Shown here: in pieces, positions 1 through 36,820 of the stretch
Layout: each line of letters starts with the position of its first letter
How positions within the stretch are numbered: the first letter of the stretch is position 1
Virus record (IMG/VR): IMGVR_UViG_3300032084_000368
Location: 1 to 36,820 of that record
Reading direction: 5' to 3' (one strand)
DNA length: 36,820 bases
DNA from: a virus
Taxonomy: Duplodnaviria > Caudoviricetes
The notes under the pieces: generated by a model
Database searches by the model: none
Told to the model about the DNA's origin: nothing
The model's input: the letters and a program-made list of their open reading frames with translations, nothing else
Program-made: the position numbers and the translations under genes

Positions 1-34
1 TTAGCTAAACCAGAACCTAAGGAGGAAGTATAAC

Positions 35-1201
35 ATGGCAGTATTACCGTTTTTAATTGGTGCATTAGGTGCAAGAAATAGAATTGCTGATGATCAAGAT
101 GAATTAGCAGGTACAATTATAGATACAGTATCCAGTAATTACTTTGCAGAATCTAGTGCTAATAAAAATAAAATTAAAGCTCAGGGTAAAGTCTATGATC
201 AACTAACTACTATGTATCCAGTGCAAGTAGTTGAAGCATTTGGTCATGCAGGTTTAATTACTGATAATATGAAAGAAACATTAAGTATAATTCAAAACAC
301 AGTAAAACCTGAAGCAATAGAAAATTTAAAAAATTTAAAACCTGAAGATCTTAAATTTGTATTTAAAAATAATAACTCAGCTATGGTTGAAGCAACATCT
401 TCAAAAGAAAATACTGTTGCTAGTAATTTAAATAGAGGTCAACTTAAAAATTTATCTGATTTATATTTTGGTAATGAGCTTAAAACAGGTGCATTAGATA
501 CTACTAGAAAGTTTTTATTTGGCGGGCCAGTTATAAAACAAGGAGACGTAGCTCCAGCTATGTTACAATTAGAAAAAGAAACAGATAAGATTCAACCTGA
601 TTTAGAAAAACCTGATGATAATATATTAGAAGCATTTGCTAATGTACCTGGTGGTCCTCTAATTACAGCAGGTAGTGGCTCAGATACGGGTGTAAGTGCT
701 TCAGAATTTAGAATAAGATTTAATTCAACTGTTGATAATACCATGACTAGTTTAGGTTTAGATGGAAAATATACTAGAGATGTAAATGGGAATATAGCTA
801 CTAGTGACTTTACTGACTTGGAAGGGTCAAAATTTGCATATGTTACTGATTTAGTAAATGCAACTTTTAATTCACCTGGTTTTGATTTTAATCAATTTGG
901 TGGGCTATCAGCAAGCGTTGCTAATATAGTTAAAAATAATGATCGATTAATTAGTAACTCATTAAAGAAATTTAAAATGTCACCAACTTCTATAATGCCA
1001 ATAATTGACAAAGAAGTTGATGGTAAAAAAACACAACAATTTAATCAGAGTGGTTATGATCAATTTACTGCAATGAATGCTGAATTAATAGCAAGATTCT
1101 TAAATAGTAAATCTTTAGCGTATAGAGAATATGTAATTTCTAATTTTGGATTTAGACAATATTGGGATAAACTTCTTGAAGATGCAATCCCTGCGGATTA
1201 A
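35..1201 (+). CDS. Probable internal virion/structural protein of unknown function
   Basis: 388-aa ORF with an AGGAGG Shine-Dalgarno at 20-25, directly upstream of a very large virion-like protein. No catalytic motif recognised. Confidence 0.55.
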   Translation: MAVLPFLIGALGARNRIADDQDELAGTIIDTVSSNYFAESSANKNKIKAQGKVYDQLTTMYPVQVVEAFGHAGLITDNMKETLSIIQNTVKPEAIENLKNLKPEDLKFVFKNNNSAMVEATSSKENTVASNLNRGQLKNLSDLYFGNELKTGALDTTRKFLFGGPVIKQGDVAPAMLQLEKETDKIQPDLEKPDDNILEAFANVPGGPLITAGSGSDTGVSASEFRIRFNSTVDNTMTSLGLDGKYTRDVNGNIATSDFTDLEGSKFAYVTDLVNATFNSPGFDFNQFGGLSASVANIVKNNDRLISNSLKKFKMSPTSIMPIIDKEVDGKKTQQFNQSGYDQFTAMNAELIARFLNSKSLAYREYVISNFGFRQYWDKLLEDAIPAD

Positions 1202-1203
1202 TT

Positions 1204-4200
1204 ATGTCTAGTGAAAATTTTGATGCAACAACACAATCTAATGAGGTTAGATCTTTTTCGGAAGAAGAAATAAAAAATTTCTTTAAGAAAAGATTTGGAG
1301 AGATTAAAGCTACACCACCATCTAATGTAAAACTTGTGGATAAAGATGATGATGGTAATAGTAAATATGTGTTTGATAAAGATGCAGAGAATAGCATTTA
1401 TAAAGATCAACAATTAATTGATACTGCTAGAGCTTACTACTATGAAAGAGACGGTTTAAATTTTAAAACAGATGGGGGTGTTGTTGATAAGTTTATAAAT
1501 GATAGAACTTGGAAACAGGCAAATACTTATAGTATTGGTAAAGAATTAATTTATGCAACATCTGAAAGTGTTAGTGATGACCAGAAAAGAAGATTAGCAT
1601 ATCTAACAGATTATTGGGATGCTCTTCCTAATTTTTATGAAGCTGGTGGTAGAGGTTATATTGATGGTATTATATCAAACTTCGTTAAAGGTATTGTTGA
1701 TCCTACAAATTTAATTGGTCCTGGTGTAGCAAAAGCTACAATTGGAACAGCTGTATCACAAGCTGCAAAAAAAGGTGTAGATATAACTACTAAATCTGTA
1801 TTAAGAAAATCTATAGCTTATGGAACAGGTGCTATGTTTGCAACTGATGCAGCAGTAGGTGCTAGTGTTGATTTAGCAATACAAGCAACTGAAAAAGAAT
1901 TACAATTAAGAAATACTTACGATCCAAAAAGAATGTTTACATCAGCTATCATTCAAGGTGGTGTAGGTATTCTACCAGGACTACCTTATACATATGGTGC
2001 TGCAAAAACAAAAATTGAAGAAGCTGGTATAAAAAAATTTTTAGATAAAGCTGCACAATTTGCATTTGATTATGCACACCCTTTAAAAGAATTAAATAAT
2101 AGACTGTATGGTGTAAAAGCTAACATAGAGGGATATAAAGTTAAAGGAAAAGAAATTGATAAACTACTAAAAGATTATGCTGGTGATAATCCTGATAACT
2201 CTTTAAGTACAAAAATAAATAAGTATTTTAAATTAGACAATAGTGATTTAAGTGGTGGTGCAGGATTAGCTTTATCAAAAAAAGAAATTAGATTACTATC
2301 AGGTAAAGGTAAAGATACAAATTACTTATCTCACAGAGATCCTGGAGACTATGGTTATGTTTTGCTTAGACAACTTGCAGCTACATTTGCAAAAGCAGAA
2401 TCAGCTATAGTAGAAACTGGAAAAGTAACTTTACCTGTAACAGCATCTAGAAATTCAGTTGGTAAAGATTTAGGTATAGTTGTAAAGGGTGGTATGGAAG
2501 CCACAGATACTAAGCCCTTATTAAAAATATACGAATCAATTTCAGATTTAAAACTAGTTCCACAGTTTAATAATTACATTCAAGCGAGACGTTCACAAAT
2601 ATTAAATAATAGAGGTATTAAAACCTCTATGTCTAAACAAGATATTGAAAAAGCAATTGGTGAATATAATAAATTAAATTCAAATCAAAAACCATTATTT
2701 GATCAAGGTATAATAGAATTAAGGCAGTTTAGTAAAACTATGCTTGAATTACATAGAAGGGTTGGTATTATTTCTGATAAAGAATTTAATGCAATATTAA
2801 GAGCAAATCCTATCTATGCACCATTCTACACTAAAACACTTGATGCCACAATTAAAGATTTACAAGTGCTGGCAAAAATAAAAGAAGGTAGAACACCTAC
2901 GGCAATAACTGGTAAAGAACCTGCACCTACAAAAGGTGGAGTTAAAGGTCCTGTAAAATTTGAAATAACAGGTAGTGATAAAGAAGTTTTACCATTGCAT
3001 GAAGCATTTATGAAATATACTTTCTATGCCTACCAGGCATCAGAAAGAAACTTAGCTAAGTTAAGAGTATATGACGAAATTAATGAAGCTGTAGGTAGAG
3101 GTATATTTGAAGCAGGTGAAATAATTAGACCTGTAAAAAGAGTTGAGTTTGCAAAAGTATTAAAAAAACCTTTAATAAAAGCTATTGAAGAAGAGGCAGC
3201 TACTAGAGGTATAAAATTTAGTAAGAGATTAAGTTCAGAATTATTTGAAGGTGAAGATGCTATAAAAGTTATGTCACTTAAAAATAATTTTAAATTAGAT
3301 GATGGTAGAATTATAGATTTAGTTTATAAAAATGGAAAACTAAAAGCATATGAAATAGTAAAACCTGAATATGTAGATATGTTTAAATCTATAGGTGGTG
3401 TTACAGCTACATATATGAATAAGTTTGGTAATGAATTTTTAAATAAACTTATTCGTGGTGGTAATTTTAGAGGTAATACTAAAACAGGTAAAACTGCAAT
3501 AGCAATACGAGAAGTATCAAGAGCTTTTCCTAATTTTATTACACATAGTCCACCTTTTATTGCATTCAATGGTATTAGGGACACATTATCAGGCAGTGTA
3601 AATAGTGCATTTGGTTTTAATGCTTTAGGATTTTTTCCTGGATTAGATACTGCAATTGGATTAGGTAAAGGTTTTAATCCAACTAAAGCTATAGCAAAAG
3701 AATTACTTGGAACATTAAATCCAAAAGATCCTAACTTTTTAAAATTAATTCGTGGATTTAAAAATGCATTTCAAGTAAGTGATTATTACAGAAGAATGTT
3801 AAATGCAGGTGGTGGTTTTTCTGGTAGAAGAGATACAGAAAGATTATTAAGTAATTTAAATAGAAAAATAAAAAATGCAGATATTACTGCAAAAGATAAA
3901 AGTGCATATCAAAAATCTATTAATGGACTAAGAGAAATATTTTATTTTGGTGCTGATTTAGTTAAAGGTTATGGTCAGTTAGTTAATAGGGTAGAATATG
4001 CATCTAGACTAGGTGAATTTAATTTAGCTAAAAAAGCAGGAATGAGTGATAGAGTAGCTTCTTTCGCTGGTAGAGAAATATCAACTGATTTTGGAATGCA
4101 TGGTGCAAGCGTGGGATTAAATGCTTATAATAGAGTTACTATGTTTTTTCAAGCTAGTTTAAATGGATTTTATAGAGGAATATTAAGAAGACCTTTTGAA

Positions 4201-5445
4201 AGTCCAGGTAAATACGCTGCAGGTGTAGCAGCTACAGTTGTTGTTCCTGAATTAGTATTTTGGACACTTGCTAATGAAACTCCAGAGTATCAAGAATTAA
4301 GTGAAGATATAAAATTATTACACTATACAATACCTGTATATATGGAAGATCAAACAGATGGATCCCATCTTAGACTAATGCCTGATGGTAGCAGACAAAG
4401 AAAAATAAAACATTTTTTATTAATTCCAAAACCATATGACTTAGGTGCATTTGCAAATATATTTAGAGGTATTGCAGAAGGTGTACAAGAAGGTAATCCT
4501 CAAATAATAGTTCAATACTTCTTTGCATCTATTGCAAAAGTATTTCCAGGATTAGTTAAGCCTACACTATTATCACCTGTTATAGACTTATATATAAATA
4601 AAAATTATAAAAATAATCAAATCATACCATATTATAAAAGTAAAGGATTATTTAGAGATTCAATGGTTAATAGTAACACAAGGCCATCGGCTATTAAACT
4701 TGCAGGTTTTATAAATGAAATGTATAACTCAGCAGATTCATCTGTATTTTCTGATACAGGTGTTAGCCCACTAACAATAGATTATTTAATAAATAATTAC
4801 TTCGTAGGACTTTTACAATTTGCACCTGATATATCAGATGCTAAATTAGCTTGGGATGATAAAGCATATGGTCCAATGCCAGAAAAAAGAATTGATGAAA
4901 ATGATGTAGTTAATAATATATTTTCTATTATAACTAGAAGATTTGTAGCAAAAGCAACACCTACTAAATTTAGTGAAAATGTTTCATTAATATATACATT
5001 AAAAGCTAAAGCAGAAAAAATTACTTTAGATAAAAATAATGCATCAACTAATCTTATAAAAATTGCAAGAGATGGTGGAATAGATGTAGATAAACTTAAA
5101 GATGAAAGAGTACAGGATGCTGAGAGAGCATTACCAATGTTAACAACTGCAATACAAACAATTCAAGATTTAAGAGAATTAAGAGAAAGTGTTAAATTTA
5201 AAAAATTTGATTCTAATGGAGTGCCTTTAACAGCAGAAAGAAAATTAGAACTAATGGACAATTATAAAACACAAGAAAATCAATTAGCATTTAATGTATT
5301 AAAAGATATTAAAGAACTTAAAGATCCTACATTCTTTGTTAATTATTTCGGCACAAAAACTTACAAAGAATATAATAAAAAGAATATTAAAACTAGAAAA
5401 ATACAAAAAGTATTTGGAGATATTCAAACAAAGATATTTAATTAG
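1204..5445 (+). CDS. Large internal virion (ejection) protein with a C-terminal LPD38-like region
   Basis: 1413 aa, helical-looking, just before the lysis genes. C-terminal motifs (RLGEF...GREISTDF, TMFFQASLNG, HFLLIPKPYDLG) resemble the LPD38 domain of phage large polyvalent proteins. Confidence 0.7.
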   Translation: MSSENFDATTQSNEVRSFSEEEIKNFFKKRFGEIKATPPSNVKLVDKDDDGNSKYVFDKDAENSIYKDQQLIDTARAYYYERDGLNFKTDGGVVDKFINDRTWKQANTYSIGKELIYATSESVSDDQKRRLAYLTDYWDALPNFYEAGGRGYIDGIISNFVKGIVDPTNLIGPGVAKATIGTAVSQAAKKGVDITTKSVLRKSIAYGTGAMFATDAAVGASVDLAIQATEKELQLRNTYDPKRMFTSAIIQGGVGILPGLPYTYGAAKTKIEEAGIKKFLDKAAQFAFDYAHPLKELNNRLYGVKANIEGYKVKGKEIDKLLKDYAGDNPDNSLSTKINKYFKLDNSDLSGGAGLALSKKEIRLLSGKGKDTNYLSHRDPGDYGYVLLRQLAATFAKAESAIVETGKVTLPVTASRNSVGKDLGIVVKGGMEATDTKPLLKIYESISDLKLVPQFNNYIQARRSQILNNRGIKTSMSKQDIEKAIGEYNKLNSNQKPLFDQGIIELRQFSKTMLELHRRVGIISDKEFNAILRANPIYAPFYTKTLDATIKDLQVLAKIKEGRTPTAITGKEPAPTKGGVKGPVKFEITGSDKEVLPLHEAFMKYTFYAYQASERNLAKLRVYDEINEAVGRGIFEAGEIIRPVKRVEFAKVLKKPLIKAIEEEAATRGIKFSKRLSSELFEGEDAIKVMSLKNNFKLDDGRIIDLVYKNGKLKAYEIVKPEYVDMFKSIGGVTATYMNKFGNEFLNKLIRGGNFRGNTKTGKTAIAIREVSRAFPNFITHSPPFIAFNGIRDTLSGSVNSAFGFNALGFFPGLDTAIGLGKGFNPTKAIAKELLGTLNPKDPNFLKLIRGFKNAFQVSDYYRRMLNAGGGFSGRRDTERLLSNLNRKIKNADITAKDKSAYQKSINGLREIFYFGADLVKGYGQLVNRVEYASRLGEFNLAKKAGMSDRVASFAGREISTDFGMHGASVGLNAYNRVTMFFQASLNGFYRGILRRPFESPGKYAAGVAATVVVPELVFWTLANETPEYQELSEDIKLLHYTIPVYMEDQTDGSHLRLMPDGSRQRKIKHFLLIPKPYDLGAFANIFRGIAEGVQEGNPQIIVQYFFASIAKVFPGLVKPTLLSPVIDLYINKNYKNNQIIPYYKSKGLFRDSMVNSNTRPSAIKLAGFINEMYNSADSSVFSDTGVSPLTIDYLINNYFVGLLQFAPDISDAKLAWDDKAYGPMPEKRIDENDVVNNIFSIITRRFVAKATPTKFSENVSLIYTLKAKAEKITLDKNNASTNLIKIARDGGIDVDKLKDERVQDAERALPMLTTAIQTIQDLRELRESVKFKKFDSNGVPLTAERKLELMDNYKTQENQLAFNVLKDIKELKDPTFFVNYFGTKTYKEYNKKNIKTRKIQKVFGDIQTKIFN

Positions 5446-5447
5446 TT

Positions 5448-5663
5448 ATGGCTAAGCAACCCAAAACAACTAGTGAACACTTAATATCCATTTACGGATA
5501 TATAACAGGGTTGAAAAGAGATATCAACACAATAAAAAATAACCACCTCAAACACTTGCACCAAGACGTAGAATCCTTACATAGTAAAATAGATAAACTA
5601 TTATATATTATTGTAGGTGGTCTAGGTGCTACAATATTAACACTATTAGGACTATTTATATAA
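5448..5663 (+). CDS. Small coiled-coil protein with C-terminal TM helix (holin/XhlA-like lysis accessory)
   Basis: IKNNHLKHLHQDV coiled coil followed by LLYIIVGGLGATILTLLGLFI; TAATG-coupled to the amidase. Confidence 0.6.
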   Translation: MAKQPKTTSEHLISIYGYITGLKRDINTIKNNHLKHLHQDVESLHSKIDKLLYIIVGGLGATILTLLGLFI

Positions 5664-6091
5664 TGGACAAAAGACAAATAACTGATACAATAGTAATACA
5701 TTGTACACAAACTCCTGCAGATATGGATGTTGATGTAGCTAAAGTTACAGAGTGGCATACACAAAGAGGATTTGATACAATAGGATATCACTATTTAATT
5801 AAAAGAGATGGCACATTACAAACAGGTAGAGATGAAGATCTTGTAGGTGCACATGCAGTCGCAGTTAATGGTACATCAATAGGTATAGCATTAGCTGGCG
5901 GTGGCACAGCTGATATGGGTTGGGAGAATAACTTTACACCTGTACAGTTTGATACATTAAAAAGTATCATATTAAAATTAAAAGACAAATACGACATAGA
6001 AAAAATTATAGGTCACTATCAGGTAGAGGCATCTAAAGAATGTCCTTCATTTGATGTGCCAGGATGGTTAATAAAAAATGGCGTGGTTTAG
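5663..6091 (+). CDS. Endolysin, N-acetylmuramoyl-L-alanine amidase (T7 gp3.5-like, Amidase_2)
   Basis: IVIHCT, IGYHYLIKRDG, GAHA, SIGI, IIGH and KECPSFDV motifs supply the His/His/Cys zinc ligands. Confidence 0.95.
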   Translation: MDKRQITDTIVIHCTQTPADMDVDVAKVTEWHTQRGFDTIGYHYLIKRDGTLQTGRDEDLVGAHAVAVNGTSIGIALAGGGTADMGWENNFTPVQFDTLKSIILKLKDKYDIEKIIGHYQVEASKECPSFDVPGWLIKNGVV

Positions 6092-6464
6092 TTTATTAAA
6101 GATGGGCATCCAAGCAGGAAGCCACATTTATAAAAAAAGACAAGAAACTAAGATGGCTATGGCTGATGCACAGCATATGCATGCAGCTAAGATGGCCCGT
6201 GGTGAGGAGGCTTACCAGGGTAAACTCTTAGAAGCTAGACAATCTGACTGGAAAGACGAAGCGGTCCTTATTATATTGTCAGCTCCAATAGCTGTACTTG
6301 CATGGGCAGTCGTAAGTGACGACCCCGAAGCGATGGACAAAGTAAAATTATTTTTTGAATACTTCTCGGCACTTCCAAGTTGGTTTACCAACCTGTGGAT
6401 TCTTGTCGTAGCTAGTATTTATGGTATAAAAGGTACACAGATTTTCCGTAACGGAAAAAAATAA
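6078..6464 (+). CDS. Holin-like membrane protein (3TM/GTA-release-holin-like)
   Basis: SDWKDE motif, hydrophobic segments, LPSWF, and a C-terminal ASIYGIKG; overlaps the endolysin. Confidence 0.7.
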   Translation: MAWFSLLKMGIQAGSHIYKKRQETKMAMADAQHMHAAKMARGEEAYQGKLLEARQSDWKDEAVLIILSAPIAVLAWAVVSDDPEAMDKVKLFFEYFSALPSWFTNLWILVVASIYGIKGTQIFRNGKK

Positions 6465-6715
6465 TGTCTAAATCAGAATACCAGGATCTCATAGCTGAGT
6501 ATAAAGAGCAGATCAGAATCTTAAAACAAGAGGTTGCTGAACTACAAGATGCTGGTAAATCTAAAGATTCTGCTAATAAAAGAACATTACAGAAACTAGA
6601 AAATGTTACAGATGATTTAGAGAAAGCACAAGAAGAAATTAAAAAATTAACCCAACAACTAGAGGAAAAACCCTATGAAGAAGATAATACAAAAGATAAA
6701 GGATCTTTGGAATAA
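6464..6715 (+). CDS. Coiled-coil hypothetical protein
   Basis: Heptad-rich 83 aa; TAATG-coupled to the holin. Confidence 0.6.
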   Translation: MSKSEYQDLIAEYKEQIRILKQEVAELQDAGKSKDSANKRTLQKLENVTDDLEKAQEEIKKLTQQLEEKPYEEDNTKDKGSLE

Positions 6716-6752
6716 ATTTATTAACTGGTACTCATCAGGCTTTAATAAATAA
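6675..6752 (+). CDS. 25-aa cationic amphipathic peptide MKKIIQKIKDLWNKFINWYSSGFNK (not in ORF track)
   Basis: GAGG at 6662-6665, ATG at 6675, TAA at 6750-6752 ending 1 nt before the next ATG. Confidence 0.6.
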   Translation: MKKIIQKIKDLWNKFINWYSSGFNK

Positions 6753-6753
6753 T

Positions 6754-7359
6754 ATGGCGATACGAATTTTAATTATAGCCTTGGTGTGCCTATATAGCAC
6801 TATATTATTTGCTGATACTACACAGAACAACACAAGCGGATCTAATACTTCGATAACAGGTGGCTATACAAATGCTACAACGTATGAATCAGGTAGTTCA
6901 TCTAGTTCTACAACAACAAACAATTCTACATCGAATATAAGATCAGCACCCCCAACAGCTTCAGCCCCTAATGTAGGTGCAGGTGGTATGGATATTTGTG
7001 CTGTAGGTGCATCAGCTGGAGTACAGACTTTTGGTTTAGGTGTATCGGGTGGTAAACATTTTAGAGATAAGAATTGTGAAAGAATTAAATTAGCAAGAGA
7101 ATTATCTAATCAAGGTATGAAAGTTGCAGCAGTATCTATGTTATGCCAAGATGAAAGAGTTTTTCAGGCTATGCATCATGCAGGTACACCTTGTCCTTTT
7201 GAAGGCAAGATAGGTAAAGAAGCTACAAATGCATGGCAAAAATATGACAAACTAAGACCTGACTATGATTTATATGTTAAAGAACTAAAAATTATAGAGG
7301 AGGCAAATGAAAAAGCTAATAGTATCATTATTGATCCTGTTATCGACAACACTAAATAG
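6754..7359 (+). CDS. Secreted Cys-containing protein of unknown function
   Basis: Signal peptide (..ILFA|DT), Ser/Thr-rich linker, then a globular part with four Cys (DIC, NCER, LCQD, PCP). Confidence 0.7.
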   Translation: MAIRILIIALVCLYSTILFADTTQNNTSGSNTSITGGYTNATTYESGSSSSSTTTNNSTSNIRSAPPTASAPNVGAGGMDICAVGASAGVQTFGLGVSGGKHFRDKNCERIKLARELSNQGMKVAAVSMLCQDERVFQAMHHAGTPCPFEGKIGKEATNAWQKYDKLRPDYDLYVKELKIIEEANEKANSIIIDPVIDNTK

Positions 7360-8638
7360 TGCTGAAACGACTACTCAAAATCTCCTGGATACGAACTTTG
7401 ATAACGGAGGTTGGTCGGGAACTGCCGATGGTAGGCATGGTAGTAGCGTTATCGCTGCTGAGCATGATGTTTATATCGAGTCTAGTTCTATTAGTCTTAG
7501 AACTGATGCGTCTTTAACTGAAGAACAAATTCAATACGGTTTTACAACAAATCACAGTTTTGAGTATTGGCATTGGAATACTTATGGATCCACTGTACAA
7601 TCAACACAAACGATAATAGGAGCAGATGGTGAAACAATCACACAAATTAGAACTTATAATAGCACTTCTTGTGGCTCTCTTAATTGTGGGTCTTATAGCC
7701 CTGGGTCTGACAGTGTGGTGGTACAATCAAATTTACAAACCGATTATGATGTTTCAGTTCGGTATGACTTCACAGATACTAGCTTTTCTACAACTTCTCA
7801 CTATGGGGTCGACTTACGAAATCCCTCCCTCACTGTAACATATGAATCTGATCCAATTGTTTTAGATAATACAACAACTGCATTTTTAAATTCTACCTTT
7901 GATGACATCACTGAAGATCTAAAGTTTGAAGATTTAAAATTTGAAGATAATTTTACTTTTGACGAACCTATGTTTGAAACATTTGATGAGCCTAAAATGG
8001 AAGAACCTAAATTAGAATCTTTTCAAACATTTGATGAGCCTAAAATGGAAGAATTTAAAGATGAGCCTACAATGGAAGAATTTGCAGATGATCCAATGAT
8101 GGAAGAATTTATTGAGGATATGCCAATGGAAATGGTAGAGGAGAAAGAAGAAAAACCTGTAGTAGAAGAATCAATAGAAGTTGTAGAAGATGAAAAACAA
8201 GAAGAAGGACCAGAAGAACTTAAAGAAGAATCCAGTAGCGAAGAGCCTACACAAACTGCAGAATCTGAAACAACAGGTGATACCAAACAAGAAAAAGAAA
8301 TACGACAGGCTAAAGTCCATTCAGCTCTTGTTAAAACTTTAGATAAAATTGATGAGAATATTAAAGATATAGACAAAAATTTACAAGCTAAAAATTTTGT
8401 AAAAATAAATGCAATGGTAGATAACTCTATATTATTAAATTATAATATACCATTCTATAAAGATAAAAAAATTTACGAAGAACAACTAAATATATTTGAT
8501 GATAGATTATTATATACTAAGACTTTGGGTGAATATCAACAAAGCGATCCAATATTTATCCAACAAAATATCATTAATGATATCAAAACTAAAAAAGAAA
8601 AACTACTAAGAGAAATAGAGGTATTAAACAATGGGTAA
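7307..8638 (+). CDS. Secreted protein with beta-rich N-domain, acidic repeat linker and C-terminal coiled coil
   Basis: Signal peptide MKKLIVSLLILLSTTLNSA; FDEPKMEE-type repeats; E-rich region. Confidence 0.75.
   Translation: MKKLIVSLLILLSTTLNSAETTTQNLLDTNFDNGGWSGTADGRHGSSVIAAEHDVYIESSSISLRTDASLTEEQIQYGFTTNHSFEYWHWNTYGSTVQSTQTIIGADGETITQIRTYNSTSCGSLNCGSYSPGSDSVVVQSNLQTDYDVSVRYDFTDTSFSTTSHYGVDLRNPSLTVTYESDPIVLDNTTTAFLNSTFDDITEDLKFEDLKFEDNFTFDEPMFETFDEPKMEEPKLESFQTFDEPKMEEFKDEPTMEEFADDPMMEEFIEDMPMEMVEEKEEKPVVEESIEVVEDEKQEEGPEELKEESSSEEPTQTAESETTGDTKQEKEIRQAKVHSALVKTLDKIDENIKDIDKNLQAKNFVKINAMVDNSILLNYNIPFYKDKKIYEEQLNIFDDRLLYTKTLGEYQQSDPIFIQQNIINDIKTKKEKLLREIEVLNNG
7977..8110 (+). repeat. Intragenic tandem repeats encoding (F)DEPKMEE
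   Basis: Exact 29-nt repeat AAACATTTGATGAGCCTAAAATGGAAGAA at 7977-8005 and 8025-8053; degenerate copies at 8060-8083 and 8087-8110. Confidence 0.85.
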
Positions 8639-8888
8639 AATAAAAGAACAGCTAGCAGGTATTGCAGCACTTATAGGTGTACTAGGTGCTATCGGTGCAG
8701 GTTTTGTTAAATATGGTGAGATACAAGAAAAAGTAAATAATATTGCAGAACCTTTTAATCCAGACCCAATTATGCAAGTAATGGGTACTAATCAAAAAGA
8801 TATTGCAGTATTAAAAAAAAGTATTGAAGTATTAGAATTAGAAATACAAGAATTAAAAGCAAGTAACAAAAACCCACTAGCAAACTAA
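8631..8888 (+). CDS. N-terminal TM plus coiled-coil membrane protein
   Basis: LAGIAALIGVLGAIGAGFV hydrophobic helix followed by a heptad segment; GAGG upstream. Confidence 0.7.
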   Translation: MGKIKEQLAGIAALIGVLGAIGAGFVKYGEIQEKVNNIAEPFNPDPIMQVMGTNQKDIAVLKKSIEVLELEIQELKASNKNPLAN

Positions 8889-8908
8889 TGGATAGATTAG
8901 CAAAATAA
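8888..8908 (+). CDS. 6-aa micro-ORF MDRLAK, possible translational-coupling relay
   Basis: TAATG overlap at both ends (8886-8890 and 8906-8910). Confidence 0.35.
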   Translation: MDRLAK

Positions 8909-8964
8909 TGGAACCTATTTGTTATATATTTCTTATGCTTTGGTTAATCGGGATAAGTAACTAA
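8908..8964 (+). CDS. 18-aa hydrophobic peptide MEPICYIFLMLWLIGISN
   Basis: TAATG overlap at both ends; one hydrophobic segment. Confidence 0.55.
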   Translation: MEPICYIFLMLWLIGISN

Positions 8965-9044
8965 TGGAAGTTACTATACCTTGGAATACTATTATAGCTG
9001 GATTGTTCATTGTTTGGATGATCCTATACACTTTGAGACCATAA
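8964..9044 (+). CDS. 26-aa single-TM peptide MEVTIPWNTIIAGLFIVWMILYTLRP
   Basis: TAATG-coupled start; the stop lies 4 nt before the next ATG. Confidence 0.6.
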   Translation: MEVTIPWNTIIAGLFIVWMILYTLRP

Positions 9045-9048
9045 AATT

Positions 9049-9717
9049 ATGTATTTAAACGCAAACATACCCCCAATAGAATGTTATGTAAGAGGTAATT
9101 ATCTGAGAGATCAAAAAGATTCTCATGATAAATACTTTGAATGTGTGGTATTTGGTTTTACATCAATACCAAAACAAGTACCTTTGTTTCATTATATGAT
9201 GACAGATGGTGGTATATGGTGGAGAGCACCTGTATCTGCATTTTGTAAAAAACCAGGTGTAAAAGAGTTACCTTTAAATGAATTAATGTTATGGGATTCT
9301 TTTAGTTATAATGTAAGTGTAACTAAATTTTATCAAATGGATGGATGTAAAATGATATATACATCTAGAAGAAAGAAACAAAGAGAAGGTACATATTTAT
9401 TTACTATTGATTGGTGTGCTGGAGACTATAATGAATTAGATTTTGGTTATGCAGAAAAACCTGATCAACATAAGTGTGGACATGTAATAGAATTAGACGA
9501 TGGTAACTACGCAATACAACCCAACAATAGATTAAGAATCTTTGATCCATCAATGGCAGCAGACCCATCAAAACCTTTAATACATAGACTAGTTAATACT
9601 AGAATATGGTCTGTAGAAGACACATCAAAATGGATAACTGATGAGAATCAAGAAGGAAGTTATGATTATGAATATAAGGAGATAAAAGATGGCGAAGAAA
9701 AAGTCAACAGTAAATAA
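9049..9717 (+). CDS. Conserved-looking phage hypothetical protein (beta-rich)
   Basis: 222-aa ORF; the YLFTIDW...QHKCGHVIELDDGNYAIQPNNRL motif looks like a conserved family. Function unknown. Confidence 0.7.
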   Translation: MYLNANIPPIECYVRGNYLRDQKDSHDKYFECVVFGFTSIPKQVPLFHYMMTDGGIWWRAPVSAFCKKPGVKELPLNELMLWDSFSYNVSVTKFYQMDGCKMIYTSRRKKQREGTYLFTIDWCAGDYNELDFGYAEKPDQHKCGHVIELDDGNYAIQPNNRLRIFDPSMAADPSKPLIHRLVNTRIWSVEDTSKWITDENQEGSYDYEYKEIKDGEEKVNSK

Positions 9718-9868
9718 AGCAGGTAACTATACTAAGCCAGGCATGAGAAAAAGAATGTTTAATGCTATAATGGCTGGGTCAAAAGGCGGAAAGCCTGGAC
9801 AATGGAGTGCGAGAAAGGCTCAACTTTTAGCAGCTAGATATAAAAAAGCTGGCGGAGGTTACAAGTAA
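9689..9868 (+). CDS. 59-aa basic protein, N-terminal half of a DUF5872-like protein (not in ORF track)
   Basis: AAGGAG RBS; MAKKKSTVNKAGNYTKPGMRKRMFNAIMAGSKGGKPGQWSARKAQLLAARYKKAGGGYK. Confidence 0.85.
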   Translation: MAKKKSTVNKAGNYTKPGMRKRMFNAIMAGSKGGKPGQWSARKAQLLAARYKKAGGGYK

Positions 9869-9996
9869 TGGTAAGAAAATTAAATAAGGTAGCTAAGGCT
9901 TTAGGTAAAGCATCTAAGTTACATAAAAAACAATCTAACATTATTAAAAAACATATTAAAGAAATGAAATCTTATGGCAAAAAAAAGAGATCCTAA
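9868..9996 (+). CDS. 42-aa basic amphipathic protein (not in ORF track)
   Basis: GGAGG RBS and TAATG coupling; MVRKLNKVAKALGKASKLHKKQSNIIKKHIKEMKSYGKKKRS. Confidence 0.75.
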   Translation: MVRKLNKVAKALGKASKLHKKQSNIIKKHIKEMKSYGKKKRS

Positions 9997-10261
9997 AGTA
10001 GGAACTGGTAAAAAGCCAAAAGGTTCAGGTAGGAGATTGTATACAGATGAGAATCCTAAAGATACTGTCGGTATTAAGTTCGCAACTCCTACAGATGCCC
10101 GTAAAACTGTGGCAAAAGTTAAACGAGTCAACAAACCCTTTGCAAGAAAAATCCAAATTCTTACAGTTGGCGAGCAAAGAGCCAAAGTTATGGGTAAGAC
10201 GCAGGTGGCAAGCATATTTAAGAAAGGTAAAGAAGCGATAAGAAAAGGGAGAAAAAAATAA
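9974..10261 (+). CDS. Small basic protein
   Basis: 95 aa, K/R-rich, RRLYTDENPKDT motif. Confidence 0.8.
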   Translation: MAKKRDPKVGTGKKPKGSGRRLYTDENPKDTVGIKFATPTDARKTVAKVKRVNKPFARKIQILTVGEQRAKVMGKTQVASIFKKGKEAIRKGRKK

Positions 10262-10509
10262 TGGCACTCGCAAAGAGTCAAAGAAGTTTAAAAGCATGGG
10301 GGAAACAGAAATGGAGAACGAAATCAGGCAAGAAGTCTTCGGAAACTGGAGAACGGTATTTACCAGAGAAGGCTATAAAGAGTCTGTCATCTGCAGAGTA
10401 TGCGGCAACGACAAGAGCAAAACGAAGAGGAACAAAAAAGGGCAAACAGTTTGTGAAGCAACCGAAAGGGATTGCAAAGAAAACAGCAAAATATAGGAGG
10501 TACAGCTAA
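10261..10509 (+). CDS. Small basic protein, C-terminal half of a DUF5872-like protein
   Basis: SQRSLKAWGKQKW...ERYLPEKA...KGKQFV motifs; TAATG-coupled. Confidence 0.85.
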   Translation: MALAKSQRSLKAWGKQKWRTKSGKKSSETGERYLPEKAIKSLSSAEYAATTRAKRRGTKKGKQFVKQPKGIAKKTAKYRRYS

Positions 10510-10655
10510 TGCCAGGACACTACGGTAAAATGATGAAAAAGAAAGGTGGCAAAAAAGCCACTGGAAAAAGAAAAAAACTAGACATGGACAAAGATGGTAA
10601 ACTAACTAAAAAAGACTTTGCTATGTTAAGAAATAAAAAGAAAAAGAAAGCATAA
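10509..10655 (+). CDS. 48-aa basic protein with one EF-hand-like loop (not in ORF track)
   Basis: AGGAGG RBS and TAATG coupling; MPGHYGKMMKKKGGKKATGKRKKLDMDKDGKLTKKDFAMLRNKKKKKA. Confidence 0.8.
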   Translation: MPGHYGKMMKKKGGKKATGKRKKLDMDKDGKLTKKDFAMLRNKKKKKA

Positions 10656-10786
10656 TGAGAAAAGGACTATACGCTAACATCCATGCTAAAAGAAAGCGTG
10701 GTGGTAAAATGAAAAAGAAAGGTGCTAAAGGTGCACCTACAGCTGCTAATTTTAGGAGAGCTGCAATAACAGCTAAGAAAAAATAA
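10655..10786 (+). CDS. 43-aa basic protein (not in ORF track)
   Basis: TAATG at both ends; MRKGLYANIHAKRKRGGKMKKKGAKGAPTAANFRRAAITAKKK. Confidence 0.8.
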   Translation: MRKGLYANIHAKRKRGGKMKKKGAKGAPTAANFRRAAITAKKK

Positions 10787-11019
10787 TGGTAGCTAAAAAA
10801 TATCAAAACCCCTCAGGTGGATTAAATGAAGCAGGTCGTAAATATTTTAAAAGAACGACTGGTGCTAATTTAAAAGCACCTAGTAAAAAAGTAGGAAACA
10901 AAAGAAGAGCTAGTTTCTGTGCCCGTATGAAGGGAATGAAAAAAAAATTAACATCTAAAAAAACAGCTAATGATCCAAATTCTAGAATTAATAAAGCTCT
11001 TCGGGCTTGGAATTGCTAG
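10786..11019 (+). CDS. Small basic protein (DUF6321-like)
   Basis: GGLNEAGRK, RRASFCARM and SRINKALRAWNC motifs; TAATG-coupled. Confidence 0.8.
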   Translation: MVAKKYQNPSGGLNEAGRKYFKRTTGANLKAPSKKVGNKRRASFCARMKGMKKKLTSKKTANDPNSRINKALRAWNC

Positions 11020-11548
11020 TGCAATTTTATTTATAACTATAGCTATGTCAGATATAACAAAAACAAAAGACTTTTTAAAGGTAGTTGATGAGGTAAAATC
11101 AGAATATCCTGAAGGTTCTATTGAGAGAAAAATACCATCATCGTTTATAGCTACAGTTGCAGCTGTAGAGACAGGTAACTTTAATTTTAAAGGTGCAGAT
11201 ACTGCAAAGAATGCTAATAATTTTTTTGGAATACACGCAACTGGTGATCAAGATTTTTTACCAACATCAGGTGGTGCTAAACTTAGATCATTTGAAGATA
11301 ATAAAGGTAGCATTAGAGCTTTTATAAATTTAGTTAAAGGTGATGAAAGATATAAAGATGCTATAAATGCAATAGATAAAGGACCTAATGAAATGTTTAA
11401 AGGAATGTCTGTATATGCAGAGAATCCTAATTATGTAAACATATTAAGTAGTGTATACAAAGATAGAATAGAGCCAATATTTCAAACAGAAAATTTTTTA
11501 CTACCAAAAAGAAAACCAATAACAGAACAAATGGATAGCTTGCAATAA
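10970..11548 (+). CDS. Peptidoglycan hydrolase, GH73 glucosaminidase/FlgJ-Bax-like
   Basis: AAVETG catalytic Glu, ANNFFGI and YAENPNY motifs. N-terminal hydrophobic anchor if 10970 is the start; alternative start at 11045. Confidence 0.8.
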   Translation: MIQILELIKLFGLGIASAILFITIAMSDITKTKDFLKVVDEVKSEYPEGSIERKIPSSFIATVAAVETGNFNFKGADTAKNANNFFGIHATGDQDFLPTSGGAKLRSFEDNKGSIRAFINLVKGDERYKDAINAIDKGPNEMFKGMSVYAENPNYVNILSSVYKDRIEPIFQTENFLLPKRKPITEQMDSLQ

Positions 11549-11592
11549 AAAAGGGAAGCCTAAATTAATAGACTCCCCTAGCAGGCAACACG

Positions 11593-11631
11593 AAGACCGC
11601 TTGACTTTTTAGTCAGGTGGTCTTTTTTTTT
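11593..11631 (+). terminator. Intrinsic terminator at the convergence of the two arms
   Basis: Stem AAGACCGCTTGACT / AGTCAGGTGGTCTT with a TTTT loop, followed by a T run. A second weaker hairpin at about 11546-11580 has an A run and could serve the - strand. Confidence 0.85.
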
Positions 11632-11776
11632 GGACAGAACGATAAAGGTCTCTATCACCCCATCGTTTCTGCCAAAACCAGTTACTTAATGAACTAGCCC
11701 AACCCTCAAGTTTATTCATAATAGGATTGTGCCAAAAGTAATATCTAAACTTTTTGTATAAGTTGTTTGATGTCAT
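11609..11776 (-). CDS. 55-aa Trp-rich basic hypothetical protein (not in ORF track)
   Basis: MTSNNLYKKFRYYFWHNPIMNKLEGWASSLSNWFWQKRWGDRDLYRSVQKKRPPD; AAGGA upstream; the stop lies within the terminator hairpin. Confidence 0.5.
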   Translation of the reverse strand: MTSNNLYKKFRYYFWHNPIMNKLEGWASSLSNWFWQKRWGDRDLYRSVQKKRPPD

Positions 11777-11981
11777 CTTGTAATTTCCTTCCTACAGCAT
11801 TTGCATGATTGATTACAGCAGCACATAAGTTACCATGATAGGGATAGCCTTTAAGTGCTTCTCTAATTTTAGCAACAGGTTTACCACCATAATCAATAAC
11901 AATTGCATTATCTTTATTAAGACCTATTTTTAATTCAAATAGTATACCAGTATATTTATCTAAATTATTTTTTTCGGTCAT
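11745..11981 (-). CDS. Hypothetical protein
   Basis: 78 aa, GGAGG RBS, in the operon. Confidence 0.7.
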   Translation of the reverse strand: MTEKNNLDKYTGILFELKIGLNKDNAIVIDYGGKPVAKIREALKGYPYHGNLCAAVINHANAVGRKLQDDIKQLIQKV

Positions 11982-12153
11982 CTGTATTGCCTCCGCTATA
12001 TGGTGTTAATACAGACAAAGCATTCATAAGTTTAACAACTTCACCGTAAGGTCTAGTCATCAAGTATCTCATAATATCCATAAGTTGTTCAGAACTTATT
12101 AAGTAAGTTCTAGGGGTAGTTTGTTGTTTTTTTTGCTCTTCTTTCTTTTCCAT
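11965..12153 (-). CDS. Hypothetical protein
   Basis: 62 aa, AGGAGG RBS, YLMTRPYGEV motif. Confidence 0.75.
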   Translation of the reverse strand: MEKKEEQKKQQTTPRTYLISSEQLMDIMRYLMTRPYGEVVKLMNALSVLTPYSGGNTDDRKK

Positions 12154-12164
12154 CTATCCTCCTG

Positions 12165-12386
12165 TTAAAATGGTACAGAATCATATTCAAAATGTTTTTC
12201 TAGCATTTTAATATTTTCTTCTGCGTTTGCTATTTTAGTTATTAATTTATCTAGTTCTTCTATATGTTGTGGATGCTCACCTATACCTGCAGAATTTTCT
12301 AAGTATATTAAAGCAGTTGCTCTAGCACTAGCAATATCAGCTTCATACTTTCTAGCTAATGCTTTTATCAATTGTGTTCTAATCAT
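12165..12386 (-). CDS. Conserved marine-phage small helical protein
   Basis: YLENSAGIGEHP motif; ATGA coupling. Confidence 0.75.
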   Translation of the reverse strand: MIRTQLIKALARKYEADIASARATALIYLENSAGIGEHPQHIEELDKLITKIANAEENIKMLEKHFEYDSVPF

Positions 12387-12574
12387 TCAGACCCCCTAAA
12401 TGCATAATACTTATCTTCAATTAAATCTTCATCTAATAAGTATGGATTATCTCTACCCTTTTTATTAAACTCTAATCTCAAGTCTCTTATAGTTTGATTT
12501 AATGTTCTGCCTGTTCTTAAACAGGCACAGACCATATCATCTACTTCTATTAACGCTTGCTTTATTGCCCCCAT
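12383..12574 (-). CDS. Hypothetical protein
   Basis: 63 aa, AGGAGG RBS. Confidence 0.7.
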   Translation of the reverse strand: MGAIKQALIEVDDMVCACLRTGRTLNQTIRDLRLEFNKKGRDNPYLLDEDLIEDKYYAFRGSE

Positions 12575-12689
12575 CGTTTGCCTCCTGTAGTTTTTTATTT
12601 AATTTATTTATCTCATTTTGTGTATGTATCATAACTTCTTGTAATGCTATAATCTTACCATACAAAGACATCTTCTCACCATGTGTCAT
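12537..12689 (-). CDS. 50-aa coiled-coil hypothetical protein (not in ORF track)
   Basis: AGGAGG RBS and ATGA overlap; MTHGEKMSLYGKIIALQEVMIHTQNEINKLNKKLQEANDGGNKASVNRSR. Confidence 0.65.
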   Translation of the reverse strand: MTHGEKMSLYGKIIALQEVMIHTQNEINKLNKKLQEANDGGNKASVNRSR

Positions 12690-12904
12690 TCAACCTCCTT
12701 TATTAATCTATTTAAATACCATTGTGCTTTTTCTAAGTCTTGTAAAGGTTCACCCTTAAATTTATATCTAGCAACATATTTCAAAACGTTACCCTTCAAG
12801 TACCCGTGGTATTCATCATCTGTCATACAATCTCGTATAACATCTATAGTTTCTTTTTTACCATACTTGTAATGTGCAGGTGAATTAACTTTATCGTCTA
12901 CCAT
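12686..12904 (-). CDS. DUF3310 / T7 gp1.7-like nucleotide kinase
   Basis: VNSPAHY, ETIDVI, GYLKGNVLKYVARY and DLEKAQWYL motifs. Confidence 0.9.
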   Translation of the reverse strand: MVDDKVNSPAHYKYGKKETIDVIRDCMTDDEYHGYLKGNVLKYVARYKFKGEPLQDLEKAQWYLNRLIKEVE

Positions 12905-13634
12905 ATTCTCTCCTTATTGCATTATAATCAATTGTTTCAATATTGTAAGAACCATTAGTAACTTCTCTCTTAACTACAATACCACTCCACCACATATGCT
13001 GAGTATCTCTAGCAAAATGTTCTTTATGATTTAAATAACATCCAGCAGACAACGCATGTAACTTTCTACCATTAGGTAATGTGGATGTAGCATAATCTAA
13101 CAAATGACTATGGCCTACTGTAGCAGATACTTTGTGTTTTGTCAAGAGAGTTCTAGCTATATTCTCTCCTGATATTGCACTACCTAATATACCTGATGGA
13201 AAATGATGAGCATAGTATACGCCATTTAAAACTTTGTTTTGTTTATAAGGTATCTCTTGCCAACCATACTCTTTAAATTTAAGATCACTAATTTTAAGAG
13301 TGCCATCTAATTCAGGATTTTCTTCTACGAATCTATCTATTCTATCTTCGTGATTACCATGTAGCATAATCTTTCTACCTTTAAATTTACCTAAACCTTT
13401 ATTAAATAAAGATAATGCTTCATGTGAATGCTCCATATCTTTTTGATATCTTCTACCTTCAAATGATTTTTTCTTTTTATCATACGAAGATAAAGAATCC
13501 ATACTACAGAAATCACCCATACAGATAATATGTGTAGCTCTTACATCTGCGGCTAGCCTACCTGCCCACAGAAATCTTTCATTGCTTGCTTTAGGTGTGC
13601 AATGAGGGTCACCTATTACAACATGTGTTGCCAT
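12891..13634 (-). CDS. Calcineurin-like metallophosphoesterase
   Basis: GDPH, MGDFCS, GNHEDR, HH and GHSH motifs. Confidence 0.9.
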   Translation of the reverse strand: MATHVVIGDPHCTPKASNERFLWAGRLAADVRATHIICMGDFCSMDSLSSYDKKKKSFEGRRYQKDMEHSHEALSLFNKGLGKFKGRKIMLHGNHEDRIDRFVEENPELDGTLKISDLKFKEYGWQEIPYKQNKVLNGVYYAHHFPSGILGSAISGENIARTLLTKHKVSATVGHSHLLDYATSTLPNGRKLHALSAGCYLNHKEHFARDTQHMWWSGIVVKREVTNGSYNIETIDYNAIRREYGRR

Positions 13635-13972
13635 TAATTTAACTCCTTATCACGTTTCTGTTTTAAAAATTCAAGAAAGTCAATAACATTATCTTCATCA
13701 TCAAACTCTGCTATAGAGTTAATAGTTAGATCATCTTTATTTTGTTTCTTGTCATCAGCAAATCCACGAAGACCCCATAGAAACGTAGAATGGGGATCAG
13801 TAGTTGCCATCTTTATCATGCCTCTTGCTATTGTAGAACATAATTCATATTCTTCTGTGGTAAGTTTAGTACTAGAGTCCATAACAATTCCACAGGTAAA
13901 ACCTTTTTCCCAAGGTGTTACTAAAACTTTTATAGCATTTTTAAATGCTGACTTATCAAATTTTTTTGTCAT
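13634..13972 (-). CDS. Hypothetical protein
   Basis: 112 aa, acidic C-terminus with NVIDF; coupled to both neighbours. Confidence 0.7.
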   Translation of the reverse strand: MTKKFDKSAFKNAIKVLVTPWEKGFTCGIVMDSSTKLTTEEYELCSTIARGMIKMATTDPHSTFLWGLRGFADDKKQNKDDLTINSIAEFDDEDNVIDFLEFLKQKRDKELN

Positions 13973-14133
13973 AACTTTTTAAAATATTTGTAATCAAACG
14001 GAACAACTTTCCACTCAATAGACTTTTTAAATTTATTTCTTTTTGCATAATCAGTTGCTTCTTTTTCTGAGTCCCATATCTCATTGGTGAATATTTTCCA
14101 TTTATCATTATCTTTTATTATTAAACAATACAT
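13969..14133 (-). CDS. 54-aa hypothetical protein (not in ORF track)
   Basis: MYCLIIKDNDKWKIFTNEIWDSEKEATDYAKRNKFKKSIEWKVVPFDYKYFKKL; ATGA overlap with the next gene. Confidence 0.65.
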   Translation of the reverse strand: MYCLIIKDNDKWKIFTNEIWDSEKEATDYAKRNKFKKSIEWKVVPFDYKYFKKL

Positions 14134-14140
14134 AGTCGGT

Positions 14141-14178
14141 AAAGGTGGATACTAGACCCCTCAAAACTAATACCCACC
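14141..14178 (-). terminator. Stem-loop after the nuclease gene (weak terminator or processing site)
   Basis: - strand GGTGGGTATTAG...CTAGTATCCACC, a 12-bp stem followed by only TTT. Confidence 0.5.
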
Positions 14179-14181
14179 CAG

Positions 14182-15072
14182 TTACGCAGACTCTTCCTCC
14201 TGTTTAGGATTATTAACCTCCGTATACCAAACCCATTTAGGGTTCTTACCTTTAGATTGCTGTTGTGGTAACAACTGCAATTTACTTCCCCAACAAGGAA
14301 GTTTGTATGGGCAAAATGAACAAGCTAAGCCCAAAACTTTATTACCTGTAGGTTTACCTCTGAATGTTTCTTCAATAGCATCATACTGTCTTTTAAAAGG
14401 CACACCGTCTTTAATTGCTTTTACATTATCTTTAGCTTTTTTTATTGCATTACTCTTATGTGGCTCTACGAGTTTGGGAGTTTCACACACTGTCCACTCA
14501 CCTGTAGATTTATTAATTACTATCCAACCACCGAAGTCTTTGCTTTGACTTTCCGCATATAAAAATCCTTGTGACGCATAACCAAAGGTATCATCCTTAA
14601 CAACCTCATTAAATCCACCGTCTTCTCCAAACTTCTTTTCAAAGGAATATGGCGATGCACTTTTAATATCCCATATCTTGTTCTCAATTTCAACATCTTG
14701 CTTGCCTTCAATTTTATTTCCTTCAAATTCATACGTAACTTTTTTCTGTTCATTCTTTACATTTACTCCTGCTGATTTCATAATAAATAAAGCTAGTGCC
14801 TCAATGAGGTCACCAAATGTATTTCTTATTTTTACATTATAAGGTTGTCCTTCACCCTTTACACCTTTAGCTTCCATCTGTAATTGGCAAAGAGGTCTAC
14901 CTGCATTAGACATTCTAATTTCAAACTTAGAAGATCTATCTTCAGTAAACTGTTTTAGTAAGGCGTTTTTACACGCCTCACCAAACTCCTCTACAAGTTT
15001 TTTGTCTGCTTGCACAGGACTCTTAGACACCTTGTCTAGATACTTTTGTACTTTAATAAGTATATCACTCAT
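14182..15072 (-). CDS. Cas4-like PD-(D/E)XK exonuclease
   Basis: GKQD...WDIKS nuclease motif; a 1+3 Cys pattern (PLCQ...CSFCPYKLPC) typical of an Fe-S staple. Confidence 0.85.
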   Translation of the reverse strand: MSDILIKVQKYLDKVSKSPVQADKKLVEEFGEACKNALLKQFTEDRSSKFEIRMSNAGRPLCQLQMEAKGVKGEGQPYNVKIRNTFGDLIEALALFIMKSAGVNVKNEQKKVTYEFEGNKIEGKQDVEIENKIWDIKSASPYSFEKKFGEDGGFNEVVKDDTFGYASQGFLYAESQSKDFGGWIVINKSTGEWTVCETPKLVEPHKSNAIKKAKDNVKAIKDGVPFKRQYDAIEETFRGKPTGNKVLGLACSFCPYKLPCWGSKLQLLPQQQSKGKNPKWVWYTEVNNPKQEEESA

Positions 15073-15932
15073 TAACTAGCCAGTACCTGCTCAGGTACTT
15101 TGTCATCAAGTTCTTCAACAACTTTAGCATCTACAGAATCTGATCCAGTAGGACTATTAGATTTAGATTTATTATATAAACCAATAACCTCTTCATTTTC
15201 TGTATCTATAGACTCTTGGAATACTTTTAAAGTTTCCATATCAGCATCTGACAACTGTAAATTAGCATCAGCATTTACAATTATTTCAGGTACATAGAAT
15301 ACATTGCCACCTTTTTTCTGACGTTTAGTTTCAAGTGATAGAGTAGAATTAAACATAAGTTTTTTTCTTTTCTTCAATTGATCTAACGCAGCACTTACTG
15401 GTGAGAATGCTGTACCTGTTACTCTATATAGAACAGGTAAGTTTTCTACTGAATGATCTTTACCCTGTGCAGTTTTACCATCTTTAAAAGATAATAAACC
15501 ATAGATAAGTTTATAACATCTAATAGTTCTTTGCTGTTCTAATTGTTCAGGTGTAAGATTTGCTCTTTCTTTGTAAGCTATCTTGCCACATTTAGTTCCA
15601 CCTAAAATATCTATAGCCTCTTCTTTCCAGCTTTTAAATATAATAGATCTATTTACATACTCTCCTTTGTCAGCATCGTAGTGCATGTATTGCATTGCAC
15701 TTATGAATGGTCTTAATGTTATGGGTTTACCATAAATATTTTGACCTATATTTGAATCATAAGTGTAGTAATGACCAACTGGTAATTGATTACCATCGTC
15801 ATCTTCAGGTGTTCGATTGATAGCTAATCTAGGTATGTTAACACCCATGTTAGATCCATCATCTTGACCAATTGCCTGCATGATTTGTTCATCAGACATT
15901 CCTTTTATGTTTGTTAGTTGATTATCAGACAT
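15072..15932 (-). CDS. Putative single-stranded DNA-binding/annealing protein
   Basis: Lies between the polymerase and nuclease, beta-rich with an acidic C-tail, own promoter and GGAGG RBS. Function inferred from position. Confidence 0.55.
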   Translation of the reverse strand: MSDNQLTNIKGMSDEQIMQAIGQDDGSNMGVNIPRLAINRTPEDDDGNQLPVGHYYTYDSNIGQNIYGKPITLRPFISAMQYMHYDADKGEYVNRSIIFKSWKEEAIDILGGTKCGKIAYKERANLTPEQLEQQRTIRCYKLIYGLLSFKDGKTAQGKDHSVENLPVLYRVTGTAFSPVSAALDQLKKRKKLMFNSTLSLETKRQKKGGNVFYVPEIIVNADANLQLSDADMETLKVFQESIDTENEEVIGLYNKSKSNSPTGSDSVDAKVVEELDDKVPEQVLAS

Positions 15933-15955
15933 TTGTCCTCCATTTTATTAATTTG

Positions 15956-15984
15956 TATATACCACACTTTTATAAAAAAGTCAA
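15956..15984 (-). promoter_or_regulatory. sigma70-type promoter
   Basis: TTGACT-17 nt-TATATA with an extended -10 TG. Confidence 0.7.
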
Positions 15985-15987
15985 GCA

Positions 15988-16065
15988 TTATTTTCCTTCA
16001 AAACAGGCTAATAGCATAATAATATAAACAAATAGCCAAAAATAATTTACTAAAGCATCTAGCAT
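15988..16065 (-). CDS. 25-aa single-TM peptide MLDALVNYFWLFVYIIMLLACFEGK (not in ORF track)
   Basis: AAGGAG RBS; fills the intergenic gap. Confidence 0.55.
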   Translation of the reverse strand: MLDALVNYFWLFVYIIMLLACFEGK

Positions 16066-16277
16066 ATTCTTGTATCTCCTTTTATTACTTTTACTTCTAA
16101 ACCATCTGAGTGTGCAAAGTATTTAAATGTACTAAGAAACTCGTGGTTCTCATCTATATACATAGTAGAGGGTTCTACCATACATCTATCTTTTAACTCT
16201 GTATATTCTAGATAAGCACCATAATCTGAATCATCGTACTCATCTAGAGTCTCAAGAGCTTCTATTGTTTTTCTCAT
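16059..16277 (-). CDS. Acidic hypothetical protein
   Basis: 72 aa, AGGAGG RBS, ATGA overlap with the polymerase. Confidence 0.7.
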   Translation of the reverse strand: MRKTIEALETLDEYDDSDYGAYLEYTELKDRCMVEPSTMYIDENHEFLSTFKYFAHSDGLEVKVIKGDTRIC

Positions 16278-18310
16278 ATTGCCTCCTTCATATCAAGCCA
16301 ATTGTAACCGATCTTAAGTTCTGTGTCAAGGGGAACATTAAAATCAATATTGTAATACGATTTAAGTGCAGGTATTACGTCTGCAGTTCCTTGTTTAAAA
16401 ATATCAGCCATTACTCTTTCTTCACCTGGATATACATCTGCGATAATAGAATCGTGTACTGTATTTATTAACAAACTTTTTACTTTTTTTTCTTTCATAA
16501 GATTATAAATATTTATACAAGCTAATGGCACAATATCTGCTGTAGCAAATCCTTGTACAGGATAATTTTTTATTTGTGTACCATATGTAGATCCACCCCA
16601 AGGGGTACGTTCAGCGTATGGAAAAGAATATTCTCTACCAGTTGGTAGTTTAACTCTTTTGAATCTAATAGCTTCGCTTTGTAATTTTTCATGCCAAGTT
16701 TTTATATCTTTATACTTCTCTAAAAATTTAGTATAATATCTTTTCTCATCTTCTGTCCCTGTTGTACCCCCATATAAAGGTTTAAATGTATGTGCTTTTG
16801 CATCTTGTCTTGATACTCCAATAATATCTGCAGTGTATTGGTGCACATCTATTTTATTTTTTATATCTTCCATACCCTGCTTATCTTGTGATAAAAATAC
16901 AGCAGTTCTAAATTCTAATTGTGCAAAGTCTATCTCTATAATTTTACCATCTTTAAATCTAGATGATACTACTTTACGAATAGGAAATGTTTTACCTCTA
17001 GGTTGGTTTTGAAAGTTTGGATCTCTACTAGATAATCTACCAGTAGCTGTAATAGCTTGCATAAATTTAGGATGTAAAAAACCTTTTTCATTTGTAAAGT
17101 TTTTTAATCCTGTAACAAATGTATTTAAATATGTATCAACTGCATTATGTCTTACAATAGCATCTATAAAAGTTTTAAACTCACCCTCTGCCTCACCTGC
17201 TATTTTAGTTAGTGTAAGTTTATCTGTTCTAAATCCAGCCTCTGCAATATCATATACACTTCTAGGTCTTTGTTGGAATCCTGCAACCTTACCTAAATTA
17301 GCATAAGTAAAGCCTTCCCCAAAGCAATGTTCACATTTAGTATAATTTTTATATGGGCTACCATCTTTCTTTATTTTTTTTATTACACCTTTACCTTTGC
17401 AATCTATACATTGTTCAGCCACAGTTTTAAATATTTTTTCAGAGTTGTCTGCAACTAGATTTCTAAATTGCAATCTAGAAAAATTAGGTCGTCTTTTATT
17501 TTTACCTGTATTTTTATCTATACCTACATTAAATATCTTTGCCCAATGTTTTTTATCTTTTGGCTTTCTACTATAGATCAACCAAGATAATTGTTCAGGA
17601 CTAGACAAATTAATTTTAGTATCTCCCATTTGTTTATATACAATCTTATCTATCTTTTGTTTTAAGTATGCAAACTCTGCCCTATATTCTTTTTCTACTT
17701 TAGCTAGCTCTTCTAAATTTATATTAATACCATTGGCTTCCATATCAGATAGTACAATTAAAAATTCATTCATCATCTTTGCTGTCATTAATAGATGTTT
17801 ATTCTTTGGCATTCTAAAGTCTGCCATCTGTGAATTAAATAAATCTCTAGTTATTTGTACATCCATTCTACCATATTCTTCTACAACATTAGCTGGTATA
17901 TTTTGAAAAGGTATACCTCTATCTGTAAATTCTTTTATACGATTATCTTTAGAGCCAATCCGTCTTCTTCTACAAGACATTTCTAATGTTAAACTTTTTC
18001 TTATACCTCTATTTAATATATACTCCCCCAACATAGTATCATATACTTTACCTGTATATTTAAATCCAGCTTCAATCAACCACATTAAATCAAACTTTAT
18101 ATTATGTCCTACTAATAATGTAGTCTTATCTAGTGTAGATTGTATGTTGTGATAGCAACCATCATCTATTCTTTCAGAGTGATTAGTAAAATAATACTTA
18201 TCATTTATACCCACACTAACTAATATATTATCAGGATGATAGGGTGATGGGTCATAGCCACCTGTATCTGTAACTTGCCAAGATGTTTCTACATCAACTA
18301 CTGTAATCAT
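16274..18310 (-). CDS. polA: Family A DNA polymerase with 3'-5' exonuclease and DnaJ-type zinc-finger insertion
   Basis: Exo DVET and GHNIKFD; TGRLSS; motif A DFAQLEFR; motif B RQDAKAHTFKPLYG; motif C VHDS; insertion CIDCKGKG...CEHCFGEG. Confidence 0.97.
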   Translation of the reverse strand: MITVVDVETSWQVTDTGGYDPSPYHPDNILVSVGINDKYYFTNHSERIDDGCYHNIQSTLDKTTLLVGHNIKFDLMWLIEAGFKYTGKVYDTMLGEYILNRGIRKSLTLEMSCRRRRIGSKDNRIKEFTDRGIPFQNIPANVVEEYGRMDVQITRDLFNSQMADFRMPKNKHLLMTAKMMNEFLIVLSDMEANGININLEELAKVEKEYRAEFAYLKQKIDKIVYKQMGDTKINLSSPEQLSWLIYSRKPKDKKHWAKIFNVGIDKNTGKNKRRPNFSRLQFRNLVADNSEKIFKTVAEQCIDCKGKGVIKKIKKDGSPYKNYTKCEHCFGEGFTYANLGKVAGFQQRPRSVYDIAEAGFRTDKLTLTKIAGEAEGEFKTFIDAIVRHNAVDTYLNTFVTGLKNFTNEKGFLHPKFMQAITATGRLSSRDPNFQNQPRGKTFPIRKVVSSRFKDGKIIEIDFAQLEFRTAVFLSQDKQGMEDIKNKIDVHQYTADIIGVSRQDAKAHTFKPLYGGTTGTEDEKRYYTKFLEKYKDIKTWHEKLQSEAIRFKRVKLPTGREYSFPYAERTPWGGSTYGTQIKNYPVQGFATADIVPLACINIYNLMKEKKVKSLLINTVHDSIIADVYPGEERVMADIFKQGTADVIPALKSYYNIDFNVPLDTELKIGYNWLDMKEAI

Positions 18311-19518
18311 ACTTCGTACCTACTTATACTTCTTCTAATTGTACAAGATGGTTCTCCGTGATAACCATTTATTTTATTTTTACTTATACATAATGTTCTT
18401 ATTTTATTTTCTGCATCAGAGTTAGAGTTTCTACCTATACCTATAATGATGTCTGCTTCTGCAGCTTTACCTGTCTTAGAGTTTTCCATCATATCAAATG
18501 ATATACTATTTCTATTGTGTGCATCTGCTGATGCTTGTGATATAGCAATCACAGCACAATCTCTTCTCTTTGCTATCTCTCTTACGCTTGTATATATCTG
18601 CCTTAACTTTTCATCTGTTCTAGCAAATGTACCTGTCACATTTATTTTATCTAACTGATCTATAACTATTATATCAGGTTTATGTTTCTCACAATGTGCA
18701 TCTATGTCTTCCATTGACCAATCAACTGTATCAAACATAGCTATATTATCTTTTATTTCACTCCAAGCATTTTGTGCTATTTCTTTGTCTTGTATTATTT
18801 CTTCTCTAGTCATACCAGTATAACAAGATATGGCTCTCATCTGTGTTCTGATTGCAGGTTCTTCATTTATAAATGCGTGAACCTTTGCACCTTGCTCAGC
18901 AAATCCTTCAGGTCCTGCACAAAGACTAACCCAAAATGCTGTCTTACCTGTTTCAGGTCTAGCAAATGCAATCATAAGATTACCACCACCAATACCACCT
19001 ACATTTTCTTTTAACACAGGTATATTAAACTTCCATTTAGTAGTTACATTTAATAATCCTAATACTTCTTTTACATCACTTGTAACTGCAGGTGTCTTTT
19101 CTTCGTCACCTTGTTTATGATTTTCTATCATACCAGCTATATCAGTAAAGTTTGCATCTTTACCATTAAATATTTCTGTAGCTTCAACAGCTATTCGTTG
19201 TGCTAAATCTCTGTCAGATAAAATACGCATTATATCTTTTGCTATTTCTTTACTAGGTTCTTGTATTTCTTTTATATCCTCTACTAACTCACTAAACTTT
19301 TCTTTCGCAGCACGAGTTAATGCAGGATTAAATATAGCAGTATGTAAAGAATATAATTCATCAACACTTATATCATCTGAATATTTTGCATGTGCTTTTT
19401 GTATTGTATCAAACAAAGAACTTATATCTCCTGTAAATATAGTAGGTGATATAGTGCCTTTGTATTTTGTATAGAATGCTTTACCAAGCATTAGTCTAAG
19501 CATTTGTTTTTCTATCAT
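18307..19518 (-). CDS. Replicative SF4 (DnaB/T7 gp4-like) helicase
   Basis: Walker A ARPETGKT, NEE, Walker B IIVIDQLD, ISQ and EADIIIG motifs. Confidence 0.95.
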   Translation of the reverse strand: MIEKQMLRLMLGKAFYTKYKGTISPTIFTGDISSLFDTIQKAHAKYSDDISVDELYSLHTAIFNPALTRAAKEKFSELVEDIKEIQEPSKEIAKDIMRILSDRDLAQRIAVEATEIFNGKDANFTDIAGMIENHKQGDEEKTPAVTSDVKEVLGLLNVTTKWKFNIPVLKENVGGIGGGNLMIAFARPETGKTAFWVSLCAGPEGFAEQGAKVHAFINEEPAIRTQMRAISCYTGMTREEIIQDKEIAQNAWSEIKDNIAMFDTVDWSMEDIDAHCEKHKPDIIVIDQLDKINVTGTFARTDEKLRQIYTSVREIAKRRDCAVIAISQASADAHNRNSISFDMMENSKTGKAAEADIIIGIGRNSNSDAENKIRTLCISKNKINGYHGEPSCTIRRSISRYEV

Positions 19519-20305
19519 AAAACATCTCCCTTATTTGTTCTGTATTAAAGTATTTAAGGTCATCTTCTAACGGTTTAACCACGACATTGTCAAACCCTGA
19601 CGACCTTAAATCTTTTGCTATATCATATGCTTTTGTTGTAGCATCTCTGTCTAAACAGATGTATAGTTTTTTATACGGTTTTAAATGACTCTTATGTAAA
19701 TCTTTTAATTTTGTACCCATAATTGCAATACCAGTAAGTATGTTAGATACAGCACAAGCTGATGGACAATCTTCTACTATAACTGCATCATCACACTCAC
19801 CACATTTAAATGGTACATCTTTATTACCATACATAAACCATTTAGGATAAACATTTTTATTTAATCCTCTACCTACTGCACCAACAAATTTATGTGAGTA
19901 TCGATTTTTTATTAAGAATACAACTCTATCTTGTTGCACATCATATTTTATATCTGCTCTACCCCAAGACCACGCTTCCCAACAATTATTATTTGATAAC
20001 CAACGCATTGCTTTTTCATTAGAATATATACCTGTAAAGCTGTCAGGTATTTTAAACTCTTCGTTTTCTATATATAGTTCTTGATTACCTTTAAGAACTT
20101 TCTCTACATATTGCATATTTTTTTCTCCTTCTTTTTTTCCTCTAGCTTTACAAGTTGAATGAAAGCAATACCAGTTTATATTATTATCCATAGTGTCTAC
20201 TGATAATGTATTTAAATTTTTACAGAAAGGACAATCCATTCTCATCTGTGTATCAGGTGGAATAAATAGTCCTTGTATAATATTTAGTTGCTGTTTATAA
20301 TTCAA
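19496..20305 (-). CDS. DNA primase (Zn finger plus TOPRIM)
   Basis: CPFC...CFHSTC zinc-binding domain; VIVED and CLDRD TOPRIM motifs. Confidence 0.92.
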   Translation of the reverse strand: MNYKQQLNIIQGLFIPPDTQMRMDCPFCKNLNTLSVDTMDNNINWYCFHSTCKARGKKEGEKNMQYVEKVLKGNQELYIENEEFKIPDSFTGIYSNEKAMRWLSNNNCWEAWSWGRADIKYDVQQDRVVFLIKNRYSHKFVGAVGRGLNKNVYPKWFMYGNKDVPFKCGECDDAVIVEDCPSACAVSNILTGIAIMGTKLKDLHKSHLKPYKKLYICLDRDATTKAYDIAKDLRSSGFDNVVVKPLEDDLKYFNTEQIREMFYDRKTNA

Positions 20306-20505
20306 TTACTAACTTCCTCGTATGTAACCCTAGTTTTAGTTTTATCATAAAAGGTATCTCGAGTGAGAATAAGTTTTTTGGTAAGTATTAGATGTGTTGC
20401 CTCATCATCTATTCTATCTGCGTCTACGACTCCTGTGAGTGGTAATGTGTATTGCCCTGTATATCCTAATCCGTATACTTTTATGAGGTAGTTCTTTGTT
20501 TCCAT
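20302..20505 (-). CDS. Hypothetical protein
   Basis: 67 aa, AAGGAG RBS, ATGA overlap with the primase. Confidence 0.7.
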   Translation of the reverse strand: METKNYLIKVYGLGYTGQYTLPLTGVVDADRIDDEATHLILTKKLILTRDTFYDKTKTRVTYEEVSN

Positions 20506-20526
20506 TGTTTTCTCCTTATCACATTT

Positions 20527-20637
20527 TTATTTATTTGTCAACTGATTTTGTAAAATATTTTTTATTATTGTAACTTTGGGATCTATATCTGTAGTCTTAC
20601 AAGATGTAAGTAGTAATAATATAATTATATATTTCAT
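20527..20637 (-). CDS. 36-aa putative lipoprotein (not in ORF track)
   Basis: MKYIIILLLLTSCKTTDIDPKVTIIKNILQNQLTNK; lipobox-like LTSC; ATGA coupling. Confidence 0.6.
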   Translation of the reverse strand: MKYIIILLLLTSCKTTDIDPKVTIIKNILQNQLTNK

Positions 20638-20756
20638 ATATTTAAAAGTTTGTTGCGTAGTTTTATAGCTAAATCCCATTTACCTTTTTCTCTACATCTT
20701 AATATCAAACACTTAAGTCTAAATATTAATTTAGTTTTTGCATTTCTTTGTTTCAT
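20634..20756 (-). CDS. 40-aa basic hypothetical protein (not in ORF track)
   Basis: MKQRNAKTKLIFRLKCLILRCREKGKWDLAIKLRNKLLNI; AAGGA RBS; ATGA coupling at both ends. Confidence 0.65.
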   Translation of the reverse strand: MKQRNAKTKLIFRLKCLILRCREKGKWDLAIKLRNKLLNI

Positions 20757-20884
20757 TTTTTTCCTTTCTTTCTATGCCTACCCATATACCAATCTCCTGG
20801 CTCATAGTTCCATTTCTTTCCGTGATGACCCCTTATATCAGCATACCACATACGAAGCCTTACTATTATTTTTTTAATTATCAT
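20753..20884 (-). CDS. 43-aa hypothetical protein (not in ORF track)
   Basis: MIIKKIIVRLRMWYADIRGHHGKKWNYEPGDWYMGRHRKKGKK; coupled to its neighbours. Confidence 0.6.
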   Translation of the reverse strand: MIIKKIIVRLRMWYADIRGHHGKKWNYEPGDWYMGRHRKKGKK

Positions 20885-21035
20885 TTTTTTGTTCTTCTAT
20901 TTCTGTTAAGTATTCATCTATTCCTGAAGTAATATCATCAGGAATATCAATAAGTTTTTCTACCTTACCATTAGACCACTCAACATCTATTGACCAACCT
21001 ATTATTTTTAGGTCACCCTTTTTATCTACACTCAT
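20874..21035 (-). CDS. 53-aa acidic hypothetical protein (not in ORF track)
   Basis: MSVDKKGDLKIIGWSIDVEWSNGKVEKLIDIPDDITSGIDEYLTEIEEQKNDN; TAATG coupling and AAGGA RBS. Confidence 0.7.
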   Translation of the reverse strand: MSVDKKGDLKIIGWSIDVEWSNGKVEKLIDIPDDITSGIDEYLTEIEEQKNDN

Positions 21036-21670
21036 TAATGTTCCTTATAACTTACTTGTTTAACTGAACGACTCCAACAAGTACGGCAAGATTTACACTC
21101 ACCATCTTGTTTATATGCAGGACATTCCTGTCCAACTGCAGGTTTATCTTTGTGTACACCTGATGTCCACTTCCAAAACTTTGGTGGTGGACTATCTACT
21201 TTAATTGCAGATACACGCAAACATAAATTTTTTGGCACATCTTTTTCTTTAATATCTTTTATAAATTGATATTCTCTTGTGGCTAACCAGTATTTTATGT
21301 GAGGTGTCAGCTCACATACCTCAAATATTTTCATAAGATGTGAGAAAGATTGCAAATCTCCTGAGTCAAACCACCTGTGATAATGCCTTGATTTATCTAG
21401 GTTTTTATACTTTTGGGTAATGAGTTCTGCCATATAATCTACCCACTCAGGTTTCTCTATTGCTTTTCTTCTTAACTCGTGGGCATTAGCAACAACAGGA
21501 AATAAATAATGTCCATTAAGTGCATAACATTTATTACAGATAGTTCCTTTTATCTTTGCTAACTTACTACCTGTCTTGCATTTCTTTGCTGATATACCCC
21601 ACGCATACGCAGGCATTTTACTAGGGTTAGATAGTGTACCTATCTTTTTCTCCAACTCTTTTCGTTTCAT
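21035..21670 (-). CDS. Gp88-like Cys-rich (Fe-S, radical-SAM-like) phage protein
   Basis: SKMP..C-x13-CxxCYA, RWFDSGD, WLATRE and a C-terminal CPA-x6-CxxCxxCW; GAGGAGG RBS. Confidence 0.75.
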   Translation of the reverse strand: MKRKELEKKIGTLSNPSKMPAYAWGISAKKCKTGSKLAKIKGTICNKCYALNGHYLFPVVANAHELRRKAIEKPEWVDYMAELITQKYKNLDKSRHYHRWFDSGDLQSFSHLMKIFEVCELTPHIKYWLATREYQFIKDIKEKDVPKNLCLRVSAIKVDSPPPKFWKWTSGVHKDKPAVGQECPAYKQDGECKSCRTCWSRSVKQVSYKEH

Positions 21671-21837
21671 ATATCCTCCTCAAAATCTTTTATATCCCAA
21701 CCATCACACAAAAAAGAATGGTCAACATCAGGTGTTGTTCTCCACTTAGTTTCTTTTCCGTCTTTATCTGTTGTAATAAAAGTTAGTTTATCAACTATTA
21801 GATTTGATAGTTCTTCTTCTGTCATTTTTCTTTTCAT
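21667..21837 (-). CDS. 56-aa hypothetical protein, probably leaderless (not in ORF track)
   Basis: MKRKMTEEELSNLIVDKLTFITTDKDGKETKWRTTPDVDHSFLCDGWDIKDFEEDI; ATGA coupling to the Gp88-like gene. Confidence 0.65.
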   Translation of the reverse strand: MKRKMTEEELSNLIVDKLTFITTDKDGKETKWRTTPDVDHSFLCDGWDIKDFEEDI

Positions 21838-21842
21838 ACTTA

Positions 21843-21871
21843 CTTATACCATAAATTAATAGATGTGTCAA
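21843..21871 (-). promoter_or_regulatory. sigma70-type promoter
   Basis: TTGACA-17 nt-TATAAG with an extended -10 TG. Confidence 0.75.
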
Positions 21872-21880
21872 TTTGCATAC

Positions 21881-21909
21881 TAGACTTTTTTCAAAAAGTA
21901 TGCTATGAT
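21881..21909 (+). promoter_or_regulatory. Candidate antisense sigma70 promoter
   Basis: TAGACT-17 nt-TATGAT with an extended -10 TG, followed by a CCTGC...GCAGG hairpin at 21912-21929. Confidence 0.5.
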
Positions 21910-21938
21910 ATCCTGCGTTTCGGGGCAGGGTTAATATA

Positions 21939-22115
21939 CTACTTGGGTTCTATCCCTTTAGTTGTAGTTGAAATAAAATTATTATGTTTGTTTGTATACT
22001 CAATGGCATACTCTTTTTTATGGTCTAACTTTCTTCTTAATTTTTTTAAAGACATAGCTTCCATATCTTCTGACATTTCTTTTCCTAATTCTCTTACTTT
22101 GTATTTATATCTCAT
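21939..22115 (-). CDS. 58-aa basic hypothetical protein (not in ORF track)
   Basis: MRYKYKVRELGKEMSEDMEAMSLKKLRRKLDHKKEYAIEYTNKHNNFISTTTKGIEPK; AAGG upstream. Confidence 0.65.
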   Translation of the reverse strand: MRYKYKVRELGKEMSEDMEAMSLKKLRRKLDHKKEYAIEYTNKHNNFISTTTKGIEPK

Positions 22116-22263
22116 AGTTGTGTACCTTGTTTAGTTGCCTTTCTTTTTTTTGTTTTTCTTTTTTAATATTGTATTGTACCACAAAATAAACTATAAGTCC
22201 ACCCACCAATATGGCACATAGACCTATAAATAATTGTAGTATTCCTAATTGTATTGTTGTCAT
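22105..22263 (-). CDS. 52-aa single-TM membrane protein (not in ORF track)
   Basis: MTTIQLGILQLFIGLCAILVGGLIVYFVVQYNIKKEKQKKERQLNKVHNYEI; TM helix followed by a basic tail. Confidence 0.65.
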   Translation of the reverse strand: MTTIQLGILQLFIGLCAILVGGLIVYFVVQYNIKKEKQKKERQLNKVHNYEI

Positions 22264-22296
22264 AAAAAAAGGCTAGGCGATTTCTCGCCTAACCCT
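22264..22296 (-). terminator. Intrinsic terminator
   Basis: - strand GGTTAGGCGA-GAAA-TCGCCTAGCC followed by T7, after the 331-aa gene. Confidence 0.85.
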
Positions 22297-22304
22297 TATG
22301 TAAT

Positions 22305-23300
22305 TTAAGCTACTTGTTGGGATTGAAGATGTTTCTGCAAAGCAATTTTTGCATTAGCAATCTTTTCTTCCTTGCTAGGTTTCCTTTCGTAACCTAATAT
22401 AGAATCTGTCATAGACTTAACACTAGCAGGATTAACTGTTAATGCAGTACCAAAGATTTTATTAATGGAAACATTTGGTTCCCACTCATATTCTTTAGCT
22501 AACATATCTACTTCAGATTTATTTTTCATAGCTTTAATTTGCTCACCTACTAAATCAGTTGCCCGTAATATAGAACTAATCCAGTCTTGATGAGTCTTTA
22601 CTACATTAGCTTTTGCTATTAACATCAGCTCAAATGTAGCAAACTCTGATTCTGTGCAAGGTATTGCACGAGATTTACAACCACCACTACCAATAACATC
22701 TAATGCATAGTTATCTTTCCATACTTGATAGAAGTTAGTAGATTGTCCGTCATTACCCTTTAACCAACGTTGATTTTCATTTGCATTGGTTGAGTGATGA
22801 GGATTACTTCGGTTACCCTTTTGCTCAATCTCTATATCGGGGTTATAGCCATTAGCTTTTAACTCCTCACGATACCAAGCATAACCAAAGTCATTTTCGT
22901 GGTCGTATGATGAATTACCAGTATGACTACCATCTAATTCAAAGCTGAAGTGTTTTTGTTTTTGTTCTTCATCTCTGTATTCATTAAGTACATTTACTGG
23001 TTTTCCCTTTTTATCTACAACTGCAAAATAAAAACAACTGTCTTTTGCTGTGGCATCAACAGTATTATATTTCTTCTGCATTTTTTGTAGTATAGAAACA
23101 TCTTCGGGCTTATAGACTCTATGTACAACTTTGGTTGCTAACTTAAATGCGTCATCAATCCTAGTCTTACACAAAGTTTTAGCTGATAAAAATGCTTCAT
23201 ACTTTGGGTTATCTTTTTTAGATTCTAAAAATCTTCGGAAGTCTTTTATATAAGCTGTCCGATAATCTTTATTCAATCTAATATCTTTTTTCTTCTCCAT
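22305..23300 (-). CDS. Early hypothetical protein
   Basis: 331 aa, AAGGAG RBS, with its own promoter and terminator. Confidence 0.8.
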   Translation of the reverse strand: MEKKKDIRLNKDYRTAYIKDFRRFLESKKDNPKYEAFLSAKTLCKTRIDDAFKLATKVVHRVYKPEDVSILQKMQKKYNTVDATAKDSCFYFAVVDKKGKPVNVLNEYRDEEQKQKHFSFELDGSHTGNSSYDHENDFGYAWYREELKANGYNPDIEIEQKGNRSNPHHSTNANENQRWLKGNDGQSTNFYQVWKDNYALDVIGSGGCKSRAIPCTESEFATFELMLIAKANVVKTHQDWISSILRATDLVGEQIKAMKNKSEVDMLAKEYEWEPNVSINKIFGTALTVNPASVKSMTDSILGYERKPSKEEKIANAKIALQKHLQSQQVA

Positions 23301-23355
23301 TGAGTACTCCTTTCATTGTTGAAGATACTACCAACTTGTTGTCAGTAGTATCTAT

Positions 23356-23384
23356 ATATTACTATATTATTGTTGAGATGTCAA
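23356..23384 (-). promoter_or_regulatory. Early promoter, type A copy 1
   Basis: TTGACA-17 nt-TAATAT; shares a 17-mer with 24525-24541; followed by a 9-bp stem at 23323-23353. Confidence 0.75.
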
Positions 23385-23828
23385 GCCAAGTTGTTCTGCT
23401 AGAACTTTGGCTTGTGCTGATGTTTTTGTAGCGTTCCAACCATTATATCCTTGTGGGTTAGGCTCTCCATTTATTGCTTGTGCTTTAGTAATAGGGTGTC
23501 TAATATTATATAATTTATTAACTAAAAAATAAAGCCAATTACTATCCCCATAACCATTAGAATACTGATATTCAGAATCAATAAGCCAAGCATTTTCCAT
23601 ATTAACTTTTACTGGTTCAGTTATTCTAACACCTATTGCGTCAATGGCTCTATCTAAATATATATTAGACCAAGCATCATAACAACCAAGTGTGCAAAAA
23701 TTACCATTACCATATCCATTAGCAGGATTAGATTGATAATACTTACTACCCTTGCTACCCCTAATTTGATTTGAGTTTTTCTTTTCGGGGCATTTGGGAT
23801 TTTGACACCATTTAGTTTCTCTCGCCAT
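23367..23828 (-). CDS. Early protein with an N-terminal TRASH/treble-clef-like Cys motif
   Basis: CQNPKC...FCTLGC. Confidence 0.7.
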   Translation of the reverse strand: MARETKWCQNPKCPEKKNSNQIRGSKGSKYYQSNPANGYGNGNFCTLGCYDAWSNIYLDRAIDAIGVRITEPVKVNMENAWLIDSEYQYSNGYGDSNWLYFLVNKLYNIRHPITKAQAINGEPNPQGYNGWNATKTSAQAKVLAEQLGLTSQQ

Positions 23829-24036
23829 TGTAATATCCTTTCTCTTTTAAGTATTTATAAGCTGACTTTCTTGTTCGTGGTAAGTCAGGAAAGTATTCAC
23901 GCAATACTTGTATGATATTAACGCGACTTACACGCAAACCAAACTTGCTGATTGCCTCGCTTTGTAAGGCAACAAGTGCCATACGCATACGAAACTCACT
24001 TCTTTGTTGGTCATTTTCAAATGTAATCATTGTCAT
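23812..24036 (-). CDS. Early hypothetical protein
   Basis: 74 aa, GGGAG RBS, ATGA coupling. Confidence 0.7.
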   Translation of the reverse strand: MTMITFENDQQRSEFRMRMALVALQSEAISKFGLRVSRVNIIQVLREYFPDLPRTRKSAYKYLKEKGYYNGERN

Positions 24037-24467
24037 TGCATTGTACTCCCATCTAGGTTGCCACGAAGTAAATTCTTTAACTGACTATACTTCGTAGGGT
24101 TTAAAACATATAACCTAATATGCTCATCAGCCAATCTAAATTGACTGACACCCCATATTTTTTTACCTACACTTATCCATAACAATCTTCGGTATGAGAT
24201 ATTTCTAGGTGCTTTCTTTTCTAGGTCGTGTGCTAAAAGATAATCTTCTCTTTTAGTAGTTCTAGCTTTACCTTTACGCTGATACATTGTGCCGTCAGTT
24301 TGTTTCCAAGTCTTACGATATTTGAAATCAAACTTACCAGTTCTATAACTTCCATCAACTTTAATAAACCCTGCTCTAAATCTTTTTGATTTAGTTTTAC
24401 TTACAAGATTTTCTATAAAGCTAGAGAAGTCACCAATGTGTACAGGTTCATATTGTATTATTGACAT
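24033..24467 (-). CDS. Sm-like SH3 beta-barrel (WYL_2/DUF2693-like) protein
   Basis: FRAGFIKVDGSYR...HDLEKKAPRNI pattern; AAGGAG RBS. Confidence 0.65.
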   Translation of the reverse strand: MSIIQYEPVHIGDFSSFIENLVSKTKSKRFRAGFIKVDGSYRTGKFDFKYRKTWKQTDGTMYQRKGKARTTKREDYLLAHDLEKKAPRNISYRRLLWISVGKKIWGVSQFRLADEHIRLYVLNPTKYSQLKNLLRGNLDGSTMQ

Positions 24468-24487
24468 ATTGTTCTCCTTATTAAATT

Positions 24488-24521
24488 AAAAAGGCGTTGC
24501 CAAGTCTCCCTGACAACGCCT
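24488..24521 (-). terminator. Terminator-like hairpin directly downstream of a promoter
   Basis: - strand AGGCGTTGTCAG-GGAGAC-TTGGCAACGCCT followed by TTTTAATTT. Confidence 0.7.
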
Positions 24522-24525
24522 AATT

Positions 24526-24554
24526 ATATTACTATATTATTTTTATTGAGTCAA
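24526..24554 (-). promoter_or_regulatory. Early promoter, type A copy 2
   Basis: TTGACT-17 nt-TAATAT; the -35 box overlaps the last codons of the upstream gene. Confidence 0.75.
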
Positions 24555-24785
24555 GTTGTTCAATACTTTTCCAACTGGTGTCTTACCAATTCTAGCTTGA
24601 ACATCTTCAATACCCTCATTAACATAAGATTTAATAACTCTTATCTCATCTGTTTCTCTAACAGAATTAAGATAATCTTTTATCTTTTGTAATGTGTATA
24701 GTTCGCCTTGCATACTTCCACTTGAATAGGTATCTTGAATTGACTTTGCCATTTCAAAAAAACTATCTGATGTACTCATTTGCAA
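24543..24785 (-). CDS. Early hypothetical protein
   Basis: 80-aa ORF in the operon; the start may be the second Met. Confidence 0.65.
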   Translation of the reverse strand: MQMSTSDSFFEMAKSIQDTYSSGSMQGELYTLQKIKDYLNSVRETDEIRVIKSYVNEGIEDVQARIGKTPVGKVLNNLTQ

Positions 24786-24964
24786 TTAGCTTTCGTTAAA
24801 TCACTAGACCAATCGTGGTCTTTATTTACAAACCATATATATGATTTGGTTGTGATTGTTTCTTTACCATTAACTTCTTTTAAACACTTCTTGCCAAGCA
24901 TAACTTGTTTATTACTGCAAGCTACAAGTGTTAAAAAAGTCAATAAAATCAAGGTTTTTTTCAT
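24776..24964 (-). CDS. Small lipoprotein (62 aa; start revised from 25054)
   Basis: GAGG RBS; MKKTLILLTFLTLVAC with an LVAC lipobox; two further Cys. Confidence 0.75.
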   Translation of the reverse strand: MKKTLILLTFLTLVACSNKQVMLGKKCLKEVNGKETITTKSYIWFVNKDHDWSSDLTKANCK

Positions 24965-24965
24965 A

Positions 24966-25208
24966 TTAAACCTCGTCACTTTCGCCCATAGGTTTAGTAG
25001 GAATAACCATTTTATGTTTTTCCCACAAGGCAACATCACTATTCCAATATACAAAGCACTCCTTAGCTTTTGCTAATTCATAACCAAGTTCTTGTGTAGG
25101 TTTGCCATCATTTTCAATACGAGCAAGGCAGTTGATAAGTCTTTTTCTTAAAGACCTACGCCACTTTAATTCCCAGCTTGTATCTATTGTTGGTGTGTTG
25201 TTTGTCAT
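24966..25208 (-). CDS. Early hypothetical protein (start revised from 25247)
   Basis: AAGGAG precedes MTNNTPT; the annotated start falls inside the promoter. Confidence 0.65.
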   Translation of the reverse strand: MTNNTPTIDTSWELKWRRSLRKRLINCLARIENDGKPTQELGYELAKAKECFVYWNSDVALWEKHKMVIPTKPMGESDEV

Positions 25209-25238
25209 ATATATATATACTCCTTTGTTGAGAACTAT

Positions 25239-25285
25239 AATATACAATAAAAAAACCCCTGTGTCAATTAAGGCACAAGGGTTTT
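25239..25285 (-). promoter_or_regulatory. Composite terminator/promoter, type B copy 1
   Basis: Hairpin AAAACCCTTGTGCC/GACACAGGGGTTTT plus a T run, overlapping TTGACA-17 nt-TATATT. Confidence 0.8.
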
Positions 25286-25319
25286 ACTTTTCCGAGGGAG
25301 AAAAAGATTCTGTTAATTT

Positions 25320-25595
25320 TTATGGTACATAATTTATATCAACTATATCTCTAGCTTGTTTCATTTGTGTTGCCCTAGCATTATCAAAAAAGCTAGTGAC
25401 TTTTATTATGTGGCATAGTTGTCTTAGTGGTTCTTCTGTTGTTTCTAATCTATCTTTTAATAAATTAATAACAGTCTCTAAGTCAGCTATTTTTAAATGC
25501 AAATCACCATTTTGTTTTTGGTGTGCTTTGCTTATATCTTCAAGTTCTTTTACTCGTTCTTGAAGTTTTCTATATGGTGTCGTTGCCATAAACAT
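25320..25595 (-). CDS. Early coiled-coil protein
   Basis: About 91 aa with heptad repeats; AAGGAG RBS favours the second Met. Confidence 0.7.
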   Translation of the reverse strand: MFMATTPYRKLQERVKELEDISKAHQKQNGDLHLKIADLETVINLLKDRLETTEEPLRQLCHIIKVTSFFDNARATQMKQARDIVDINYVP

Positions 25596-25614
25596 CTCCT
25601 TTGTTAATGCTTAT

Positions 25615-25659
25615 AGTATATAATAAAAAACCCCCTGCGTCAAGCTGACACAAGGGGTT
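25615..25659 (-). promoter_or_regulatory. Composite terminator/promoter, type B copy 2
   Basis: Hairpin AACCCCTTGTGTCA/TGACGCAGGGGGTT plus a T run, overlapping TTGACG-17 nt-TATACT. Confidence 0.8.
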
Positions 25660-25685
25660 CTACCTATCTGTTTCCATATATTTTT

Positions 25686-25754
25686 TTATAAAAATGTAGC
25701 AATCATTAACATTATAATGGTTGCCCAAAAAAATGTAGCTAGTGTTGTTTGCAT
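25686..25754 (-). CDS. 22-aa hydrophobic peptide MQTTLATFFWATIIMLMIATFL (not in ORF track)
   Basis: AAAGGA RBS; candidate promoter immediately upstream. Confidence 0.6.
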   Translation of the reverse strand: MQTTLATFFWATIIMLMIATFL

Positions 25755-25773
25755 AATTATCCTTTCTAATAAC

Positions 25774-25802
25774 ATTAGATATTATTAAAAGTTATATGTC
25801 AA
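25774..25802 (-). promoter_or_regulatory. Candidate sigma70 promoter
   Basis: TTGACA-17 nt-TCTAAT in an intergenic gap. Confidence 0.5.
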
Positions 25803-25809
25803 GTGATTA

Positions 25810-25944
25810 TTATTTAACTACTTCTATTTTTACTTTTACTTTTTTAAACCATTGTTTAAATATTAAACCTAGTTCAAGTAATAGTGTTTGTAATTGTAGA
25901 TTACTAGCTTTACTTACTTTTATTTTAATTATTTTTGTAGGCAT
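25810..25944 (-). CDS. 44-aa basic hypothetical protein (not in ORF track)
   Basis: MPTKIIKIKVSKASNLQLQTLLLELGLIFKQWFKKVKVKIEVVK. Confidence 0.55.
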   Translation of the reverse strand: MPTKIIKIKVSKASNLQLQTLLLELGLIFKQWFKKVKVKIEVVK

Positions 25945-26125
25945 TTTTTTCTATACTTTCATAAATATTTTTATTTATTTCTAGCTTTGATAAACCTTTA
26001 TCATTAGCTGAATATACAATTATAAAATGATTATCTTCAGCATTATATAACTCACATTTACAATAAAATGGTGTTCTTTTTTTTATTGTAGTTGTATATC
26101 CACGCCAATTACTGACAATCATCAT
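25925..26125 (-). CDS. Early hypothetical protein
   Basis: 66 aa, AAGG upstream. Confidence 0.6.
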   Translation of the reverse strand: MMIVSNWRGYTTTIKKRTPFYCKCELYNAEDNHFIIVYSANDKGLSKLEINKNIYESIEKNAYKNN

Positions 26126-26270
26126 TTGCCTTTGCTTTTTTAAAACTTTTATCTAATTGTTTTTGTCTATATAATTCTCTATCTAATTGTGATATTTTTA
26201 TTTCACAAATTATAAAACCAACAAAGCCAATTAATATTAAAGCCATACCAATATATAAAATTGTATTCAT
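26109..26270 (-). CDS. 53-aa single-TM membrane protein, first gene of the early arm (not in ORF track)
   Basis: AAAGGA RBS; MNTILYIGMALILIGFVGFIICEIKISQLDRELYRQKQLDKSFKKAKANDDCQ. Confidence 0.7.
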   Translation of the reverse strand: MNTILYIGMALILIGFVGFIICEIKISQLDRELYRQKQLDKSFKKAKANDDCQ

Positions 26271-26303
26271 ATTTTTTTATTCCTTTTTTATTTTTTATTA
26301 TTA

Positions 26304-26332
26304 ATAATACAACTAAAAGAGGTATGTGTCAA
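26304..26332 (-). promoter_or_regulatory. First early sigma70 promoter
   Basis: TTGACA-17 nt-TATTAT. Confidence 0.8.
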
Positions 26333-26352
26333 ACGCATAACTAAGAGGGTCA

Positions 26353-26401
26353 AGCTATGCAAAAATGGAATACAACTAATGAGCTATGCAAAAATGGAAT
26401 A
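26353..26401. repeat. 20-bp direct repeat AGCTATGCAAAAATGGAATA (2 copies)
   Basis: Copies at 26353-26372 and 26382-26401; CAACTAATGA is also repeated at 26373 and 26415. Confidence 0.9.
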
Positions 26402-26592
26402 ACAAAGCTCTATTCAACTAATGATTGAAAAAAGGGGGGTGCGACAGAAGTATACAAGTTAAATCATTTAACTAAAAAATAATTTAACAAATGAGTTGCA
26501 ATAAAAAATTATATGGTTTAAGAATAGTAATGATTAATTTTAAATTTAATGGCAATTCATTAAAGGTTAATCATAGAACAGGAAAAAACAAA

Positions 26593-27372
26593 ATGAGCAA
26601 AAAAGTAAAAAATGTAATTGAGGCTAATGAGGAAATAAAAGATCAAAATTTTATGGAGTCATTAAAATCAAATGAGGAATTAAGAAAAGTATTATTTAAA
26701 GCAAAAAATATTACTAACAACTTAACCTCAGTCGTAGTACCTCAAATGGCTAAAGCTATTAAAACTTTAATGACAGAAATTAACTCAGGAAAAGTTGAGA
26801 TAGCTGATTGGAACACAATGAAATTTTTGAGAGGTCATTGTTATAATTTAGCAAGTTATGACAGAAAAAAAGACCTTAACCAAAATTTTGAGGTTTCAAT
26901 CACAATGGCAGTTAGATTAGCAATAATGATGTACTCAAAGCCACAACAATTTGATATTACTAAAGACAATGAAATTTTAGTAATGGATAAAGTGGCTACA
27001 CCATTCATTGAACAATCTAAAAAAGGTCAAAAGGGTGGTAAGAAAAAAGTAAAAAACACTTCTGAAGAATTAGTTGAGATTGTGCCTAGTACCATTAATA
27101 AAATATGGTCAGCAGAATATCCGACAACTAAAAGACCAAATGCCAAAAATACTGTAAATATTTCTAAAAGTTTAAAAGAGGCTTTAAGCATTTTAGAAAA
27201 TTTGCAAAATATTTGTGAGAGCAAAAAACCTGAAAAGATATTAGAAAAAATATCAGATGAGGACGCTGGCGTTATTGGATCATTTAGCTTGATTGATTTC
27301 AATTTGATTAGAGATACTTTCAGTAAGTATGAAATTAATTTAGCTGATGAGATAACAGAAAAATCAGCTTAA
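26593..27372 (+). CDS. Isolated + strand hypothetical protein (start revised from 26491)
   Basis: AGGA RBS before MSKKVK; about 259 aa; followed by its own terminator. Confidence 0.7.
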   Translation: MSKKVKNVIEANEEIKDQNFMESLKSNEELRKVLFKAKNITNNLTSVVVPQMAKAIKTLMTEINSGKVEIADWNTMKFLRGHCYNLASYDRKKDLNQNFEVSITMAVRLAIMMYSKPQQFDITKDNEILVMDKVATPFIEQSKKGQKGGKKKVKNTSEELVEIVPSTINKIWSAEYPTTKRPNAKNTVNISKSLKEALSILENLQNICESKKPEKILEKISDEDAGVIGSFSLIDFNLIRDTFSKYEINLADEITEKSA

Positions 27373-27392
27373 CCCTCTAAGCTAGATTTTAA

Positions 27393-27426
27393 TAAACCCC
27401 CTGTAGAAATACGGGGGGTTTTTTTT
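27393..27426 (+). terminator. Intrinsic terminator, potentially bidirectional
   Basis: AAACCCCCTGTA-GAAA-TACGGGGGGTTT plus a T run; TTTATT follows on the - strand. Confidence 0.9.
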
Positions 27427-27800
27427 GCGTGTCATAAAAAATAAATTTAGTGGTTCACAGGGGGGTTATTAGTTACAAAAATTTACACCCCCCAATCTCT
27501 CCTCAAGTGGTAACCAAAAAAAACTTAAATTAATTTTAGGGTAACCCCTGACAATATTTTTGGGTTGCCTTTGCTATTCTGTAAAATAAAACTAAATTTT
27601 GCAGGGGGTATACGCAGGGGACAGGGGGGTATGTATATACCATATATATACCATTACCAGAAAATCTCCAAAGTCCTTGTTAACCAACTCTGGGCCATAT
27701 TTCAGGGCCTAATATTCCGACAATATCCCTAGGAATACCCTAGGGGGTACTTCTAAAAATAAGAATAGGATAGGTGTAAAGGCCCCCCTGGGGTTCCTAT
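27427..27800. other. Non-coding arm junction rich in G/C runs and palindromes (candidate genome terminus/packaging region or ncRNA)
   Basis: No ORF; repeated CAGGGG/CCCCTG, CCCTAGG twice and GGTAACC twice; upstream of the terminase genes. Confidence 0.5.
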
Positions 27801-27804
27801 GAAC

Positions 27805-27833
27805 ATTATACACCCCTATTTCAATTTTGTCTA
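27805..27833 (-). promoter_or_regulatory. sigma70 promoter firing into the non-coding region
   Basis: TAGACA-17 nt-TATAAT. Confidence 0.7.
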
Positions 27834-27873
27834 CTACAATAATGTCGCAGATGTAATTTTTTAAAAATAATAC

Positions 27874-27902
27874 TTGACAAAATTGCATATAAGCACTATA
27901 AT
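27874..27902 (+). promoter_or_regulatory. Perfect-consensus sigma70 promoter for the packaging/structural arm
   Basis: TTGACA-17 nt-TATAAT with an A/T-rich upstream element. Confidence 0.9.
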
Positions 27903-27905
27903 GTA

Positions 27906-27984
27906 TTTATATGTTTTATTTAAGGGACACACAGACACACATAATTAACACACAAACAGGGTCATCACAAATAAAACATATAAA
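27906..27984 (+). repeat. Perfect 16-bp inverted repeat flanking a 47-nt ACACAC-rich spacer
   Basis: TTTATATGTTTTATTT (27906-27921) and AAATAAAACATATAAA (27969-27984), ending at the ATG at 27985. Confidence 0.9.
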
Positions 27985-28200
27985 ATGACAGAACTTAACA
28001 AAAAACTAGTAAAAGATCTCCCATTTGGTGAGATAATGGAATTAATAAATGCAAAACATGGATTCTTCTATAACAAAAACTCAAAAGAGAAACTTAACAG
28101 ATATGCAGGAAAAGTTTCTAGACGTATTGTTCGCAGAAGCGAAGGGAAATCCAAGAGAAGCAGCAAGATTGGCAGGATATTCCTCCCATTCTTATCCTAA
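27985..28200 (+). CDS. Hypothetical protein overlapping TerS
   Basis: First ATG after the promoter; mostly overlaps the next gene in another frame. Confidence 0.45.
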   Translation: MTELNKKLVKDLPFGEIMELINAKHGFFYNKNSKEKLNRYAGKVSRRIVRRSEGKSKRSSKIGRIFLPFLS

Positions 28201-28471
28201 AGTAATTAGGAATTTGAAAAAAGAGATTACAGAATTAGCGGAGACTCATTTATCTACACACTCTGCACAAGCGGCTAATAGGTTAATCGCCTTACTAGAT
28301 GAAGACGGCACTACTCCACAGGCAAGTATTCGTCTAGCAGCCGCTAACTCAATACTAGACAGAGTAGGTATTGTTAAAAAGGATCAATTAGATATTAACA
28401 TGAAAGCTCTACACGGTATATTTATATTACCAGCAAAAGATGGAACCGATAAAAATAAAAAAGAGAGCTAG
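28049..28471 (+). CDS. Probable terminase small subunit
   Basis: LTDMQEKFL...NPREAARLAGYS helix-turn-helix and IRLAAANSILDRVG; upstream of TerL. The start may be 28058. Confidence 0.75.
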   Translation: MQNMDSSITKTQKRNLTDMQEKFLDVLFAEAKGNPREAARLAGYSSHSYPKVIRNLKKEITELAETHLSTHSAQAANRLIALLDEDGTTPQASIRLAAANSILDRVGIVKKDQLDINMKALHGIFILPAKDGTDKNKKES

Positions 28472-28742
28472 AACAATACCATTTGGTTTTAAACAATCTA
28501 GTGATCCAAATTATTTAGAACCCATCAAAGAAGAATTAGATGCTCTGGGTCAAGCAAGAGAATATTCAAAGACTTGCTCACTAAGAGAGACAGCATCTTG
28601 GCTACATAGAAAAACAGGAAGATACATATCACATGTCGGACTTAAAAAAAGACTTGCAAGAAATACAACCTCCGAAACCCAAGAAGATAATTCAAAAGAA
28701 AGCCAAGAAGTCAACACAACAGATTCTAGCTCGCAGTCGTAA
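28440..28742 (+). CDS. Small DNA-binding protein resembling a serine-recombinase DNA-binding domain
   Basis: IPFGF...SLRETASWL...ISHVGLKKRL; no catalytic domain. Confidence 0.6.
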   Translation: MEPIKIKKRARTIPFGFKQSSDPNYLEPIKEELDALGQAREYSKTCSLRETASWLHRKTGRYISHVGLKKRLARNTTSETQEDNSKESQEVNTTDSSSQS

Positions 28743-30267
28743 GAAAGTTGCAAAGGCAGAACAATCTCTAAGATCTGCCAAACAGTCAGCAGAAAATATT
28801 AAAAATAAACTGTTAACTATAGATAAGTCTTTAAAAGGAAAAGAGACTCAACTACTTACGGAAGACATAATCGAGAGTGCTCCTAAAAACGTAAAAGAGC
28901 ACATAAATCAGCAAGAGGTGATCTTTAAACCTAATGAAGGTCCACAGACACAATTCCTTGCAGCTTCTGAAAGAGAAGTTTTTTATGGTGGAGCAAGAGG
29001 CGGTGGTAAATCATATGCGATGCTAGTAGATCCGCTTCGATACTGTTCCAAAGCTCAACACCGAGCACTCCTAATTAGAAGGACAATGCCAGAGTTAAGA
29101 GACTTAATTCAAAAGTCTCAGCTATTATACTCGAAAGCATTTCCAGGAGCAAAATGGAGAGAGCAAGAAAAAGAGTGGCGATTCCCATCAGGGGCAAAGA
29201 TAGAGTTTGGTTACGCAGAAAACATGACGGATGTTTTAAGATACCAAGGTCAATCATACACATGGATAGGAATAGACGAACTTCCACAATATCCTTCGCC
29301 AGATATATATAACTTTTTAAGATCATCACTTAGAAGTGTAGATCCTGAAATACCAGTATACTTAAGAGCAACGGGTAATCCAGGTAACGTTGGTTCACAA
29401 TGGGTAAGAGAAATGTTCGTAGAACCAGCAGAACCCAATACGGCTTTTGATGTAGGGATAGATACACCTAACGGTAAAAAATATATTACCCGTAGGTTTA
29501 TTCCTGCAAAGTTACAAGACAATCCCTATCTAATGCAAACTGATGATTATTACATCATGCTTGCATCATTACCTGAAGTACAACGAAAACAATTTTTAGA
29601 TGGAGATTGGGATGCATATGAAGACTCAGCGTTTCCAGAATTTAGTAAAACAACTCACGTGGTCGAACCTTTTGAGATACCTCGTAGTTGGTATAAATTT
29701 CGTGCTGCTGATTGGGGTTACAGTTCTCCTGCTTGTGTCCTTTGGTTTGCTATTGATTATGATAACAATATCTGGATCTATAGAGAATTGTATACCAAAA
29801 AGGTTACAGCAGATTATTTCGCACGACAAGTCCTTAATTTAGAAAAAGGTGAGTATATACACTACGGTGTATTAGATGTTAGTACATGGGCTAAGAGAGG
29901 TGATGTTGGTCCTAGTATTGCAGAGACAATGATACAACAAGGTTGTAGATGGAGACCATCAGATAGATCTCCAAAGAGTAGAATTAATGGTAAGTTAGAA
30001 GTTCACAAGAGATTACGAGTAGGTGAAGATAAAGTACCAGGTATAAGAATTTTTAAAAATTGTAGAAATTTAATTAGAACTTTAGGAACATTACCCACGG
30101 ATGATAAGAATCCTGAAGATGTTGATACAAATGCAGAAGATCATGCATACGATGCATTAAGATATGGATGTATGAGTAGACCTACACATCCTAAATATGC
30201 AGCAAGGTTTAGATTATCATCAGTTCAAGATAGCTATCATATGGTAGATAATAAATTTGGATACTAA
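28633..30267 (+). CDS. terL: Terminase large subunit
   Basis: Walker A GGARGGGKS, Walker B IGIDE, ATGNPG, nuclease ADWG and DHAYDALRY. Confidence 0.97.
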   Translation: MSDLKKDLQEIQPPKPKKIIQKKAKKSTQQILARSRKKVAKAEQSLRSAKQSAENIKNKLLTIDKSLKGKETQLLTEDIIESAPKNVKEHINQQEVIFKPNEGPQTQFLAASEREVFYGGARGGGKSYAMLVDPLRYCSKAQHRALLIRRTMPELRDLIQKSQLLYSKAFPGAKWREQEKEWRFPSGAKIEFGYAENMTDVLRYQGQSYTWIGIDELPQYPSPDIYNFLRSSLRSVDPEIPVYLRATGNPGNVGSQWVREMFVEPAEPNTAFDVGIDTPNGKKYITRRFIPAKLQDNPYLMQTDDYYIMLASLPEVQRKQFLDGDWDAYEDSAFPEFSKTTHVVEPFEIPRSWYKFRAADWGYSSPACVLWFAIDYDNNIWIYRELYTKKVTADYFARQVLNLEKGEYIHYGVLDVSTWAKRGDVGPSIAETMIQQGCRWRPSDRSPKSRINGKLEVHKRLRVGEDKVPGIRIFKNCRNLIRTLGTLPTDDKNPEDVDTNAEDHAYDALRYGCMSRPTHPKYAARFRLSSVQDSYHMVDNKFGY

Positions 30268-30413
30268 TGCCACTAAATAAAAAAGGTAAAAAAATTAAAA
30301 AGGCAATGGTAAAACAGTATGGCAAGAAAAAAGGCCAGTCTGTTTTCTATGCTATGGAAAATTCTGGAAAATTAAAAGGTGTCAAAAAAAAGAAAAATAC
30401 CAGAAATAAATAA
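30267..30413 (+). CDS. 48-aa basic protein (not in ORF track)
   Basis: TAATG-coupled to terL; MPLNKKGKKIKKAMVKQYGKKKGQSVFYAMENSGKLKGVKKKKNTRNK. Confidence 0.75.
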   Translation: MPLNKKGKKIKKAMVKQYGKKKGQSVFYAMENSGKLKGVKKKKNTRNK

Positions 30414-30672
30414 AAAAGATTTCCCCTATCCCTTAGTAAGGATTTATTGGGAAGACATTATTGGTGAAACTAATTGGACTGATCTAATTGATATCAAAAA
30501 ATCTAAAACAGCAATATGCTGTAGTGTTGGATGGCTGATAAATGAAAATTCAACAACAACAGTTGTAATGGCAGATTTTAGTTTTGAAGATAATGGAGAT
30601 ATAAAACAAGGCGGTGGTTATACAACCATACCTACCAAGAATGTTTTAGCAATAAAAAAACTTAAATTATAG
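30379..30672 (+). CDS. Small beta-barrel-like hypothetical protein
   Basis: GTG start; VRIYWEDI...SVGWLI...IP pattern. Confidence 0.7.
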   Translation: MSKKRKIPEINKKDFPYPLVRIYWEDIIGETNWTDLIDIKKSKTAICCSVGWLINENSTTTVVMADFSFEDNGDIKQGGGYTTIPTKNVLAIKKLKL

Positions 30673-30680
30673 GAGACAAC

Positions 30681-30902
30681 ATGGAAACTAAATTTGATCC
30701 AAAAGCAAAAGTTAAGCAAGGTCAATTAAGTGATGGTCCTGATGGCAAACAGCCAAACAGGGAGCATACTAATATTGACTTTTCTCAACATGCACCTAAA
30801 AAGTATCAAGAGTTTGAATATGATCCAGATGTTCCAAGTAAACCTGGAGCAGAGCATGTTCAAGAGTCATTGTTTAAAATGGCTGATGAAAAGGATTACT
30901 AA
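30681..30902 (+). CDS. Disordered protein with C-terminal FKMADEKDY motif (paralog 1)
   Basis: AGGAG RBS; motifs shared with 31098-31289. Confidence 0.8.
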   Translation: METKFDPKAKVKQGQLSDGPDGKQPNREHTNIDFSQHAPKKYQEFEYDPDVPSKPGAEHVQESLFKMADEKDY

Positions 30903-30904
30903 TC

Positions 30905-31096
30905 ATGGATGATAATAAGTTAGGAAAACCGAGTGGCTTTATTCCTAAAGTTACTGCTGGTTTAAAAGAAGCCCATAACATGGTTATGGAAAAATATAAA
31001 ACAAAAGCTAAAAAAGTTATATCTTCAGTAAAAAGTACTTTTAAAAAAGGTAAAGATTACGGAGAGAAAGACTTATTAAATGGAGGAGACAAGTAA
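30905..31096 (+). CDS. Small basic hypothetical protein
   Basis: 63 aa, AAGGA RBS. Confidence 0.65.
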   Translation: MDDNKLGKPSGFIPKVTAGLKEAHNMVMEKYKTKAKKVISSVKSTFKKGKDYGEKDLLNGGDK

Positions 31097-31097
31097 C

Positions 31098-31289
31098 ATG
31101 ATGCAAAGATATAAACAGGGGGAACTTGCACCTGATGCACCTAAAAGACCAAATGATCCTATGCAAATAGATCCTAATTCAAAAGTGAATCAAGGAGCTA
31201 CAAGCGGTGATGGTAATGATGCTAAAGGTAAATCAAAATCAAAAGTAGACCCAGCAATCTTTAGAATGGCTGAAGAAAGAGATTACTAA
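31098..31289 (+). CDS. Disordered protein with C-terminal FRMAEERDY motif (paralog 2; start revised from 31080)
   Basis: GGAGGAG RBS precedes MMQRYKQGEL. Confidence 0.8.
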   Translation: MMQRYKQGELAPDAPKRPNDPMQIDPNSKVNQGATSGDGNDAKGKSKSKVDPAIFRMAEERDY

Positions 31290-31294
31290 GCTAA

Positions 31295-33391
31295 ATGGAA
31301 GAAGATAAAACTAAAAATGGCGGCTATGAAGCTGAGGGTAATCCTCTTGTCGGTTTTATAAGAAGTAGATTTCAACAAGCTGAAACATCAAAAGTATACG
31401 ATGAAAAAAGATGGTTAAAGGCTTATAGAAACTATAGAGGGATATACGGACCTGAAATGGCTTTTCGTGAAAACGAAAGGTCTAGAGTTTTTGTTAAAGT
31501 AACAAAGACTAAAGTCCTTGCTTCGTTTGGACAAATCATAGAAGTTTTATTTTCACAAGGTAAATTTCCATTAGGTGTAATGCCAACTTCTGTACCAGAA
31601 GATATTGCAGAAAGAGCACATCTAAAACAGCAGCAACAACAGCCTCAGCCACAAGAACCTATAAGTCCATATGGTTTTAATGGTGATGGAAGAATGATGC
31701 CACCAGGAGCAACTGCTGATGAGTTAATGAAAAATGTTGCACAGGAATACTCTAATTTAGGATTTACTGATGGTCCTGCCCCAGCTGGTGAACCACAAAT
31801 AGAACCAGCAAGAAAAGCTGCAGAAGCAATGCAAAAATTATTGCATGATCAATTAGAAGAAAGTAGAGCTATCACAATTATGCGTCATGTATTTTTTGAA
31901 ATGGCATTACTTGGTACAGGAATATTAAAAGGACCTTTTACAGATTTAAAAGAATATAATTCATTTGATAGTGCAGAAGATGATGAAGGTAATGAAATAA
32001 ATATTAGAGTTAAAAAAGTTAAAACTGTACCATCAATAGAAGCAGTATCGTGTTGGGATTTTTATCCAGATCCAAACGCAACTAATATGAATGATTGTGA
32101 TTATGTTATTCAAAGACATTCTTACAATAAACAACAGTTTCAAGATTTAATGGATAAACCTATGTTTAATGCTGAAGCAGTGCAAGAGTGTTTAGAGATG
32201 GGTCCTAATTATCAAACAAGAGGTTTTGAATCATCTCTTTATGATAGAGAAAATATACAAAGTATTTATAAAAATAGATTTGAAGTTTTAGAATATTGGG
32301 GTATAATAGATAAAAAAACTGCAGATGAATGTGGTTTAGAGTACGAAAGCACAGCTGAAGTAATATCTATTAATGCATGGATATGTGGTAATAAAGTTTT
32401 AAGAATGGTAGAAAATCCATTTATACCAAATAGAATACCATATTTAGTATGTCCATATGAATTAAACCCTTATCAATTTTTTGGTGTAGGTATTCCTGAG
32501 AATATGGAAGACTCACAATTAGTTATGAACGGTCATGCAAGAATGGCTATTGATAACTTAGCACTAGCTGGTAATTTAGTATTTGATGTTGATGAAACAA
32601 TGCTAGTACCAGGTCAGGATATGAAAGTATTTCCTGGTAAAATATTTAGAAGACAAAGTGGTCAAACAGGACAAGCTATACATGGAGTTAAGTTTCCTAA
32701 TACAGCTTATGAAAATTTACAAATGTTTGACAAGTTTAGACAGATTGCAGATGAAGCAACTGGTATTCCATCATACTCACATGGAGCAACAGGTGTACAA
32801 TCTACAACAAGAACTGCATCAGGCATGTCAATGCTTATGGGTGCAGCAGCATTAAGTATTAAAACAGTTATCAAAAATATTGATGACTATTTATTAAAGC
32901 CCCTAGGAGAATCATTATTTTATTGGAACATGCAATTTAATGAAGATACTCCACATATCAAAGGTGATCTAGAAATCAAAGCACAAGGAACTTCTTCTCT
33001 AATGCAGAAAGAAGTTAGATCTCAAAGATTAATGACATTCATGCAAACTGCATCTAATCCTGCACTTGCACCGTTTGTTAGATGGCATACATGTTTAACT
33101 GAAATAGCTAAATCTTTAGATATTGATCCAGATCAATTAATCAATGATCCAGAAAAAGCTGCGATCTATGCACAAATAATGGGGATGGCAAATGGAAATC
33201 AAAACAATACAGCCGCTGCTGGAGGACAAAGTGAAATGGGACAGACTGGCCCAGTACCTACAGGAGCTTCGCCAACAGATCCAACAGGAGTTGGAGGTGG
33301 CAACATCGGAACAGGTAATGTATCGATGCCAGGGGAAGCTGGCTTTAGTGCGGCAAATACTCAACCTAGAAGAGGCGAACAGACGGAATAA
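31295..33391 (+). CDS. Portal protein (head-tail connector)
   Basis: 698 aa between TerL and scaffold; LLGTGILKGP, DFYPDP, FFGVGIPE and TRTASGMSML motifs of podovirus portals; disordered tail. Confidence 0.9.
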   Translation: MEEDKTKNGGYEAEGNPLVGFIRSRFQQAETSKVYDEKRWLKAYRNYRGIYGPEMAFRENERSRVFVKVTKTKVLASFGQIIEVLFSQGKFPLGVMPTSVPEDIAERAHLKQQQQQPQPQEPISPYGFNGDGRMMPPGATADELMKNVAQEYSNLGFTDGPAPAGEPQIEPARKAAEAMQKLLHDQLEESRAITIMRHVFFEMALLGTGILKGPFTDLKEYNSFDSAEDDEGNEINIRVKKVKTVPSIEAVSCWDFYPDPNATNMNDCDYVIQRHSYNKQQFQDLMDKPMFNAEAVQECLEMGPNYQTRGFESSLYDRENIQSIYKNRFEVLEYWGIIDKKTADECGLEYESTAEVISINAWICGNKVLRMVENPFIPNRIPYLVCPYELNPYQFFGVGIPENMEDSQLVMNGHARMAIDNLALAGNLVFDVDETMLVPGQDMKVFPGKIFRRQSGQTGQAIHGVKFPNTAYENLQMFDKFRQIADEATGIPSYSHGATGVQSTTRTASGMSMLMGAAALSIKTVIKNIDDYLLKPLGESLFYWNMQFNEDTPHIKGDLEIKAQGTSSLMQKEVRSQRLMTFMQTASNPALAPFVRWHTCLTEIAKSLDIDPDQLINDPEKAAIYAQIMGMANGNQNNTAAAGGQSEMGQTGPVPTGASPTDPTGVGGGNIGTGNVSMPGEAGFSAANTQPRRGEQTE

Positions 33392-33398
33392 AGAATAA
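33192..33398 (+). CDS. Small helical protein nested in the portal C-terminus (alternative frame)
   Basis: GGGGA upstream; ..MYRCQGKLALVRQILNL motif typical of small post-portal proteins; TAATG-coupled to the next gene. Confidence 0.7.
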   Translation: MEIKTIQPLLEDKVKWDRLAQYLQELRQQIQQELEVATSEQVMYRCQGKLALVRQILNLEEANRRNKE

Positions 33399-34561
33399 TG
33401 GTATTACAACTAGTTAGAAATCCAGCAACAGGTGAATACGAATATAAAGATGCAATGGAAACAACTGCACCTAAAATTAATACCACTGATTTTGAAGCGT
33501 ACGAAAAAAAACAAGAAACGAAATTAGCAGGTGATACTAATATTGGAGAACAAACACAGCAACTTATTAGAGAAACACCTGGAGAGTATACTACAACATT
33601 TAATGAGCAAACAGGTCAGTTTGAAACTAAATCACAAGGTAGTGAAATAACTAATATACCTTTTCAAGCACCTACTGGTGTAACACCATCAGGACCTACA
33701 GAAACAGCTTTAGATAAAGTTTCAAAAATTACAGCAGCTACACAACCATCAAGTCCAGTAGATTTTCGTGGTGAAATAATGGCAATGCAAGATAAAGCGT
33801 TAAAAGCACAAAGAATAAATACATTAATTAAAGGTGGTTTTGATTTAGGTACAGCATATTTAAGATATGGAACTGGTCAGGGAACGGCTATGAATTTTAT
33901 GCCTACTACACAGTTAACACAAGTAGCAGCTACACCAATTGGTACTAGCACATTAGGTGGGGTTGGTACAGCAGGTGCTATTGGATATGGTGCAGGTAAA
34001 CTTATAGGTGCAAAAGAAAGTGAAGCAAGAGGTATGGGAGCAGGTGCTGCAATAGGAACAGCAGTTGGTGGACCAATAGGTGGAGTAATTGGTGGAGTAA
34101 TTGGTGGTGTAGTAGGATGTTTTTTACCTAATACAGAGATCACAATGGCTGATGGATCTAAGAAAAAAATTATAGATATAGAATTAAAAGATAATATTAA
34201 AGTTGGTGGAAATGTTTTTGCCACAGCAAAATTTTTAGTAACTAATTTATATGATTATAAAGGAGTTAAAGTTTCAGGTAGTCATATGGTTAATGAAAAT
34301 AATAAATGGATTAGAGTAGAAGATAGTGACATTGCAAAATCATTAGGTAATGATGAGCATGTTGTATATACGTTAGGCACACAAAATAGAAGAATAGTTA
34401 TAAATGATATATTATTTACTGACTATTTTGAAATAGATGAAAAAGAAGAATTAGTAAAACAAGGCGATAGTTACTTTGATAATTGGAAGTTACATTCAGA
34501 TTATTTATCTCAGCAAAATGTATATAAAATAAATGAAAAGCAGACTTTGGAACTTAGATAA
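33398..34561 (+). CDS. Glycine-zipper protein with a C-terminal Hedgehog/intein (Hint) autoprocessing domain
   Basis: GxxxG repeats end at G240|C241 FLPNTEITMADGSKKKIIDI (block A); VSGSH (block B); VVYTL...IVINDILFTDY (block F/G); no terminal His-Asn. Confidence 0.85.
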   Translation: MVLQLVRNPATGEYEYKDAMETTAPKINTTDFEAYEKKQETKLAGDTNIGEQTQQLIRETPGEYTTTFNEQTGQFETKSQGSEITNIPFQAPTGVTPSGPTETALDKVSKITAATQPSSPVDFRGEIMAMQDKALKAQRINTLIKGGFDLGTAYLRYGTGQGTAMNFMPTTQLTQVAATPIGTSTLGGVGTAGAIGYGAGKLIGAKESEARGMGAGAAIGTAVGGPIGGVIGGVIGGVVGCFLPNTEITMADGSKKKIIDIELKDNIKVGGNVFATAKFLVTNLYDYKGVKVSGSHMVNENNKWIRVEDSDIAKSLGNDEHVVYTLGTQNRRIVINDILFTDYFEIDEKEELVKQGDSYFDNWKLHSDYLSQQNVYKINEKQTLELR

Positions 34562-34991
34562 AGATTATAATCATTTAGTTAAATGGTGGGCACAATACGA
34601 TTTTGGTACTGTTCCTAAGCAATGTTTACCTCCTGAAGGTATTATAGTAGAAAATGATAACACACCTATATGTGCTGGAGGTTTATATAGATGTATAAAT
34701 TCAAACTTTGGTGTAATGGAATGGATTGTTGCTGATAAATTTGCACCATTGAAAGTAACACATAAAGCATTAAATTTATGTATACAAGAACTTTTATTAT
34801 TAGCTAAAAAATATAAAATAGAATTAGTATATTCAATGACTGCTAATAAATCTTTACATAAAAGATATACAAAATATCATAATATGAAATTAGTTGAAGA
34901 ACATGTTAAAACTTTTTTAAGTGATTTAAGTGGTAAATATAATAATTTAGAATGGATTACAAGTGAGGAAATATTAAATGGCAATAGATAA
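34533..34991 (+). CDS. GNAT-fold acetyltransferase-like protein
   Basis: 152 aa; GIIVE...PICAGGLY...GVMEWIVAD strands, then a helix and a LAKKYKIELVYSM pattern. Confidence 0.55.
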   Translation: MKSRLWNLDKDYNHLVKWWAQYDFGTVPKQCLPPEGIIVENDNTPICAGGLYRCINSNFGVMEWIVADKFAPLKVTHKALNLCIQELLLLAKKYKIELVYSMTANKSLHKRYTKYHNMKLVEEHVKTFLSDLSGKYNNLEWITSEEILNGNR

Positions 34992-35520
34992 TATGCAAGG
35001 TAAAGTATCTACAACAGGAATGATGAATCAAAAACCATCAGTTCCAAAAGCACCTAACTTAGCTAGTTTAGGTAAAAGAGAAACTGCACCTGCACCAAAA
35101 CAAACTACGCCACCAGCATCAGCTGGAACAACAAATACTTTAAAAGAACAATTTCCCGAAGCAAGCGAAACAGAATTAATGTTTGCTGAAAGGGCAAAAA
35201 GTTTAACCGATGAGGATCAAGCAGCATTACAAGCTGTTTTATCCCCATCTGTTAAAAATGCATTAGGTAAAATTATACCTGAATTTAAACCAGTAATGGA
35301 TCAATTTGGAAGTAATGAACCTAATGTAGTCTTACCTGTATCTATCGTATCTAATTACGCAAAAAGAAGATATGGTGGAAATGACGATGAAGCACTTGCT
35401 GCTTTTATTGAAGATGTATCAGGTCAGATGGAAACACAACAACAAACAAATGTGCCACCTAGTCAACCTACAGAAACTGCAGGTTTAATGACTAGCCCAC
35501 AAAATATGGAACAAGTTTAG
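34978..35520 (+). CDS. Hypothetical head-module protein
   Basis: 180 aa, GAGG RBS, Pro/Gln-rich ends. Confidence 0.7.
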   Translation: MAIDNMQGKVSTTGMMNQKPSVPKAPNLASLGKRETAPAPKQTTPPASAGTTNTLKEQFPEASETELMFAERAKSLTDEDQAALQAVLSPSVKNALGKIIPEFKPVMDQFGSNEPNVVLPVSIVSNYAKRRYGGNDDEALAAFIEDVSGQMETQQQTNVPPSQPTETAGLMTSPQNMEQV

Positions 35521-35564
35521 AGCTACCCTTATCCATAAGGCACTCAACCCAAGAGGTAAAAATA

Positions 35565-36494
35565 ATGGAAGAAGAAAAAAAAGTTTCTGAAGAAACTAAA
35601 GTTAAAATGCCTAATCCAAATCCTTACAAAAAGGATAGAGGAGAAGATGATGCTGAAGTAGAAGCATTTGCTAAAGGTGAATTAGCTAAGTTTCAAAGGG
35701 AACAACAACAAAACAAAGCAGAAGCAGCAACCGAGCAGAAGGACACCGATGCATCTGAAGAGACTGCAGAACCTAAAGATCAAAAGGCTACTCCTATCGC
35801 TGAACGCCCTGCAAAAGCTGAAGATCGTGTTTTTAAGAAACGTTATGACGATTTGAAAAAACACTATGATTCTACACTTAATAAACACAAGGAAGAAGTC
35901 AGAACCTTGCGTTCTCAATTAGAATCAAGTACTAAACAATTTGTGCCACCTAAGTCAAAAGAAGAATTAGAGGCATGGAGAAAAGAGTACCCTGATGTTT
36001 ATGATATGGTTGAAACCATAGCTATAAACAAAGCAACTACTCAGACTGCAGAACTTGAGGATAAATATAAAAATCTTCAACTCCAGCAAGAACAAATTGC
36101 AAAAGAAAAAGCAGAAGTAGAACTTTTAAAATTGCATCCTGACTTTACTGAAATTAGATCGCAAGATTCATTTCATGAATGGGCTGCAAATCAAGATCCA
36201 ACTATTCAAGGTTGGTTGTATGAAAATACATCTAATGCTAAGTTAGCTGCTAGGGCTATTGATCTATATAAAATGGACAGTGGTCAAAGTAAACTAACTA
36301 AAAAAGAAGAGAAGGATGTTAAAAAAGAAGCTGCTAAAGCAATTTCTAAAACAAGAAAAAGTACTGAGTCCGATATTCCTAAAAAGAAAGTTTGGACAAC
36401 TAGTGAGATTTCTAAATTGAAACCTCATGAATTTGAGAAACATGAAAAAGACATTGACCTTGCTCGTTTAGAAGGTAGGATTGAACAACGTTAA
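35565..36494 (+). CDS. Capsid scaffolding protein
   Basis: Acidic coiled coil with FKKRYDDL and HPDF motifs, directly upstream of the capsid gene. Confidence 0.85.
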   Translation: MEEEKKVSEETKVKMPNPNPYKKDRGEDDAEVEAFAKGELAKFQREQQQNKAEAATEQKDTDASEETAEPKDQKATPIAERPAKAEDRVFKKRYDDLKKHYDSTLNKHKEEVRTLRSQLESSTKQFVPPKSKEELEAWRKEYPDVYDMVETIAINKATTQTAELEDKYKNLQLQQEQIAKEKAEVELLKLHPDFTEIRSQDSFHEWAANQDPTIQGWLYENTSNAKLAARAIDLYKMDSGQSKLTKKEEKDVKKEAAKAISKTRKSTESDIPKKKVWTTSEISKLKPHEFEKHEKDIDLARLEGRIEQR

Positions 36495-36524
36495 ACAATC
36501 TAACTAAACAATAAGGAGAAGCAT

Positions 36525-36820
36525 ATGGCTTTTACAAATGCTAGTGGATACAATAACCTTTCTCAAGGTAATTTTACTCCACAAATCTTTAGTCAGAAAG
36601 TTCAAAAATTCTTCAGAAGAGCATCAGTGGTAGAGGATATTACTAACACTGATTACGCTGGAGAAATTGAAAACTTTGGTGACACAGTAAAGATAATAAA
36701 AGAGCCTACAATCACAGTCAAAGATTATGCTAGAGGTCAAACAGTTGATACACAAATATTAGCTGATGACCAAATAACTATGACAGTTGATCAAGGTTCA
36801 TACTTTGCTTTTAAAGTAGA
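36525..36820 (+). CDS. Major capsid protein (5' part, truncated by the window edge)
   Basis: TAAGGAG RBS; MAFTNASGYNNLSQGNFTPQIFSQKVQKFF...ITNTDYAGEIENFGDTVKI, a P22-coat-like N-terminus. Confidence 0.9.
   Translation, partial: MAFTNASGYNNLSQGNFTPQIFSQKVQKFFRRASVVEDITNTDYAGEIENFGDTVKIIKEPTITVKDYARGQTVDTQILADDQITMTVDQGSYFAFKV

Follow-up and report, generated by a model that had tools for sequence, protein, structure and literature searches.

A two-gene cassette in the head module of an environmental virus genome seems to encode a self-cleaving, non-splicing Hint cap and a GNAT-fold protein that would act at the Gly240–Cys241 junction of the capped protein by acyl transfer, a reading to which a probability of about 0.5 can be assigned. 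The Hint cap and the GNAT are gained and lost jointly by related phages and, thus, a two-gene maturation system is likely. The cap would be a new subtype of Hint domain with a tightly co-inherited GNAT, undescribed in the literature searched; that search, with most subscription papers outside its reach, returned no description of the Hint subtype or of the Hint–GNAT pair, and the words "Hint" and "intein" do not occur in the main text of either PMC9038755 or PMC12014285.

The window, that is, the whole stretch of 36,820 nt that was analysed, is IMG/VR record IMGVR_UViG_3300032084_000368, a 36.8-kb virus genome with terminase, portal, scaffold-like, and major head genes, and PHROG matches identify the portal (phrog_1216/332) and the major head protein (phrog_267). 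The gene of the 387-aa Hint protein lies in the slot between portal and scaffold genes (Table 1). The DNA polymerase A carries a DnaJ insert with two CXXCXGXG motifs, which places the genome among the HMO-2011-type phages, for which this insert is the defining criterion in the accessible part of PMC9038755; the same source ranks HMO-2011-type pelagiphages among the most abundant phages. Moreover, the portal is 85% identical to that of pelagiphage HTVC033P and the sequencing runs matching the window are seawater metagenomes; we infer a SAR11 host. The 68-aa ORF upstream is coupled to the start of the Hint gene, has a counterpart annotated as a gene in HMO-2011, and occurs with both alleles of the slot, i.e., the Hint allele and an alternative one capped by a different C-terminal domain, ICT, while the 180-aa ORF lies directly 3' of the ICT cap in ICT alleles. 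Contigs from RNA libraries (X15) span the locus (33344–34186 and 34162–35474), which is not proof of transcription. Elsewhere in the window, a 1413-aa protein with an LPD38 domain (1204–5445; Pfam E 8e-21) is probably the large ejection protein, and no second Hint, ICT copy, or same-family GNAT was found.

Table 1. Features of the Hint–GNAT locus, in window coordinates.
Feature	Position	Strand	Remarks
Conserved 68-aa ORF	33192..33398	+	overlaps last 200 nt of portal 3' end, in another frame
Passenger–Hint fusion protein, 387 aa	33398..34561	+	slot between portal and scaffold genes
Variable N-terminal passenger, residues 1–213	33398..34036	+	no Pfam family; common to ICT-capped alleles
Glycine zipper, residues 214–240	34037..34117	+	mildly hydrophobic; kept in close homologues
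Compact Hint core C241–D342, 102 aa	34118..34423	+	predicted model, structure matches, residue conservation
C-terminal extension Y343–R387	34424..34558	+	YxE, then one long predicted helix; conserved Asn379
GNAT-fold protein, 152 aa	34533..34991	+	predicted model; translationally coupled to Hint gene
Conserved 180-aa ORF	34978..35520	+	right-hand edge of swapped cassette

The initial annotation had described a glycine zipper ending at G240|C241, where a Hint domain of the non-splicing type would begin, with a block B His, an IVINDILFTDY terminus instead of the His–Asn of inteins, and a tail of about 40 residues, and all of this was recovered in the ORF at 33398–34561: the Cys1 codon is TGT at 34118–34120, block B His296 (codon at 34283) is held in an SGSH motif, IVINDILFTDY comprises residues 333–343 with the Asp342 codon at 34421, and 44 residues follow. 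The Hint fold itself is borne out by an AlphaFold2 model built from a 56-row alignment (pLDDT 90.5, pTM 0.79), with a beta core to model residue 101 and one helix at 106–146. In VIA-align, this model reaches Z-scores of 11–14 to 22 Hint chains, compared with about 5 for unrelated rows; the matches include the MchDnaB-1 intein (Z 14.1, rmsd 1.8, 100 aligned residues), BIL2 (Z 13.4, 1.9, 104), a C. thermocellum BIL (Z 13.3, 1.7, 101), Hedgehog 1at0 (Z 12.7, 2.1, 102), and Vint 8r2c (Z 11.3, 2.5, 105). Foldseek gave 13 matches at E ≤ 0.001, all of them inteins or BILs. At the sequence level, Pfam returned a weak Hom_end_hint match (E 0.009, below cut-off), NCBIfam nothing above cut-off for the window proteins, and a search against solved structures only block A or block B matches to inteins. 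By its predicted fold together with Cys1 and His, the domain belongs to the Hint superfamily. In the alignments, D342 (residue 102 of the model) falls opposite the final residue in several inteins (2imz 440, 1am2 198, 1dq3 454, 2cw8 537) and, therefore, the Hint core is taken to be 102 residues long, shorter than the aligned mini-inteins (chains of 127–145 residues).

Residue conservation was counted over 345 distinct domains, left from 506 aligned rows after removal of duplicates and of rows with a gap at position 1 or position 102, a procedure that favours Cys1. Cys1 and the terminal Asp are present in all 345, the block B His in 343, and Glu or Asp at +3 in 341; the +1 residue is Tyr in 312 and Phe in 14, the penultimate residue is Thr, Ala, or Ser (T341 in the window), and the residue at −1 is Gly in 248, Phe in 37, and Ser in 17. 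The block F Asp is absent, position F:4 being Val in 133 and Thr in 124 of the 345, and in block B a Ser mostly takes the place of the Thr. The first-step residues are, thus, intact while the His–Asn and a +1 nucleophile are missing, a combination that would allow step 1 and not splicing under the rules set out in the accessible part of PMC4031507, as had been suspected from the window sequence. That the domain is an intein or BIL active in splicing or in C-terminal cleavage can hardly be credited: mini-inteins and BILs are the best structural matches, but the penultimate, terminal, and +1 residues all depart from the canonical requirements as given there, and the domain is not inserted in a conserved host gene.

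The family comprises 1563 representatives at E ≤ 0.001, and 720 homologues of the Hint protein were found at the same threshold among 7998 candidates scored. The window Hint protein had no match among 50,697 cultured phage records, a set that may lack near relatives, and a distant Hint query matched only two intein N-termini. A scan of bacterial genomes yielded two loci among 50 pattern matches and, at that sensitivity, the family looks mainly viral.

The zipper (GAGAAIG...GGVVG) holds 12 Gly in 27 residues in nine GxxxG registers, with a best 19-residue Kyte–Doolittle mean of 1.6–1.8 at 222–243. The G-C-[FLY] junction behind it is kept in 119 of 120 close homologues, the exception (P0110) retaining the N-terminus and zipper in front of the ICT domain. 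That the zipper, on which the initial annotation had built its inference, is the core of the system is not supported by comparison across the 80 Hint-anchored IMG/VR loci found with the protein alignment: only 34 have a zipper-type N-terminus, while 46 have unrelated passengers that mostly end in polar poly-Gly linkers. LysM, lysozyme, DUF4815, or glycine-rich domains were seen on other passengers; the same zipper also precedes the ICT cap, and Gly is not universal at −1. The conserved unit is Hint plus GNAT, and the zipper is one of many passengers. Judging by where its gene lies and by weak PHROG matches in the zipper, the window passenger is likely an ejection or head-assembly protein. These data also bear on a route modelled on Hedgehog, the transfer to Gly240 of a lipid or of a sterol-like alcohol, in which the tail helix would recognise the acceptor, the zipper would anchor the product in a membrane, and the GNAT would be catalytically unneeded. 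The C-terminal Hint followed by an extension, as in Hog (PMC7765530, in its accessible part), the zipper hydropathy, and the hydrophobic helix before Cys in giant-virus members agree with such a transfer; however, most passengers end in polar linkers, the tail is a single polar helix and is down to about 10 aa in some GNAT-bearing homologues (L015, L020, L033), the motif J Cys of Hog is lacking, and no Pfam Hint family matches above cut-off, so that this route seems very improbable.

The overlapping GNAT-like gene had been put forward as a possible partner to be tested by co-occurrence, and it follows the Hint gene in 76 of the 80 Hint-anchored loci (adjacent in 74, within 2 kb in 2), the other four having 0–609 bp of downstream sequence. 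Of 64 new GNAT-anchored loci, 37 have an adjacent Hint, another 25 have one no more than 2 kb away, and the remaining two have 3–71 bp upstream; the two locus sets have contigs in common. The genes overlap by 29 nt in the window, and an 11-nt overlap recurs in 73 of 123 adjacent pairs (all loci, redundant ones included). Besides the podovirus head slot, several unrelated modules carry the pair, among them T4-like fibre, baseplate, and DUF4815 contexts, and the window-type GNAT accompanies Hint even across two to three intervening genes. Divergence of the two proteins is only weakly correlated (Spearman 0.33 over 1485 non-independent pairs), a point against coupling. At 47 loci with distant Hints, a GNAT follows in 31, the window type being adjacent in 11 and nearby in 7 and a second, shorter family adjacent in 13, a count that is partly circular, since the short-type profile was built from distant-Hint neighbours; 14 loci have no GNAT match downstream and 2 are too short. 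This second family matches Pfam Acetyltransf at E < 0.001 in 8 of 13 and often has [RK]xxG. Of the 14 GNAT-less loci, which include two in the same head slot (L181, L185) and a giant-virus locus (L182), two have less than 900 bp downstream and one has a GNAT upstream. Podovirus ejection modules as a rule include an acetyltransferase gene (IVP-A) whose product is not part of the virion (PMC4819975, as far as its accessible part covers them), and many distant-Hint loci are modules of this kind, which can explain the distant GNAT adjacency. The same observation lends weight to a rival account, in which Hint would hydrolyse unaided to leave a free C-terminus and the GNAT would be an IVP-A-like assembly factor that co-travels in one recombining block and acylates the passenger or another virion protein. 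Hint without GNAT at L181, L185, and 12 other distant loci also fits such hydrolysis. It is at odds with the presence of the same GNAT family behind Hint in T4-like fibre and in DUF4815 modules, even with other genes in between; this account is possible, although we doubt it.

The exchange of the Hint cap for ICT provides a natural control. ICT is a C-terminal domain of about 110 aa, unrelated to Hint, that begins with [VI][IV]C[TSN] in 42 of 44 distinct starts, followed by GY..WA.P, and examples include L193:5001–6047, L220–L290, HTVC033P gp76 (L291:3175–4812), and HMO-2011 gp49 (L292:2563–4851). At least 2672 longer proteins match it (7989 candidates scored); PHROGs gave one marginal match and the Atlas unnamed viral clusters only. 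Its identification as NCBIfam CFI-box-CTERM is not supported, as 0 of 11 members match, and "CFI-box" had no mention in the literature searched. With its conserved Cys behind a Gly-rich linker, ICT is a candidate second self-processing or sorting cap. Over 86 distinct scaffolds from 128 loci, the head slot holds Hint plus GNAT in 30, ICT without GNAT in 53, Hint plus GNAT with a separate ICT in 1, and Hint without GNAT in 2. Only 1 of 93 ICT loci holds a GNAT, and that locus also has Hint; the complete genomes of HTVC033P and HMO-2011 carry the ICT allele and neither has a GNAT match, in a search run without a positive control. A scaffold tree from a quick IQ-TREE run (LG+G4, SH-aLRT only, a warning for one long branch) calls for a minimum of 16 changes in each trait; ten independent pairs on starred branches gave 9.7 in the same direction and 0 in the opposite one (sign test, p ~0.002). 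In the head-module slot, ICT serves as an alternative cap that is independent of the GNAT. In another context, an ICT-capped DUF4815 protein (L262) lacks the GNAT that its Hint-capped homologues have at the same place (one case), and at L258 an intein-like HN-type Hint stands in tandem before ICT, without GNAT.

Hint and GNAT form one contiguous block and the alleles lack internal homology and, therefore, repeated exchange of that block would produce this covariation even with no chemical link; it shows co-inheritance, not chemistry. The argument goes beyond linkage because ICT phages manage without the GNAT, the GNAT tracks Hint across genes, and the DUF4815 protein with ICT lacks it. Moreover, if the GNAT were a general assembly factor, as unaided hydrolysis would have it, ICT phages should need it too, but 92 of 93 ICT loci and the two complete genomes are without it. 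The allele exchange also suggests that Hint could stay uncleaved, as a folded cap (an assembly chaperone or a packaging or targeting tag) bound by the GNAT and interchangeable with the presumably helical ICT. Replacement by a domain of no known chemistry, the missing block F Asp, the Ser that mostly stands for the block B Thr, and the second Hint copy of giant-virus proteins, usually without Cys1, are in line with an inert cap, which nevertheless appears improbable, given that Cys1 and the block B His are kept while neighbouring residues vary and that flexible Gly-rich linkers precede Cys in most phage members.

Several variants of the cassette were observed. In T4-like contexts (L095:4775–6465, L154:5546–7177, L159, L160), a longer version has, between the Hint gene and the GNAT, first one or two genes resembling Asp/Asn beta-hydroxylases and then an SDR-like gene; the hydroxylase and SDR genes are missing from the close variants L096, L111, and L147. 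Tandem caps, in which an intein-like Hint ending His-Asn-Lys directly precedes an FxDY Hint, occur at L073, L074, L077, L078, L080, L096, and L138. A stand-alone Cys-less Hint copy lies between a Hint gene and its GNAT (L179:5425–5880) and a stand-alone ICT ORF behind Hint and GNAT (L065:4979–5371); these orphan caps are possibly leftovers of cap replacement. Giant-virus-type proteins (L182:3339–6332, P0232–P0268), with BFVD matches to Megaviridae samples, carry two tandem Hint copies behind a hydrophobic helix, the second usually without Cys1, and in a GVMAG contig (L182) two tandem-Hint genes are adjacent, with no GNAT nearby (one locus).

That the neighbouring gene is GNAT-like was read correctly from the window: its AlphaFold model (pLDDT 89.6) best matches RimI 5isv (Z 16.4, rmsd 1.9, 128 aligned), with Ard1 at Z 15.9 and many near-ties, while Pfam and a sequence search against solved structures gave no match for the ORF at 34533–34991. 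C47, T103, and Y112 are invariant in 55 of 55 sequences, and Y112 sits at what we take to be the site of the Tyr with which GNATs protonate the leaving thiol. No conserved Gly, and hence no Gly-rich CoA-pyrophosphate loop, is found in the motif A loop (columns 69–78, 55 sequences). The loss of this loop had been considered a mark of a Hint-specific donor, but relatives of the window GNAT occur in 67 cultured Bacteroidota-phage and other records, including Cellulophaga and Flavobacterium phages, and the three that were inspected have no Hint neighbour, no Gly loop, and Tyr112 in one of three. Since Hint-less relatives are also without the loop, its loss is a weak sign of Hint-specific donor use, and the proposal is weakened; carriage of such relatives by Hint-less cultured phages fits unaided hydrolysis as well.

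By analogy with known Hint chemistry (PMC7765530, in the part available), an N-to-S shift at Cys241, assisted by His296, would convert the Gly240 bond into a thioester, and the cap likely cuts itself off and is released from the passenger. The role of the GNAT is the weakest step of the preferred scheme. In the form of coupling that we tentatively prefer, the GNAT might resolve the thioester through transfer of the Gly240 acyl group onto an amine; in a second coupling, which we regard as rather unlikely, it would acylate the freed Cys241 amine, so that the shift becomes irreversible and the thioester is left to hydrolyse. Under either coupling, the passenger would gain a defined new C-terminus. 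A GNAT with Tyr112 and without a Gly-rich CoA loop might suit a protein-bound thioester donor, to a weak degree. The variable residue at −1 and the truncation in some members of the tail, a candidate for recognising the acceptor, are points against coupling, and water, no less than an amine, could be activated through Asp342, in keeping with unaided hydrolysis. Taken furthest, acyl transfer by the GNAT could make the pair a two-component protein ligase, a speculative proposal with the odds against it, in which the Hint thioester would be the acyl carrier for a GNAT lacking the CoA loop. Equally speculatively, the passenger C-terminus might be joined to an amine of a lipid head group, a small molecule, or a virion protein, any such small molecule conceivably owing its synthesis to the hydroxylase and SDR genes that some variants have nearby; the cassette might be portable onto any structural protein and an allelic competitor of the Cys-bearing ICT cap, and the tandem proteins of giant viruses might be its GNAT-free relatives.

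To our knowledge, known Hint domains act alone, by splicing, by cleavage, or by cholesterol transfer through an attached recognition region. If the preferred reading is true, Hint chemistry would here be completed in a new manner, with the help of a separate enzyme, and the pair would be a candidate tool for labelling proteins at the C-terminus; use of the Hint thioester as donor by the GNAT, a doubtful prospect, would be categorically new. The cultured phages HTVC033P and HMO-2011 supply the ICT allele for direct comparison.

Compared with known systems, the phage domain resembles Hog (1at0; Z 12.7) in being a C-terminal, non-splicing Hint behind a Gly|Cys-Phe junction and followed by an extension, and in this architecture the "Hedgehog-like" label first given to it holds. 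The label does not extend to the Z-scores, which do not favour Hedgehog, or to motif J, where Asp replaces the Cys; moreover, the phage Hint has 102 residues versus 145 in Hog, lacks a signal peptide, is viral, and travels with a GNAT, and Pfam recognises no sterol-recognition motifs K and L, with no PF01079 match for the window protein. Model residues 1–104 align with 1at0 258–402; provided that this alignment has no gap at its end, D342 corresponds to position 400, which presumably is the motif J Cys of Hog. Some protist Hogs have Ser or other replacements of this Cys, according to the available part of PMC2362128.

Vint (PF14623; 8r2c; Burglin 2008, PMC2362128, in its available part) is likewise a small C-terminal Hint that keeps motifs A and B, and it is the nearest family by language-model features in the Atlas (score 0.97, with Vint on 13–94% of viral cluster members). 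PF14623 is above cut-off in some giant-virus-type relatives, while the window domain has no Vint match at E ≤ 0.05. In contrast to Vint, neither a VWA nor a Vwaint domain is detected by Pfam in the window protein and 26 relatives, and the phage domain is set apart by its FxDYxE terminus and helix. The highest Z-scores (13.3–14.1) are those to bacterial BIL domains and mini-inteins of class 1 (2lwy, 6tmm, 6riy) and, like BILs, the phage domain sits on hypervariable proteins; it differs from both in having no His–Asn, +1 nucleophile, or block F Asp. Finally, the GNAT recalls the podovirus IVP-A (T7 gp13 family; Hardies et al., PMC4819975, as described in its accessible part), a small GNAT-fold gene of the virion module that is presumably non-structural. 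However, the window GNAT is a head-module gene with a Hint gene coupled to it, can be dispensed with when the cap is ICT, and belongs to a family that is also present in T4-like fibre and baseplate modules. The pair provides a testable handle on the role of the small, required, and unexplained acetyltransferases of phage virion modules.
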